Below are positions 1 to 64,000 of a DNA stretch of 64,000 bases, in pieces. The notes beneath the pieces are model-generated. The model saw nothing but the letters and a program-made list of their open reading frames with translations. It did not search any database and was not told the DNA's origin. Where the stretch lies: NCBI GenBank assembly GCA_024704765.1, contig JAKMXF010000026.1:1-64000 (forward strand), written 5' to 3'. The stretch comes from Oopsacas minuta (taxonomy: Eukaryota > Animalia > Porifera). Positions within the stretch are counted from its first letter, which is position 1. The number at the start of each line of letters is the position of its first letter. Both the position numbers and the translations under genes were made by a program.

Positions 1-598
1 TTTCAATGGGATTGAACAATTTTTGCCAGAGTTATAGATGAATTTCAATTTGTGCCATTTGTGCCACCTTTTGCCCAAGGGGCACAAGTGGCCGTTACCA
101 AGAGGTTATTTTGTAATTCAAGGGTTAGCATAGTCATATAATCCGAAAATATTACTATGACTTATTCCTCCTAACCCTAGTTGATTTCCTTGTAGTGGCG
201 CTTTTTCCAGCCACCAGTGTCACCTTTTGCAACAAGTGGCACAAATTGAAATTCTTCTATAACTTTGGTAAAAATTGTTCAATCCCATTGGAAATTTTAA
301 TCTGGGGTAACTCGCCTAAGTAGAATTCAAATATCAAGTCAGAAATTATAGATTCTTAATAGGTTTTGAATTACCACATATTTTGATTATCAATAATTAT
401 CTAATAATTATTAATAATTAACACCTTCAAAAAGTGTAAATCGAAAATATTTTTTTGAAATTCTTGAAAAACATGTTATTCTATGCAAATTACTAGATTG
501 CAGCTACGAATATAGACTATACAGTGTATAGGAGCGGGAAAGAGTATACAATTTATGACAATATATTTGTGTGGTCGAATACTTTTGTCCCTTAACTG
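1..598. mobile_element. Long-TIR MITE (Tc1/mariner-type, TA target site), cut by window edge
   Basis: Ends ...TACTTTTGTCCCTTAACTG followed by TA (599-600). Same family as the complete copy at 51964-52859; the central segment is in the opposite orientation. Confidence 0.85.
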
Positions 599-2148
599 TA
601 TAGAGAGAGAGCTGTGGCGTAGGATTTTGACCCACATGTAGCTTTTGCAAATGGAGTAATGTAATATTAACAATTCTTTGATTACACTCTTGGCCAACCC
701 TCAATAGTTATTTATTCATTCAAGTGGCTTTTGATATTATTGCCAAACAGGAACTACTACGAAATTTTGTCCATCTCAAAATTATCTGGGTTCTGGAATA
801 AATCCTTTGATACTGTTAGGTCACCATTGTAGTGTATTATGTCGACACATTAGTCAACTATTCAATCCTTGGAAACACATTGAGTACTTAGGTATGTTAG
901 ATTACGAAATATATTGCACCCAAATTGACCTCATGTAAATCCTAAGGCATAGGTGCTATTATTACCATTATGGGCTGCCATGCCCGCTCATATTCTTTAG
1001 ATAATTTTATGAACTAAGTGTATAATTGACTACAAAATTATCTCCAAAAATACTAAAACGATGTGTATATATTAAAATACTTATTGATGAAGTCCATAAT
1101 GAATAATTATATGACCTCAGGTTAATAAGTAATAGCACCACTTAAATTAAGAATAATTTCCTTTACTTGTTTATTAGCCTTGATATACAGTCAGGGGCGG
1201 TCGCAAGATCTGGCATACCCGGGGCAGGATATCCAAACTCGAAAAAACTCATTTTCTATTATAGGCAGTGGTGGTCCGAGCATCTAGCAGACCTGGCAGG
1301 TGCCAGAATTTTTAAACCTGGGGTAAATTTCCCGGTTGCCCCCCATTGGACCGCCATTAGTCAAAGCCCTACATGTGGTGTGTGTGCAACCAACCAAACC
1401 AGTGGTTGTGCCCGAAAAATAATGGTCAATAAAATGAACAAAATGGCCCCTATGTCCTAAGGTACTGTTAGGTCAATATTGGAATATTATATGACGACAC
1501 ATTAGTTAATTTTTTAATCCTTGGAAACATATTGAGTACTTAGATATGTTTGTACTCAGTTCCAGTCAAATTTTCGGTAGTAAGCAGAGAAATTTATTGA
1601 AATAATTTGAATATATTACTGGTAGACAATTTCACTACAGAATAAATTAACAAAAGAAAAATTTAGATAGCTGATATATGTATCAAGAAGAGCACATTAG
1701 AAGATAATTAGCAAATTCCTTGATAGTGTATATCAATCTGTGTTACTGAAAGTCTGTTGAGTGGATTATAATTAGATTTCCTTGGTAGTCTATTAGAAAT
1801 TAATATGTTTTTAAATAGCAGAAATGAATTTACTAAGTTAATTTGAAGAATGCACCTTGCCATTTTAGAGAGGATTTCAATGTGTATTTGATTCCTTTTA
1901 GCAATCATTTTGTATAGAAATTCAATCAATTTTAGATGTGAGTGTATTGGAGTAATTGATATATAGAAATTAAGGTGAAATAAATCTTCAGGATAATTTT
2001 ATTCTATCTACTAAATTACTAATGAAGAATCTAACTTACCATTTTTGAGAGGATTGCAATGTCTATTTGATTTCAAGATCAATCAGTGTTTTGAGCATAT
2101 AATTACATCAATTTTAGTATGAGTGCGTTGGAATAATTGATATATTAT

Positions 2149-2420
2149 TTAGAAATTCAGGTTAAGTCGGTGCGGAGGCAAGCTAGATGGTGTAATTGAA
2201 ATTAGGAATTCATTTGGATATAAAGCTGCCTGAGCCTGCTCTACTGAGTCCGTACTCAACAATACATGTGCATCTCCAGGGAGTTGGTTCATAACATAAT
2301 CGTTGATGTATTCAGTTGTTTCGTTTTTAGGAGACATCATAATATGTGCAGTAATGTAATCACGATCATTGTATTATCCTTGACATCTCCATAAATATTA
2401 GGCCAAGTCTCCAATAGTTT
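2149..2420 (-). pseudogene. Helitron RepHel / PIF1-type helicase fragment
   Basis: Translation MMSPKNETTEYINDYVMNQLPGD...LYPNEFLISITPSSLPPHRLNL matches the Helitron helicase pattern ILAPKN...N.....LPG...YP.EFLNS..PSGLPPH.L.L. Frameshifted upstream, truncated downstream. Confidence 0.8.
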
Positions 2421-2742
2421 CACCGCGTACTATATACTTAGCTTCTAGGTGAATCATGTTAGATTTTCAGGTTCAGTGCCTTCTCTTACTCGGAGTAAGA
2501 AGTCTGAGAAATTGCTTACTTCTACTGAGTCATGTTGGTCTAAACTTTGTAGGCGTATGAGTGGATATATGTCCCATGTAGCATTATGTAATTTGAATTT
2601 TTACTCACTGCTGACTCAAATCATACGACATTGAATTATTGTATATTTGCTTTTAGTGTTTCACTGTAATTTCATGGTATTTATTGATTTGAATCACATC
2701 TACTATTTGTATTTATGTATATTTATGGAATTTCTAAAATTA

Positions 2743-3109
2743 TGAGCCGTTTCGCTTGCTCACGCTGCGCGGCTTGCGAACACTGTGTTCGCATGGGATT
2801 GGCACTTCATGCCTCAAATTTAGCAAAGTATAAAATTGCAAAATTGAATTAATAGATTAATATTTCAACTATTTGTTTACTTTATATTTATTAAAACAAC
2901 AATTAAATTTACATATGTTTAATTCAAAAGAGTGAAAATCGGAATCAACATACTCGATTACCCCAATGTAATTGTTACTTTTCCTATATCTTCAAGAGAA
3001 GGATATGTTATTCCCTATATTATATATACGCAGATCTTCTTCCCGTATCATTATAATACAAAGCGAACAAACAAACACACGCACAATAATTGAGTTTTAA
3101 TAATATAGA
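2743..3109 (-). mobile_element. Non-autonomous Helitron (family H2), complete
   Basis: On the minus strand it starts A|TCTATATTATTAAAACTCAATT, followed by a GTTT/GT microsatellite. It ends with a TTGAGGCAT box and the terminal stem TGAGC-N10-GCTCA|T, in an A|T context. The 3' part recurs at 61696-61790. Confidence 0.7.
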
Positions 3110-3659
3110 TTGAACTTAATACTACTGTCACAATTCTAATTTGAATAAATACTATACTAATTACTAAAGATAATACTACTGCATGCAACTATTTCCTCAA
3201 ATGATTGACCTTAAGAACTGGTTGGTAATGACTCAGAAATAGTCTCAAATATTCCCTACTATTCGTCAAGTCATGAACACTATGTCTGTTGTTTAACCCG
3301 CATCCTGAGAATTTCATCCAGGATAGATCACCATTGGAAACTGAATAGATTTTAGAGACTATGCCCCCCTAAAATTCCAGTAGGCCCTCTCAAAAATGCT
3401 GTTGCTGCTACGCCCATGCTTGGCTTGGTGTATTTTAATGTGTTATGTACAAATGTGAATCACAATTTTCAGAGAGTGTATGTAAGATCTAGGTGCATAA
3501 ATTAATTTTCCAACACATATCAAGATAAATTCCTAAATTATTCTTACAAAAACTGTCGCAAACTCCGTGAGTCTTGCCCAACTAAAGTCAACCTCTATTT
3601 GATTTGGCACTACTTCTTTGTTTGTTACTTTTTTTGACATCACATGACCATCTATTAAG

Positions 3660-4040
3660 GAAATTTTAAATTTCGATATTCATACATTCGCTAGATATCA
3701 TTCCAGCACGTGGTAAGAGCTTACCCGGGCTTTTGTATGTTTAACAGATAATGCATAGGGGTACAAGATTTGCTTGTGAGACCTATCTATCTTCCTGATA
3801 ACCGAACCGGTTGCACCTAAATGCAAAACAATAGGTTTCTCTTCTAGATGCTTCAATAACAGGATTTGTTCTTCGCTATAATAATGAATTATTAATGGAG
3901 TATGAGAAACAAGTTAAATATATCCATTGAGATGATCAGCAATGATAGTATTAGCATACGACATGTTTGTACTAATTATGTCTTGACATGGATCACTGTA
4001 GACTTTGCTAAGTGTTGAGATTTAACCTTTCTAAGTACGT
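3660..4040 (-). pseudogene. MULE-related (NOF/FB-like) transposase fragment
   Basis: Broken minus-strand frames read YSEEQILLLKHLEEKPIVLHLGATGSVIRK...ILYPYALSV...VLEMISSE, resembling the L.LDATGS...YY.LV...PV.EMIS pattern of NOF-FB-type transposases. Confidence 0.45.
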
Positions 4041-7000
4041 CAGTCAATGTAAAGAATTGAATTTTCCATGCTTTGCTCTTAAACGGTTTTCTGTTTATTA
4101 CAGAGCGAATAATGGTAATTAGAAGGAGTAGAAATTTCAAGCTGTTTCGCTATTGATACTCTTTCTCACCTACTAAGTGTCGTCTATGTTAAACATCATC
4201 ACTCGAAAAATTCAATCTCTTCGCCAGTTCTTAAATCTTCTACTTCTTCAAATAAGCTACTCTGCTCTGAAGATTGGAAATATTCTGAAATTGAATGAGT
4301 TTATCTGGATTTGAAGAAATTTTATCAGAAAATCAGAAATTTTAATGCTAATGGTAAGGTAAGGGTACTAGAAATACAAATTTAACCTACCTGTATCTGA
4401 ATGTCGTACCTGTTGTTTCTCCATAAATTCATTCGCTTTGCTCGTAGTTCCAAACGATTTCGACCATAAACTAATTTACCCAACTTTCCCCAAAATGAGA
4501 AGGGATCGCTCCAATTCCTAGTTTGGTTGAGAGTATCCAAGATCTGAATTCCATCTGATGTTAATTTGTGTGATGCATTGATAATCTTGGAAAGTAGAGA
4601 AGGACATTGAATTAGCACCCCATTATTGATTTCTAAATTAAGAATAGAAAACAGAACCATACGTGGATGTATTTAATAGTAATAAATTATTACACGAAAA
4701 ACTCACCACGTTAATCCTGGATTTAATTCAATATTTCCGCAAATAATCATCATGTCAGATTATTATTGCTGTCTAAACACTGGATACTTAGCACAAATTT
4801 GAGAAAAAACTAAAACTCAACAAATTCTGTTTAATCATTGTCGGTTAATGTGCAATATAATAGTAAAATAATTAAAATGATGAACACCTACACTCGTGAT
4901 ATAGTTGTAAGTGAAATTCAGGATAATCTGTGGAGGGGTTATGAAGTTATGAGAGTCAAAGTAGTGCTCGCTTTTCGCTGTTGAACGTGCTGCTGACTTC
5001 ACATCCATCATATACAGTTGAAATCGGATTATTTTTACACACGGTTATTTGTCGTCAAGTCTGTGTAAAAATTGATTATTCGAAATTCTCATGAAAATAA
5101 TCAGGTTTTTTGTTTTATGGATTTTTTGAGGGCCTGGGTAAGTGCCCAGTTTACCCATTGATAAATACGGCACTGCGTACAAGATACATCCCTGATATTT
5201 GGATTACATAGTATTGGGGGTAAGATGCGAGCCGAAATTTTACAGTTTGCAATTTGAGCCAACGGGGCATGCCCCGGGCACAAATTAATCAGGTGGAGAC
5301 ATGTCCCGGGGCACTAGATTTTACCAGGGGGAGGGCATTGCTCTGGAAATCGAGATTTTGCCAGTGCGCCCCCCCGTGGCGACGTCCCTGGCAATGCCTC
5401 ACCTATTTTGGAATGTGAAACATTCTTACTCATAGGATCTATCGTGCCCTATATGATAGGATAATTAGTCCTTTTTTTTTCTATCTTACCCAACGATTGT
5501 TATGAAACCTCCATTTGAATCTTTATGCTTGTCTCTAAATTCCGTGCATTTGGGATAGCTCCTCTTAAAATTTTCTTGAGTGGTGAGCATATTGCAATAT
5601 ACAATAGGAGGGTCTGTGTATTTTGTTTTGGGTTTCTTGTTAATGGGAATTTTGTTTCGATTACTTGATCATGCCTCCTAATTGTGGTTGTGTTTTCCAA
5701 ACTTTTTTTTATGTGAACCGGAGCTTTAATATCGCATTCAGTAGTTAATAACCTGTAGCCTGCTGCCATCGGTTCGATTCCCATCCCTGCCTTACTTTTT
5801 CGACTGTTGATACCTGAAATTGACTAACTTAACATGATTCTTGAAATTGCCTGTGATTTCATTATACGTAACACTAATATGGGCAAAAGACTGAGCTCTA
5901 TACATATTATTTCTGTAATTGATGTTACATAATTTTTTGTATTATTTGCACATAGTGATCATTAAATTAGGATAATGAATGTGGGATATAGTAGTTGTGC
6001 TATAAAAGGATCCATGTAGGGCTAGTTGGTATGATCACATTTAATGCACCACTACGACACTGAATAATTGAAGGGGACAATTAGATAATGAAGGCATGCT
6101 TTCCAACTCTTGTCTGTCAAATCCCAGGATACAGGGAAAATTTTCCCTACATTTTCTCTAGCTCTTGAACCCTCTAAATTTCTGCTCGCTCGTACTTTCT
6201 GAATTTAACATTACAACACGAAAAAGGTACTTTGAAAGATTGAATTGCCCCCAATATTTTCTTTTTATTACTCCACTGACTCGAGTACATATGCGCTAGA
6301 ATAGAATGCCTTATTCTTGGCTTTAATTGGGATTACTTATATATAAGTGCAAGAGTCCGATTGATGAATGATGACAGCCAGTTGTGATATTCCTACAATT
6401 TGAAATTACTGATCAATTCAGCACCATTGTCTTACTGATAGAAAGTGCTATGGTTTCAGGTTAGATTGATGTTATATATTTCATTATATTTCATTATAAT
6501 TATAATTATCTCTCATGGCTATACAAGCACTTTACCATTCTTAGTCAATTGTACGATTAGAAACCAAAGAATCTCTTTATCAATCCAAGTTTAATATATA
6601 TATGCACAACCAATCCTATGGCACAGGTAAATATATCGAAATATACTAAAAATTGATAAACCCATTCAATACAGTAAAATTCGATAAATACGTACTCAGC
6701 AGTTACCAATAATTGAGTAACGAATATTATAGAATGATGGCGTCAAGCATTTGTTTTGACTTTACGTTGGTGGTACTGTAATCAATTAGTCACATTCGTA
6801 GCTACAGTAGAACTCAGATAAGACTTACCCCCTCGGGAAACACAAATCATTGATAATTATCCATGTATATGTCTTATCCTAATTGGGATTCTATTAATAT
6901 AAATGGAACCAGGGAGTTATACTAATACAGTTATTTCGGAACACGCTCTTAGCCGCTCACTCGATCAAATTTTCATACACCTAAATATAAATTCATCAAA

Positions 7001-7371
7001 AATTATACTCCTAGAGTAGAGGAGCGCCCGGCACTCCTTGATGGGACCTACCTTTTGTTAAAAGAATAAGTATGTATAAATAAGTTAGTTAATTCGAACT
7101 TTCAACTGGAAACAATTTGTTCGAATTATTACGGGTATTCGTATCAAAGGTTGTTGACTGTGTAATGCATATTGTTAATTATCGTATATATAAAAATCTA
7201 CAATATCCATGAATATCCATATCCACTTTGCAAGCGTGGTGATTTTCATGGTCAAATATGTGGCAATCGACAATTGTGAATTTTCCTCAGATATCACTTG
7301 TCGGTTCCATTTCTTACCGTGAAATAGTAGGGACCCCAATTATTCAATATTTTTTCTAATAGCTCCTAAGT

Positions 7372-8103
7372 ATGGCATCACAAGTAAAGAACCATTTATC
7401 AAACATGAAAGATGAATTAGCTACGACTAATGAATCTATACTTGAAATGGATGTGCAGAAGAAAGCTTTAGATTCAGAGATTATTCTTTATGAAGCTGAA
7501 GTTTTGTCTTGTTCTTCAAAGCTTTCCATGTTGGAAAAACAACTAGATACTGTTGAACAAGAGCAAGAAGATATCAAACAAGAAGTAAAAGTCAGGAGGG
7601 CAAGGCTGAACAAGAAAGAACAAGAGATGGAGGTACTTGAAAGTAATCAGGATGAAGATGAGAACTTGAAAGTGTCCTTAGAAGATGATTCAAAAGTTTT
7701 AGTAGGAGAAATCACAGATGCTGAAGTAATGTTGGAGGATCATAAGCGGAGGTTGCGTGTGCTATTTTCACTGGTGGAGAAACGTGAGGAAGAGGGTGAG
7801 AGGTTTCAAGACCGTATTTTGAAGGCAAGAGAACAACTTGATAGAGTAAATGTCGAAATAGCTGAGCTGGAACAAGACGAGTCTCAATTGAGCGAGAACG
7901 AATGCATTTTAAGAGACGAGTTAAAAATCATCAATGAAGAATATCTAGTTGTAGATAACGAGTATGAAAATTTTGCAAGGCAGCGCACTAATTTGGAACA
8001 TGAGGTAAATGAAAAAACGAAAAAGCTAGAATTGATAGAAATAGAGTACGATAAGCAAAGAGATGAAATTTCCCAATTTGAGGATGTTATGAATGAGTTA
8101 TGA
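7372..8103 (+). CDS. Divergent short tropomyosin-like coiled-coil protein (243 aa, intronless)
   Basis: Uninterrupted E/K/L-rich heptad pattern, no prolines, length typical of short tropomyosins. MLEDHKRRLRVL...EKREEEGE and the C-terminal DEISQFEDVMNEL align by eye with the tropomyosin EEAARKL..VE..LERAEER and terminal LD..LNEL segments. Confidence 0.6.
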   Translation: MASQVKNHLSNMKDELATTNESILEMDVQKKALDSEIILYEAEVLSCSSKLSMLEKQLDTVEQEQEDIKQEVKVRRARLNKKEQEMEVLESNQDEDENLKVSLEDDSKVLVGEITDAEVMLEDHKRRLRVLFSLVEKREEEGERFQDRILKAREQLDRVNVEIAELEQDESQLSENECILRDELKIINEEYLVVDNEYENFARQRTNLEHEVNEKTKKLELIEIEYDKQRDEISQFEDVMNEL

Positions 8104-8985
8104 TACTCAGCACCTTTTGTATAAAAGAATTTTGTTTGAATTAGGCTTATTTTTGTGTTAATTCATTAACTGTGTGGTTATACTTTCTCATAAAACTATT
8201 AGTAATACTATTCTTGCTAGGGCGCTTTTGACATAAGGTCTATGTACGACAAATCCTCCGGATTGTTATATCAATCAGCTTTAGCATTGTGCTGTCACGC
8301 TATATTTGGTCCGCCGCTATAAATGGCCCCCTTGCCATATTTGGTCACACTCTTTTTAATATATATATGCTACGGTAGATGTCAACATAGTATGGATCAG
8401 TTAAATTAAGTTCCCAATTTCCCCTTCGACACTTTCAAATGATTGAGAGCTGAGATATTACTAATTATTCAGTTTTTTATGATCTTTTCATAAATTTAAT
8501 TAAGATATTCATATCAAGATTATTATTATTTTAGATTTATTTAATATACTATATAATTTACATCCAATAATTCGATCCCTAAAATCAGTCCGAGATAGCG
8601 AATGTTCGAGTTAACGGATGCGATAAGTGCTAAAAAGTACAACAAAGGGAAGTGTATTTTCGTTAATGAATGTTCGAGTTAACCGACATTCGATATAGCG
8701 AACGACTTTTCTATATAGATCGAATATTAAAACGAGGGGGAATGGAAATTCGTTCGAGATAACCATAGACCACTGAATACCATGGACAGTCGACTCTCTA
8801 TCTCTGGGACCATTGACCATTGTTATCTCTAGAACTATCAAGTGTATTGTTATTTGATGTATTATAGTTGAATATGAAGCCATCTGATGGGAGTCGATCG
8901 GCCATATTACCAATCGACTCCCATTTGTGGAATGTGAATTATGTGGCTTTCACACCTTTCCTCATTATGTTAATAATGTCAAATA

Positions 8986-9144
8986 CAGTAGAACCTGCAT
9001 AATCCGACACTCATTGGGACATGAAAATAGTGCCGGATTATGCAGGTGAATTTGTATTGTCGGAAGCTATTTCAGATCAGAAACACTGTCGGATTATAGA
9101 GGTCTTCCGGATTATACAGGTGTCGGTTTATGAAGGTTCCACTG
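8986..9144. mobile_element. pogo/Tigger-type MITE, 159 bp
   Basis: TA|CAGTAGAACCTGCATAATCCGACAC ... GTGTCGGTTTATGAAGGTTCCACTG|TA: imperfect TIRs with TA duplication. Confidence 0.8.
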
Positions 9145-9866
9145 TATCACTTCCAATTTGAACTAGACATGAGAAATTTGTTATTATATAATGGGAATTC
9201 AAGGAGGTAACGTCTCCTTCAATCAGATTTCTTACCTCATAGCCTACTATACATAAACATTTCAAATTGTGAATTTTAGACAAGGGATGTTGTTTTCGGC
9301 TGATGTAATTACATGGGGTTTCTGTATGGAAAAACAATGCATTTTGCTATTTACATTTGTAGAACAACAAATTATCAACTATTATATGCTAAAAATTTCA
9401 GCGATGTCCCAAAATATTTGTCTAGTAAGCATTTATTTGGTAAAAGATGTAATTGTTTGATAGGTTGTAATGCCCCGAATTAAGTTAAAGATTGCATCTT
9501 TCATTTCCGAGTTTATGTATGATACGAGCTATATAATTTATTATACAAATATAAAGAATTGTCACGATATTGTTGGCGCGTTATTGAGTTTCAGTAAGGA
9601 CCATGGATTACACATTTTAAAGGATATGTAATTATAACTCAATAATCTTTAAAGTTATTGTTAAATCAGTATAGCCTATTTATAGTATATAGTACCGACT
9701 CCCCATACCCTTGTAATACATTTTGATATAATAAGTCTTAAGCTTATTGCATAATATTAATTGTTGAGAATTTGTTGCTCTACAAATAAGCAATATATTT
9801 ATTTGGGCAAAAATGCGCCTTTTTTGCAAGATAGAACTCACATAGAATTTGTTCTATCGGCTATTC

Positions 9867-10620
9867 CAGTGGTTTTCATTCAGGGTGCCGCAGGCTTTAC
9901 CACGGTTAAATACTGCTTTATCTCCTATTGATGCCATTACTAATGTTACATTTGATGTTTGTCCTCTGACGATCCTGTGTGATATTTTATTATACAATAT
10001 TCTCAATTTTAATACTTTTATCTTTTACTAGTTTTGATAACATTCCTATAATATTACGAGATGGACAAGTTTTTAGGAGGGAAAGATAACATGACGCATT
10101 AATTAATGGAAATGATGAAATGATTCTTGATCCTGAATTGGTTGTTGAAAAAGACTATTCTAATGGTGTCTCAGTCAATTGATTAATAACTCCTGTAGAA
10201 GTATAAAACATCGACTGTATTCTAATAGTTATCACTCGATAGGATTCACTTCATGTGGTGATGACCCAATTCCAGAATGCCTTGTTTGTGGTGATAAACT
10301 TTCAAATGAAACTATAGTTCCTAGCAAGCTAATGAGACATTTTCTTTCAAAATATAGCCAACTCTCGGATAAACCTTTGGGATACTCCAAGTGACTCTTG
10401 ATTCAGCAAGAACAACAGATTTCGACTTTTGTAAAAAGGTGAACATTTCTAATACAGCTCAAGAAGCAAGCTATTTAGTAGCAGAACTTATCTCAGAACA
10501 GATAAAACCCACACAATTGCTGAGGCACTCATATTCCCTGCTTGCAACAGCATTATCGTAAAAACAATGATTGGTGTGAATGCTGGACAAGGATTAAGAA
10601 AAGTTCCTCTCTCTGATGAT
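9867..10620 (+). pseudogene. hAT Buster/Charlie-type transposon 5' remnant
   Basis: Left end CAGTGGTTTTC. Frames read YSNSYHSIGFT...PECLVCGDKLSNETIVPSKLMRHF (BED-type zinc finger) and QEASYLVAELI...KTHTIAEALIFPAC...KVPLSDD, with stops and frameshifts. Confidence 0.8.
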
Positions 10621-11119
10621 TTGAAGATAAAACATGAAGTTCATCAGGGACGAATGATATGGAATTTCTTGATATATTTATCAGATCCAGGAACCCAAAA
10701 TCAGTCGGGTCCGGTGCATTGCGGCATTTACACGGGGGAGTCATTAGGGCGTACCCTCTGAAAAGAACAAAAATACATAACCCTGAGCTGCACGACCAGT
10801 CTATCTGCTAGACATTTTTTGTTATTGTTTGTTACCCTTGTAGTTGCGCCAAGTGGAAATACTTGCAATGAATACTTCACACCAATCAAAATTCTTCGCT
10901 CAATATTAATACGGGAGTGGTCATCATTGCATGGTATAATAACGTATTCAAGGTTAGGTATTTAATTTTAGCGATTTTTAGGATGGCATCAGACTGTTTT
11001 TAACTTTTGAAGTTTACTTTGTTTTAATCCATAAATGGCAAATACATTCCTTGTAATATATGTTTTGGATATTGAAATTTTGTGAAATTGACTTCTTACG
11101 CCTGTGTTTCCAGCTTATA

Positions 11120-11790
11120 CTAGCGCGCTTTGCTTGCTGGGTCGCTGCGCGACAGGCGGACATATCTTTGAGCTTTGTGCCTTGTTTTAGCATAAGTAAT
11201 AAACAGTTAAATTTGTCAGTGCTTTGGGACGCTACCGGACGGGATATAGGCAGCACTGCGTGCCTTGAAGTTAATTTTTGCAGAAATTTTAATTTGTTAT
11301 TATCCATGGTCCATCAAAATTCCATTAGTGGCTTTCTGTGGTAATACTTGAAATGTCACGTGGTTTGTGGTTAGTAATCAGGAAATTTGTGCCTTGTGTG
11401 TCATAATATTCTCAAAAACACGAAATTCGGAAATTTTTGATATTTTGTACAGCCATGATGAGTTTTAGTCAAAGTTATGGAGTCATAACATTTAGCATAT
11501 TGAGGGGCACCTGTGATTCAAATTTCAAACTTCTATCATGTATATTGGCTGAGCTGTGGTTAATAATGTGATTTTTCGGAACTCCAAAAGGTGACAATGA
11601 CGTCATAATTTCGCCATGGGTGTGAATTCCTTCCAAGACTCGAACTTGTCCAAGTCAGGCCCAAAATACCCCTGTATGCCAAAAATCAGCCCAGGGGTCT
11701 CCGGTTTCTTCAATCAATTTTGGACATACAAACATATATATATTTAAATACCTAAATATATTTGGATTAATTGCGTTTTAATAGTATAGA
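11120..11790 (-). mobile_element. Non-autonomous Helitron (family H1), complete, 671 bp
   Basis: On the minus strand: A|TCTATACTATTAAAACGCAATT ... TTCAAGGCAC box ... GCGCGCTAG|T, with no TSD. The internal sequence recurs at 34790-35010, 40076-40643, 41898-42356, 57313-57660 and 58210-59264. Confidence 0.8.
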
Positions 11791-13829
11791 TTTTAATGTA
11801 TTTCAATTAGGAAAATGTATGAATTATGATAAATGTCTGTAGAGTACGAATATATACCCGAGAATACTTTATTATATTGAGTTATGATGATTATAACAAG
11901 TAGGCGATATATTCGTTCATTTCACTTCGGTCGGGCCGTGCATGCATGGTCCAATATCCATAATCAGTTGTGAGGCCTTATATATTGTAGGCTATGCGTA
12001 TTATAATCGAGTATTCCTAATAATGTGCCATCCATGGTCTCACCTGTAACTCAAGAATGAGTCAACTTTATTTGTAAGAATGTTATATATTTTGTATTGA
12101 AATTTCTGCATCATTTCATATACTAACTTTGAAATGAAAGGAGCGATATTGATCGTCCTGCAAGGTGTCAAAGAATGGCGTATTTTACCTTATACATGCT
12201 AGACAAATTATAGCACATTCTTGAAATTATATAAACATATAATACTAGATTATTTGTTGTTCCACAAATGTGCAATACAGTAGAACTCGGCTTAAGACAT
12301 TCTTGTCTCAAAATAATCCGAAATATTCTCCTATCTAATTTGTTAGAAATGATGAGGTTAATAGGAACTCGGATACGTACTCAATGATAAGTACGTATAG
12401 TATATATCCTATATATATATTATCAAATGTATAGTAGGCTATTGTATAACCTAGAGGTCGCACCAGGCCTATGTTTTCGGCCCGGGTTGGACCAAATTTA
12501 TTATAACTATATACATTATCACAGAGAATAATTAACTCGATTCTAAAATTTGCTCAAATGGTGATGGCTAAGAATAATGAAGGGGTTGAGACAAAAATTT
12601 TAAATTTGGTACAGCTACAGATCAAATGCATAGATAATTGCCCACATAGTCATCCATTCATCCAAAGATGGAGCGATTTTGTACTTTTCGCCTAAGCACT
12701 GAAATTTGTACACTCACATCATTTGGACCCTTTGCTGAATATGGGCGAAATAAATTGTGCTGATATACCTGAAGCTAGATATTGTACAACCAGAGTTTAG
12801 GTTTTTTTTTAATCAATATGTTTGCTGTTAGGGTTGGAAAAATTGGAAAATCAATTTTTTTGTAAATTAACTTTTGAGACATCCATAGTTTATACATGAA
12901 GAATGTTACACTGATTTTAAGGAGGGGTTCGAACCCAGTGCACAAATTTTTAACTTCCCATCATCTCGGAATACAAAAATATGAATCTCACAAAAATGTC
13001 GAATATCGAAGATAGGAAATATGATAAAATAATGAGAAAAGAGATTATCATTTAATATTCTGAATCAATCTGAGGTGGCCCTAGGGTGGGGCAGTTGAGG
13101 CCTGTGCGTCACCTGAAATTGAGTGTGCCTCACCTCATTTATATAAGTATGCCCCAGTTTAATAACCTGTGTCAAACCAGTAGCGGTTGGCGCCGCCACT
13201 GGAGTGAATTACTTAATTCAATAAGGAAGTGGTTTGCGAAATTACAGTCAAAACTGGAATGGTTACCTGGGGGAGGTATTGCGTTTTGGTATGGAATATG
13301 TCAGGACGGACAGATGGCCAACTATGACGTCACCATAGTGGATATGGCCGTGACGAAGCAAATTTAGATTTCGAAAAATTAGATATATATGAGTTTATAC
13401 ACACATTCACTAAATTTTGTATATATTTTAGCCAACATAACTTCACGAAATGCTAGAATTCTCATAACTCCGTTTTTAAACTGAGATAGGATAATACTTG
13501 CAACTGATGTATTGTAGTTGATGTCAGGACGGACACATTGGCAACCGTAATGATGACAGTGATGATGACGAATACAAATTTTCAAACATTGACAAATTGC
13601 TAGATTCGACTAATACAAATGATTTTATATAATTAAATAACGTATTGCGAGCGAAGCGATCAAAAATCTAAAATTCCAATCTGTGCCAACAGCTTAGTCC
13701 ATTAATTAGATTTGTTTAAAGTGGCATTATTCATTGGAGGCGCTATGAAATGAAGATTTAATCCCAAACACATACAGTGCAACCTCTATAAATGGGAACT
13801 GCTATAACTGCGATCGAATACCTCACCGC

Positions 13830-14150
13830 TACAATATCGCAAGCTCTTGTCCTATATTTTGAACATACACTTTCGGGTGGTTTCATCAATAAACGTTCTT
13901 TCCTATCGAGATATAAAACCAACATCATGAAGAAATTCAGGGGATTCCTAAGACGATTAAATCAGTTGAAGCATGGCCTGGTCCTATACTACTTAAATTG
14001 GATCCCATCACCCTAATATCTGGCGTTTTATTGATGCACTTAAACGTGACAAAGGCCCGTAGAAGTTAAGCAAGCTTAAATTTCTTGCTTGAGAAAAGCC
14101 AACTAAAAGAAGGAAAAAAATTAATGAAGAATGACCTAAGAGTCTAATAC
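13830..14150 (+). pseudogene. MULE transposase C-terminal fragment
   Basis: Broken frames read LVLYFEHT...GIPKTIKSVEAW...HPNIWRFIDALKRD, typical of the YFE.TW...PRTNN.VE.WH...HPNIW region of animal MULEs. Confidence 0.55.
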
Positions 14151-14223
14151 TGGTCGCCACAGAAGGCATTAAATTTAATTTGGATGGACCTTGGATAATA
14201 CGATCTTAAAAATATTCTGTTAA

Positions 14224-14513
14224 TTCGAGGCACATAGTGACGAGTGTATTCTATTGCGTAGCGACCAATAGCGCTATAATTTTAAGCTATCCTGGAGCAC
14301 TAAGCTGTCGCAGCGATCTATCAAGCAAGCGGGATAGTGTATATATATATATTTATATATTGATTCATTGCGTTTTAATAGTATAGACTAGCCGCTTCGC
14401 ATGCTAGGTGGCTGCCCGACAACTTAATGCTCCAGGCTAGCTTAAGTATTTAACGGCTAGCTAAATTTTACAGTGTTGTTGGTCGCTACGCGACAGAATA
14501 TACGTGCCTCGAA
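14224..14513. mobile_element. Cluster of Helitron termini: + strand 3' end, short - strand 5' end, - strand 3' end
   Basis: 14224-14337 and 14388-14513 are inverted copies of the same ~120-bp 3' module (TTCGAGGCAC...CCTGGAGCA.TAAG.TGTCG...stem). 14338-14387 is a 5' terminus, TCTATACTATTAAAACGCAAT, on the minus strand. Confidence 0.75.
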
Positions 14514-15276
14514 GGGAAGCAGCCATCGTTAGAATCTCTACTGTTTGCATTTGTTAGAATGGTCCATTCATGTTGTAGTGTTGAATCATGGACTTCTAAA
14601 CTACCTGGATGGTCAACTCATGTTCAACTCGTTTAATTCTATACCAAGTTAGGCCAGTTTGGTATAATTAATATTTCGAAAACTATAAGTTCTATTGGTA
14701 TTAACATATCACTATTGAATAGGAAGTCACGTATTGGGATTTCATTGGTTATATTGGCATACTTGAATTGTTTGTAGTTTTTGAGTTTTACGGTTTTCAC
14801 ACCTTTCAATACATATGATAATACTGCTAATAATTCGGAAATACGTTAGACATGATACATTTCTACTCCGACTGAATGGAAGTTGTATATGGGGGTCTAT
14901 TGGTCCTATTGGCTAATAGAACTAATACTCCAATATACTCTCAATTAACACCATTGCTTTAGTGGATATTCTATACACACTAAAGCAATGGTGCAATGGG
15001 ATGGACTTGGACCAGGGACATGTTAATTTAGTCAGTCATCATCCAGTCGGTAACCTCCAAATTAGGGAACACTTGGGACTGCTGAAAGGGTTCCTAATAT
15101 GGAGGTGTTCCTTGATGAGAGGTTTGCCTTTTAGGGGCCTATCATAAACTTTATGAAGTGTATGTATGTTTGTTTGTAAACATATGCTTCTTGGAAGATA
15201 AGACCTGAAGCTGGGATGTTCTGGGATCAGGCAGCAACGAACCACTCCCACACTATCTCATTGAAATATTTCGTTT

Positions 15277-15916
15277 TTACATTCTTTTTACGAGTTTAGC
15301 AGCACAATGGCAGTTGTTCTCGACCAATGTCTCAAGTTCGAGCTTTCGTTTAACCACGCGGTTCACAACTCCAAGGGAAACGCCGAACTTAGCGGCAACT
15401 GCCCACTGACTACTTTTTTCACCTTCCCTCAATATCTCTAACTTCTGTGAACAGGTTAGATTCTTTCTGGATTTTGTTGAGGACATTGTGATTATTTGTT
15501 TTGAGATAGACATTCCAAAGATTCGAACAAAATGTCCTCTTCATACAGATAGTGGTATATGTATGCTTTTCAAACAATAAGAAATGGCTTCCTTTTCATG
15601 TAAAGAATTGTCATTTCAATAATCAGTCGTGTAAATAACAAAACAAACATCGATCACACTGATCCCCACAAACTGTGAACAAAATACAGCCCACTGACTG
15701 TCATGTTGATTCCCACGAATTATGATAAACACTTATGTTCTTTATTGGGAGGTCCATATGAATGACTAAGTGATACTTGGGACACGAAACACTTTCTCCT
15801 GTTCACTATAAGGAGTTGTTCCTTGATGGGGGAGGTAGGTATCAATGCTAAAGCATAGGAGAAACCAGGATTTAAAAAGTGTCCTCTAAGCGGAGGTTTC
15901 CCTTGTGGTTTTACTG
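15277..15916 (-). pseudogene. pogo/Tigger element 5' remnant with CENP-B/psq-type HTH
   Basis: TIR-like end TA|CAGTAAAACC at 15916 (minus strand). ORF MSSTKSRKNLTCSQKLEILREGEKSSQWAVAAKFGVSLGVVNRVVKRK matches the RK.LTL..KLEII...S...IA.KFGV...TV..I.K pattern. Confidence 0.7.
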
Positions 15917-16199
15917 TATGTAAATAGATGCTGAGAACTTGAAACTGATTATCATTAGACATGGGAAATGTATTATAGTTGAATAGGAAGTCATATATGT
16001 GGAGTCGATTCGTATCATTATCCTGTCTCAAATATCTATGGTCCCGAGTTTTATTGCTTTTACACCTTCCATATATGGTAATATCATTGATACCTATTTC
16101 TAGGTGAAGTTTAGGCAGATTGACTTATAGTGTACTTCCTCAAGAATGAGGTTTGACCCAGGACATTTAAAATTCTTTAATTGAAAAATATTATACAAG

Positions 16200-17335
16200 T
16201 TTTTCATATTGTGTGTGGGATCCAAGATGTGATAGATGCGACCAGCAGTGAAAGGATTAGTAATATAACATTTCTACTGATATTTACATAAGTTGTAGAA
16301 GAATTTACTATTGGCTGACTAGTTATCCACTATTATTGCGACTACATTGAACCGATTTTATAGATTTGAACCATGACTTCGTTGTAACATTTTTCAAGGT
16401 CTCTACCTTCAGGGTATCCAAAGGACTTATGGATATTACATCACGGTATTTTGATCTGATTGATCTGATCATGAAGCACAATACGTACTGTCCTACCCAC
16501 TGTATCTAGGTCAGTAAATCTCGTAATATCACCTCCACTTAGTTCAATTCGGCGCCCAAGATATATTTCATCGATCTTCAAGATCACGTGCTTATCAATT
16601 ATATATAATTTATTCGCTCTTAACTGAATATACTGCTAATTGTAGAGTCCACTTTTAGAATCAACCTTCCTCAAAATCCCTTAAGAGTGGTGATAGACGG
16701 TAAAATCCACACATTTTGGTTTCTTTGACATTGATATTCTGCTGCACTAGTTGAATAGACAATAAAGGAAGAAATGATCGAATCTGGTGAATATTGCCGA
16801 CCATGTTTTGGTTTCCTGATCATTTTTAACTGCTCAATTATTATCAATCTCATTCTAGCACTATCATTTTCATCTTCTGCATCACCCAAATATCTCTTCA
16901 GGCATGTTGAAGCTTCTGTTATTGTATCTTACACTTGTGCATCTAGTGTCAAACTATCTACAAAGGTAAGTAGATTAATTAGATGTGATACACTGCTCAA
17001 CGTGTTTGACTCCAGAATGTGATTGTACTTAGACTTTGCCATTTTTTCTAGGTAAATTAGGAAATTTGGAAGGTATTGTATGGGGTTTCAGCCTTCAGTT
17101 CCTTTTTATGTTTCTTTCTATATTCATTCATATATGATCGTTTCTTTTCAAAGTCTCCATCCATAAGTGTAAATAACATAATTTAGAATATATAGTAGGA
17201 TTCCAACCCATACTTGAAAATCGACTCACCAATTTGTTGTTTATTGTTTGAGGGTAAACTGTGAAATGTAATGCCTTTCGATTGCAAACTTGCCCCATAT
17301 CCAGACTTGCAAGCAACAGTACATTTGTTTGGCAT
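16200..17335 (-). pseudogene. THAP/P-element transposase remnant
   Basis: ATG at 17335 gives MPNKCTVACKSGY...ITFHSLP, then, after a frameshift, WNPTIYSKLCYLH (THAP C2CH). Further on: EQLKMIRKPKHGRQYS...LPSITTL and VILKIDEIYL (first catalytic D). Many disruptions. Confidence 0.75.
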
Positions 17336-17399
17336 CTCAAACCGAATAAGTTATTGCTAGAAAACGATGATCTGAATCAAGACGTAATGTCGACACTTG

Positions 17400-19150
17400 T
17401 GGGCACCTTCAATTCGAGCAAATCCAAGGTATAACCTTGGGGAACAATTACAACCAGTTATTGTCTCTCAGTCATAGGCCATGCTAGACCTATTGTGGCG
17501 GATAAAAGAAAGCCACCTTTGGAACTCAAAACCCACCTTGAGTCTCGAAATAGACATAATCCAGACCGACTCCTCGCTAACTGGTTGGGGCGCAGTATGT
17601 CAGAGCGACAGAGTTGGTCTCAAGAGGAGAAAAAGCAGCATCTCAATTTCCTAGGGCAGTTTTGGAGTGAAGCTGTAAGTGAAACCAGGAACCCACGTCT
17701 TGATTCAAACGGACATCAAAACAGAACTGACATCAACAAATATTGAGAAACCCACTCTCTGGCACTCTGCAATCTTACGATAGAGATGCTAACCGACACA
17801 ATACAGAGAAATCTTAGTTACTACGGAATGTATCCCAGGGAAAGAGAACACCATCAGACACCCTATCTCGCTTGACGGACCGGGACCAAGGCGATTGGCG
17901 AATGGCGCTTGCATCACCCAACCTTGAACAAAATCATCCTGCTCTTAAATCTAGTCCCAGCCATAGACCTGTTCGCGTTTCGGCTGATCACTCAGCTGGA
18001 CAATTTTGTAAGTTGGAGACCAGACCCAGAGGCTTGGGGAGTGAATGCCTTTGTACTGAACTGGAAACATCTTGGTGCACTCTATCTATTCATACCGATG
18101 ATCTTGATCGGACGCACACTCTCCAATATCTCTGAGGACATGATAGAAGTAGCGATAATAGTAGTGCCATTCTGGGCGAGCAGACCCTGGTGGCCTCTCC
18201 TCTTGCAATTGCTTATACATTTACCGACTCTCCTACCTCATGCGTCGTGTCTGCTCACGAACAGGAACGGAGAGAGTCACCCTCAAATAACGACCAAGCA
18301 AATAAAAATGCTAACCTGCTTGATTTCAGGGAATTACTCCCAAGCAGAGGAAATTCAGCTAGATATTCAGAAATCATCTCCAAAGCAGAGGAATTTCAGC
18401 TAGATCTTCGGAACACAACTCTCAAAACATACTGCTCTTGTTGGAAATATGGGTATGCTGGTGCACTCAGAGGGATAAATATCCCTTAGATTCAACGTTA
18501 GAACACGTAATTACCTTATAACCAAAGTATTCTACTCAAAGAATTCTGCTTCTGGGTAGCTACTATCTGCATCCGATCATCAATGGCAACTATTTTTGAA
18601 ACTTTGGAGAATGCTAATGTTATAGCAAAAGATCCTTTGATTTCACGCTTGATCAAAGGCTTAGACCAAAGAGACCACGCTACTCCCACACTTGGGATAT
18701 AAACCCCCTACGAGAATATCTCGAAACTGATCGGCCTGGACTTAAACTACTCTCAGGCAATGTCGCAACGTTAATTGTAATCTCCACAGCATCGAGGTGT
18801 TCTGAGATCGCTGCGCTTAATACCCGGTACCTTACCATTCGGGAAAATGAAATATACTGTGAAATTGGCCATTCTTAAATGAGATGACTATTTCCTGTCT
18901 TAGGACAAAATACATCATTCCTTTGGATAAATTCCCGTTTCCCATATTGTCCAATCAGAGTGGCATCATGCATATTGACTCAGAATGTAGCATCATAGCC
19001 GGTGCCGACAATTAAAGCGAATGGATGTCCATTATAATAGGCGTGGAGCGTCTATAAAACTCTGGCATAGGGGTAATGAAAAAGTATTAAGTGAAAGTGG
19101 GTGTCCGGGCACCCAGAACACCCACGATGGCGCACGCCCTGAGCATTATG
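17400..19150 (+). mobile_element. Decayed DIRS1-group tyrosine-recombinase retrotransposon
   Basis: RNaseH/MT-region motifs WSQEEKKQHLNFL and IDLFAFRLITQLDNFVSWRPDPEAWGVNAF.LNW...IVVPFWASRPWWPLLLQLL, followed by YR-like segments TTLKTYCSCWK, DPLISRLIKG and TASRCSEIAAL. Boundaries approximate. Confidence 0.8.
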
Positions 19151-19529
19151 CAAACTGCCCAATTTTTCATATTGCCTATGATATATATATATATATTGCT
19201 CGCCTGAGTTTTGTAAACTAGTATGTCAAGTAAAAGCTTACCAGGACATTCAAAATGCTAAGTTGTTAAATACGTCTTTCAATGAAGACGTATTACGTAT
19301 AATATATAATAATTGAAAATAATGTGATATATACAAGTCTAACAATGTCAAAATCTCATATTTCGAGGTTAACCTATACGTATAATACGTTAAAATAGAT
19401 CACGAACAACGTATTACACGTTTACTAGGTATTCTACTTAATACGCGTATTGTACAACTTAGTCAAAATGCGAATGACCATAATTAATTTTGTGCTCACT
19501 TCTTAGCACCAAGCTAGCAACTCTCTACT

Positions 19530-20309
19530 ATGGGTTGTTCATCTAGCAAACACTTAACAACAGAATCAAGAGATGAATCTAAGAAAGATGGATGTGCAAC
19601 TCCATTAACCATGGATATACAAAACAACCATAAAACTAAAGAGCCCAAACGTCCCAATGATCTTTTATTCATCAAAATGGCTCTGAAACGTTACTTAGGT
19701 ATCGAGTACAGTATTTACGTTGCCAATCCAAATAGAATTCTGGGGGAGGGTGGGAAAAACAAATCATATGGCGTGGGAGATGGCGATCAGATTATACTTA
19801 CTTTTCTCAATACCCCCCTTTCTGAACCCCTGCTTGTTTTCCCTGATGGTGAACTCAACAAACTTTTACTGGGCTCTAAAATGCCTGAATCAAATACACT
19901 GTTTATTTGCAGGAATACTAACACTCACACAAACCTGTACATCTTTAGAGTTATGAGTTGTACAACAGAAAGGCTAATGATGCCATACTTACCTGATACA
20001 TTTATTGACAATTGTGTGGTTCCTTTATTAATATCTGATGATATCAGTTATATAATAAAGGATCCAGATCGTTTTTCTGCAGTCAAAAAATTGGAATCTG
20101 ATGTGCTTCCTACCATATTATCTCATCCAACATGCAAAGGTCATGTAGCGAGTAGATATGAATGGTATCATGAAGGTGAGGTGGATAATTTCGTTATTTC
20201 AAAGGTTAGCAATGATGCCAAGAACTGTTTCTGGACGTTTTGTGATGACATAGTACAGTTAACTTCTAATGAAGCAGAGGCTATTCGTGGGAAAATAAAT
20301 TTTATATAA
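19530..20309 (+). CDS. Hypothetical 259-aa protein with N-terminal MGCSSSK acylation motif (intronless)
   Basis: 780-bp open frame in AT-rich DNA. Gly2/Cys3/Ser6/Lys7 fit the myristoylation plus palmitoylation consensus. AATAAA lies just after the stop. No recognisable domain. Confidence 0.75.
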   Translation: MGCSSSKHLTTESRDESKKDGCATPLTMDIQNNHKTKEPKRPNDLLFIKMALKRYLGIEYSIYVANPNRILGEGGKNKSYGVGDGDQIILTFLNTPLSEPLLVFPDGELNKLLLGSKMPESNTLFICRNTNTHTNLYIFRVMSCTTERLMMPYLPDTFIDNCVVPLLISDDISYIIKDPDRFSAVKKLESDVLPTILSHPTCKGHVASRYEWYHEGEVDNFVISKVSNDAKNCFWTFCDDIVQLTSNEAEAIRGKINFI

Positions 20310-20446
20310 ATCCAACTTCCACTTAGTAATAAATATATCATATTTCCTAGATATATTAGGATAAGAAGTAAATTTTTTATTACTTAATATTTCACATTTA
20401 TACTTACTATCAAAATATTTTTTATTTCAAACATGTATTCACTTTA

Positions 20447-20597
20447 ACCTAGAGAATAATTGAATAGAGAATCGGTATTAATTGTTTCGTCTAGTGAATT
20501 ATTTATTTTAAGGGATTATATCGTATAATCCCTTAGAATACATAATTTACTAGACGAAATAATTACAATCGATTCTCGATTCAATTATTCTTTAGGT
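20447..20597. repeat. ~150-bp near-perfect palindrome (3-nt loop)
   Basis: Arms AGAATAATTGAAT.GAGAATCG...TTTCGTCTAGT.AATTAT...AAGGGATTATA and TATAATCCCTT...ACTAGACGAAA...CGATTCTC.ATTCAATTATTCT around TCG. Confidence 0.85.
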
Positions 20598-20888
20598 ATA
20601 ATTTATACCAGCATTATTTACATTCATTATCACCAACCCTGATTATTCTTTAATTGTTTCCTTCGGGGCCTTGACCCCTTCATAATATAATACTAGATTT
20701 AGGGCCGATCTCAGGAATTTTAGGTGGGGGCTGTAACATAAATTTGCCAACTTTAAATTGAAACGTGTTGTCTATAATGGTCACCAAGAGCAAGGCATAA
20801 AAGTGGGCGTTAGAGGGAGGACACAGGATTCTTAGCGTAGCGAACGTTTTTAAGGCCTTCCCCTCTAGACAAATTTTGATTTTAAAAC

Positions 20889-20966
20889 TTTATCAGTATA
20901 TTTATCAGTATATTTATCAGTATATTTATCACTATCTATCACTATTTATCACTATTTATCACTATA
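20889..20966. repeat. Short tandem repeats (TTTATCAGTATA)x3 then (ACTATTTATC)x~4
   Basis: Directly visible 12-bp and 10-bp units. Confidence 0.85.
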
Positions 20967-21770
20967 GTATTTGTTTAGAGAACTACTATCGAATTGTACA
21001 TTTGATAATCTCTATTAGCCTCAAATACAGCCGAAACCGGTTTTCTTACTCGTTGTTTTCTTATCTTTTAGTTTTTCTTACTATTTTTTCATTCTCAGAT
21101 TGTAAAGAACGTTGGAATTACATACGTTTCTATAGGTTTATTCTTAATATCGGTATTTTCTTACCACATTTGCTTTCAAACCAATAGTAAGAAAACCGTG
21201 TCAACTGTATACCCTATTAGATCCAGCCACGGGCACCATATGAACCCTCAGGATTTGCCCTTGTACTATGAAGGATTGATCGCTATTGAGATAGTCGATA
21301 TACATTAATATCGTTTACGGGGATAATAATTCTTTAGGATGCAGCTAAGTGCACTTGATCGGTATACAGATGTGGCCGAGCTGGAGGTGATACAGTCGAA
21401 AACTACACAAGCCCGGCGGCACAGATTTTGAAGTGGTCCGGTTAAATTATCGCAGCCCTACGAAAGTGGTCTGGGTTGAAATCTCACCACAGAAACTGTA
21501 CTAGCAACACCAAAAACCAACCGGACGGTGACTCTTGCCCTGCTATATATATATACATTTCTTTGCAGAAAAGTGTATTAAGAAATATAGATAGTAAGAA
21601 TATATTGATGGAAATGGATGTAAATCCTACTTTCTTTATAATCTGAGCAGGAAAATAAAGTTAGAAAACAGGTTTCGACTGTACTCTATTTTGAAAAGAG
21701 CATTTGATGTGTAGTTTTGGTACACATCAAATGTTCTCACTTTTGCGAGATTTGAGCTATTGATTTACAG

Positions 21771-22100
21771 ATGGTACATTCAAAGTAGTACCAAATCAAT
21801 TCTTTCGACCCTACACCATTCACAGTGAAAAAGTTGGTTATATCACACCTTGTCTTTATACACTCTTGGAAAACAAGCTGGAAAACACATACAGGTAGTT
21901 ATTCAGAATATAACTGACTTAGAACAGGATCTAAATCAATCTCAAATCATGGTTGGTTTTGAAAAGCAGCACTTAATGCATTAGAAGACAACTTCCTTTC
22001 TGTTATCTCTGGTTGCTTTTTCACTTTTCGCAAATCATTTACCTCCAAATTCAGACAAAAGGATGAGTAACTGGCTATTTAGAAGATGAAAATGTTAGCA
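21771..22100 (+). pseudogene. MULE transposase DDE-domain fragment
   Basis: Broken frames read DGTFKVVPNQF..YTIH...CLYTLLENK..TY...FEKAALNALEDNF...SGCFFHF.Q.IY..IQ. Confidence 0.7.
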
Positions 22101-25100
22101 AGCAGTAGTATGTACCAGAAAATGGTGTAATCGATTTCCATTTGAAATTGAAAGTTAATTGAATTTCAATTGAAAGTATGAGTACGCTGGGATTTTTCTA
22201 TGTATATTAAATCCTAGATGCTTTCTTGGAATAATAACAGAAATTTTTGACTAACTAGACTAAATATATCGCATATCCAATTGCTACAAAACAACTTTTC
22301 ACAATTTTGAATCAAAGTAAACATATTGATTGATTTATACATTATTGTAGGATTTATTGAAGATATATTTTGAGACTTGCTCTGAATGGCTCCACTGGGT
22401 AATTAACAAAGTACATCATGACCTACTCAATATATTTGCTTACCCGAGAAGGCCAGTTTTATTTTTCTCATTTTGGAAAAACTAACACTCTGTAATTGCA
22501 AAATTGAACTTCTTAGCTTCCTAGGGTTTCCTGTTATACGGAATCCATTACATCGATGAAATGTTTAAACGGAAATCCTTCAGTTCCTTTAGGTGCAATG
22601 AAATTCATCACAATAAATCAGGACACATCATGGGGTGTGGAGGCCCTTGGGCACCAGCTCCAACCGCGGAAGATCGTTGCTGTTATATCTGCCGGTTACT
22701 AAAGAAGTTTGATATAGCAGGGACAATTTTATGAAAAGCTGCATCTCTCTTATCTTTTCATTTTTGGCTTTGCGTTTTGTCGCCCCATTAATGCAACGTT
22801 GAGTATCCATAATGTGATGAACTAATATATGAATATATGGTAATTGATATGGCAATGATTTGAGTAACTGTGTACAGTCTTACTAATACTGAAACTTATG
22901 AAGTCGGTTTACTTATTTTCTTAGTGATCATTACATTGTCCGACAAATTTTGAAAGTTTTGCTTCTTGACACTATCAATTGACTTAAGTATTTTCGATTA
23001 TGTTGAGTCCGAACCCCGAATTCCATTATATTCCAACACGTCACAGTTTTATGAGTTCAACTCACTAAATGAGAAATGGCATAAAGGTTTCTACTTAAAT
23101 AGCAAGTAGTAGTGTAAAAATACCTGTGAGAATGTTTAAAATTTCGGTTGTTGGATACATTGATTACAAGTAATAGCTCTGTATTGGATAAAACTGATAT
23201 TAATATGGCATTTTAAATTTGTGGTGTTTTGTCATTTTTTATTTGTGTTTCCAGATTTCGTTAGTAAAATGACCAATTTAGCCTAGACGTAGCTCGTTCT
23301 GGTTTATTTGCTCTAAATACTCTATAACTTAAACGTCCTCACAGGTTTTCCACGACTAGTCGATATTTTGGTAGAGTATTTCGCGAATTGTTGTAATTTG
23401 CCCATTTTTGATTTGAATGCTATAAAATTATTACATGATGGAGTATAATGGAATTCAGATTCGGACTCGGCATAGTTGATAGTCCCTAAGGCAATATATA
23501 GTGCCCAAAAGCAAGAGACTTTCAAAATTTGGAGGACAGCGTTATTTAATTTGGAAAGATGGTAAGTTAGTGACCAAGCAAGGATTTTATACGTAAACAT
23601 ATGGATTCGGTAGAGTTTCGATTCGTTGCCTACCGTACTGTACCTACACACTACTTAAGAAATTTTGAAATCCCTGGATTCTAGATTAGAATTTTGATAT
23701 GATTTCAGATTGTAAAAAAGTACTACCATTTTGGGTACTGTTCGGAATAATGAGGTAAGCAGGTTCTCATTAGAGTACGCGGTTAATCTGGTCGGAGGAA
23801 CTTTCGCAAAACTCGTCGGGTGTGAAGTTGTGGAGGCCCCACCTTTGTTTGGCCCTGCGCCCGCCCCAAATATTATCCGAGCTCCCACATCATTATTCTA
23901 AGGGACCAGAAATTTGTCAACTTTCTGCGACAATAGCAATTCAAACGTTTTTTTGCGATGAGTTTCGCACCTGGACTTTACTGATTGTTTACAGGCCAAT
24001 AGGCCCTTATCTAGAACTTGTTGCCCACCAGATTGAATTTGTGCCTCCCAGATTTCAAAGCCACACGACGTGACTGCCCAGCTGGATGGTTATGCCCAAG
24101 TAGAAATTTATAGACCCGCCACTTGGCATGCCTCATGCTAAAGTGTAACTTCGTGCCCCCTAGGTAAAAATCCTGGCCACGTCCCTGCCCTGAATATACT
24201 ACCTAATTGTAGAAATACATGTCGTCTGTCCACAAAAACCAAATTCTTATCGAAATATGCCAATTTATTTGCTTAGTAAGCAATAAGTGAAATGATTACT
24301 CTACATTGATCCATCATTGATGCCATGCGGAGCAATTAATATTCAAAATAGTGAAATACTAAAATGATCTAAAACTAATTCTACAACAAAATTTGTCTAG
24401 ATCAAATTGGAATCTCCCTATAGGAGCTGCACTAAAAATTGTTGCGATATATAAGAGCAACCTAAAGGTTGCACAGTTTTTGATTTATACTTTTTTGCTT
24501 TACACTAATTTAGCTGTACGAAGGTCGCATGGTGTCCAACAATGGGGTATATGATAGCAGGGTTATCCGAAGAGACCAGGATCAGTACTAAAACTGTTTG
24601 ATGTTCCAGTATAATTACTGTACATTTTCGATTATCCAAATAATTGATTATCGAACGCTTTTGACAGGCCCAACGAGTTCGGATATTCGAGAAACGGTGT
24701 ATTTCGATTTTGTAAGTGGACGTTTAACAAATTCATGTTAATTAACATCAAATTAGATACAAACATGAATAGTAACTAAAACTAAAAATTCTACAAAACT
24801 GTAAAAATTATCATTTAAAATTTCAAGAATGTAAACACATAATTCATATTATCAAATGTTTTGGGATATGTTTTGAAGTCCATGGCATGGATGACACATG
24901 GTTTGTTAATAACTCGAAAATATTTGAAATTATTGTCAAATCAGCATAGCCAATATAAAGTACAACATGACCATAGGAGACGGTCCGGTGGTTCAGGTTT
25001 CGAACCCACCAACATTTGAAGTACTAATTCAAATAGTAATAGTCAACCTGACCAAATTTGATGGTTGAATATATTTTGTATAGGTCAACTTGATCAATGT

Positions 25101-25679
25101 AAATCTACTTGCTACGACCCTGATACATACCCGACTTCCCATACCCTTGTAATACATTTGGATATGATAACTCTCAGGATTATTGCGTAATCATAAAAAT
25201 GACCTGAAACGGGCTTATTCATGATTACGTCAGATTGGTAAAAAATGTGGTTGAAAGTTGTATATTAGAAGTTTGCGACACCAGGCGTTGAAGTGACGAA
25301 TGAACGATTGGGATTTTTACACTAATCACGTATATCTGCATAAAATTGGACAAAATGAATTTTTGGCGTTACCTGGATAAACACCCTCAATTGTGTCGAT
25401 TAAGTGGGAAATTGTGGCCCACAATGGTTGTTAAAGCTGGCACTATATCCAAAAATGGTTTATTTATGATAAGGAACAACCTCAGAATGTGTAAAATTCT
25501 ACTTAAGATGAAAGTCCTATCGTTTGGGCTACTAATAATGTTAACTCTAATATATCAAATTATGCAATGTCATTGTGCCATCATAAGGTGTGATCGGAAT
25601 TAATTATTAAATTTGGCAAAACCCAACCAATTTTAAGGTGCTCAACAAATTTCAGGTGAATTGATTGGAAATTGACTGA

Positions 25680-25844
25680 TCGTCAGGGCTTTCTTCTCAG
25701 CTCATTGCCAGCCCTGTAGCTCCAAAGCGGAGTTATATATGATTAAGCTTGTCAAAAGTGAAATATTTTATTCTTAAAATGGTCATAACTCCGAAGGTTT
25801 TGGAGCTACAGGGCTGGTAATGGGCTGAGAAGAAGGCCTGACGA
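25680..25844. repeat. Inverted repeat, ~57-bp arms, probable MITE core
   Basis: 25680-25736 (TCGTCAGGGCTTTCTTCTCAGCTCATTGCCAGCCCTGTAGCTCCAAA..GGAGTTAT) is complementary to 25785-25844. Confidence 0.8.
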
Positions 25845-26482
25845 TTCTCTTTCTGCCTGTTAGGTTTAAGGGGCTTTTGGGGAGATAATCCCGATTAAGA
25901 AAGCGGGTTTGAATAATTTTTCAATTTGGCCCCTTTGTTGTTCCAAAAGGAGAATGAAATGCATATATAGGCAATAATTTTGGCAAACAATACAGGTTCA
26001 ACCTATCCTTTACTACATATACGAGATAGGAGCGGTTAGATAAATTCAGAATATTCAGGTACGTTTGACCTTGAGCGTTATGTTGTGCTTGAAATCGCCT
26101 ATTGAGATCTCATTACAAAATTTGCCATGTCATTGTGGCACGAGAGGTGTGATATTAATTAATTATTGAATATGAGAATAACTCCAACTAAGATTAGGGT
26201 ACTCATGCACTCAAAAATTTCAGGTGAATTGTGCTCATTGCTCGCTGCTAGCTTCACACTCGATACAGTGTGGCAAAATGGCCATAATGGGGAAATAGGT
26301 AAATGAATCTGTAATATCACCACAATTATACTTACATATACTAAATCGACACTGTAGATTACAAAAATACCAATGATTTTTTAGTAGCAGGACTATAAAC
26401 CTAGTTATGACGTAATTACTGACATTTTCTAATTTTTAACACTTGTGGTTCATTAGTGAGGATATTATGAAAGTTGATAATA

Positions 26483-27818
26483 CAGGGTGTTTCACAATTG
26501 ATGTCGTGTTATACAATATTACATAACTAATAGAATACTAGATATATTACTACAATTATTTGCCAATATATCCACCACTAAGTTCAATACACTTATGGAT
26601 TCGTTTTGGCATTCCATCCATCAATTTATCCAAAACCTCTGGTGAAATATTGGACCATGCTGTTTTCAGTCGATTTTCCAACATTTTTATGTCTTTTATC
26701 TCACCTATTGAATCTAGATCATCTTTCAAAATCGACCATATGTTCTCAATGGGACTCAAGTCTGGAGAGTTGGCTGGCCAGGTACCTTTCGCCCAAAAAC
26801 TCTTTAGGTTACTTCTCAACCAATTTTGTGTCATGTTTGCCGTGTGAGCTGGAGCGCCATCTTGTTGAAATATCGCACGGGACATATTTTTTAACATTTT
26901 CCTCTCAACAACTGTGCCTCTTTCTCGCTTTCTGTTCATTGTAGACATTAAAGTTTTACCCATTATCTCACTAACATAGTACTCTGCAGATACAGTTTGT
27001 CCAACGGGAATGAAGTGTAACTCCGACAGTGCACGATGTGACATCATACCCCATACTTGAATTTTCTTTGGAAATTTCACCATCTGAACGGGCTCGACAT
27101 CCAATGTGTTTCTCGCCCAAACACAATCATTTTTCCTGTTTGGGGGATGATTTAACTCAAACGGTGATTCATCTGTAAATAATATGTTTTTCCAATCATT
27201 TGCTGTCCAATTGACACGTTCTTTACAAAATTTTAACCTAGCAGCCATGTTTTTCTCTGTTATTAACGGCTGCCGCTGGCATTTGTAAGATTTTACGCCC
27301 TTTTCTTTTGTCAAATAACGGTACACTGTACTCTGAGATACGGAATGACCTTTCAACTTTAATTTCTTGGATAGACCACGTACAGACTGTCGTTTTTCGC
27401 CAATTGATTTAGTAATTACAATCTTGGCAACTTTCGATATGGACGATTTACGGCCACGTCCCCCTTTGTTTTCTAATGTCAAATCATTCTTGAAAAGTCG
27501 CCACCAACGCTGAACTGTACGGATATTAACTCCAAGTTTAAAAGACACAAACTTCTGAGAAGAGCCAGCTTGTAGCATGCCAACAGCCTGTGAGCGAATC
27601 ATGATACTGTATTCTTTCACCATTATATTATGCAAATAATTAGCCCAATTTGGATATGGAAATAGAAGCTATAAAATGTTTCGATTGATGAATGAAATAA
27701 TTACTCAATAGAACCCTGTAAGATTAATTACGATTGCAAGTTTAAATACACAGATATTATTGCATAGGTGCATAATGAACAAATTTAGAAAATACGACAT
27801 CAATTGTGAAACACCCTG
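26483..27818 (-). mobile_element. Intact Tc1/mariner (IS630-Tc1-mariner) transposon, 1336 bp
   Basis: Perfect 25-bp TIRs CAGGGTGTTTCACAATTGATGTCGT, TA duplication on both sides, single uninterrupted ORF. Confidence 0.95.
26556..27635 (-). CDS. DD37E transposase, 359 aa
   Basis: N-terminal HTH region; ILFTDESPF (D), IFQQDGAPAH (D), SPDLSPIENIW (E). I count 37 residues between the second D and the E. Confidence 0.92.
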   Translation of the reverse strand: MHNIMVKEYSIMIRSQAVGMLQAGSSQKFVSFKLGVNIRTVQRWWRLFKNDLTLENKGGRGRKSSISKVAKIVITKSIGEKRQSVRGLSKKLKLKGHSVSQSTVYRYLTKEKGVKSYKCQRQPLITEKNMAARLKFCKERVNWTANDWKNILFTDESPFELNHPPNRKNDCVWARNTLDVEPVQMVKFPKKIQVWGMMSHRALSELHFIPVGQTVSAEYYVSEIMGKTLMSTMNRKRERGTVVERKMLKNMSRAIFQQDGAPAHTANMTQNWLRSNLKSFWAKGTWPANSPDLSPIENIWSILKDDLDSIGEIKDIKMLENRLKTAWSNISPEVLDKLMDGMPKRIHKCIELSGGYIGK

Positions 27819-27907
27819 TACATGCATGTCATGGTCTCTATTCTGCTATCTGATAACGTACAATTTAAAGACCCTGAATCATGTATGACTATTGGATATA
27901 CTTATTA

Positions 27908-30068
27908 TCATAAATCATCTGATAGTATACTAATATATAATATTTCTTGGAGGCTATTTGTAACGTCTAATTTCTTCTTTGCGTGCTTCAAACGATTCTG
28001 CACTAAGATGGGGTGACTACAACACAACAACCTGACTAAAATATCTCTAACATTATCTGTGAAATAATTTTTTCTTGCAAGATTCTCCCGATATCGCCTT
28101 ACAAATTTATTGCAGGATTCTAAACATTCCTCAGAGAGATTCTGTAATCCCTTACCATTATTGTAAGCACCTATTAACTGAAACGAATGGACAAGTAACT
28201 TGTGCTAGGATGGAGTAATGCTTGCCCATGGGTACTCAACTTGAATAAATTCGTACGTTTCTTTGCACAATTCATTTTGTCACAGTTAATCGAGTCACCA
28301 CTGTTGAGGAGTCTTAACAAAACAGATGGATTCGTCTGGATCTTCTCTAATGATACTTTACCTGAAGGATTAATGGAAGAAGTGGCCCACATCAACAAGT
28401 CTCTCTTATTTAAAAAGCAGTCTCGCGCAATGTTACCAGTAGTTGAAGTGCCGCCCTGGCTTGAAGGGATATCGACACTGAAGTTACATCTTTCCTGGAG
28501 TATAGCTCGAACCCGTTTCATGGAAGAATTTACTTTCGAGTTTGATGGCGCCCATACCTTGTGTCCTGCATCAAGATGGTATATCAACAGCATGAACCAC
28601 CTGAATACACAAAGGTAAGCATGCAAAGGAGATGCAGCTATAATATCGATGTTAGAAGTTGGTTGATGCGTAATACCAACACGTTGATTTGATGGGAGTT
28701 TCAAGTAATCTTCTTCATCAACCTCTTCAAAAAGTTGCCGAGCGTCGCTAATTAATCTGTTAATAGGGAAACCAGAACGGGCCCATTCTAAATTTTAATT
28801 TGACTATCCGTTGTAGTACACAGATGACAAGAAGCCCCACCACTCCAGCCAGCAATCCTGCTATCTTGGTATCAAAAAGGGAACGGACTATCTCGACCTA
28901 TGCATGGCCTCCAATAAGAGATAACCCATCCTGTATGATATGGTCTGGTTGAGGATTGACTATTGCATTCATGATAAGCTTTACACTAGAATATTTTTCT
29001 TTCAAAGCTATCAGTGCTACTGGCCTAAAGCAGAACGGAGAGTTGGGTGAGCTGTTATAGAACACGTCATTTCCAAGTGGGTTTGTAATTGATGGTACTT
29101 GGAATCCGAACAAAATGAAAGTTTTTGTTGCTTAATACAGGATAGTTGCTTTGTTGGTTATAGGTTTGATGACAACCGGAGCCATCCAATCCATCAGATA
29201 TCTTAATTTTTAGTGGGTAGTGTGAATCAGGAACTGGGTCTAATGTTGAAAGCAAGCGTTGAATGGTCAGACTAAGGATGGAATGATAAGAGACGCAAGT
29301 CCCAATTGACAATGATTCGGGGTTTCTGACTATTTCCATTTCATTTATTAGGCTTATTTCCCTACGATATTGCGAGACAAGCTTATAGGAAGGAAGCTTA
29401 ACATCACCTTTGAAAATTCTTTTCAGGTTCGTGTATTTACTCGCCCAATTTCTAAGCTGTCCAATATATAAGCACATTTAGAGATTTGTACTTTGTTCAA
29501 TACACTGCTAAAAGATCCCTTATCAATTATTTCTCTGCACATCTCTGAAGTATCACGGTCATAGGATTTATTTGAGACTAATTCTAAAGCGAGAGCGAGT
29601 AGTTGTTAAGGCTCAATCTTTTCTCTCTCTGCTAAAAAGTCCACATGCTTTAAAAGAACTCCAAGTCTCGATCTGGAAGTCTTCATGTGACATTCGAGAA
29701 TATGCTTCCGCGATTCAGTTACAATCTGTTCTGAAAAGTTTCGATTTCAGAATCAGTGACTAAAGAAGAAAATTCAGATCATCTGATATTCTCTTTCTTG
29801 GATTGGATATTGTTAGACGAATAGAGTGGAAAATCATGTTATCCCATGTTTCAAGATCCTTCCTGCGGTAAGCCTCTCTAGATGTTAGAAGTGATTTAAA
29901 TTTGAAATGGAGAGTAGCATTTTCTTCATCGGGTAAATGGTTGTTCTCAATAAGTTACCTAACGAGACTGTAACACTTCTTCCATTCGAAATGTACAAAC
30001 TATATGCCTCATTGTTCGTGATTAGTACAGACATGATCCGCAAAAGGGCTACTCTAACATAGAAACAT
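27908..30068 (-). pseudogene. RAG1-core-like (Transib-type) DDE transposase pseudogene
   Basis: Motifs in RAG1/Transib order: KISDGLDGSG (D1), NSSPNSPFCFRPV, SLFDTK...GGASCHLC (D2 plus CxxC), SPLHAY, STTGNIARDCF, YPWASITPS*HKLLVHS, LSEECLESCNKFVRRYRENLARK (E). Several stops and frameshifts. Confidence 0.85.
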
Positions 30069-31803
30069 TATGATATATGGTTGTACAGTATTGGAATAAC
30101 TAATATCCTGCAAAATATAGAATTTTACTGAAAAATTTAAAACATTTGAAAAATATATTTTTCGGATTTTTGTCCGGTCCGGACAATGAATGACGTGATA
30201 AATTTTTGGGCAGCTTTTGGCAAGCCTGGAAAGTGATTAAATAGTTGACTAAATATAGCAACATTACGTATTATTAATAACGTTTTGTCAAATTTTGTCA
30301 AACAAGAGATGCTACACTTCAATCAATGAGAAAAAATTCAAAAATATAACTTTGGGAGGGCCAAACTAGACACCCGGAAATAAGTACAAATGAGTATCTA
30401 GACTAGCCTACCAATGATTAAATTGTTGTTACAATATAGATTTATTATCAGATGATGTTTTTCACTCTTATATTTAGTATTAAAATCAAATATGATTATA
30501 TTAGGGCATAGGGATTTGCGGTTTGAAAATATATATATTTCTATTATTAGAAACACTAACAAGTTGTGCGTAGTTAGGATTCCTAACTGCTTCTAATGCT
30601 GCCAATGATATTTTCGTACTAATTGAACTATGGAGAATTCGAAAATGCATTGAAATATGCCTATTTCCCCATATTGCCACACTGTGCATTATATCTTGTT
30701 AGTAGTATACAGTGCCGCCGAACCCTAAAACCTTGAACGATCGCGATCCTGGGGAGGCTCATGCGTTAGTGAGGGGGGCTTGAGCCCCTCCTGCCGATCA
30801 CTGAGTTGGCGCCTATATAGCGTATTTACCCACTATTTACTTCAATATTTGGGAAACCGTGGTTACAAATTGACTTAATTGCTTATATATCTAAGTTGTA
30901 TAATACTCGTACAAGGCTTTCAACCTGGAAACCTTCAAACCGTGAGATTCGCCAAAAATCTCACAATTTAGTATTAGTTTTATATTAAAAGACCAGGGAT
31001 TATGCTGTATTTCTAAGTTAATCTCGTATTAGGAGATTTTGGCATTGTTAGACTTGTATAAATTTACAAAAGAATAAAAATTGTGATATTTTACTATTCA
31101 TGGCCACCGAAATTATATTTAATGGCCTTCTGTGGTGATATTGGAACTAGCTTCTACGTCGCTTTTGACTAGAAATCTGTGCAATTCGTGCCTCGAATGG
31201 GATGGGTATTGAAAATTCCGTTCCCACGGCAACCCTGGTGATTTCTTCTAAAAGGGCGTGCGAAATTTGGCCTATCTGCATTAAATGTACCCCAGTGAAG
31301 AAACAAAATATGGCGTTAGAGTTATACCTGCGAAAATCATGAGACTCACAAGTTAGCCCGTGAGAGTTGGCATCTCTGCATCCACCCCCCACTTCTATCT
31401 TATGAACAACTTTCCCTCTCTCTAACAAGGAGCCGTTTTAACATTACGTGAAGTTACCTAGGGACCTGTGGTAGTGTGTAAATGTGACAACTTTTGTATT
31501 GCTAAAGATCTGAACAAGCATCAATTTATCGGGAATTTAACGTTTCGTAACGTTGGACAACATATTTTAAGGTTCACTTTACGGCCAAATCACTAGCTAA
31601 AGTGAAAGAGAGCAAAATTTGAGATAAGGACCCTATTTCCTAGATTGTATTGTTTGACTTTTGTACAGGCTCCAGATTTATAGGGAGGCCAACTTTTTAG
31701 CCTCTCAGAATATATGCCACACTAAAATTCTTCAATTAATACATATTGCGTCACTGCTCAAGAATTTTGTATTTATTTTACCTTACATATACTTAGATAA
31801 ATT

Positions 31804-34110
31804 ATGGGATGTGGTTCATCAACTCAAGCTTCATCCAGCATATCAATCAGGAATCCTGGCCCAAAACACTCAAAAGAAACGACACAAAGCTCTGCCCTCC
31901 TTGATCCAATAGCGAATATGAATTTTCCAGACCTTAGCGAACATAATAACTATATGTCGAAATGTCTCAACAAAGAGATATACTCCAAATTGTTCGCCCT
32001 TACTACTAAATCAGGCTTTAGGATTGACCAAGCTATACAAACTGGTGTTGACAACCCTGGCCATCCATTCATAATGACAGTAGGTTGTGTAGCAGGTGAT
32101 GAAGAATCCTATGAACTATTCTCTGACTTATTTGATCCTGTGATTGAGAAGAGACATAATGGTTACAAGAAATGTTCAAAACACATCACTGATCTGGATT
32201 TCAGTAAACTTGTGGGTGGTGAGCTAGATCCAGAATATGTCCTATCCTCTCGTGTCCGTACAGGTCGAAGTATCCGTGGATATTCTCTCCCGCCTCATTG
32301 TACCAGAGAGGAACGTAGAGGTGTAGAGAAGATTGTAGCAGAGGTTCTTTCTTGTTTCTCAGGTGAATTTCAAGGTGCCTATTATCCATTAAATGACATG
32401 ACAGAAGAACTACAAAACCAACTAATTGATGATCATTTTCTTTTTGACAAACCTGTCTCTCCCCTTCTCTTAGCTTCTCGTATGGCACGTGACTGGCCTG
32501 ATGCACGTGGTATTTGGCACAACGAGAAAAAGAATCTGTTAGTCTGGGTAAATGAAGAAGATCACACGCGTGTAATATCAATGCAACAAGGTGGCAATAT
32601 GCGTGAAGTGTTCACTCGATTTTGTGAAGGGCTGAACAAGTTTGAGAGTGAACTGAAAGCACTCGGTCAGACTCTTATGTGGAATGATCATTTAGGATAT
32701 ATCCTTACTTGCCCTTCTAATTTGGGTACTGGGCTTAGGGCAGGCGTCCATGTTAAGCTTCCCCTTCTGTCTAAAACTCCGCTTTTTGAAGAGATCTTAC
32801 TACATCTCCGCCTCCAGAAGAGAGGGATAGGAGGAGTTGATAAGGAATCCTCAGGGGGCGTGTTTGACATTTCTAATCTTGACAGGCTTGGTGTCTCTGA
32901 AGTACAGCTAGTCCAACTTGTCATTGACGGAGTTCAACTTTTGATTCAAATGGAGAAAAAGCTCAAAAGCAATGCTTGGATTCATGAGCTACTTCCTGAA
33001 GCCATCAAAGCTAATGATCCACTCAATAGTTTTCCTGATCTCTCAAAGCATAATAATTACATGGCAAAACATTTGTCCCCTGCTATCTATTTTGGTCTCA
33101 AAGATAAGGTAACGTCAAATGGTTTCACTCTAGATCACGCAATACAGACAGGTGTTGATAATCCTGGTCATCCTTTCATCATGACAGTTGGGTGCGTAGC
33201 AGGAGACGAAGAGACTTATAAGACATTTTCAGCTATGTTCGACCCAATCATTGAGGATAGACATAATGGATACAAGGTAGATGGGATCCATAAAACAGAC
33301 CTCGACCCGAATCACTTGAAAGGCGGAGAGCTAGATCCAGAATATGTCCTATCCTCTCGTGTCCGTACAGGTCGAAGTATCCGTGGATATTCTCTCCCGC
33401 CTCATTGTACCAGAGAGGAACGTAGAGGTGTAGAGAAGATTGTAGCAGAGGTTCTTTCTTGTTTCTCAGGTGAATTTCAAGGTGCCTATTATCCATTAAA
33501 TGACATGACAGAAGAACTACAAAACCAACTAATTGATGATCATTTTCTTTTTGACAAACCTGTCTCTCCCCTTCTCTTAGCTTCTCGTATGGCACGTGAC
33601 TGGCCTGATGCACGTGGTATTTGGCACAACGAGAAAAAGAATCTGTTAGTCTGGGTAAATGAAGAAGATCACACGCGTGTAATATCAATGCAACAAGGTG
33701 GCAATATGCGTGAAGTGTTCTCTCGATTTTGTGAAGGGTTGAACAAGTTTGAATCCGAGCTAAACAAGCGTAATCAAGAATTGATGTGGAGTGAGCACCT
33801 TGGTTACATTCTAACCTGCCCATCTAATCTAGGTACAGGGTTACGCGCTGGTGTTCATATCAAGCTGCCCAAACTTTGTCAACAAAAGGAATTTGATAGC
33901 ATACTCACATCCCTCCGCCTACAAAAAAGGGGCACAGGTGGAGTAGACACAGAAGCAACAGGTGGAGTTTTTGACATCTCAAATTTAGATCGTTTAGGAT
34001 TCTCTGAAGTTGAGCTAACTCAGAAGGTTATTGACGGGATAGTCCACCTTGTAAAGATGGAGAAATTGTTAGAGAAAGGGGATTCCATTTGTCATCTCAT
34101 ACCTCACTGA
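31804..34110 (+). CDS. CK: Two-domain (contiguous dimer) creatine kinase with N-terminal acylation motif, flagellar/protoflagellar-type
   Basis: Two complete phosphagen kinase domains 369 aa apart. Each has [21 protein letters not shown] (CK-type specificity loop), [22 protein letters not shown] and GGVD. The N-terminus is MGCGSS. No introns. Confidence 0.93.
32221..33720 (+). repeat. 393-bp identical direct repeat inside the CK gene (32221-32613 = 33328-33720)
   Basis: Line-by-line comparison shows no differences from GAGCTAGATCC to GAAGTGTTC, at an offset of 1107 bp. Flanking codons differ at most synonymous sites. Confidence 0.92.
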
Positions 34111-34789
34111 TTATCTTATTCGATACTTAATTATTCGACAACTCTATTTTACGATATATATCCACTTCCTGTCCACTCTTGTATTCTTATATGCTACTTA
34201 TTTATATGCCCATATGTACTACTAATACATTCATTTACTATTTATCAATCAATATCCTATCTTCTTTTGTTTTAGTAAGCTTACTCAATGCATATGACTT
34301 ACTTTATCTTCATTTCCAAGGTTTATTACACAGTCATTCTAATAAACCACGTTCTTGATGAAGAACGCTGTTTGTACAAAAGTTGTTTACTTAAGATGCG
34401 TATGTATTATGTATAAGATACTTGCTTTATCTATTTGAACCTTAGTACGAAATGTGTAAATTTTTGAACAGTAATGGCAATAGTTAAATTCTTTACAGTG
34501 CATTCAAATTGAGAACAATTTTTGTTAACAAATTCTGTTCGTAAGCATTCAGATGACGTCATTTCGATTCGGAAAAATTGTATAGACTTCGTGTGTTACT
34601 AAGTATCATGATTCAAATATTCTGGGAAAAATGAACCATTTTGATATTATCGAACAAATCGATTTCTCAATATATTTATTTATTATTTTATCCCTAGTCA
34701 AAAAATTGCATCGCAACATTGCCTTATGTGTAGAATGATATGCCATAGTAGGGTTTGGATTATCCGTTATTTATAGATACCCGGATACC

Positions 34790-35010
34790 GGATATGCTGA
34801 CGTCATGATTCTACCAAAAGCTAACTCATCATGGGATTGTTATGTAATCATGACCTCAACAAAATGAAATAATCCAAATATTTGAATTTCTAAATACCTG
34901 TCACATAAAGGCCCAGATTACTAACCAAGAGCCACGTAGCATCTCCAGTATTATCACAAAAGGCTATTGAATGGAATTTGGACGGACCATGGATAATACA
35001 AAATAACAAT
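34790..35010 (+). mobile_element. Internal fragment of Helitron family H1
   Basis: TGACGTCATGATT...CTAACTCATCATGGGATT...CAGATTACTAACCAA...GGACCATGGATAAT is shared with the other H1 copies. Confidence 0.65.
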
Positions 35011-38000
35011 TTCCGCCAACAATTATCCTCGAGGCAAATATTGCAGAGTATGATACTCGGTTGTGTAGCCAGTTTGACTTGATCTATAGTCAAACCACTT
35101 AGTTAATTATTCAGTTCAGTATGCTATAGCTTGTACTTAATAGCTGCATATTTATTACCTTGACACACATTTATTTTCAAATATAAAGTTAGTAAAGGTA
35201 ACAAGGAAGAGCAATTTCGGGCTTTTAGGGAACACTGGACTTAACCGTATCTTTCCTAGAATTAGCGGCAGTTAATCGGTTAACTAAATCCAGCCCTGAT
35301 CCTTGAAAACTGTAAATGGTCATTTCGTCGCTGCATAGTTCGCCCCCCGAAATTGTATATGTGATTTATGTTATTATTAGGTATTGTGGTCCTAGGACCA
35401 AAATTATATCCGGATGCAGACTACTCTTGATTGTTTGATTGAGTGTTTTAGATGTCTCTTGTTGTTGAAATGGATTTTTTCTCTAATTACTATATCTTGT
35501 TTTTATCAAGCATTTTGGTACTGTACACCTCTTGTATATGATCTTGACTCTTATCTACCATCTATTTGATGCTCAATATTTATTTACTAACTTGAAAAAC
35601 ATAAACAAGGGACCAAAATCCCGAAGTAGGACCAATTTTCCATCAATTTTTTGGACCCATTTTACTGGTAACGAATGATTACTGGGATTCGAAGACCTTG
35701 TCCTATTGGTGGTCAATTGTAGAAATTCATTTTTTGGTGCCTCCTGATGCTGGACAATAGAAATTTTCTTGTTTAATGTTAACATCAAATTGATTTGGTG
35801 CTTGTGATCAAATGAAATCTAATTCGTTCAAAAAATTTCTGTTCTTAAAGCATTTATCAGTTCTGAGTTATTGAAACTTTTAACTTTACCAATTTTGAAA
35901 AGAGAGAAAAATTGACAAGATTTTTCATCATCATAGATTGAATCCGGGTATATCTCATCATCGAGCTCAGAAATTTTTCTCTTTCACTTATTCAGACACT
36001 TGTTAACTTGAATTGAAAAGTAGAATCAGTTTCATCTATTTGCTGAATATTCTTTCATATCTCAGTTTGTTTATCGTAGAATAATTCCAACAACTGCAAT
36101 TGCAAACAGGTTATATGTATGTATAGCCTCAGAAAATGCGTTCTTAACAACTATGAGCCGTTGATGGATCCAATATTTGCGGTTGTTTACTCAAATGAAT
36201 TCCATGTTCCTCTTGTAATCCGCTACTATATCAGATTTGTAAATTCTGAGGTATTTTTTAAACCAACCAGCGGTTCCCAACCTGGGCTTATCTTTTGGTG
36301 GTCCAAGTATGTGCAATACATACGAGTATATTTGATTTTCCTTAAGAAATTATTTCTTCAATGTAATTCTTTCCTATCCTAGACCCTATCTATCTACTCT
36401 TACATGGCTTCAAGTGGTAAATTATTATATCTAGGAATTCATCAGCGCAAATTCAAAATCAGTGACACATATTATGATTTTTTGGGCTCTCCCCAAATTT
36501 TGACAACAAATTACTAAATTCAATATAGGGGGTATCCCCAGATAGAGAGGACGAATATTTGGATTTTGGGGCTCCCAAATGGCCCCATGCTGCGCATGCG
36601 GTACTCACTTTTAAATATCTCCAAAATTGGTCCATATTGTGTCAGATAAATCGTATACAGAGGTACAAATATATGTCAGAATAAACCTCTCTACAAATTT
36701 TCAGCTCTTTTAACTCTAACGGTGTGGGATGTAGACCTGATACGGAACTACAAACAAAATACACCGAGATTAATGCTGGACGTTAAATATAGGCCTAGAG
36801 TTGTTTGCGTCGTTTTTATAATATATGTTGGTATTCTGGCTTCCAATGACTACTGGTTGTTTGGAGAAATCATAGTACACCTTTGAGGGAAAAGATTTCA
36901 TGATTTCAAAGGGCTAAACTACCTGATAATACAGAGGGAAAACGGTACACGAAGAATTCTATGCCATCGAGCTAGAAAAGTTGCCAGAGCAATGGAAACA
37001 GTACGTAGACTGAAGGGGCGAATATATTGATCGGTTTAATAATCAATTCATATAGGAATTGTCTGTAAAATATGCAAAATTGTCTCATAATATATTTAAC
37101 AACCCATAGTATTCTAATACACTCAGGCAATGGCACCAACCTTTTTCTTGGGCCAGGGATTGGTTAAACGAGTTTGGGATTGTTATGCCGGAGTGTGTAT
37201 CTCAGAAAAAATGCACTTTAGTCCGAATGAATGTATTACATACTTGTAAAAATACATGTCATCATTCCATAAAACAAAATTTTGTCAAAATGTGCAAATT
37301 ATATAATTTGTAGTCAATAATTCAGGGAATTATCAAAAAATAGTCCATCTTTGAAACCATGTAGAACGTTAAATATTGATATTTGATTAAAATGTTGAAA
37401 TACGAAATGTTCTACAATCGTTTCTACACAAAATATGAAATTTTGTCATGATAAAACTACGAAGTTTCTGAGTTAAAGCACATACCATGGATAGCACATG
37501 TTTTGCCAATAGCCACTTATAAATCTATGATCATGGAAATTATTGTAAAATCAGGATAGCCATTATATAGTATACATCTGACTTCCCATACCCTAATAAT
37601 ACATTTTGATATGAACAACCCTTGAGTGTAAATAATGTTTCAATTATATTTCAAAGCAATTGTAGTTTTTAGACAATACTTACTGGTTCATCAGGGCACT
37701 AATTTAGAGGAGGCGCCTCCCACCACGTTGGTATATTTTACACCTATGGCTATACTATATATATAATCTACGTTGTTTAATACGTCTTTCAATGAAGAAT
37801 CTTCACTTAAGTCGTATTATGTATAAACGTATTATACGTTCACTCTCAATTTCTGGTGAAGTAATTTCTATTAGGCTGATTTTTGCAATAAATATTTTGC
37901 ATCAAAACAGTAGTTCTCGAATTGTTAATGAGAAATCTCAGCACAGTTGACCAAATTATATAATACTGATAATGTGGTAACTGATACAAGTCTAACAATG

Positions 38001-38371
38001 TCAAAATCTGATACTTCGAGTTTAAACTAGATGTATAATTATTATACATTTAATATGTTCAAATAGATCACGAATAACGTATTATACAACTTAGTTTTTT
38101 TGTATTACAAAACTGTCAAAAAGCGTTTAACATTACGTAACATTTGAACGACCTCTAACATATGTATTTTGCCTACAAATATTAAGGATATCTGTCACTA
38201 TATTGTGGCGTTGTCTTCCCCTTCACTATGTGATAATTCCGATGCTGATGAATACTTGTTCTTCCAAATTCTTTGATCTCTTTTATAAATTATTTTGTGG
38301 ACTCAATCAGAGGTTTACCACTATAATCATATTCTGTCTACACATTAGCTAGATAATTGCTTGTAATAGGA

Positions 38372-38721
38372 ATGGCTGAGTTGTTGGATATTAGCGATCT
38401 ACCTATTTCTGTACAGCAGAGCCTTAAAGTGCTGGACGATGAGCTTGAGGAGGGTGACATTACTCAAAAGGGATACGATAAAAAACGCAAGCAACTTTTG
38501 GAACCATTCACAGGATATCTAAGCAAAGGAGAAGAAGAGGGAAAAAATTCTCCCAGAAATCAGTCTCCAATTCCTCAATCTATTGATCTGATTGTTGATG
38601 ATGAAGATAGCATTGGTGAAGAGTTTTCGATTAGCATAAGAAAAGATGCAGTACAAGCGGCAATGCAGGCCTTAAGAGCTAACGGACCTATATCCAGCAA
38701 ACGTTCCATTCCATTAAATAG
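38372..38721 (+). CDS. DIP2: DIP2 homolog, coding exon 1 (DMAP1-binding domain)
   Basis: MAELLDISDLPISVQQSLKVLDDELEEGDITQKGYDKKRKQLL matches the DIP2 N-terminal LP.EVR..LAELELELSEGDITQKGYEKKR.KLL. Donor AG|GTATGA, phase 2. Confidence 0.85.
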
Positions 38722-39108
38722 GTATGATTCTCCATGTACACTGTCTTAAACATCCGATGGCGTAGCTAAACGTCATCAAGTTTGAAAAAATTTTGTCCAT
38801 ATAAATGTGGTATCAAATGCCGTATTTTTAGCATAATTCAATTGCAAGATTTATACAATCGATTTCGATGCCAATCAAAAATATTTGCATATACGAATTC
38901 ACACCCATAGACTATATAAGCTAATATATTCGTTTATCGTCCAATTTGGCACAATTTTTCTCCTACCCGGACATATTTTTGGTCCCCAGTTCCAAAAGTG
39001 TTGGATACAGTGCAACCTCTATAAGCGGGGTCTATTGCGTGGTATTTTGACCCACATCAAAATGTATTATAGTATTAGGATTTTGGCCTGCATATAGCGT
39101 ATTATAGT

Positions 39109-39218
39109 TAGGGTTGTACCGGATTAGAGATTTTCTACTCCGGCAGGATCTGGATATGCGGAAAATGGCCGAATATTGCCGGATATTGGATTAGTACCGG
39201 AAATCCGGTAGAGCTCTA
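39109..39218. mobile_element. hAT-type MITE, 110 bp
   Basis: Imperfect TIRs TAGGGTTGTACCGGAT / ATCCGGTAGAGCTCTA, flanked by an exact 8-bp TSD ATTATAGT. Confidence 0.85.
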
Positions 39219-39452
39219 ATTATAGTCGTCGGATTTTTACCCTCATATAGTGAATAATAGTCAGTGGCGTAACCAGAGTTTAGTGTCAGAGGGAGCGAAT
39301 ACTAGAAATGTGCCAACTTCATCAAAATAATGGACTTCTTTTATTGCTAAGTGCTCGTTTAGTGGATAATCATATTGATTTCGCTGTATCCTTGATTTGA
39401 ATTAATAATATGCAAAGGGAAGATATCTTTCAATAGCTTGCTAATCCCGATA

Positions 39453-40075
39453 TCCTAGATATTAAATCTCAATTGTTGTTTGTCTGTGTTTTTGTCTGTT
39501 TGTTTGTCCGTTGTCAAGGAAAGGATTTACGGTATGCAAATTTGAAATTGTCGCATAACTATGTATTTAGCGTGTTTATCAAGGAAGTAAATAGAATTCA
39601 ATAAAACTCACTAAATATATCGAACATTCTGAATCTGATTTTCACACTTTGGGGTTAATCATATGTAAATTTATTGTTGTTATTATGAATATAAAGTAAA
39701 CAAATTTGTCAATTCTCAAATTATACGTACAACCTTGCTCTAAACGGCTACACTGGGGTAACTAATGTACCCTGAATCCGAATTCTCATTTTCAAGTTTC
39801 TCAAGTGTAAATACATTGTTGTTTTTATAAATATACAGGAAACAATTAGCAATATCTCACAATATACGTGGATATTCGCTCCCAACGGCTACAAAAGGGG
39901 TTGGTCTTACAAAATAATTCAATAATATATATGCCATTCACGTATATTTGTGAATTACATTGTTCTAAATATATCTATATGATAATACTGAAAGGGGCCG
40001 TAAATTTGGAGAACATTGGATACCTCGAGGCGCAATGCGCCGAGTTCATCGCGAAACGACGAGCCAAAAGGCTCG
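39453..40075 (+). mobile_element. Non-autonomous Helitron (family H3), 623 bp
   Basis: A|TCCTAGATATTAAATCTCAATT plus a GTTT microsatellite ... TCGAGGCGC box ... CGAGCC-AAAA-GGCTCG|T. A shorter inverted copy lies at 50824-51137. Confidence 0.7.
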
Positions 40076-40643
40076 TATATATATTGTTTGTATGTTCTGA
40101 ATTGATTGAAGAAACAGGAAGATCCCCAGATCTGATTTTTGGCATGCACGAGTATTATGACGTCATTGTCACATTTTTGGATTTTTCAAAAATTCACATT
40201 ATTAATCACTGCTCAACCATAATACATGACAGAAGTTAGAAATTTGAAACACGGGTATCCCTCAATATACCAAATGTTCTGACCGCATGATTTTGGCCAA
40301 TGGCTAACTCATCATGGGATTATTGCGTCATCATGATTGTACAAAAATCTCCAAATTTCCCAATTTTCGATATTTTTGAGATTTTCATAAACCTCGAGTT
40401 AGAAGTGCCCAGATTACTAGCCAAATATCACCGACCAACTTTAGTGGTAATTATTTTAATGTTGATTGACCATGGATTATCTAAAATTATGATTTCCTTA
40501 ACAATTCTACCTCTAGGAACGTAGTGTTGATTATATCCGGTCGCGTATCGACCAAAAGCATTAATTTACTTAGCTGTTTAATACTTAAGCTAACCTGAGG
40601 CTCTAATCTTTCCCGCAGCGACCTAGTAAGCCAATCGCGCTAG
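40076..40643 (+). mobile_element. Helitron family H1 copy lacking the extreme 5' end, abutting H3
   Basis: TGTTTGTATG...ATTGATTGAAGAAAC...CTGATTTTTGGCAT start and ...GCAGCGACCTAGTAAGCCAATCGCGCTAG|T end, as in 11120-11790. Confidence 0.7.
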
Positions 40644-41138
40644 TATCGTTTGTTGCGTTATTATTGTGTACACTTCATAATATCATGAACCTATCTATAT
40701 AGATATGAATTTCTATTATCCTGAAGGGGGCCATTAATTTGAATTTTTTATGTTGCCCTCGACATTTACACCCCTTGCTTAGTGATAAAGCGATGGATCG
40801 AAGGTTCGTCTCATTCAAATTCTTAGAATTCATATTGAAATACTCAATTTCAATACTTCCTCAAATCATCCGTGTTATATTTAAATATGGCCCAGGCCCT
40901 CTCGGTGACTACAGCATCATGTTCATGTATTAGGTAGCACTGTGAGGATTAAGGGGAACTGGGCCGTAAAGAAACTTGGAACTGTGTTGCTCCATATAAT
41001 TCGCATTTTTGCGATATTTTTCCCAACGAGATTTGATCATTGAAGTCACACTATAGTCAGTACAGAAATTTTAGGGATAATATTTTAAGCCTTGTTTCTA
41101 TCTGTGACTCAATCATTATAATAAATCTTAAATTTTAG

Positions 41139-41334
41139 AATAACTGAGGCAAAGACTGATTCTGGTGAAAATCCCTCGGTAAAGATTAATCCTATTCCAG
41201 TTAAGAGCCCAAAGCCGCGTATTGCACAGCCTTCTATTAGGATAACTCGAACTAGTAGCAATGGGTCTGATGATAGATTGGTTTACGATGAAGGATGTGT
41301 TTCAACCGCTCTACCTAACACGATAACAAAACAG
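41139..41334 (+). CDS. DIP2: DIP2 homolog, probable coding exon 2 (low-complexity linker)
   Basis: Acceptor AATTTTAG|, open frame (R)ITEAKTDSGENPSVKINPIPVKSPKPR...ITKQ, donor CAG|GTAATT. Phase 2 in and phase 0 out fit exons 1 and 3. No conserved motif, so support is splice and phase only. Confidence 0.6.
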
Positions 41335-41897
41335 GTAATTTCATTTAAATACTTGTTTTCAAACACTTTACATGCTAACAAATTGGAATGCAATTATCTG
41401 TTTGGATTGAATTATCATCACCATAAGAGAATAACAGGAGATTCTCCGCAAATCTATAAGAGGTATAAATTTTCCCCGCGCTCGCTCGTTTTATGAATAT
41501 TTACAATATGATACAGTTCACTATTATTTACATCACTTCCTCTGTTTTAATAACCATAATTGATAGTCTTCACAACTGGCAGGTAAATATGATGTGACTC
41601 TAATAGACAGGTTTATTTTCAGTAACTAAGAGCCTAAAAATGGTGGCCCCCTCGTTTAGTTAGAGGCAACATACTATTTCAATAGGAATATAATGAACAA
41701 TAGGCTATGGTGGATCTCACCATGGAACTACCGCCTCTTGGCTGGAATTAGCGACCACCTAAAAAGAGTCCCTACCATTTCCTTTTATAATGACCTCTGG
41801 ATAGCTGCCACCTGCTCTACGTGCCAGGTTGAATTCTACTAAACTGGAAGTAAAGGTTCTATTAATATGCTGTTAAGATATTATATATATATATAGA

Positions 41898-42356
41898 TGT
41901 ATTTTTGGCATACAGGGAGGGTTATTTTGGGCAGGGCTCGGACAAGTTCGAGTCTTGGGCGAAAATTCACACCAATGACGAAATTATGTCAACATTTTGG
42001 AATTTCGAAAATCACATTATTAAAACTGATCACCCAATATGTATGATAAAAGTTTGAAATTTGAATTACAGGTACACCCGTCAATGTATAAAATTTCCTG
42101 ACGTCATGATTTGGTTAAAAACTAAATCATAATGGGAGTATTACGTCATTATGACTGGACAATTTTCTAGAATTTTTAGAATTTCTTAATACACGAAGGA
42201 TAAAGTGTACAGATTACTAACCAAAAAGCCATGTATCGCCTCCAGTATTACCGCACAAGGTTATTAAATCGAATTTGGATGGACCATTTCTGCTATTCCA
42301 TACACTCGAGGCACGAAGTGGCGAGTATATTCAGTCGCGTTGCGACAAAAAGTATT
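41898..42356 (+). mobile_element. Helitron family H1, truncated copy
   Basis: ATTTTTGGCATACAGGG...GGACAAGTTCGAGTCTTGG...TCGAGGCAC matches the reverse complement of 11120-11790. Confidence 0.7.
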
Positions 42357-42810
42357 ATGAACATTATCTATCATTTTCATACTTTTTACTTTTATTATTA
42401 CTGCTAACATGTGCAAATAAGTTGTTTCAGATCTTTTTCAATCTTAAATTCATATCTAAGTTATGGCTTAATCTATGAATTATATGAGCGGAATATAACT
42501 ATATTACAGTTAAACTATCCTGCTATCCATGGACTGTACGTTTGTATTCTACCCTTCAACAACTTTCTAGGTAGCCTAAAATGTTAATTTTATTAAAGGC
42601 AATATAAGTGCTATTATTTATAGCCCAAAAGAATCAATTTCAATTCTAGTTATCTGTGTTTCTTTCTGGAGGGTATAGGTTTCTATTCAAGATTGAGGTT
42701 TACTGATAAGAAAACCAGTAGCCTCCAAATGTAACACTATATCTTTATTTAACATCTTCAATAACTCTATCTGTTGCATTGGTATATAGGTGGAAAATAA
42801 ACCGGTTAAC

Positions 42811-45800
42811 AGGATATTCAACTAGGGTCAGTTCAATCACTAATTTCTCCTACTTGTGCTCATCAGATTTACCCGAAATTAATATCATTCGGTAGAGGAG
42901 TGTTGGACGTTATATAAAATATAATTTTCTCTGATATTTTTTAACTTTTACCTATCTGTTTTGTCATGACGAGTAGGGCGCTTCTCTACTAATAAAGATG
43001 ACTTAAAAGTGAGAATTCAAATCTAAAATTTTGTGTCTATATTTGTGATCATGGACGTTTATGTAAATTAAATTTCATCCAAAAATTCCTAAAACTCGAG
43101 GGGACACCAAGTATTCAAATTTGAAGTCAGAGTTATATTTGGAGGCGGGCGAGTATCATTATAGAAAAGTAGGGTCAGTTCAAATTGATATTTGATATCC
43201 AAAATCGAACACAAACTTTTATATTTTGATAACAGTCGATAGCTGAGATATGGATGTTTACCATCATGTCACTATAATCATGAAATTCTGGAAGATACAG
43301 TCACAATGGGGTTCTCAAAAATGGCATAATTGTCGTTTTTATGTATTTTCGAGATTTCAAAATCATCCATTCCCAGAATCACCTGAAACTTTACAGGTTC
43401 CTTCTTTTATATTGTATCATTCAATTTCCTTTTAAACAAACAGGGGTCGCTACTACTTTTGTAATGAATATTCGAAAAATAATATTTTGTGAAAATATGT
43501 TTTTCCACCAGCAATATCATTATTTACATTGTCTAGTACATTACTAGATTATCTCATAAGACTAATGAGCATGACTGTTGTTTATCGTGTAAAGCAACAC
43601 ATCTTATAACTTTTCTTTTGTTTCCCACTCTATTGTTGCTACAGCAAACAAATAATGAAAGCGTAAAATACTCACCTATTTTGATATCTCAAATATTCAT
43701 AAGTCCAACTTCATTCTACTTATGTATTCTAATAAAATTATGATGGAACAATGCGACTGTGAGGTTAGTGCAGTATTCAAAACGGGTAACTTCAGCCACT
43801 CTAAATCTATATTTGTATAAAATTACTACTTGTTCTAACTCTTTTAGTCTTTCGTCCTAGTTTACTCATAACAGTTTCGCAATTGTTATGAATAATTCTT
43901 CTTTCAATCAATAAAGGCCCTGTTAAGTGCTATTGATTTAATTAATTACATTTAAAGAAATTTACATAATCTTTCAATATACGTAATAGTTGGGAATACA
44001 TCTGAATGTTTTAAGTTATGTAATCTGAAATATACGATCCGAGTTATATGAAGCAGTTGAATGTCAGAAGTATAATAACTATGGTTTTTCATCGAGGTCC
44101 TTAGAAAGTACAGCCCTGCTTTATGTATTTAGCAACCGTTTTACTTCTCTCAAAACGATATTAATCTTGGGCTGATTTTACCAGTTGATAGAGTGTCAAT
44201 ATTGTAGGCCAGTTAAGAAGTTGATAGATTCGATCATACTCAATTTAGCCTAGGCCAAAATGAGTACTCAACTTGGCTGAAACTTGTCGTGTATTCATTT
44301 TGGCCGTGACATATATACACTCGATTAGTACTAATAAGTATATTTACTAGAAGACTAAATCCAACTAGGAACATTGTTACAGGTAAGGATATAAATATAT
44401 GCATGTACAGTATTTAGAATATAATTGTAACCATTACTTGAAGTACAAAATTTGGATCACTTTTGCCTTATCACCATATACTCTAAACAAAATTATTCCA
44501 CTCCACAAGGGCAGTAATGGCATGTTACTAACAAATAAATGGCGACTATGACCACTTGTGTACCATCTGTATGCTGAGATGATAGGGTGCCTTCTGAGTA
44601 AAACTTATCTGCCATTATTTAACAAACATATTTCATCCTGTATATAAAATACGTAAGCTCTACAACTATCAAATTTACATTACGACTATCAGTTATTTTA
44701 AAATGATAATAATTGAACTTTTAAACATACATATTGCTTATCTAATGGTATTTATCAGCAAAAAGATTTGTCCAATGACTCATTAAAGACACGATACCAT
44801 TATGATCGGTAGTACAAATACTATCCTGTTTAGCCTTAAGAGATGAAACTCTCCAGATTCGCAACTTATATTGGTTACAATATCAACCTCAGAACATATT
44901 TCTAAAGACTGGTTTGTGATTTCCTCATTTTCAACATTACAAATAAATATTGTAGGCCTGAGTAAGTGGCTCATTAACTAAACTTTGAATTCGATCTCGA
45001 TATTCACCATATTTAACTTCTAAGGCATTAATACCATTAGAGTCAAATTCCCCTCTTTGTTCGATTACCCAACCAATGAAATCAGTCATGATCTCTCCAC
45101 TTAAACATACTTCTTACCAAACGTTTGATATACTAAATAAGGGCCATGTTCAGGTTGGCTGATACTAACCACAAAACTAATAGTGGACTATACTCCAAAA
45201 AGATTTACCATAACAACTTAAGATACAGCTTGTGAAAGTGTTACACTCATCAAAATAGAAAGTTTCAGTGAATTGCAATACTCTAGAAACTTTTTGAGAA
45301 AAGACAAACCATAAAACTTAGCGCCATCTACCTACAACTGAGATTCAGATGTATTAAACAGCTAATATACATTATGACCTCCACTTAGTGGCCTAAGAGT
45401 TTCGGTGTCGGAATCTCTCTTCAATCGGTCATACTCAACTAAATCGGAGGCTGAAGATGTCCACAATAAGAAGCATGTCGTCTCATAAATCTAATTCAAG
45501 ATCCAATAAATTTAGGTTACTAAATGAGGAAACTGAATCGAAACACTCAGCTACATTTATGTACATCTTTAATGATAGTAGACGTAATTAAATATGCTCT
45601 CATGGGAATACCTAGCTTTGTAATCTTAACAGGTTTACTATCAGAGTAGACCTTCTTGCAAATTGTTCCCCAAATGAAGTAGGCATGTTGGCGCTGACAG
45701 ACTGCTTGCGGATCAAAGCATCAAAGGACTGAAATGTGGAGACAATTAAGTTAACCATGAGACAATACAAGCAAGAAGAGTAGTATACAGTAAGGATGTA

Positions 45801-46956
45801 GCCGGAGATGCGAAGAGCGAATCAGAAAAAGAACCGGAATTATTTGATTTACTGAGAGAGTGCAAGCCAATTCGAGCACGCCATAATTCAATACAAATCA
45901 TAAGTATAAGTAAGAGTAGAAATATAAGTAGAAAAAACGATAATGCCGCTTGTCAAGCAAAGCAAAGAGAAAGAAATAGCAAAAAGCAAAACAATAAACA
46001 CAAATCAGAAATACTGAAGCATGATTCAATATGGATGAGGCAGATATATGATTATTTGTCAAAATGTATATTTCATTGTGATGGATAAAATTCGCAATTA
46101 CAGTATTTTGCGCTTTCGTTATTCGTTGTTGTAGCAACATTAGAATGAGAAACAAGAGAAGAGTTATAAGATGTGTTGCCTTACGCGATAAATAACAGTC
46201 ATGCTCATTAGTCTTAGGAGAAAGTCTAGTATTGTACAAGGCAATGTGAATAATGGCTAGTGGAAAAAATATTTTCACAAAATATTATTTTTCGAATATT
46301 CATTACAAAAGTAGTAGCGACCCCTGTTTGTTTAAAAGGAAATTGAATGATACAATATAAAAGAAGGAACCTGTAAAGTTTCAGGTGATTCTGGGAATGG
46401 ATGATTTTGAAATTTCGAAAATACATATAAACGACAATTATGCCATTTTTGAGAACCCCATTGTGACTGTATCTTCCAGAATTTCATGATTATAGTGACA
46501 TGATGGTAAACATCCATATCTCAGCTATCGACTGTTATCAAAATATAAAAGTTTGTGTTCGATTTTGGATATCAAATATCAATTTGAACTGACCCTACTT
46601 TTCTATAATGATACTCGCCCGCCTCCAAATATAACTCTGACTTCAAATTTGAATACTTGGTGTCCCCTCGAGTTTTAGGAATTTTTGGATGAAATTTAAT
46701 TTACATAAACGTCCATGATCACAAATATAGACACAAAATTTTAGATTTGAATTCTCACTTTTAAGTCATCTTTATTAGTAGAGAAGCGCCCTACTCGTCA
46801 TGACAAAACAGATAGGTAAAAGTTAAAAAATATCAGAGAAAATTATATTTTATATAACGTCCAACACTCCTCTACCGAATGATATTAATTTCGGGTAGAT
46901 CTGATGAGCACAAGTAGGAGAAATTAGTGATTAAACTGACCCTGGTTGAATATCCT
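42811..46956. repeat. Large inverted duplication: arms 42811-~43670 and ~46095-46956
   Basis: About five differences by eye over the outer ~690 bp; clearly more diverged over the inner ~170 bp; ~2.4-kb spacer. Confidence 0.9.
43700..45900 (-). pseudogene. Possible highly decayed LINE-type reverse transcriptase
   Basis: Only faint, disrupted resemblance to the Q.GF...ST..AI, LDF.KAFD and QGS.LGP regions on the minus strand. Boundaries are guesses. Confidence 0.3.
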
Positions 46957-47429
46957 TATAACTTCACAGTCATAATTATTGTACATAACAGGAATTAGTT
47001 TCGCATTCATACGTTGCCATAGTACTCCTAAATTATAGAAATACCAGTGATGATATCAGTTGAAACCTGGTAGATTATTTAACTTTCAACTTGATCCGTC
47101 TTAAGATGAGAAAAATTGCCACTACATATTTCCATAACGCCATTTTTACAACCTAATTTTTCATTCTGAAGTGTGGGACAATTCTGGGCTACTTCTGTAT
47201 GATTTATAATGGCTAACCAATCATTATAAATGATTCTCAATATATAACACCTTTACTTACTGGAAAATGATCCTGTATTTCTGTCACCTAACGAACAAAT
47301 TCAGTTGATTAATCGCTAGTCATGAGTAAATAATGTTTGTTACAAAGCATGTCAACAAATTTACATTTTTTTGTTATGTACTAATCAAAAACCAACAAAA
47401 CCCCCAGAAAGCATTTTGTACATTTTATT

Positions 47430-47494
47430 TATTTCAGGGACTGCTTGGTGACACACGTAACAACGTTCTGAAGCACACTGGTTGAGAACCACTG
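47430..47494. mobile_element. Isolated hAT Buster/Charlie-type right end
   Basis: Ends GCACACTGGTTGAGAACCACTG, the reverse complement of the CAGTGGTTCTCAA type of TIR. Confidence 0.5.
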
Positions 47495-48639
47495 TACTCG
47501 AGACTTAGAATTAAATCTGTAAATTACTTTTAGAAAGGCACTATTCATAAACTCCACCTTTGACGAATTCCTTAGATGGTGGCTATTATTTCTTATTTCC
47601 CTGAATTATCTTATACATCAGCCACTTGTTTTAAATTCATAATGGTCACCTTCTCTATACAACTGCCATGAACCTCAAATTACTTACATCTTTTTTTAAG
47701 CAAAATGCACAAGCCATCTCCATTCTGCGAATCGAGCTACTGGAATGACAGCATAGATCCCAACCTAAGAGAAGCTGGTCACCTTCTCACCTCCAATTGG
47801 ACACTTCATTAGGTAAATTCCTGAGTTCCAACTCTATAATTGACTTCTAGACTTGAAGTATTACAGTATTCAAGCATCAATCTCGAAAAATGAAAATAGG
47901 AGCACAAATTTGTACACTTTATCAGTCCCCTTCATTGCTTTTTCAATGTAAAATTTTTGATAAGGAGTACGAATTTTGAACGTCCCTTGGTGTACGTATT
48001 AACTAGACTTTACTGTATTCTATATGTCTTAGGCAATCCTGATAGCGAGATTTTATCAAGTATCAAATTTTTGGACTGAAAACACCAAATTTGTGAATGA
48101 AAGTCAGGTTTAAGCCGTTTTGTCCTTTTAGAGCTTATTTGAATTCTACGATATTGTTTCTTCCTAAATGGTTCACTCACTTCATAGCTGAAATACCCAA
48201 TGACGGAAGGTATTAATGTTGACGTTAATGCTGGATTGACTGACGAGTGCCGATTTACAACGGATTCCGCCAATTCGCACGTTGTGGTGCAAATTATTCT
48301 CACCTAATTTGATTGTTCAATTGGAGGTGATATTAATTAATTAATTGAATTTCAATACACTTAATGAATTAATCCATTTTCTATTCATCATTTCACAATG
48401 AGAAATACTTTTCAATTGGAGAGACTAGATGATATGAATTCCAAAGATTGCTCAAAGTAAGCAAACACACATCAAGTAAATACACTCCGGGAATATTTAG
48501 CATAGAGGAATGTAATATACAGGTTGTGATCACCTGTGATATTTGAAACCTCGAACATAGATACAAAATGATCTTGTTCAAACTCAGATTCGTTTCTTAA
48601 TAATATACCTATTACCTTTGTATTATTCGAATTTTAAAT

Positions 48640-49600
48640 ACATATTGCGCCCTATATACGCCCCCTGGAAGTAGTCGAGTAGACCAGCTATCTCGATCGT
48701 AGGTAGCAGGCCCATTGACGCTTACTCAATCAGTTCGGCGACGTCTGCTAGTGAGGCGATTACAAGGGCTAGTATCTTTTGGATGGGTATAGCCAACTCT
48801 TCGTCATGTGTGTAGTCAGCTGCAGTCCTATATCCTGCATATGCCGCCAGATATTCTTTGTGAGGTGGAAGGAGCAACACTTCACCACTGTGTTAGGTCA
48901 CACATGCTCCATTCTCAAGTCCAGGGGATTCTTTTTAGGCTAGGCAAGAGCACAAAGTGGCGAATTTGCCCCCACATCCTCAGTCTTGTTAGGAAGTAGC
49001 ACGAACAGACTGGGCACAGATGACCGGTCTTCATAGGATCATCTCCCCCATGGAGTCCATGCATGACATACACCAGGGCGAAGAGGTGAGGCGTCGTCTA
49101 GAAGATGCCCTCAACATGCAATATCTTGCTTTTCTGCAGATCCTGAGTTTGCGTTGTGTCACGAAGATGAGGAATCTGTGTACATCATCTGCAACAGAGT
49201 CGTAGAGCAAGAATTGCTCTCCCTTGGCTGTCTGTCGCTAGACTGCTGGTAAAGCTAGCTCTGTTAGAGTGGTAGGCTGTGCTGGAACTGTTCGCTTCAG
49301 GCTGTCCAGTTTCGATAGTTTAGCAGCAGTATCCTCTGATGTTTTAGCAAACTCTCGCCAACTATGTGTTGTTCGCTATCCTGGGAATCCCGTGCTTTTC
49401 TCTTCATGCCTACCTTCGCTTCACAACATCCCGCTGTCTGCTCATCAGGCCCATCGGAGTGCTCATTCGTGCGCTTAACTATCACCATCCCTTTGGTATG
49501 GGCCCTAGCTTTGCAGATCTCTCTCCAATCCCAATCAATGCACACCATCTCCTTTCTCTCCTCACTTAACTCCTCTCCATTGAGGTGCAGTTACCAAGGA
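48640..49600 (-). pseudogene. FLYWCH-type MULE transposase remnant
   Basis: Broken frames read CKARAHTKGMVIVKRTNEHS.GPD, MKRKARDSQ, KLSKLDSLKRTV, GEQFLLYDS...RFLIF, SLFVLLPNKTE and LLDYFQGAYI. Confidence 0.7.
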
Positions 49601-50823
49601 AGAAGAACAGTGGTTATGATGCGGTAGCTGCACCTCTCTTGAACTCTCAGACTTCACTTACAGCACTATTCCTCTTAGACATCTATTGTATTACCATTTA
49701 TCAAATAATAAGGCCATGTAAAGTAATATACTTGTTTCTTATCCCCGCTCGCCCCAAATTTTGTGCCCCCTTCCGAAAGATTGTATTTGTGTTGTTCCAA
49801 ATTTCTTGATAATTGTAATTCTTTGGCCACAGAATGTGAAATCCACATTTTACTAGTTGTATAGTTGAAAAATTCAATATTTTGATATCCAGAGAGAATG
49901 TGGCGAGATAATCGAGGGGTAAAAATAATTTATATATCAACTGGTCTATAAAAATTATATATAAAATACCGCCCACCATGCCCCTTTCCGAAGAATTCCC
50001 GGATGAGAAACGATTAATAAATTTTACATGCCTAAGTATTTATTCTATTTTGTAGTACACATGCATATATCTATTTGACATTCAATATACAATATTTATG
50101 ACTTGACTTGATTCATCTGAATCTGATTAGGTTTCTAGTTATCGAATAGAAACCTAAAAGGGTTAATTTCCCCACACAAACGGAGTGTTCAAAATTTACG
50201 CAATACTTAATGCATGAATTCGATTTCCCACTGGCAAGTATTCTCATGTCGTCTTTTGTAGTAGAATTAGGTTGTATTTTAACTTGTAACATGTCATACA
50301 CCCTATCCTTAGAAGTATTATATAATTATAAGTTGAATGAACAAAATATCTGTTACAGATATCCTTCCGATCTATCCCAGCAAGGCCAATATTTAAAGGT
50401 GGAGGGCTAGTTTACTTTGCCAAGACATTTCCCATCCAGAGATTAAAATCATTACCCAGATTACCGATGTATCATTACCAGCGGTTTATCTGGAAATTTC
50501 TGGGTCGGCACTTTTTCGAGCAGGTACTCTCCTGGGATGGCACATTTTGGGCGGTAACATATTGTTCTTGTACTAATTTGAGTCTCATGGTCGGCATCTT
50601 TGTCTTTCATGACTGGTGAACTGATACTTTTAGGGACCTGTCTAGCACCTAGATAAAACCCTGATCATAGGGTGCTATCCAGGCGCATGCGACGCGACTA
50701 CAGGTGCATAACTTAGGCAATTATATCTCTAGGCGTATGAAATGAATTAGAATCAATTTTTAGGCTTATGACCCTGAGAACCTGGATGAAACCCTGGCCC
50801 GATCATTACAGTATATAATAATA

Positions 50824-51137
50824 CGAACCTTTTACTCGTCTCTTCGCGATGAACTCGGCGCATTGCGCCTCGAATTATCCATTATTCTCCAAATTGACGG
50901 CCCCTTTCAGTATTATCATATAGATATATTTAGAACAATGTAATTCACAAATATACGTATATGGGACATATATTATTGAAATATTTTGTAAGATCAACCC
51001 CCTTTGTAGCCGTTGGGAGCAAGTATCTACTTATATTTCGAGATATTGCTAATTGTTTCCTGTATATTCATAAAAACAACAATATATTTACATATCAACG
51101 CACAAACAAACAAACAGCAATTGAGAGTTAATATAGA
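50824..51137 (-). mobile_element. Helitron family H3, internally deleted copy (314 bp)
   Basis: Reverse complement of ~39800-40075 joined to a 5' end A|TCTATATTAACTCTCAATTGC(TGTT)n. Ends AAAAGGTTCG|T. Confidence 0.75.
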
Positions 51138-51963
51138 TATTGCTTACACTACCATATTCGGACTCAATATACTCGGTTACCCCAGTATAGTCGTCGAAGG
51201 TATGATTCTACCTCAATCTTGAAATTTCTTTACTTTATATTCATAAGAACAAAATTAGATTGAAATATGAGAAACTTGAAATTTAATTTGGTTGAGTATA
51301 GGTTGTATAGTTGAGTACATCTAGACATTTTAAAAACTTGATTTATGTAATTGGACTCTTTTAATCGACTTTGGACCCCAATTTCTATAGAACGCTCAAT
51401 CCATGTGTATATTGTATAGACTGTGACTACATTCATTTTTCGCCCCTTTGGTCACTTTATGCCCACAGTGATCAGAGTATGGGCTATTCTTTGGCCCAGG
51501 TATTAGGATAAATCCGGAAAGATTTTATTTATATTTTCCAAACTTATGGATAATTCTTTGGTTATAGATTGTACAATCCATACTTTAGTATATGTATAGT
51601 TGAAAAGTTAAATATTTATATACCCGTGATGAGATAATCGAAGGGTTATATATTTTAGATTTTAACTGTGTTATAACGAAATAAAATACAAACATCATCC
51701 GCCATCCCAGTTTTCGAAGAAATTAGAGATGAGAAACAAGTAATATATTTACATGCACTAACAAGGAATAAAAACATACCGTATTGTTACAATTCATACC
51801 TATAGTAAAATTTAGTGGCCCCTCGAAGTACAGGCTCTAGGCTACAACCTAGTTAGCCTATATTTTAATGTCGGGTGCACATCTAGAGGTCACTGCGAGT
51901 ATTAGTGCCAAATTTAGTTCCTTGAACTCTAAAGGTGTGAATAGGAGAGCGTACACTTATATA

Positions 51964-52859
51964 CAGTCAGGGGACAAAAGTATTCGAACACACAAATATA
52001 TTGTCATAAATTGTATACTCTTTCCCGCTCCTATATATTGTGTAGTCTATATTCATAGCTGCAATCTAGTAATTTGCATAGAATAACATATGTTTTTCAA
52101 GAATTTCAAAGAAATATTCTCGATTTACACTTTTTGAATGTGTTAATTATTAATAATCATTAGATCATTATTGATAATCAAAATATGTGGTAATTCAAAG
52201 CCTATTAAGAATCTATAATTTCTGACTTGATATTTGAATTCTACGTAGGCGAGTTATCCCACATTGAAATTTCCAATGGGATTGAACAATTTTTACCAAA
52301 GTTATAGAAGAATTTCAATTTGTCCCACTTGTGCCACTTTTGAAAAAAGTGGCACAGGTGGCAGGAAAAAGCGCCACTACAAGGGAATCAACTAGGGTTA
52401 GCAGGAATAAATCAAAGTAATATTTTCGAATGATATGACTATGCTAACCCTTGAATTCCAAAATAACCTCTTGGTAGCGGCCACTTGTGCCACCTTGGGC
52501 AAAAGGTGGCACAAATGACACAAATAGAAATTCATCTATAACTCTGGTAAAAATTGTCCAATCTGGGGTAACTCGCCTACGTAGAATTCAAATATCAGGT
52601 CAGAAATTATAGATTCTTAATAGGTTTTGAATTACCACATATTTTGATTATCAATAATTATCTAATAATTATTAATAATTAACACCTTCAAAAAGTGTAA
52701 ATCGAAAATATTTTTTTGAAATTCTTGAAAAACATGTTATTCTATGCAAATTACTAGATTGCAGCTATGAATATAGACTCCACAATTTATAGGAGCTGGA
52801 GAGAGGATATAATTTATGACAATATATTTGTGTGTTCGAATACTTTTGTCCCCTGACTG
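51964..52859. mobile_element. Long-TIR MITE, 896 bp, TA TSD
   Basis: TA|CAGTCAGGGGACAAAAGTATTCGAACAC ... GTGTTCGAATACTTTTGTCCCCTGACTG|TA. Arms are complementary for several hundred bp. No ORF. Confidence 0.92.
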
Positions 52860-53099
52860 TATATATATTTTATCGGATTACTTATATGTCGGCTAGCCGA
52901 AAAAACAGCTAATTTATTGGAATTAGTATGCATTAACTAACTAAATCAATTAAGTTCACAATTTTTTGTCTAATTGTCTTTTCTTTTTTGTTTTCATCTC
53001 GGTAAATATCGCTTCCGTTTATTTGGTGGACGCCCTTTACTCTTATCATGTCTAGGATTCATTACTTTAATGATATTCGAGGTAGTCTTGTGTGCTATT

Positions 53100-55620
53100 T
53101 GTGCTTCGGGGTGATCGACAGCTAGTAGATGGTAGATATCAGCTAGTTTCTCTTTTACCATACTATAAGAACTCTGATCGAAAGAGGCAATATACGCTAT
53201 GTTCTTAACTCTGTTGTCATTATTGCATACCTTTCATCCTTTGAAATATTCGAATCAGTTTCCACAGTTCTAATGTCTTGTATATTGTTGTCATTGCATA
53301 TGAAATTGTATAGGACATAACCATTATCTTCACGACTCTTAGCCTAAACGTAGAAGAACAATGTTAATTAATGCACAAAATATTGGAATAGATTTTTCAG
53401 TGAATTTTAAAATGCATAACAGTAGTCTTACCCTCCAAAAATCTGCTATTGCATTGCATGGTACATCAGTCAATCTTTGTTGATGATAAACTAGTAGCAT
53501 GTGCCGACATGGCAAACCCATGATGCTGGAAACAGGCAAGTGCAAGATGTCAATGTTGTTATACGTGTTGATCTTCTTGACACTGTTGAATATAGACCCA
53601 AGTCAATTGCTATTAACTTCTCTGAATCATCATTTTGATAATCATATTCCTCTTGAGCAACTAAAAAAGTGAAATAAAAGCACAATATCTTAGTAAATAA
53701 TACACATAATTTAGTGCGTTTTACCTGTTTATGTATAGAACGTAATATGTTGCGTAGGCTATGGAATGGTTGGTAAGGCCATGGCCATGGCCTACCAAAG
53801 GCCTCACCAATGGCCCTAACAATCTCTAAACGAGTTACGCCTCTGTGTTTACTTCAAAGGACGTATTACACAGCTTAAGATTCAAATCATACATGTAACA
53901 CTTGAAGCTGCACTTATTATTATTATTATTATTATTATAATCTCAAAATTACCTGAGGGGTCTTCTCGAGATAATATGTGTCTGACTTCAAAAACTAACT
54001 CTTCAGATGAACTAGATCTAGATACTTCATCAACGCAATACTGCATACATTGAGCAATTTGAGCTCTCACAATTGTAAGTGCGAATGGGGTTATATCTAA
54101 GTTATTTTCTATAGGATGCTTAGTTGAATAAGTAGCCATTTTAAGTGCCAACCGGGTTGCACGCCCTTTATTTTGTTCTGAAAGAGTATCTCTATTCTCA
54201 TCAATTCTGTTTGCTAGGTGTGTAAGTAGAATATGAGAATTTAAGTAGTGTTTTATAGAGGCATGTACTGATTCAGAACGTTGGGTGGAGTGAGCACCCA
54301 AAGTAAGGTATTCCCAGGTCCACCATGCAGCCCACTGTTTCCTTTTTTCGTAGAGAGATTATAGAAATTTTTCAACTGAATGGTAATGAATTTCGGTGGT
54401 TGTTTCTTGTTTGTGTTGAACTTGTTCTAACAAACGATTCCACTCTTCATCAAATAACAAACGAGAATTAGAATCTTGCTTTTTTGCAAATGATCCACCA
54501 ACTTTGCAAGAACGTGTTCCAACTTCTACGCAAATTTTCACTTCTCCCACTGAATAGGGATTTCATATGCAACATTACATTTTGCCCAATGTGAAATGTG
54601 CAAAGGAGGTGTACAATGCAAGGAAACGATGTCTTTATAGCAGCAGCCATTGCTGGGTCACCATCCGTGATTATTACTTTTGGTGGTTGTTTAAAAGCTT
54701 TTAGAAATTCAGTGAAAACCCATACAAAAGATTCATGGGTTTCACGATCGAGTAGAAAACAAGCTAAAATTTGAGTTCTTCCGTCATTGTCAATTGTTGT
54801 AAAGGCTGAGAATTTAAGAGCGTATTTGTTCGTTCCATGACTTGTATCAAATATTAGTGGATTATGATCAAGATTCTGGGCCCAGCGTTCAAGGCTATTA
54901 GTTACTGCCCAAAATGCCGCATTCAAGGAGCCGTCCCCGACCGTTTGAACAGAAAAATATAGGCCTTTGCTGGATTGTCTCTGTTGGAGGTAGTCAATAA
55001 AATTTGAAGCACCAAAGCTTCTCTCTTCAACACTTGGTTGGAATCGATTATAGACATCTTGATATGTCCATGTGATAGGATAATTCTTATCATGAGCCTT
55101 GCTAATAAAAACTTGGTTGATTTTAGTTGCTGAGAGACCAGCGCGCTTTAGTTCAAACCCTAGTGGGTTGAATTCTAAAGGGAATTCTCTAAGTGAGGCT
55201 TGTGCTAGACTACCACTATTGTTTTCCACTAAACTGTGATTGTGGAAAAAGTTAGCATGCGCAATTGCCCATCCTTCAACACAATCTTCAATACGAGTAT
55301 TGTAAGGACAGTTAGTTCGCTGAGTAACTGTCATACGTACATCATTGTATAAACTCATTTTTCTTGATTTGTAACAAGATAACATTCTTTTTTCCCCTTC
55401 CTTGATGTTTGTCTGTAAGTAGAGGTCCACACAAGATTGAATCGCCCCCCACCAGTTGTAAAGTCACTAGCCCATGTTTTTTATTCCACTTTTGCTGTTG
55501 CATGTGATTCCCACGGTCCTTTAGGCATATCATCAGGTAATACAACAGATCTGATCCGCCTTAATTCAACAATTGTTCTACGAAAGCCAGATAATGTTGT
55601 TATTCTGTCAGATCTGGCAT
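53100..55620 (-). pseudogene. FAR1-like MULE transposase with SWIM finger, intron-containing, disrupted
   Basis: LIFDTSHGTNKYALKFSAFTTIDNDGRTQILACFLL...IITDGDPAMAAAI...HLLCTFH (DDE core), HSTQRSESVHASIK, and SCTCLFP/GLPCRH (SWIM). Frameshift in an A6 run near 54480, in-frame stop at 54359-54361, GT-AG introns at 53661-53724 and 53344-53431. Confidence 0.85.
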
Positions 55621-56623
55621 GATCCTCAACTGAGGTGTGACTTTGTAAACCTTCAGTCTCCTCAGCGAAAACATTTTCTGTATTTTCACCAATAAATTGA
55701 GGGAATTGAAGGTTGGAAGACGCTACTCGAAATTTGGGATATCAGAGGTAATTCGTGCAACGGCAATTTTGATCCTATTAATAGTGAGTATTAGTCATTC
55801 CGCTTCTTTTTTTGATTATTTATCGCCGGAAGAATTTTTGTCTTTGAGATAATTTTTTTCAATACTTACAGCTGAGCGGTTGGGAATTTTTGCACATCGC
55901 TTGTTTCACATTTACGCCAATAGTATTGTTACTGCTGTTACTGCTGCTGTTATTGTTGTAATTCAAATGGGCTTGATTTGATCTAGGGACAGTTGTATCT
56001 AATATGATGCGCTAATGCTTTGGTAAGGACCCCAGCTGTTTGGCTTGCTTTTGGCTCTCAAAACTCATTTTGAGGGAATTTTGAAAATCTTGCCCACCCG
56101 TGATTGTGAGGCTGGCTACGCCACTGTTAACAATAGTTATTCATAATCCCTCGAAATCGTCAATTTTGATTACTTGACACATGTTAAAAAGGGCAAGAAA
56201 CAGAGAGACCAAATAACCTCAAAGAGAATGCATCAAACCCGCACATTTTTATATGATCAAGGTAGCTAAAAACCAGATACGCGAAATACATAGATATTTT
56301 TATTTAAATAGTATTATGGAGAAACAAGCAATTGCAAGGTAGCAAAAATATCTGGGAGGCAAAAACAATTTAAACTGTAATGCACAACTAGCAACTATAG
56401 TAGGATGTCGATTAATTGCCAATTATCAGAAATTTGAACTTGCCCAAATGGGAAAGTTCTTATTGAGCTGGAACTATTTGCATCATTTTTAGATTTCCTC
56501 CTAGCTCATAATGATATACCTAACTAAGTAAACCCCTGAATTTCAGACCCTGATTTCATTTTATATCCACAAGTTCGCGTCGTAACAAGCGGTTATTTTT
56601 TACTCTACTTTCTGACCTTTTAG

Positions 56624-56983
56624 GTAAACCTCGGAGTTGACCTCTTAAGAAATTATCCAAGCACTAAAACAAGCACTGGTGGAGTTTCCGATAAAATCCA
56701 AGCTCTACTCACTACTCTATCCCGCCCTAATAAGGAACATCCTTCTGATAGCGAAATCATTAATTATGATGATACAAAAAATGACACATCTTCGCCTCGA
56801 CCAGTTGGAACCCTAATGCAACCAGCTGTTGGACCAGTTCCTGAACTCTCTGGGCAAGCTCCCTCTCTTGATGAGCAAATTTCTAAGCATGCCCATTCTC
56901 TTAAGAAAGTGACAGCTATTACTTGTTTAGATCTTCATGCCAAGCCTAGTTATTCATTAACTTATGAGAAATTGTTCCAGAAG
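56624..56983 (+). CDS. DIP2: DIP2 homolog, coding exon 3 (start of first AMP-binding-like domain)
   Basis: Acceptor TTTCTGACCTTTTAG|. GVSDKIQALLTTLSRP matches DIP2 VSAKIQQLLNTLKRP, and AITCLDLHAKPSYSLTYEKL matches A.T.LD..GKP...LTYGKL. Donor AAG|GTTGGT, phase 0. Confidence 0.85.
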
Positions 56984-57312
56984 GTTGGTTTTTCTTTTAG
57001 TTGATTTGTTTATTTGTAGATGAGATCAACAGGCTATTTAAATATGTTCTTAATAATAATGAAACTGGATAATATTTCACCTTATCTGCTGAAATGTTTA
57101 TTCCTAGTGCGCCGCAGTGCTTTTTGAAGTCTAGCAAAGGGCCCTCTAAAGTACCCAATATCATTACATTTGGGGTGAAGTAACTCTAAATGTTGGCAGG
57201 GCAAAGCAAATCCTTAAAAATAATAATACTAGAGAGCTTCCCTACGAGGTCTCTACGCGACAACTTTATCCTAGGGACTTCGTGCCTCTGATTGACCTCA
57301 TTCATTTAACTG

Positions 57313-57660
57313 TTAATTTTTCTTAATGTTTTTGCTCGCTGTGCGACGCTTTATAGGCACTACATTTCTCGAATTCAACAAGGAGAAAATGTTTGAATTT
57401 ATTATCCATGGTCCATCAAGAATTATTATCGCCTCCTGTCGTGACACTAAAGCAGGTAAACAGCTTTTTGTCATAAATACCACGCTACGTGCAGTGATTA
57501 TTGGGTATCCAATTATCAAAAAATTGGAATCTTGTGAAATATATTTTTGAATTAGAATGATGATGGTGATCATGTAATAATCCCATGATGAGTATCAGTT
57601 GGTCTAATTCATGACACGGGAATGCTGAATATTGACGACATAATGTACATGCGGATTACC
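57313..57660 (-). mobile_element. Diverged internal fragment related to Helitron H1
   Basis: Shares TTATCCATGGTCCATCAA and CATGTAATAATCCCATGATGAGT blocks with the other H1 copies. Confidence 0.55.
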
Positions 57661-58209
57661 AAAACCATTTTGTTGTCAGATTACCAACAATACAAATTCA
57701 ATTGTTGATATTCTGAGAGATTTGTGTTGTCAAATTACTGAAACAATTACGATAGTTTTTGGTAATTTTGGTTTGCATTAGCGTCATTCCTTTTTCGGAA
57801 TGTTTCGGACTTCTTGGCTATCGGGTTGTTGCGAGATGTATTTTGGAGCGTTATTGAATTGTGGATTTTGCAATAATCCACTTATTTCCAACTATACACA
57901 TAATTGCAAGTCAGTTTTGAGAATTTCAAATGATTTTCATACTGTTTTCCATTCTGATACCAATATTCTAGCAATTGCCACTTCTGCTACATGTGGCACA
58001 AATATTACAATCTAATATGTCAACGAGATATGCTCTGCACAATTCGATTTTCATACTGAGGTAATACAGACCTGTAAAATTCAAATAGCTATCAGAATTG
58101 TTTCACCATATTGAGTTTTGTGCAATTAGTAGCAAGACTCAAATGAGATGAAACAATTCTATTGGATATAACGTAATTGACATCATTTTGGATAAAATGT
58201 CATTGTCAT

Positions 58210-59264
58210 CTTATGGATTCGTCATGATTTTGGCTAAATACTAACTGATCATGTGATTATTACGTCATCATCCATGTACAAAATTATTATGATCCCGAAT
58301 TTCGATATATTTGAGAATTTCATAATACTTGAAGCACAAAGTGCTCATATTACTAACCAAAAGCCACACAGAAGCTCTAATATTACCACATAACGTCATT
58401 AAATGGAATTTGGAGAGACCATGGATTATAAAAATTTAAACTTTCATCAAATAATTGAATCTGTATATTTTGATCAAGTTTTCATATGTCGAACTTTGAT
58501 CGACTGACGAAAAGGCAAGTTTTGATCAAAGTTCTAATGAAATGTTTTAAGTCGAACTTTGAGAGAAAAATTTTCGAATCTTGATCAAAAGAGGACTTTA
58601 ATCGAAAAGTGAGAACTTTGATCGAAAAACGGGAACTTTGATACAAAATGGAGATAATATAACAAAAGAATCCAATGATCCGTCATTTTGAAACTTTTCT
58701 AATATTCAATCCAACAAAACTCCATCCAATCATAAAATTAGCAAAAATTCCACACTCCCGTCCCTTTGTAGCTCATAACGAACACAAATACAAACTCCCA
58801 GAGCCATAAGGTACAACTAAATCCCTAATTCCATCCCAATGGTAGTCGTTTCTAATTAATAAAATAAAAAGTGCTAGCCCGTCCTAGATTGAAATCAGTC
58901 GAGTCCGGTGCATTGTGGCATTACATGGGGTTCAGGGGGGTGCCCCCCTGAATACTTTGGTGTCATGGAGCAGGACAATTTTTCGATCAAAGTACGACTG
59001 AAGACATTTTAGTGGAACTTTGATCAAAATTGACCATTTTCATCATTCGATCAATGTTCGACATAAGAAAATTTGATCAAAGTTCTACAAAAATTTGATC
59101 AAAATATTCAGATGCAAATAATTAATTTCGAGGCACAAATATATCCCGTCGCTTGGCGACCCAAAAGCATTTCCAATTTTTGCTGTTTCACACTTATACT
59201 TTAACAAGACACAAAGCTCAAAGATAGGTATGCCCTTAGCGACCTAGCAAGCGAAGCGCGCTAG
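58210..59264 (+). mobile_element. Helitron family H1 copy split by a nested insertion
   Basis: The H1 internal sequence stops at 58456, resumes at 59116 (AATTTCGAGGCAC...) and ends CTAGC-N11-GCTAG|T. Confidence 0.75.
58457..59115. mobile_element. Foldback/MULE-like non-autonomous element with subterminal repeat arrays, 659 bp
   Basis: Termini G(A/C)ATCTG(T/A)ATATTTTGATCAA, exact 8-bp TSD AAATAATT, and irregular arrays of GAACTTTGATC / GATCAAAGTTC at both ends. Confidence 0.8.
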
Positions 59265-59399
59265 TAAATAAATATCTACAGATTGATTGCGTTTTAATAT
59301 TATAGATCAGCGGTGGACACACCTTTTTTCTCCAAGCTAATTTTCGCCTTGAAAATTCGCGCCAGCCACTGTAATAGTAATCTTTCTATCTTTCTATCA

Positions 59400-59908
59400 T
59401 CTATCTATCTAATAACGTTTGAGAATGGCAGTGATGACCTCCGTAAGGACCTGATTGGTATGCTCAACTTCGTGGAACCTCACAATGAGTCCTGTGTACT
59501 ATACACAAGGCTTTCCACATCGCGGTTACCATCCTAGTAAGCTCAGCCCAGGGCAAACGCACGTTCAGCTCAATTAAACGTATGAAGACGTTCTAAGCTC
59601 AACTATGGGTAATAGCCTCCCTCGATATCAGCGTTCTCAACGTCAACGCACAAATGCTGGAACGCTAAGACCAAGAAGCCGTTGTGAACCGTTTCGCAGT
59701 GACACCCCTCCACATCCTCGTCTAGAAAATGAGTTTGTAATAGTTTGAAAGTATCAGATTAGGATATTGCACATAATTTGCATAAAAAGTAAACGATATG
59801 AATGATTTTGCTAAATAATGGGGGTTTTACTAGGTTACGGGTTCGCCCCACTGGAAAGCGGTCCGCCCCTCATTCACCCCACCTGGGTTCAGAGGCTAGC
59901 CGCCCCTG
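59400..59908 (+). pseudogene. hAT transposase C-terminal dimerisation domain remnant with right TIR
   Basis: Frame reads IAVTILVSSAQGKRTFSSIKRMKTF*(R)STMG (the P.SSA..ERSFS.LKRIKT.LRSTM motif). Ends CCGCCCCTG at 59908. Confidence 0.7.
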
Positions 59909-61665
59909 GATCTCTCCTACGACAATGACCTCAATCCTGAATATTCCCATATAAGGCATTATTGGTGACTGTGCAATAATTCTGTAGATATCATATCAAA
60001 ATGTATGGTACATCATATGATAGGCATTATATAGAGAAGGCTATGCCATAGCCTTCTCTGTATAAGGCCTACCCTCAACCTCGAATTTTGGACTAGGGAT
60101 ATAGTAGTATTTTGAATGGATTCATATCGCACAAACAGTACTTTAATTCTCATGTAAATGTATTACAGATATGTAGAATGTCATGTCTGCAAAACAAAAA
60201 ACAAAAGTTTTTCATAATCCGCCACTTTCTTTGCTTAGTAAGCATTATTTGGTAATAGGACGGTAAATATTACATCTTTGATTTCAAAGTTATTATACGA
60301 TATGATGCAAAGATACTTTTGTAAAAGATAACTCAAGAAATTGGTAACTTTATCATGACAATGTTTTATATGTTTTACAAAAGCATCTTTCCATCATTTC
60401 GCACATCATCCTCTTTGTATTTCGAAAATTCACAGTATTCCACACTGCTTAGCCAGCAATTGTAGATGTTGGATGGTTGACTTTTGAATTACAGGTCCCC
60501 TCAATATGTCAAATGTACTGACTTCACTATCTTGACCAAATGCTAACTCACCATTAAAATATTAATTCATCATGACGTTACAAAATTTGGAAATTTTTGA
60601 TTTCGACATGATGATTAGACATTTATCAAGGCATATAGTGCCGAGATTAGGGATTCCAATCCCTGGTTGAGCATGCTTAATTGATTCATTAAAATTGCTT
60701 CTATATGTATATAGCTTATACTAATACTATGATTGATGGATTATTCTTTGTTATAGTTACAACTCATTTGCTTGCTTTCGGTTGCACGGCGGTTATTGAG
60801 TATATATTCACGTTCTTCGATACTGAATTTAATGGAAAATGAATGAGAATAATAATGAAAGTAGGATAGAATGATAATATCGCTTCAGTTAAGAATGTGC
60901 TGCGTAGTATACTTTATGTGTATGTATTGGTAATATTATATTATGTAGTATTACGAACATCAGATTGCCATTATTACATACAATTTCTGCAGCTTGCTAA
61001 TTAAGTAGACGTGATATAATTCAATGGAAGCCATTTTTGGGCTGTGATCAATTAGTTTGAGAATCCCGGGATTGGAATACTTAACCCCGAGCTTGAATCC
61101 GGTTGAATAAGTTCCGGGATCCCTAATTCCTGTGGGTTGGGGAGGAAGAGAGTGATGGGAGAGAACATCCCATCGAGTTATAAGAACATTTAGAATATAG
61201 CATGGATTTCTAAACTACCTGGACAGTCCACAGTGTGCCGATATGGCGTATATCTGCATATAGTACAGATTTGTAGAATATAGATTATCACCTCCTGAAT
61301 TAAAGAGAAAAACAAATGGGATTCGCTAATACAATCCTATTAGAACATCCAAAATCTAATCCCAAAATATCTCTTATACAGTGCAAGGTAATCAAAATGC
61401 ATTATTTGTAGATACAAACAACACCCAAATTTCCCAAATCTAAGGTGAAAACACTCTAGACCCATAGGAAGTACACTTATCGGAAATCTTACCCGAAAAT
61501 CTGTCATTGAGTATCTGTACTTTGGGATAATCGAATTTCGCACCCCTAAACCCTTATTGAATTCCAATGAAATTATATCCTGAATATTTAGGATATAATT
61601 AACATAAAAATTGGTGAGCAAAGTGTTTTTTCCATTTTTAAGGTGCAACTGATTCACCCTATTAT

Positions 61666-61790
61666 TTATAGATTAATTGCGTTTTATAGTACATACGAGC
61701 CGCTATGCTTGCTCGTCCTGCGCAGCTTGCGGACACTTTGTGTTCGCATAAGACTCAGCAATTTGTGCCTCGAATTTAGTGAAGTATGAA
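61666..61790 (-). mobile_element. Helitron H2-type 3' end followed by an H1-type 5' end remnant
   Basis: Minus strand: TTCGAGGCAC...CGAGC-N10-GCTCG|T, then ATGTACTATAAAACGCAATTAATC. Confidence 0.65.
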
Positions 61791-62255
61791 ATTTCAAAAT
61801 GAATTCATAAATAATTGTTTACATTTAAATGTACAGCCATAGCATTCTATATACTAAGGCAATGGCACTCTATTGAAATTTTGGACCATGGATTGTCATT
61901 ACCATCGACTTTCAAAGTATAATGTATTATCTATAGTTGTGATTCTACTGCTTCTAGTTAATTATTAATCATCAGATTAAATGATTTACCACACCCGGCC
62001 TGATTAATTCAATATTAGAAGATTCAAAATCAACATAATAGATTTTAATAAGTCAAACCATATATTTAACAGTACAATACGTATATGTAGTATACAATAA
62101 ATAACATAATACATTCTCTTAGTAGTAGTAACAGTAATATATTATACTATCATAAACGTCCAGCTGAACATAACAAATCGAATAACAATACAATAGCTTC
62201 AGTCTTCTACACAAAATTCTAACAGTAAAATGATCTAAAAATGAACAAAGAAAAA

Positions 62256-64000
62256 TTATTTGTATATTTTAAGCTTAGTATTATCCCTATTTAAAACCAT
62301 AAAATTGTAATTGCAGACTCTCTTCAACAAGATGATATTTGACCATGTAACACACAATTTCTTCAATATGTCCCGATTCCAAACGCCACAGGAGCAACAA
62401 TCATTCCAAACATCAGTATATTTCTCTGAAATGATTGTAATAGAAATGAGTACCAACAAACTACGGGACTGTGCAGAATAGAATTTCTTGCTGAGGGAAT
62501 CACAGTTATCTATCATCAGAAAGGCTTTATACAAGATAGTAACAGACTTTACTACACAAGAAGAAGGATATTTAAGAGAACCTCGATCTACTAAATTAAT
62601 CAAAGTATATTGAGAACCAACGTCATTATTAACTTCTAGGAGTCTATCTGTTGTTAAAAGATCGTGACAACATTGACAAGTATTTTACTTTTTTATGAAA
62701 GAGAAGGCTGCATATCCTGCTATATAGATGAGGCATTCAATCTGAGAAACTTCTAATTCAATGAGCGAGATATCATTCAATATAGTCATATAAGGTTCTA
62801 TATTGAGTTGCTTTTCATCACTTATAAACTCACAATCGTCTGCGAATTGCCTAAGGTATTCTTTTAGTGAAACGTTATCTGCCAAACCATATTTTATATC
62901 AAAAACTTTTAAAAGGTTGGAAAGTTGGAGTCTCGTTCGCTTTCTAAAACTTGGTTAAAAGATATTTGATAGTGAGACCCTGACATTTGTCTGTTTAATC
63001 CAAAATGGTGTTCTAAAGCATCATTTTGTATTCTCGCAGTAAGAAGATATTGGTACCCACAATTTTCAGTTAGTTGTTTGACTAGTAGTGGTAATGCCTC
63101 ACATGTATGTCTAGAGCTGGTAAAGGTTTGTGGCGTTAATTTTCCGGACAAAATGGTAGATAACCCAACTATCCAACCAGGAGACCACGTTGTTCAAAAA
63201 GAGCAACCGAAAATCGTCTGGGTATATTGGGGCTGAAAATTCATCATTAAAACGTATATTTTTCCCAACCCAGTTCACATTGAATATTTTCCATATCCGG
63301 TTAATAAGATCAAGAAAATCTACTGTTTGATTGATGTGTTTGGTGTCATTTTCGATTTTCCACGCTAATAGGCCAGCAGATGTTGTCTCATGAAAAATTT
63401 TCAATGCAAAACTGACATTTTTCCGTTCTAAGCTTAAGGGCCAACAAGCTTTCGCTGTTAATTTTGGTGCTCGTTTCAATAAATTACATCTATCCGATCT
63501 AAACAAATCTCGTATATCTTGAAATCGAGCGTAACAAATATCTGGATGTACAGATTTAGAGGTCAAATTGGCAGTAGAAATGCTGGCTCTAGGGATGGAG
63601 AGGTAAAAATTTTTGTTAGTGTCAATGATGTTTTGAATACTTACTAGACATTCGTCGAACTTCGGAAAAATGAAAGTGTTGTCAATATTTTTGAGATTCA
63701 ACCAATTATTTCGGATGCACTTAATGATATGAACACTATCAAAAAGCAAAATTAAATTTCTATGTGGGTTGCAGGGGTGTTGTACTTTTGGCTCCAGTTT
63801 CGAACTAGTTGAAAACAATTTGTATAAACGAACGTTCAGTGGATAGTTGTCAGTACAAACAGCTTCTACAAATAGACCGCAAGCTTCGATATCACAGATA
63901 GTAGACCTGACAATAGGATACAATGATTCAGCAGAAGAAGAACCCAAAGGAATCAACCGAACAATGGTAGAAAACTTGACCGATAGGCTAGAAACCATCA
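62256..64000 (-). pseudogene. P-element (THAP9-like) transposase, frameshifted, runs off window edge
   Basis: VCTDNYPLN (D), LLFDSVHIIKCIRNNWLN (D plus HxxKxxRNN), LLTARIQNDALEHHFGLNRQMSG (E), YIAGYAAF and C-terminal RGSLKYPS. Frameshifts near 63130 and 62910. Confidence 0.85.

What the first reader, a model, noticed from the sequence alone, without database searches (positions are those of the whole stretch)
31804..34110. Acylated two-domain creatine kinase: a possible intermediate between single-domain protoflagellar and three-domain flagellar CK
Seen: one intronless ORF with an MGCGSS N-terminus and exactly two complete CK domains. Established: flagellar CKs are N-myristoylated contiguous trimers, while sponge protoflagellar CKs are acylated single-domain enzymes. 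Contiguous dimers are better known for arginine and taurocyamine kinases. Inference: this is either a step in, or an independent parallel to, the fusion series that produced flagellar CK, with a membrane-anchored tandem enzyme in cilia or flagella.
Basis: partly seen in the sequence, partly recalled or inferred. Interest (0 to 1): 0.75.

Follow-up and report, generated by a model that had tools for sequence, protein, structure and literature searches.

The report
Glass-sponge membrane-anchored two-domain creatine kinase
This is a real, conserved glass-sponge gene for a lipid-anchored enzyme made of two complete creatine kinases joined head to tail, but it cannot be shown to be the missing step towards the three-part sperm-flagellum enzyme of other animals.

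Summary
Observation confirmed. Window 31804-34110 (+) is one uninterrupted 768-aa ORF in Oopsacas minuta contig JAKMXF010000026.1. It starts MGCGSS, a myristoyl-Gly2/palmitoyl-Cys3 motif, and holds two complete creatine-kinase domains. All 23 catalytic and creatine-specificity residues checked are intact in both.

It is neither an artefact nor a one-off. Seven other assemblies carry orthologous intronless two-domain genes of 762-775 aa that start MGC[GA]SST. In Aphrocallistes beatrix the whole ORF sits on metatranscriptome contigs colinear with the genome. Both domains are under strong purifying selection (dN/dS about 0.03-0.15, dS saturated).

A 393-nt tract is identical between the domains (32221-32613 = 33328-33720). 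This is recurrent gene conversion of the catalytic core, of different ages in different species. The scan had noted it on this same stretch (s1-215821).

The "intermediate" reading is neither shown nor excluded. Domain trees are a star, and concerted evolution blurs domain orthology. Acylated two-domain CKs also occur in corals and in the tunicate Molgula, where they derive from three-domain enzymes. One unidentified relative (P0046) adds a degenerate third domain, so domain number is labile.

Verdict: a new variant of a known kind, of moderate interest.

The parts
31804..34110 (+). Complete intronless coding sequence, 768 codons plus stop, of the two-domain creatine kinase
   Evidence: ORF list; Pfam 2x(PF02807+PF00217); exact product on record for JAKMXF010000026.1
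31798..31800 (+). In-frame TAA just upstream of the start codon; it fixes the N-terminus at Met-Gly-Cys
   Evidence: Sequence read
31804..31827 (+). Codons for MGCGSSTQ: the N-myristoylation (Gly2, Ser6) and palmitoylation (Cys3) motif
   Evidence: Translation. MGC[GA]SST is conserved in all 8 orthologues although the rest of the 40-residue N-terminal extension evolves fast, dN/dS 0.26-0.9. Acylation itself is inferred.
31876..33000 (+). CK domain 1 (residues 25-399, HMM envelope)
   Evidence: hmmsearch envelopes; catalytic residues intact. Its 320s loop is derived ([12 protein letters not shown] against the canonical GTGGVDT...).
32959..33030 (+). Inter-domain linker (residues 386-409, 24 aa) with the W-I-H-x-L-L-P motif
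   Evidence: Linker table. All 8 orthologues have the same 24-aa length, and six of them, plus P0046, have the W-I-H-x-L-L-P motif; rel2a, rel2d and rel2e read S-I-I-D-I-L-P.
33001..34107 (+). CK domain 2 (residues 400-768), with an ordinary CK C-terminus (…[13 protein letters not shown])
   Evidence: hmmsearch envelopes; catalytic residues intact; tail table
32221..32613 (+). Gene-conversion tract, copy in domain 1: 393 nt, 131 codons, residues 140-270
   Evidence: Exact identity at offset 1107; only 2 further mismatches up to 32645
33328..33720 (+). Gene-conversion tract, copy in domain 2 (residues 509-639)
   Evidence: On a central-block tree the domains pair by species.
34341..34346 (+). 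First AATAAA downstream of the stop codon; candidate polyadenylation signal
   Evidence: Pattern only; inferred, no reads available

Best explanation
The gene encodes a membrane-anchored tandem creatine kinase of glass sponges.

Shown:
- one intact intronless ORF;
- two full CK domains with every checked catalytic and creatine-specificity residue in place;
- an MGC N-terminus conserved across eight species;
- strong purifying selection on both domains;
- transcription of the whole two-domain ORF as one unspliced mRNA in the orthologue of Aphrocallistes beatrix.

Inferred:
- Gly2 is myristoylated and Cys3 palmitoylated, which ties the enzyme to the inner face of a membrane.
- Both active sites regenerate ATP from phosphocreatine close to an ATP consumer. 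The most likely sites are the flagella of the collar bodies that drive the sponge's water current, and sperm flagella, by analogy with the myristoylated flagellar CK of sea-urchin sperm.

The catalytic core of the two domains (residues 140-270 and 509-639) is repeatedly homogenised by inter-domain gene conversion. The N-terminal lobe, the C-terminal part, the linker and the tail stay different and domain-specific.

On origin, it belongs to the acylated flagellar/protoflagellar branch of CKs. Within that branch it is best seen as a lineage-specific domain-number variant, at least as old as the split between the Oopsacas and Aphrocallistes lineages. Domain number is labile in this branch: 1, 2 or 3 domains occur in different lineages. 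Nothing shows this gene to be a preserved intermediate. My rough split is: independent duplication in the glass-sponge stem about 0.4, reduction from three domains about 0.25, a retained ancestral two-domain stage about 0.15-0.2, and the rest undecided. The confidence given here is for the reality, nature and likely working of the gene, not for any one origin.
For: ORF and domains. Catalytic residues. Each domain of the model superposes on human CKB with TM 0.82-0.84, and PDB sequence hits to CK-B/M have E about 1e-170.

Orthologues P0045 and P0047-P0052 are 67-79% identical, 762-775 aa, and start MGC[GA]SST. The five whose loci I fetched are single ORFs.

Expression: RNA contigs L006 and L007 come from runs SRR29297744 and SRR29297746. 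These runs are the A. beatrix metatranscriptome (PMC11525543). The contigs are 100% colinear with genomic L005 and cover the ORF plus about 80 and 60 nt of flank. The same paper reports creatine in sponges and its synthesis genes in A. beatrix.

Selection: dN/dS is 0.02-0.15 in both domains with dS saturated.

Conversion: on the flanks, D1s and D2s form separate orthologous clades (100/99* and 98/90*). On the central block they pair by species (95-99*). Central dS between D1 and D2 is 0.02, 0.07, 0.35 and 0.90 in four species, while the flanks are mostly saturated (dS 0.78 or more where it could be computed).

Labile domain number: Molgula D1 and D2 pair with Ciona D1 and D3 (97-100*). The coral two-domain forms keep the D3-type 'LM' tail and a long D2-D3-type linker. 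P0046 falls in the glass-sponge clade (96-97*) and has a degenerate third domain.
Against: There is no direct evidence of acylation, localisation or enzyme activity. No RNA or long-read check was possible for O. minuta itself. The inter-domain arrangement in the AlphaFold model is unreliable (pTM 0.54). The organism is documented for only two of the eight species (O. minuta, A. beatrix); the other six are inferred to be glass sponges from sequence similarity and shared transposon families. The evolutionary origin is unresolved. AU tests reject neither a clade with the demosponge single-domain CKs (p 0.93) nor one with the unidentified three-domain 'ena3' group (p 0.79).
Confidence: 0.8

Rival explanations
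1. It is a preserved evolutionary intermediate. On this view the acylated D1-D2 fusion arose before sponges and eumetazoans split, and the third domain of flagellar CK was added later in the eumetazoan line.
For: The MGC acylation motif is shared with flagellar CKs of cnidarians and bilaterians. The 24-aa linker matches the 23-25 aa typical of most D1-D2 linkers of three-domain flagellar CKs and not their 28-55 aa D2-D3 linkers. The terminal domain lacks the derived 'LM' tail of eumetazoan D3. No D3 relic lies downstream. The clade lies within the weakly supported flagellar/protoflagellar group.
Against: D1 and D2 are each other's closest relatives on the unconverted flanks (91/97) and pair with no flagellar domain. 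The backbone is a star. Linker similarity is mainly one of length, and a residue-level alignment needs gaps. The demosponge single-domain CKs would need a separate explanation. Concerted evolution can mimic or hide any of these signals.
Confidence: 0.17
2. It is a secondary reduction. On this view a three-domain ancestor lost one domain, for example by unequal crossing-over within the homogenised central block, as happened in Molgula and probably in stony corals.
For: Molgula D1 and D2 pair with Ciona/Styela D1 and D3 (97-100*). Coral two-domain CKs keep the D3 'LM' tail and a long linker. P0046 belongs to the same clade, shares the W-I-H-x-L-L-P linker and carries a third, degenerate domain. 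Identical blocks of 393 nt 1107 nt apart are good substrates for unequal recombination.
Against: All eight species have exactly two domains, and both flanks of each domain are orthologous across species. There is no relic of a third domain. The tail is the ordinary CK type rather than 'LM'. The third domain of P0046 is only about 40% identical to any CK, so its origin is unknown.
Confidence: 0.25
3. It is an assembly artefact: a three-domain gene collapsed through the 393-nt identical block, or two neighbouring single-domain genes wrongly joined.
For: An exact 393-nt repeat can mislead short-read assemblers.
Against: Seven independent assemblies, with contig names typical of long-read assemblers, give the same two-domain single ORF with orthologous D1 and D2 flanks. 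Two RNA contigs of A. beatrix span both domains. The reading frame runs through the linker, whose length is conserved. Conversion tracts of graded age in other species show that the identity is biological.
Confidence: 0.03

Closest known systems
Three-domain flagellar creatine kinase (sea-urchin sperm type; for example Chaetopterus Q67ER6, Nematostella, Ciona)
   Same: N-terminal MGC acylation motif followed by a variable extension. Contiguous complete CK domains in one chain, all with intact catalytic residues. D1-D2 linker of about 23-25 aa. 64-68% identity.
   Different: Two domains, not three. The terminal domain lacks the 'LM' tail seen in 10 of 12 eumetazoan D3s. Its domains pair with none of D1, D2 or D3 on trees. 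The gene is intronless.
Single-domain sponge CKs (Tethya aurantium Q6RSH0 and Q6RSH2, Amphimedon), the 'protoflagellar' type of the literature (Sona et al. 2004, cited from memory and listed in PMC6429109)
   Same: Sponge origin. 69-71% identity to domain 1. They fall in the same weakly supported group on the full-length tree, and an AU test does not reject a joint clade.
   Different: Those are single-domain proteins, and the sequences retrieved here have no Gly2, so no myristoylation motif. The glass-sponge protein is a tandem with an MGC start.
Two-domain acylated CKs of stony corals (Desmophyllum pertusum OS493_034913, Porites) and of the tunicate Molgula tectiformis (B5MGP7)
   Same: MGC start and two complete CK domains, about 760-800 aa.
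   Different: Those keep the D3-type 'LM' tail and a long 36-42 aa linker, and their domains pair with D1 (or D1/D2) and D3 of three-domain relatives. They are therefore reduced flagellar CKs. The glass-sponge protein has a 24-aa linker, an 'LE' tail and forms its own clade.
Contiguous two-domain arginine kinase (Anthopleura, PDB 4RF6) and taurocyamine kinase (Schistosoma, PDB 4WO8)
   Same: Two complete phosphagen-kinase domains in one polypeptide. These are the best whole-chain PDB matches.
   Different: Only 36-38% identical, with a different guanidino substrate and no acylation motif. The modelled domain arrangement does not superpose (TM 0.37-0.41), but the model's arrangement is unreliable.
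P0046: three-domain transcript-like contig from run SRR2064712, organism unknown
   Same: MGC start, two intact CK domains inside the glass-sponge clade (96-97*), and the same W-I-H-x-L-L-P linker.
   Different: It carries a third domain that looks catalytically dead (TSPSNLGT in place of CPSNLGT, NKEDH in place of NEEDH; about 40% identity to any CK).

Membership tests
Creatine kinase (phosphagen kinase family, EC 2.7.3.2) | N-terminal (PF02807) plus catalytic (PF00217) ATP:guanido phosphotransferase domains | tested here: met
   Two copies of each, E 8e-59 and 6e-149
Creatine kinase (phosphagen kinase family, EC 2.7.3.2) | Reactive Cys283 in CPSNLGT, the catalytic NEEDH acids and the phosphate-binding arginines 130, 132, 236, 292, 320 and 341 | tested here: met
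   All present in both domains
Creatine kinase (phosphagen kinase family, EC 2.7.3.2) | Creatine-specific pocket and loops (Ile69, Val325, the [14 protein letters not shown] loop) rather than arginine-, glycocyamine- or taurocyamine-kinase types | tested here: met
   sequence hits to CK-B/M at E 1e-170 against about 1e-82 for monomeric arginine kinases
Creatine kinase (phosphagen kinase family, EC 2.7.3.2) | Creatine phosphorylation activity | not testable with these tools
   Needs recombinant enzyme assays of the whole protein and of each domain
Flagellar creatine kinase (three-domain) | Three contiguous CK domains in one polypeptide | tested here: not met
   Exactly two domains; no third domain or relic in the window or beside orthologues
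Flagellar creatine kinase (three-domain) | N-terminal myristoylation signal (Met-Gly..., Ser/Thr at position 6) | tested here: met
   MGCGSS, conserved in 8 species and shared with named flagellar CKs. The modification itself was not tested.
Flagellar creatine kinase (three-domain) | Domains orthologous to D1, D2 or D3 of flagellar CK. This includes the 'LM' tail of the terminal domain, a signature I derived here. | tested here: inconclusive
   The tail is 'LE', not 'LM'. Trees give a polytomy. Concerted evolution confounds the test.
Flagellar creatine kinase (three-domain) | Location on the flagellar membrane | not testable with these tools
   Needs localisation in collar bodies and sperm
Sponge 'protoflagellar' single-domain CK | A single CK domain | tested here: not met
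   Two domains
Sponge 'protoflagellar' single-domain CK | Phylogenetic grouping with the Tethya and Amphimedon CKs | tested here: inconclusive
   Not recovered in ML trees, but not rejected by the AU test (p 0.93)
Contiguous two-domain phosphagen kinases (arginine and taurocyamine kinase type) | Two complete phosphagen-kinase domains fused in one chain | tested here: met
   This is shared architecture only; at 36-38% identity and with different substrate residues it is an independent fusion.

The most novel reading that the evidence does not exclude
The acylated D1-D2 fusion of glass sponges is homologous to D1-D2 of eumetazoan flagellar CK. If so, Hexactinellida would preserve the two-domain stage through which the three-domain sperm enzyme evolved, and the origin of the membrane-anchored phosphocreatine shuttle enzyme would move back to the last common ancestor of sponges and other animals.
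Probability: 0.17. Interest if true: 0.7.

Novelty: new variant of a known kind. Interest (0 to 1): 0.45.

Why it matters
To my knowledge, textbook accounts place the fusion of CK domains into a lipid-anchored flagellar enzyme after sponges branched off, with sponges holding only single-domain forms. This gene shows that a whole sponge class carries an old, selected, expressed tandem CK with the same acylation motif. Multi-domain anchored CKs are therefore either older or more easily re-invented than thought.

It also gives a clean natural example of gene conversion confined to the catalytic core of a tandem enzyme, which explains why domain trees of these kinases mislead.

Glass sponges are syncytial animals whose main mechanical work is flagellar pumping. 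A membrane-bound phosphocreatine system there is a testable piece of their energy supply. It also links to the creatine that their symbionts consume (PMC11525543).

Tried and rejected
There is no direct RNA or long-read check for O. minuta.
2. Retrogene signs. There is no poly(A) tract after the stop codon; target-site duplications were not searched for. All orthologues are intronless, so any retroposition would be ancient and untraceable.
3. Positional orthology with the unidentified three-domain 'ena3' genes. Those always sit among ALDH1L exons. No ALDH sequence lies in the window or at five orthologous loci, so this was rejected.
4. Conserved synteny around the gene. Only transposon families are shared (RAG1-like, THAP9-like, MULE), and in different orientations.
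5. Relic of a third domain downstream. None was found.
6. Stand-alone relatives of the degenerate third domain of P0046. None is closer than about 39%.
7. Resolving the origin by trees. Quick and careful searches, site-heterogeneous and LG models, and flank-only and full-length alignments all gave a star backbone. AU tests rejected nothing, one constrained search did not finish, and the quick free tree was worse than the constrained ones.
8. Linker homology at residue level. Only the length and a loose pattern agree with flagellar CK D1-D2 linkers, which is too weak to count.
9. Inter-domain geometry from AlphaFold. pTM is 0.54, so it is not usable.
10. Literature. Full-text searches found no paper describing a two-domain CK or a hexactinellid non-mitochondrial CK. 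The O. minuta genome paper does not mention creatine.
11. Organisms behind P0046 and the ERZ assemblies. Accession searches resolved only the A. beatrix runs.
12. The large representative protein search and the atlas search were not used. The family is clear, and no claim here rests on an absence of relatives.
Full report
**What is there.** Window 31804-34110 (+) is a single 768-codon ORF. An in-frame TAA lies three bases before the ATG, so the product must begin Met-Gly-Cys-Gly-Ser-Ser unless an upstream exon splices into the ORF. The conserved MGC start in all orthologues argues against that. Pfam finds two full sets of the N-terminal and catalytic phosphagen-kinase domains, and my own HMM gives envelopes 25-399 and 400-768. 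The second copy lies 1107 nt after the first. A gene with exactly this product is on record for GenBank assembly GCA_024704765.1, contig JAKMXF010000026.1, at the same coordinates as the window. JAKMXF is the Oopsacas minuta (Hexactinellida) genome project (PMC10280926). That paper does not mention creatine.

**Is it a working creatine kinase?** I aligned both domains with vertebrate CK-M and CK-B. All 23 positions checked are canonical in both. They include the reactive cysteine in CPSNLGT, the NEEDH acids, six phosphate-binding arginines, and Ile69, Val325 and Asp326 of the creatine pocket and loops. PDB sequence hits are CK-B/M at E about 1e-170, against about 1e-82 for monomeric arginine kinases. 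In an AlphaFold model (pLDDT 72.6, pTM 0.54) each domain superposes on human CK-B with TM 0.82-0.84. The relative placement of the domains is not reliable. Domain 1 has a somewhat derived 320s loop (GIGGVDK... in place of GTGGVDT...), so its kinetics may differ. That is inference.

**Acylation motif.** MGCGSS has Gly2 and Ser6, the classical N-myristoyltransferase context, and Cys3 next to it, the dual-acylation pattern of Src-family kinases and G-alpha subunits (established knowledge, not tested here). The first eight residues are conserved (MGC[GA]SST) in all eight orthologues. The remaining roughly 30 residues of the N-terminal extension evolve fast, with dN/dS 0.26-0.9. Named three-domain flagellar CKs of cnidarians, hemichordates, echinoderms, tunicates, amphioxus and annelids start the same way, MGC[GAV]xS.

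**Relatives and expression.**
- The word search found seven close two-domain proteins: P0045 and P0047-P0052, 762-775 aa, 67-79% identical.
- The five loci I fetched are all single uninterrupted ORFs on long contigs. They share RAG1-like, THAP9-like and MULE transposon families with the window.
- The most distant of the seven, P0052, also sits on two 2.4-kb contigs from runs SRR29297744 and SRR29297746. These runs are the metatranscriptome of the glass sponge Aphrocallistes beatrix (PMC11525543).
- Those RNA contigs are 100% colinear with the genomic contig and cover the ORF plus about 80 and 60 nt of flank. The two-domain ORF is therefore transcribed as one unspliced message in a glass sponge of a different family (Aphrocallistidae).
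- The same paper reports creatine in sponges and host creatine-synthesis genes in A. beatrix.
- No full-length RNA contig exists for O. minuta in the look-up. One possible reason is that an exact 393-nt repeat breaks de Bruijn contigs.

**Selection.** Between O. minuta and five relatives, synonymous sites are saturated while dN is 0.08-0.26 in the domain segments. This gives dN/dS of about 0.02-0.15 where it could be computed, for both domains. The linker and the N-terminal extension are looser. The two-domain state is old and both halves are maintained.

**The identical tract.** Bases 32221-32613 equal 33328-33720 exactly (393 nt, residues 140-270 and 509-639). There are only two further mismatches up to 32645, while the flanks are 44-82% identical. 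The tract is not an assembly quirk, for three reasons.
- In three other species the same central region shows graded similarity between D1 and D2. Central dS is 0.02 in O. minuta and 0.07, 0.35 and 0.90 in the others, while the flanks are mostly saturated (dS 0.78 or more where computable).
- On the flanks all D1s form one clade and all D2s another (100/99* and 98/90*).
- On the central block D1 and D2 pair by species (95-99*).

This is recurrent inter-domain gene conversion confined to the catalytic core. The three domains of an unidentified three-domain CK show the same pattern.

**Evolutionary placement.**
- On the full-length tree the glass-sponge clade falls in a weakly supported group (90/86). 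That group also holds the flagellar CK domains, the demosponge single-domain CKs and an unidentified 'ena3' clade. It excludes vertebrate, cnidarian and Oscarella cytoplasmic-type CKs and the mitochondrial CKs.
- Inside that group the backbone is a star under every setting tried.
- AU tests reject neither a clade with the demosponge CKs (p 0.93) nor one with 'ena3' (p 0.79).
- Glass-sponge D1 and D2 are each other's nearest relatives even on unconverted flanks (91/97). Read literally, this means a duplication in the glass-sponge stem.
- That reading is unsafe. P0046 is a transcript-like three-domain sequence from an unknown organism, and it falls in the same clade (96-97*). It shares the distinctive W-I-H-x-L-L-P linker, yet its D1 and D2 branch outside both glass-sponge domain clades. 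This pattern is best explained by concerted evolution after a shared fusion. The same blurring may hide deeper orthology.

**Signatures other than trees.**
- The linker between the domains is 24 aa in all eight species. That is close to the 23-25 aa of most flagellar-CK D1-D2 linkers (outliers are 15-39 aa) and unlike their 28-55 aa D2-D3 linkers.
- In 10 of 12 eumetazoan three-domain CKs the last domain ends with an 'LM' variant of the usual C-terminal '...LE.G.SI..L.P' motif. The glass-sponge terminal domain has the ordinary 'LE' form.
- The coral and Molgula two-domain acylated CKs keep the 'LM' tail and a long linker. Molgula D1 and D2 pair with Ciona/Styela D1 and D3 at 97-100*. They are reduced three-domain enzymes.
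- No relic of a third domain follows the glass-sponge genes.

These points fit either a D1-D2-like ancestral state or an independent fusion, and they speak mildly against a recent loss of D3. P0046, with its degenerate third domain (TSPSNLGT, NKEDH; about 40% identity to any CK), shows that the clade is not uniformly two-domain.

- The Tethya and Amphimedon single-domain CKs retrieved here lack Gly2. The only acylated single-domain CK in my hits (P0141, unknown organism) groups with 'ena3'.
- Two-domain acylated CKs exist in several lineages in the databases. I found none described in the searchable literature.

**Mechanism proposed.**
- Shown: sequence competence of two CK active sites, a conserved acylation motif, conservation, and expression in an orthologue.
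- Inferred: co-translational myristoylation and palmitoylation anchor the tandem enzyme to a membrane. There it converts phosphocreatine and ADP to ATP next to a consumer. The most likely sites are the flagella of collar bodies and sperm, as with the myristoylated sea-urchin flagellar CK (from memory: Tombes and Shapiro 1985, Quest et al.; the first is listed in PMC6429109).
- A mitochondrial CK is on record for the glass sponge Vazella (P0282). It would supply the other end of such a shuttle.
- Gene conversion keeps the catalytic cores alike. The lobes, linker and tails differ, possibly because they have domain-specific roles. Alternatively, conversion may only start where identity is already high.

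**Verdict.** This is a new domain-number variant of a known enzyme kind, of moderate interest.

Noticed in passing
window 7372-8103 (+): A 243-aa uninterrupted ORF matches almost the full Pfam Tropomyosin profile (E 2e-11, positions 3-241 of 242). It is a second intronless gene for a normally multi-exon cytoskeletal protein on this contig.
   Followed up: no
window 26556-29477 (-): The stretch another note calls a RAG1-core-like transposon holds a Tc1/mariner-type ORF (HTH_Tnp_Tc3_2 + DDE_3, 26559-27635). Next to it, 27992-29128 is 30-67% identical in protein to RAG1_RNase_H-like ORFs that lie 2 kb upstream of the orthologous CK gene in another assembly (L010), in the opposite orientation. The family is therefore shared and mobile, not syntenic.
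   Followed up: partly
window 54468-55430 (-) and 63111-63998 (-): A MULE transposase ORF and a THAP9/TNP-like (P-element-type) ORF. A 54%-identical copy of the latter lies just upstream of the CK orthologue in L009.
   Followed up: partly
L012 (Logan SRR2064712 contig), protein P0046: A three-domain acylated CK relative. Its third domain has lost the reactive cysteine and the NEED acids, so it looks like a pseudo-enzyme domain fused to two active ones. The organism is unknown. Another note reports a pseudo-enzyme-like CK domain elsewhere in the O. minuta genome (s1-309956); I could not compare the two.
   Followed up: partly
L003, L008, L011 (ENA assemblies ERZ25069267, ERZ21862620, ERZ26695902): There is a clade of at least nine intronless three-domain CKs from unidentified host genomes. 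In two of three loci they lie between inverted ALDH1L (10-formyl-THF dehydrogenase) exon sets, and in the third next to one. After the glass-sponge group they are the closest relatives of the window protein (72-73%). They also lack the eumetazoan 'LM' D3 tail.
   Followed up: partly
L006:1-12: The first 12 nt of one A. beatrix RNA contig do not match the genomic contig. This could be a short 5' exon, a leader or an assembly artefact.
   Followed up: no
Proteins P0085 (Styela clava, 749 aa) against P0016 and P0100: Styela has a second two-domain CK without an acylation motif. Both its domains group with the cytoplasmic-type Ciona CK, which suggests a separate tandem fusion of a non-flagellar CK.
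   Followed up: no
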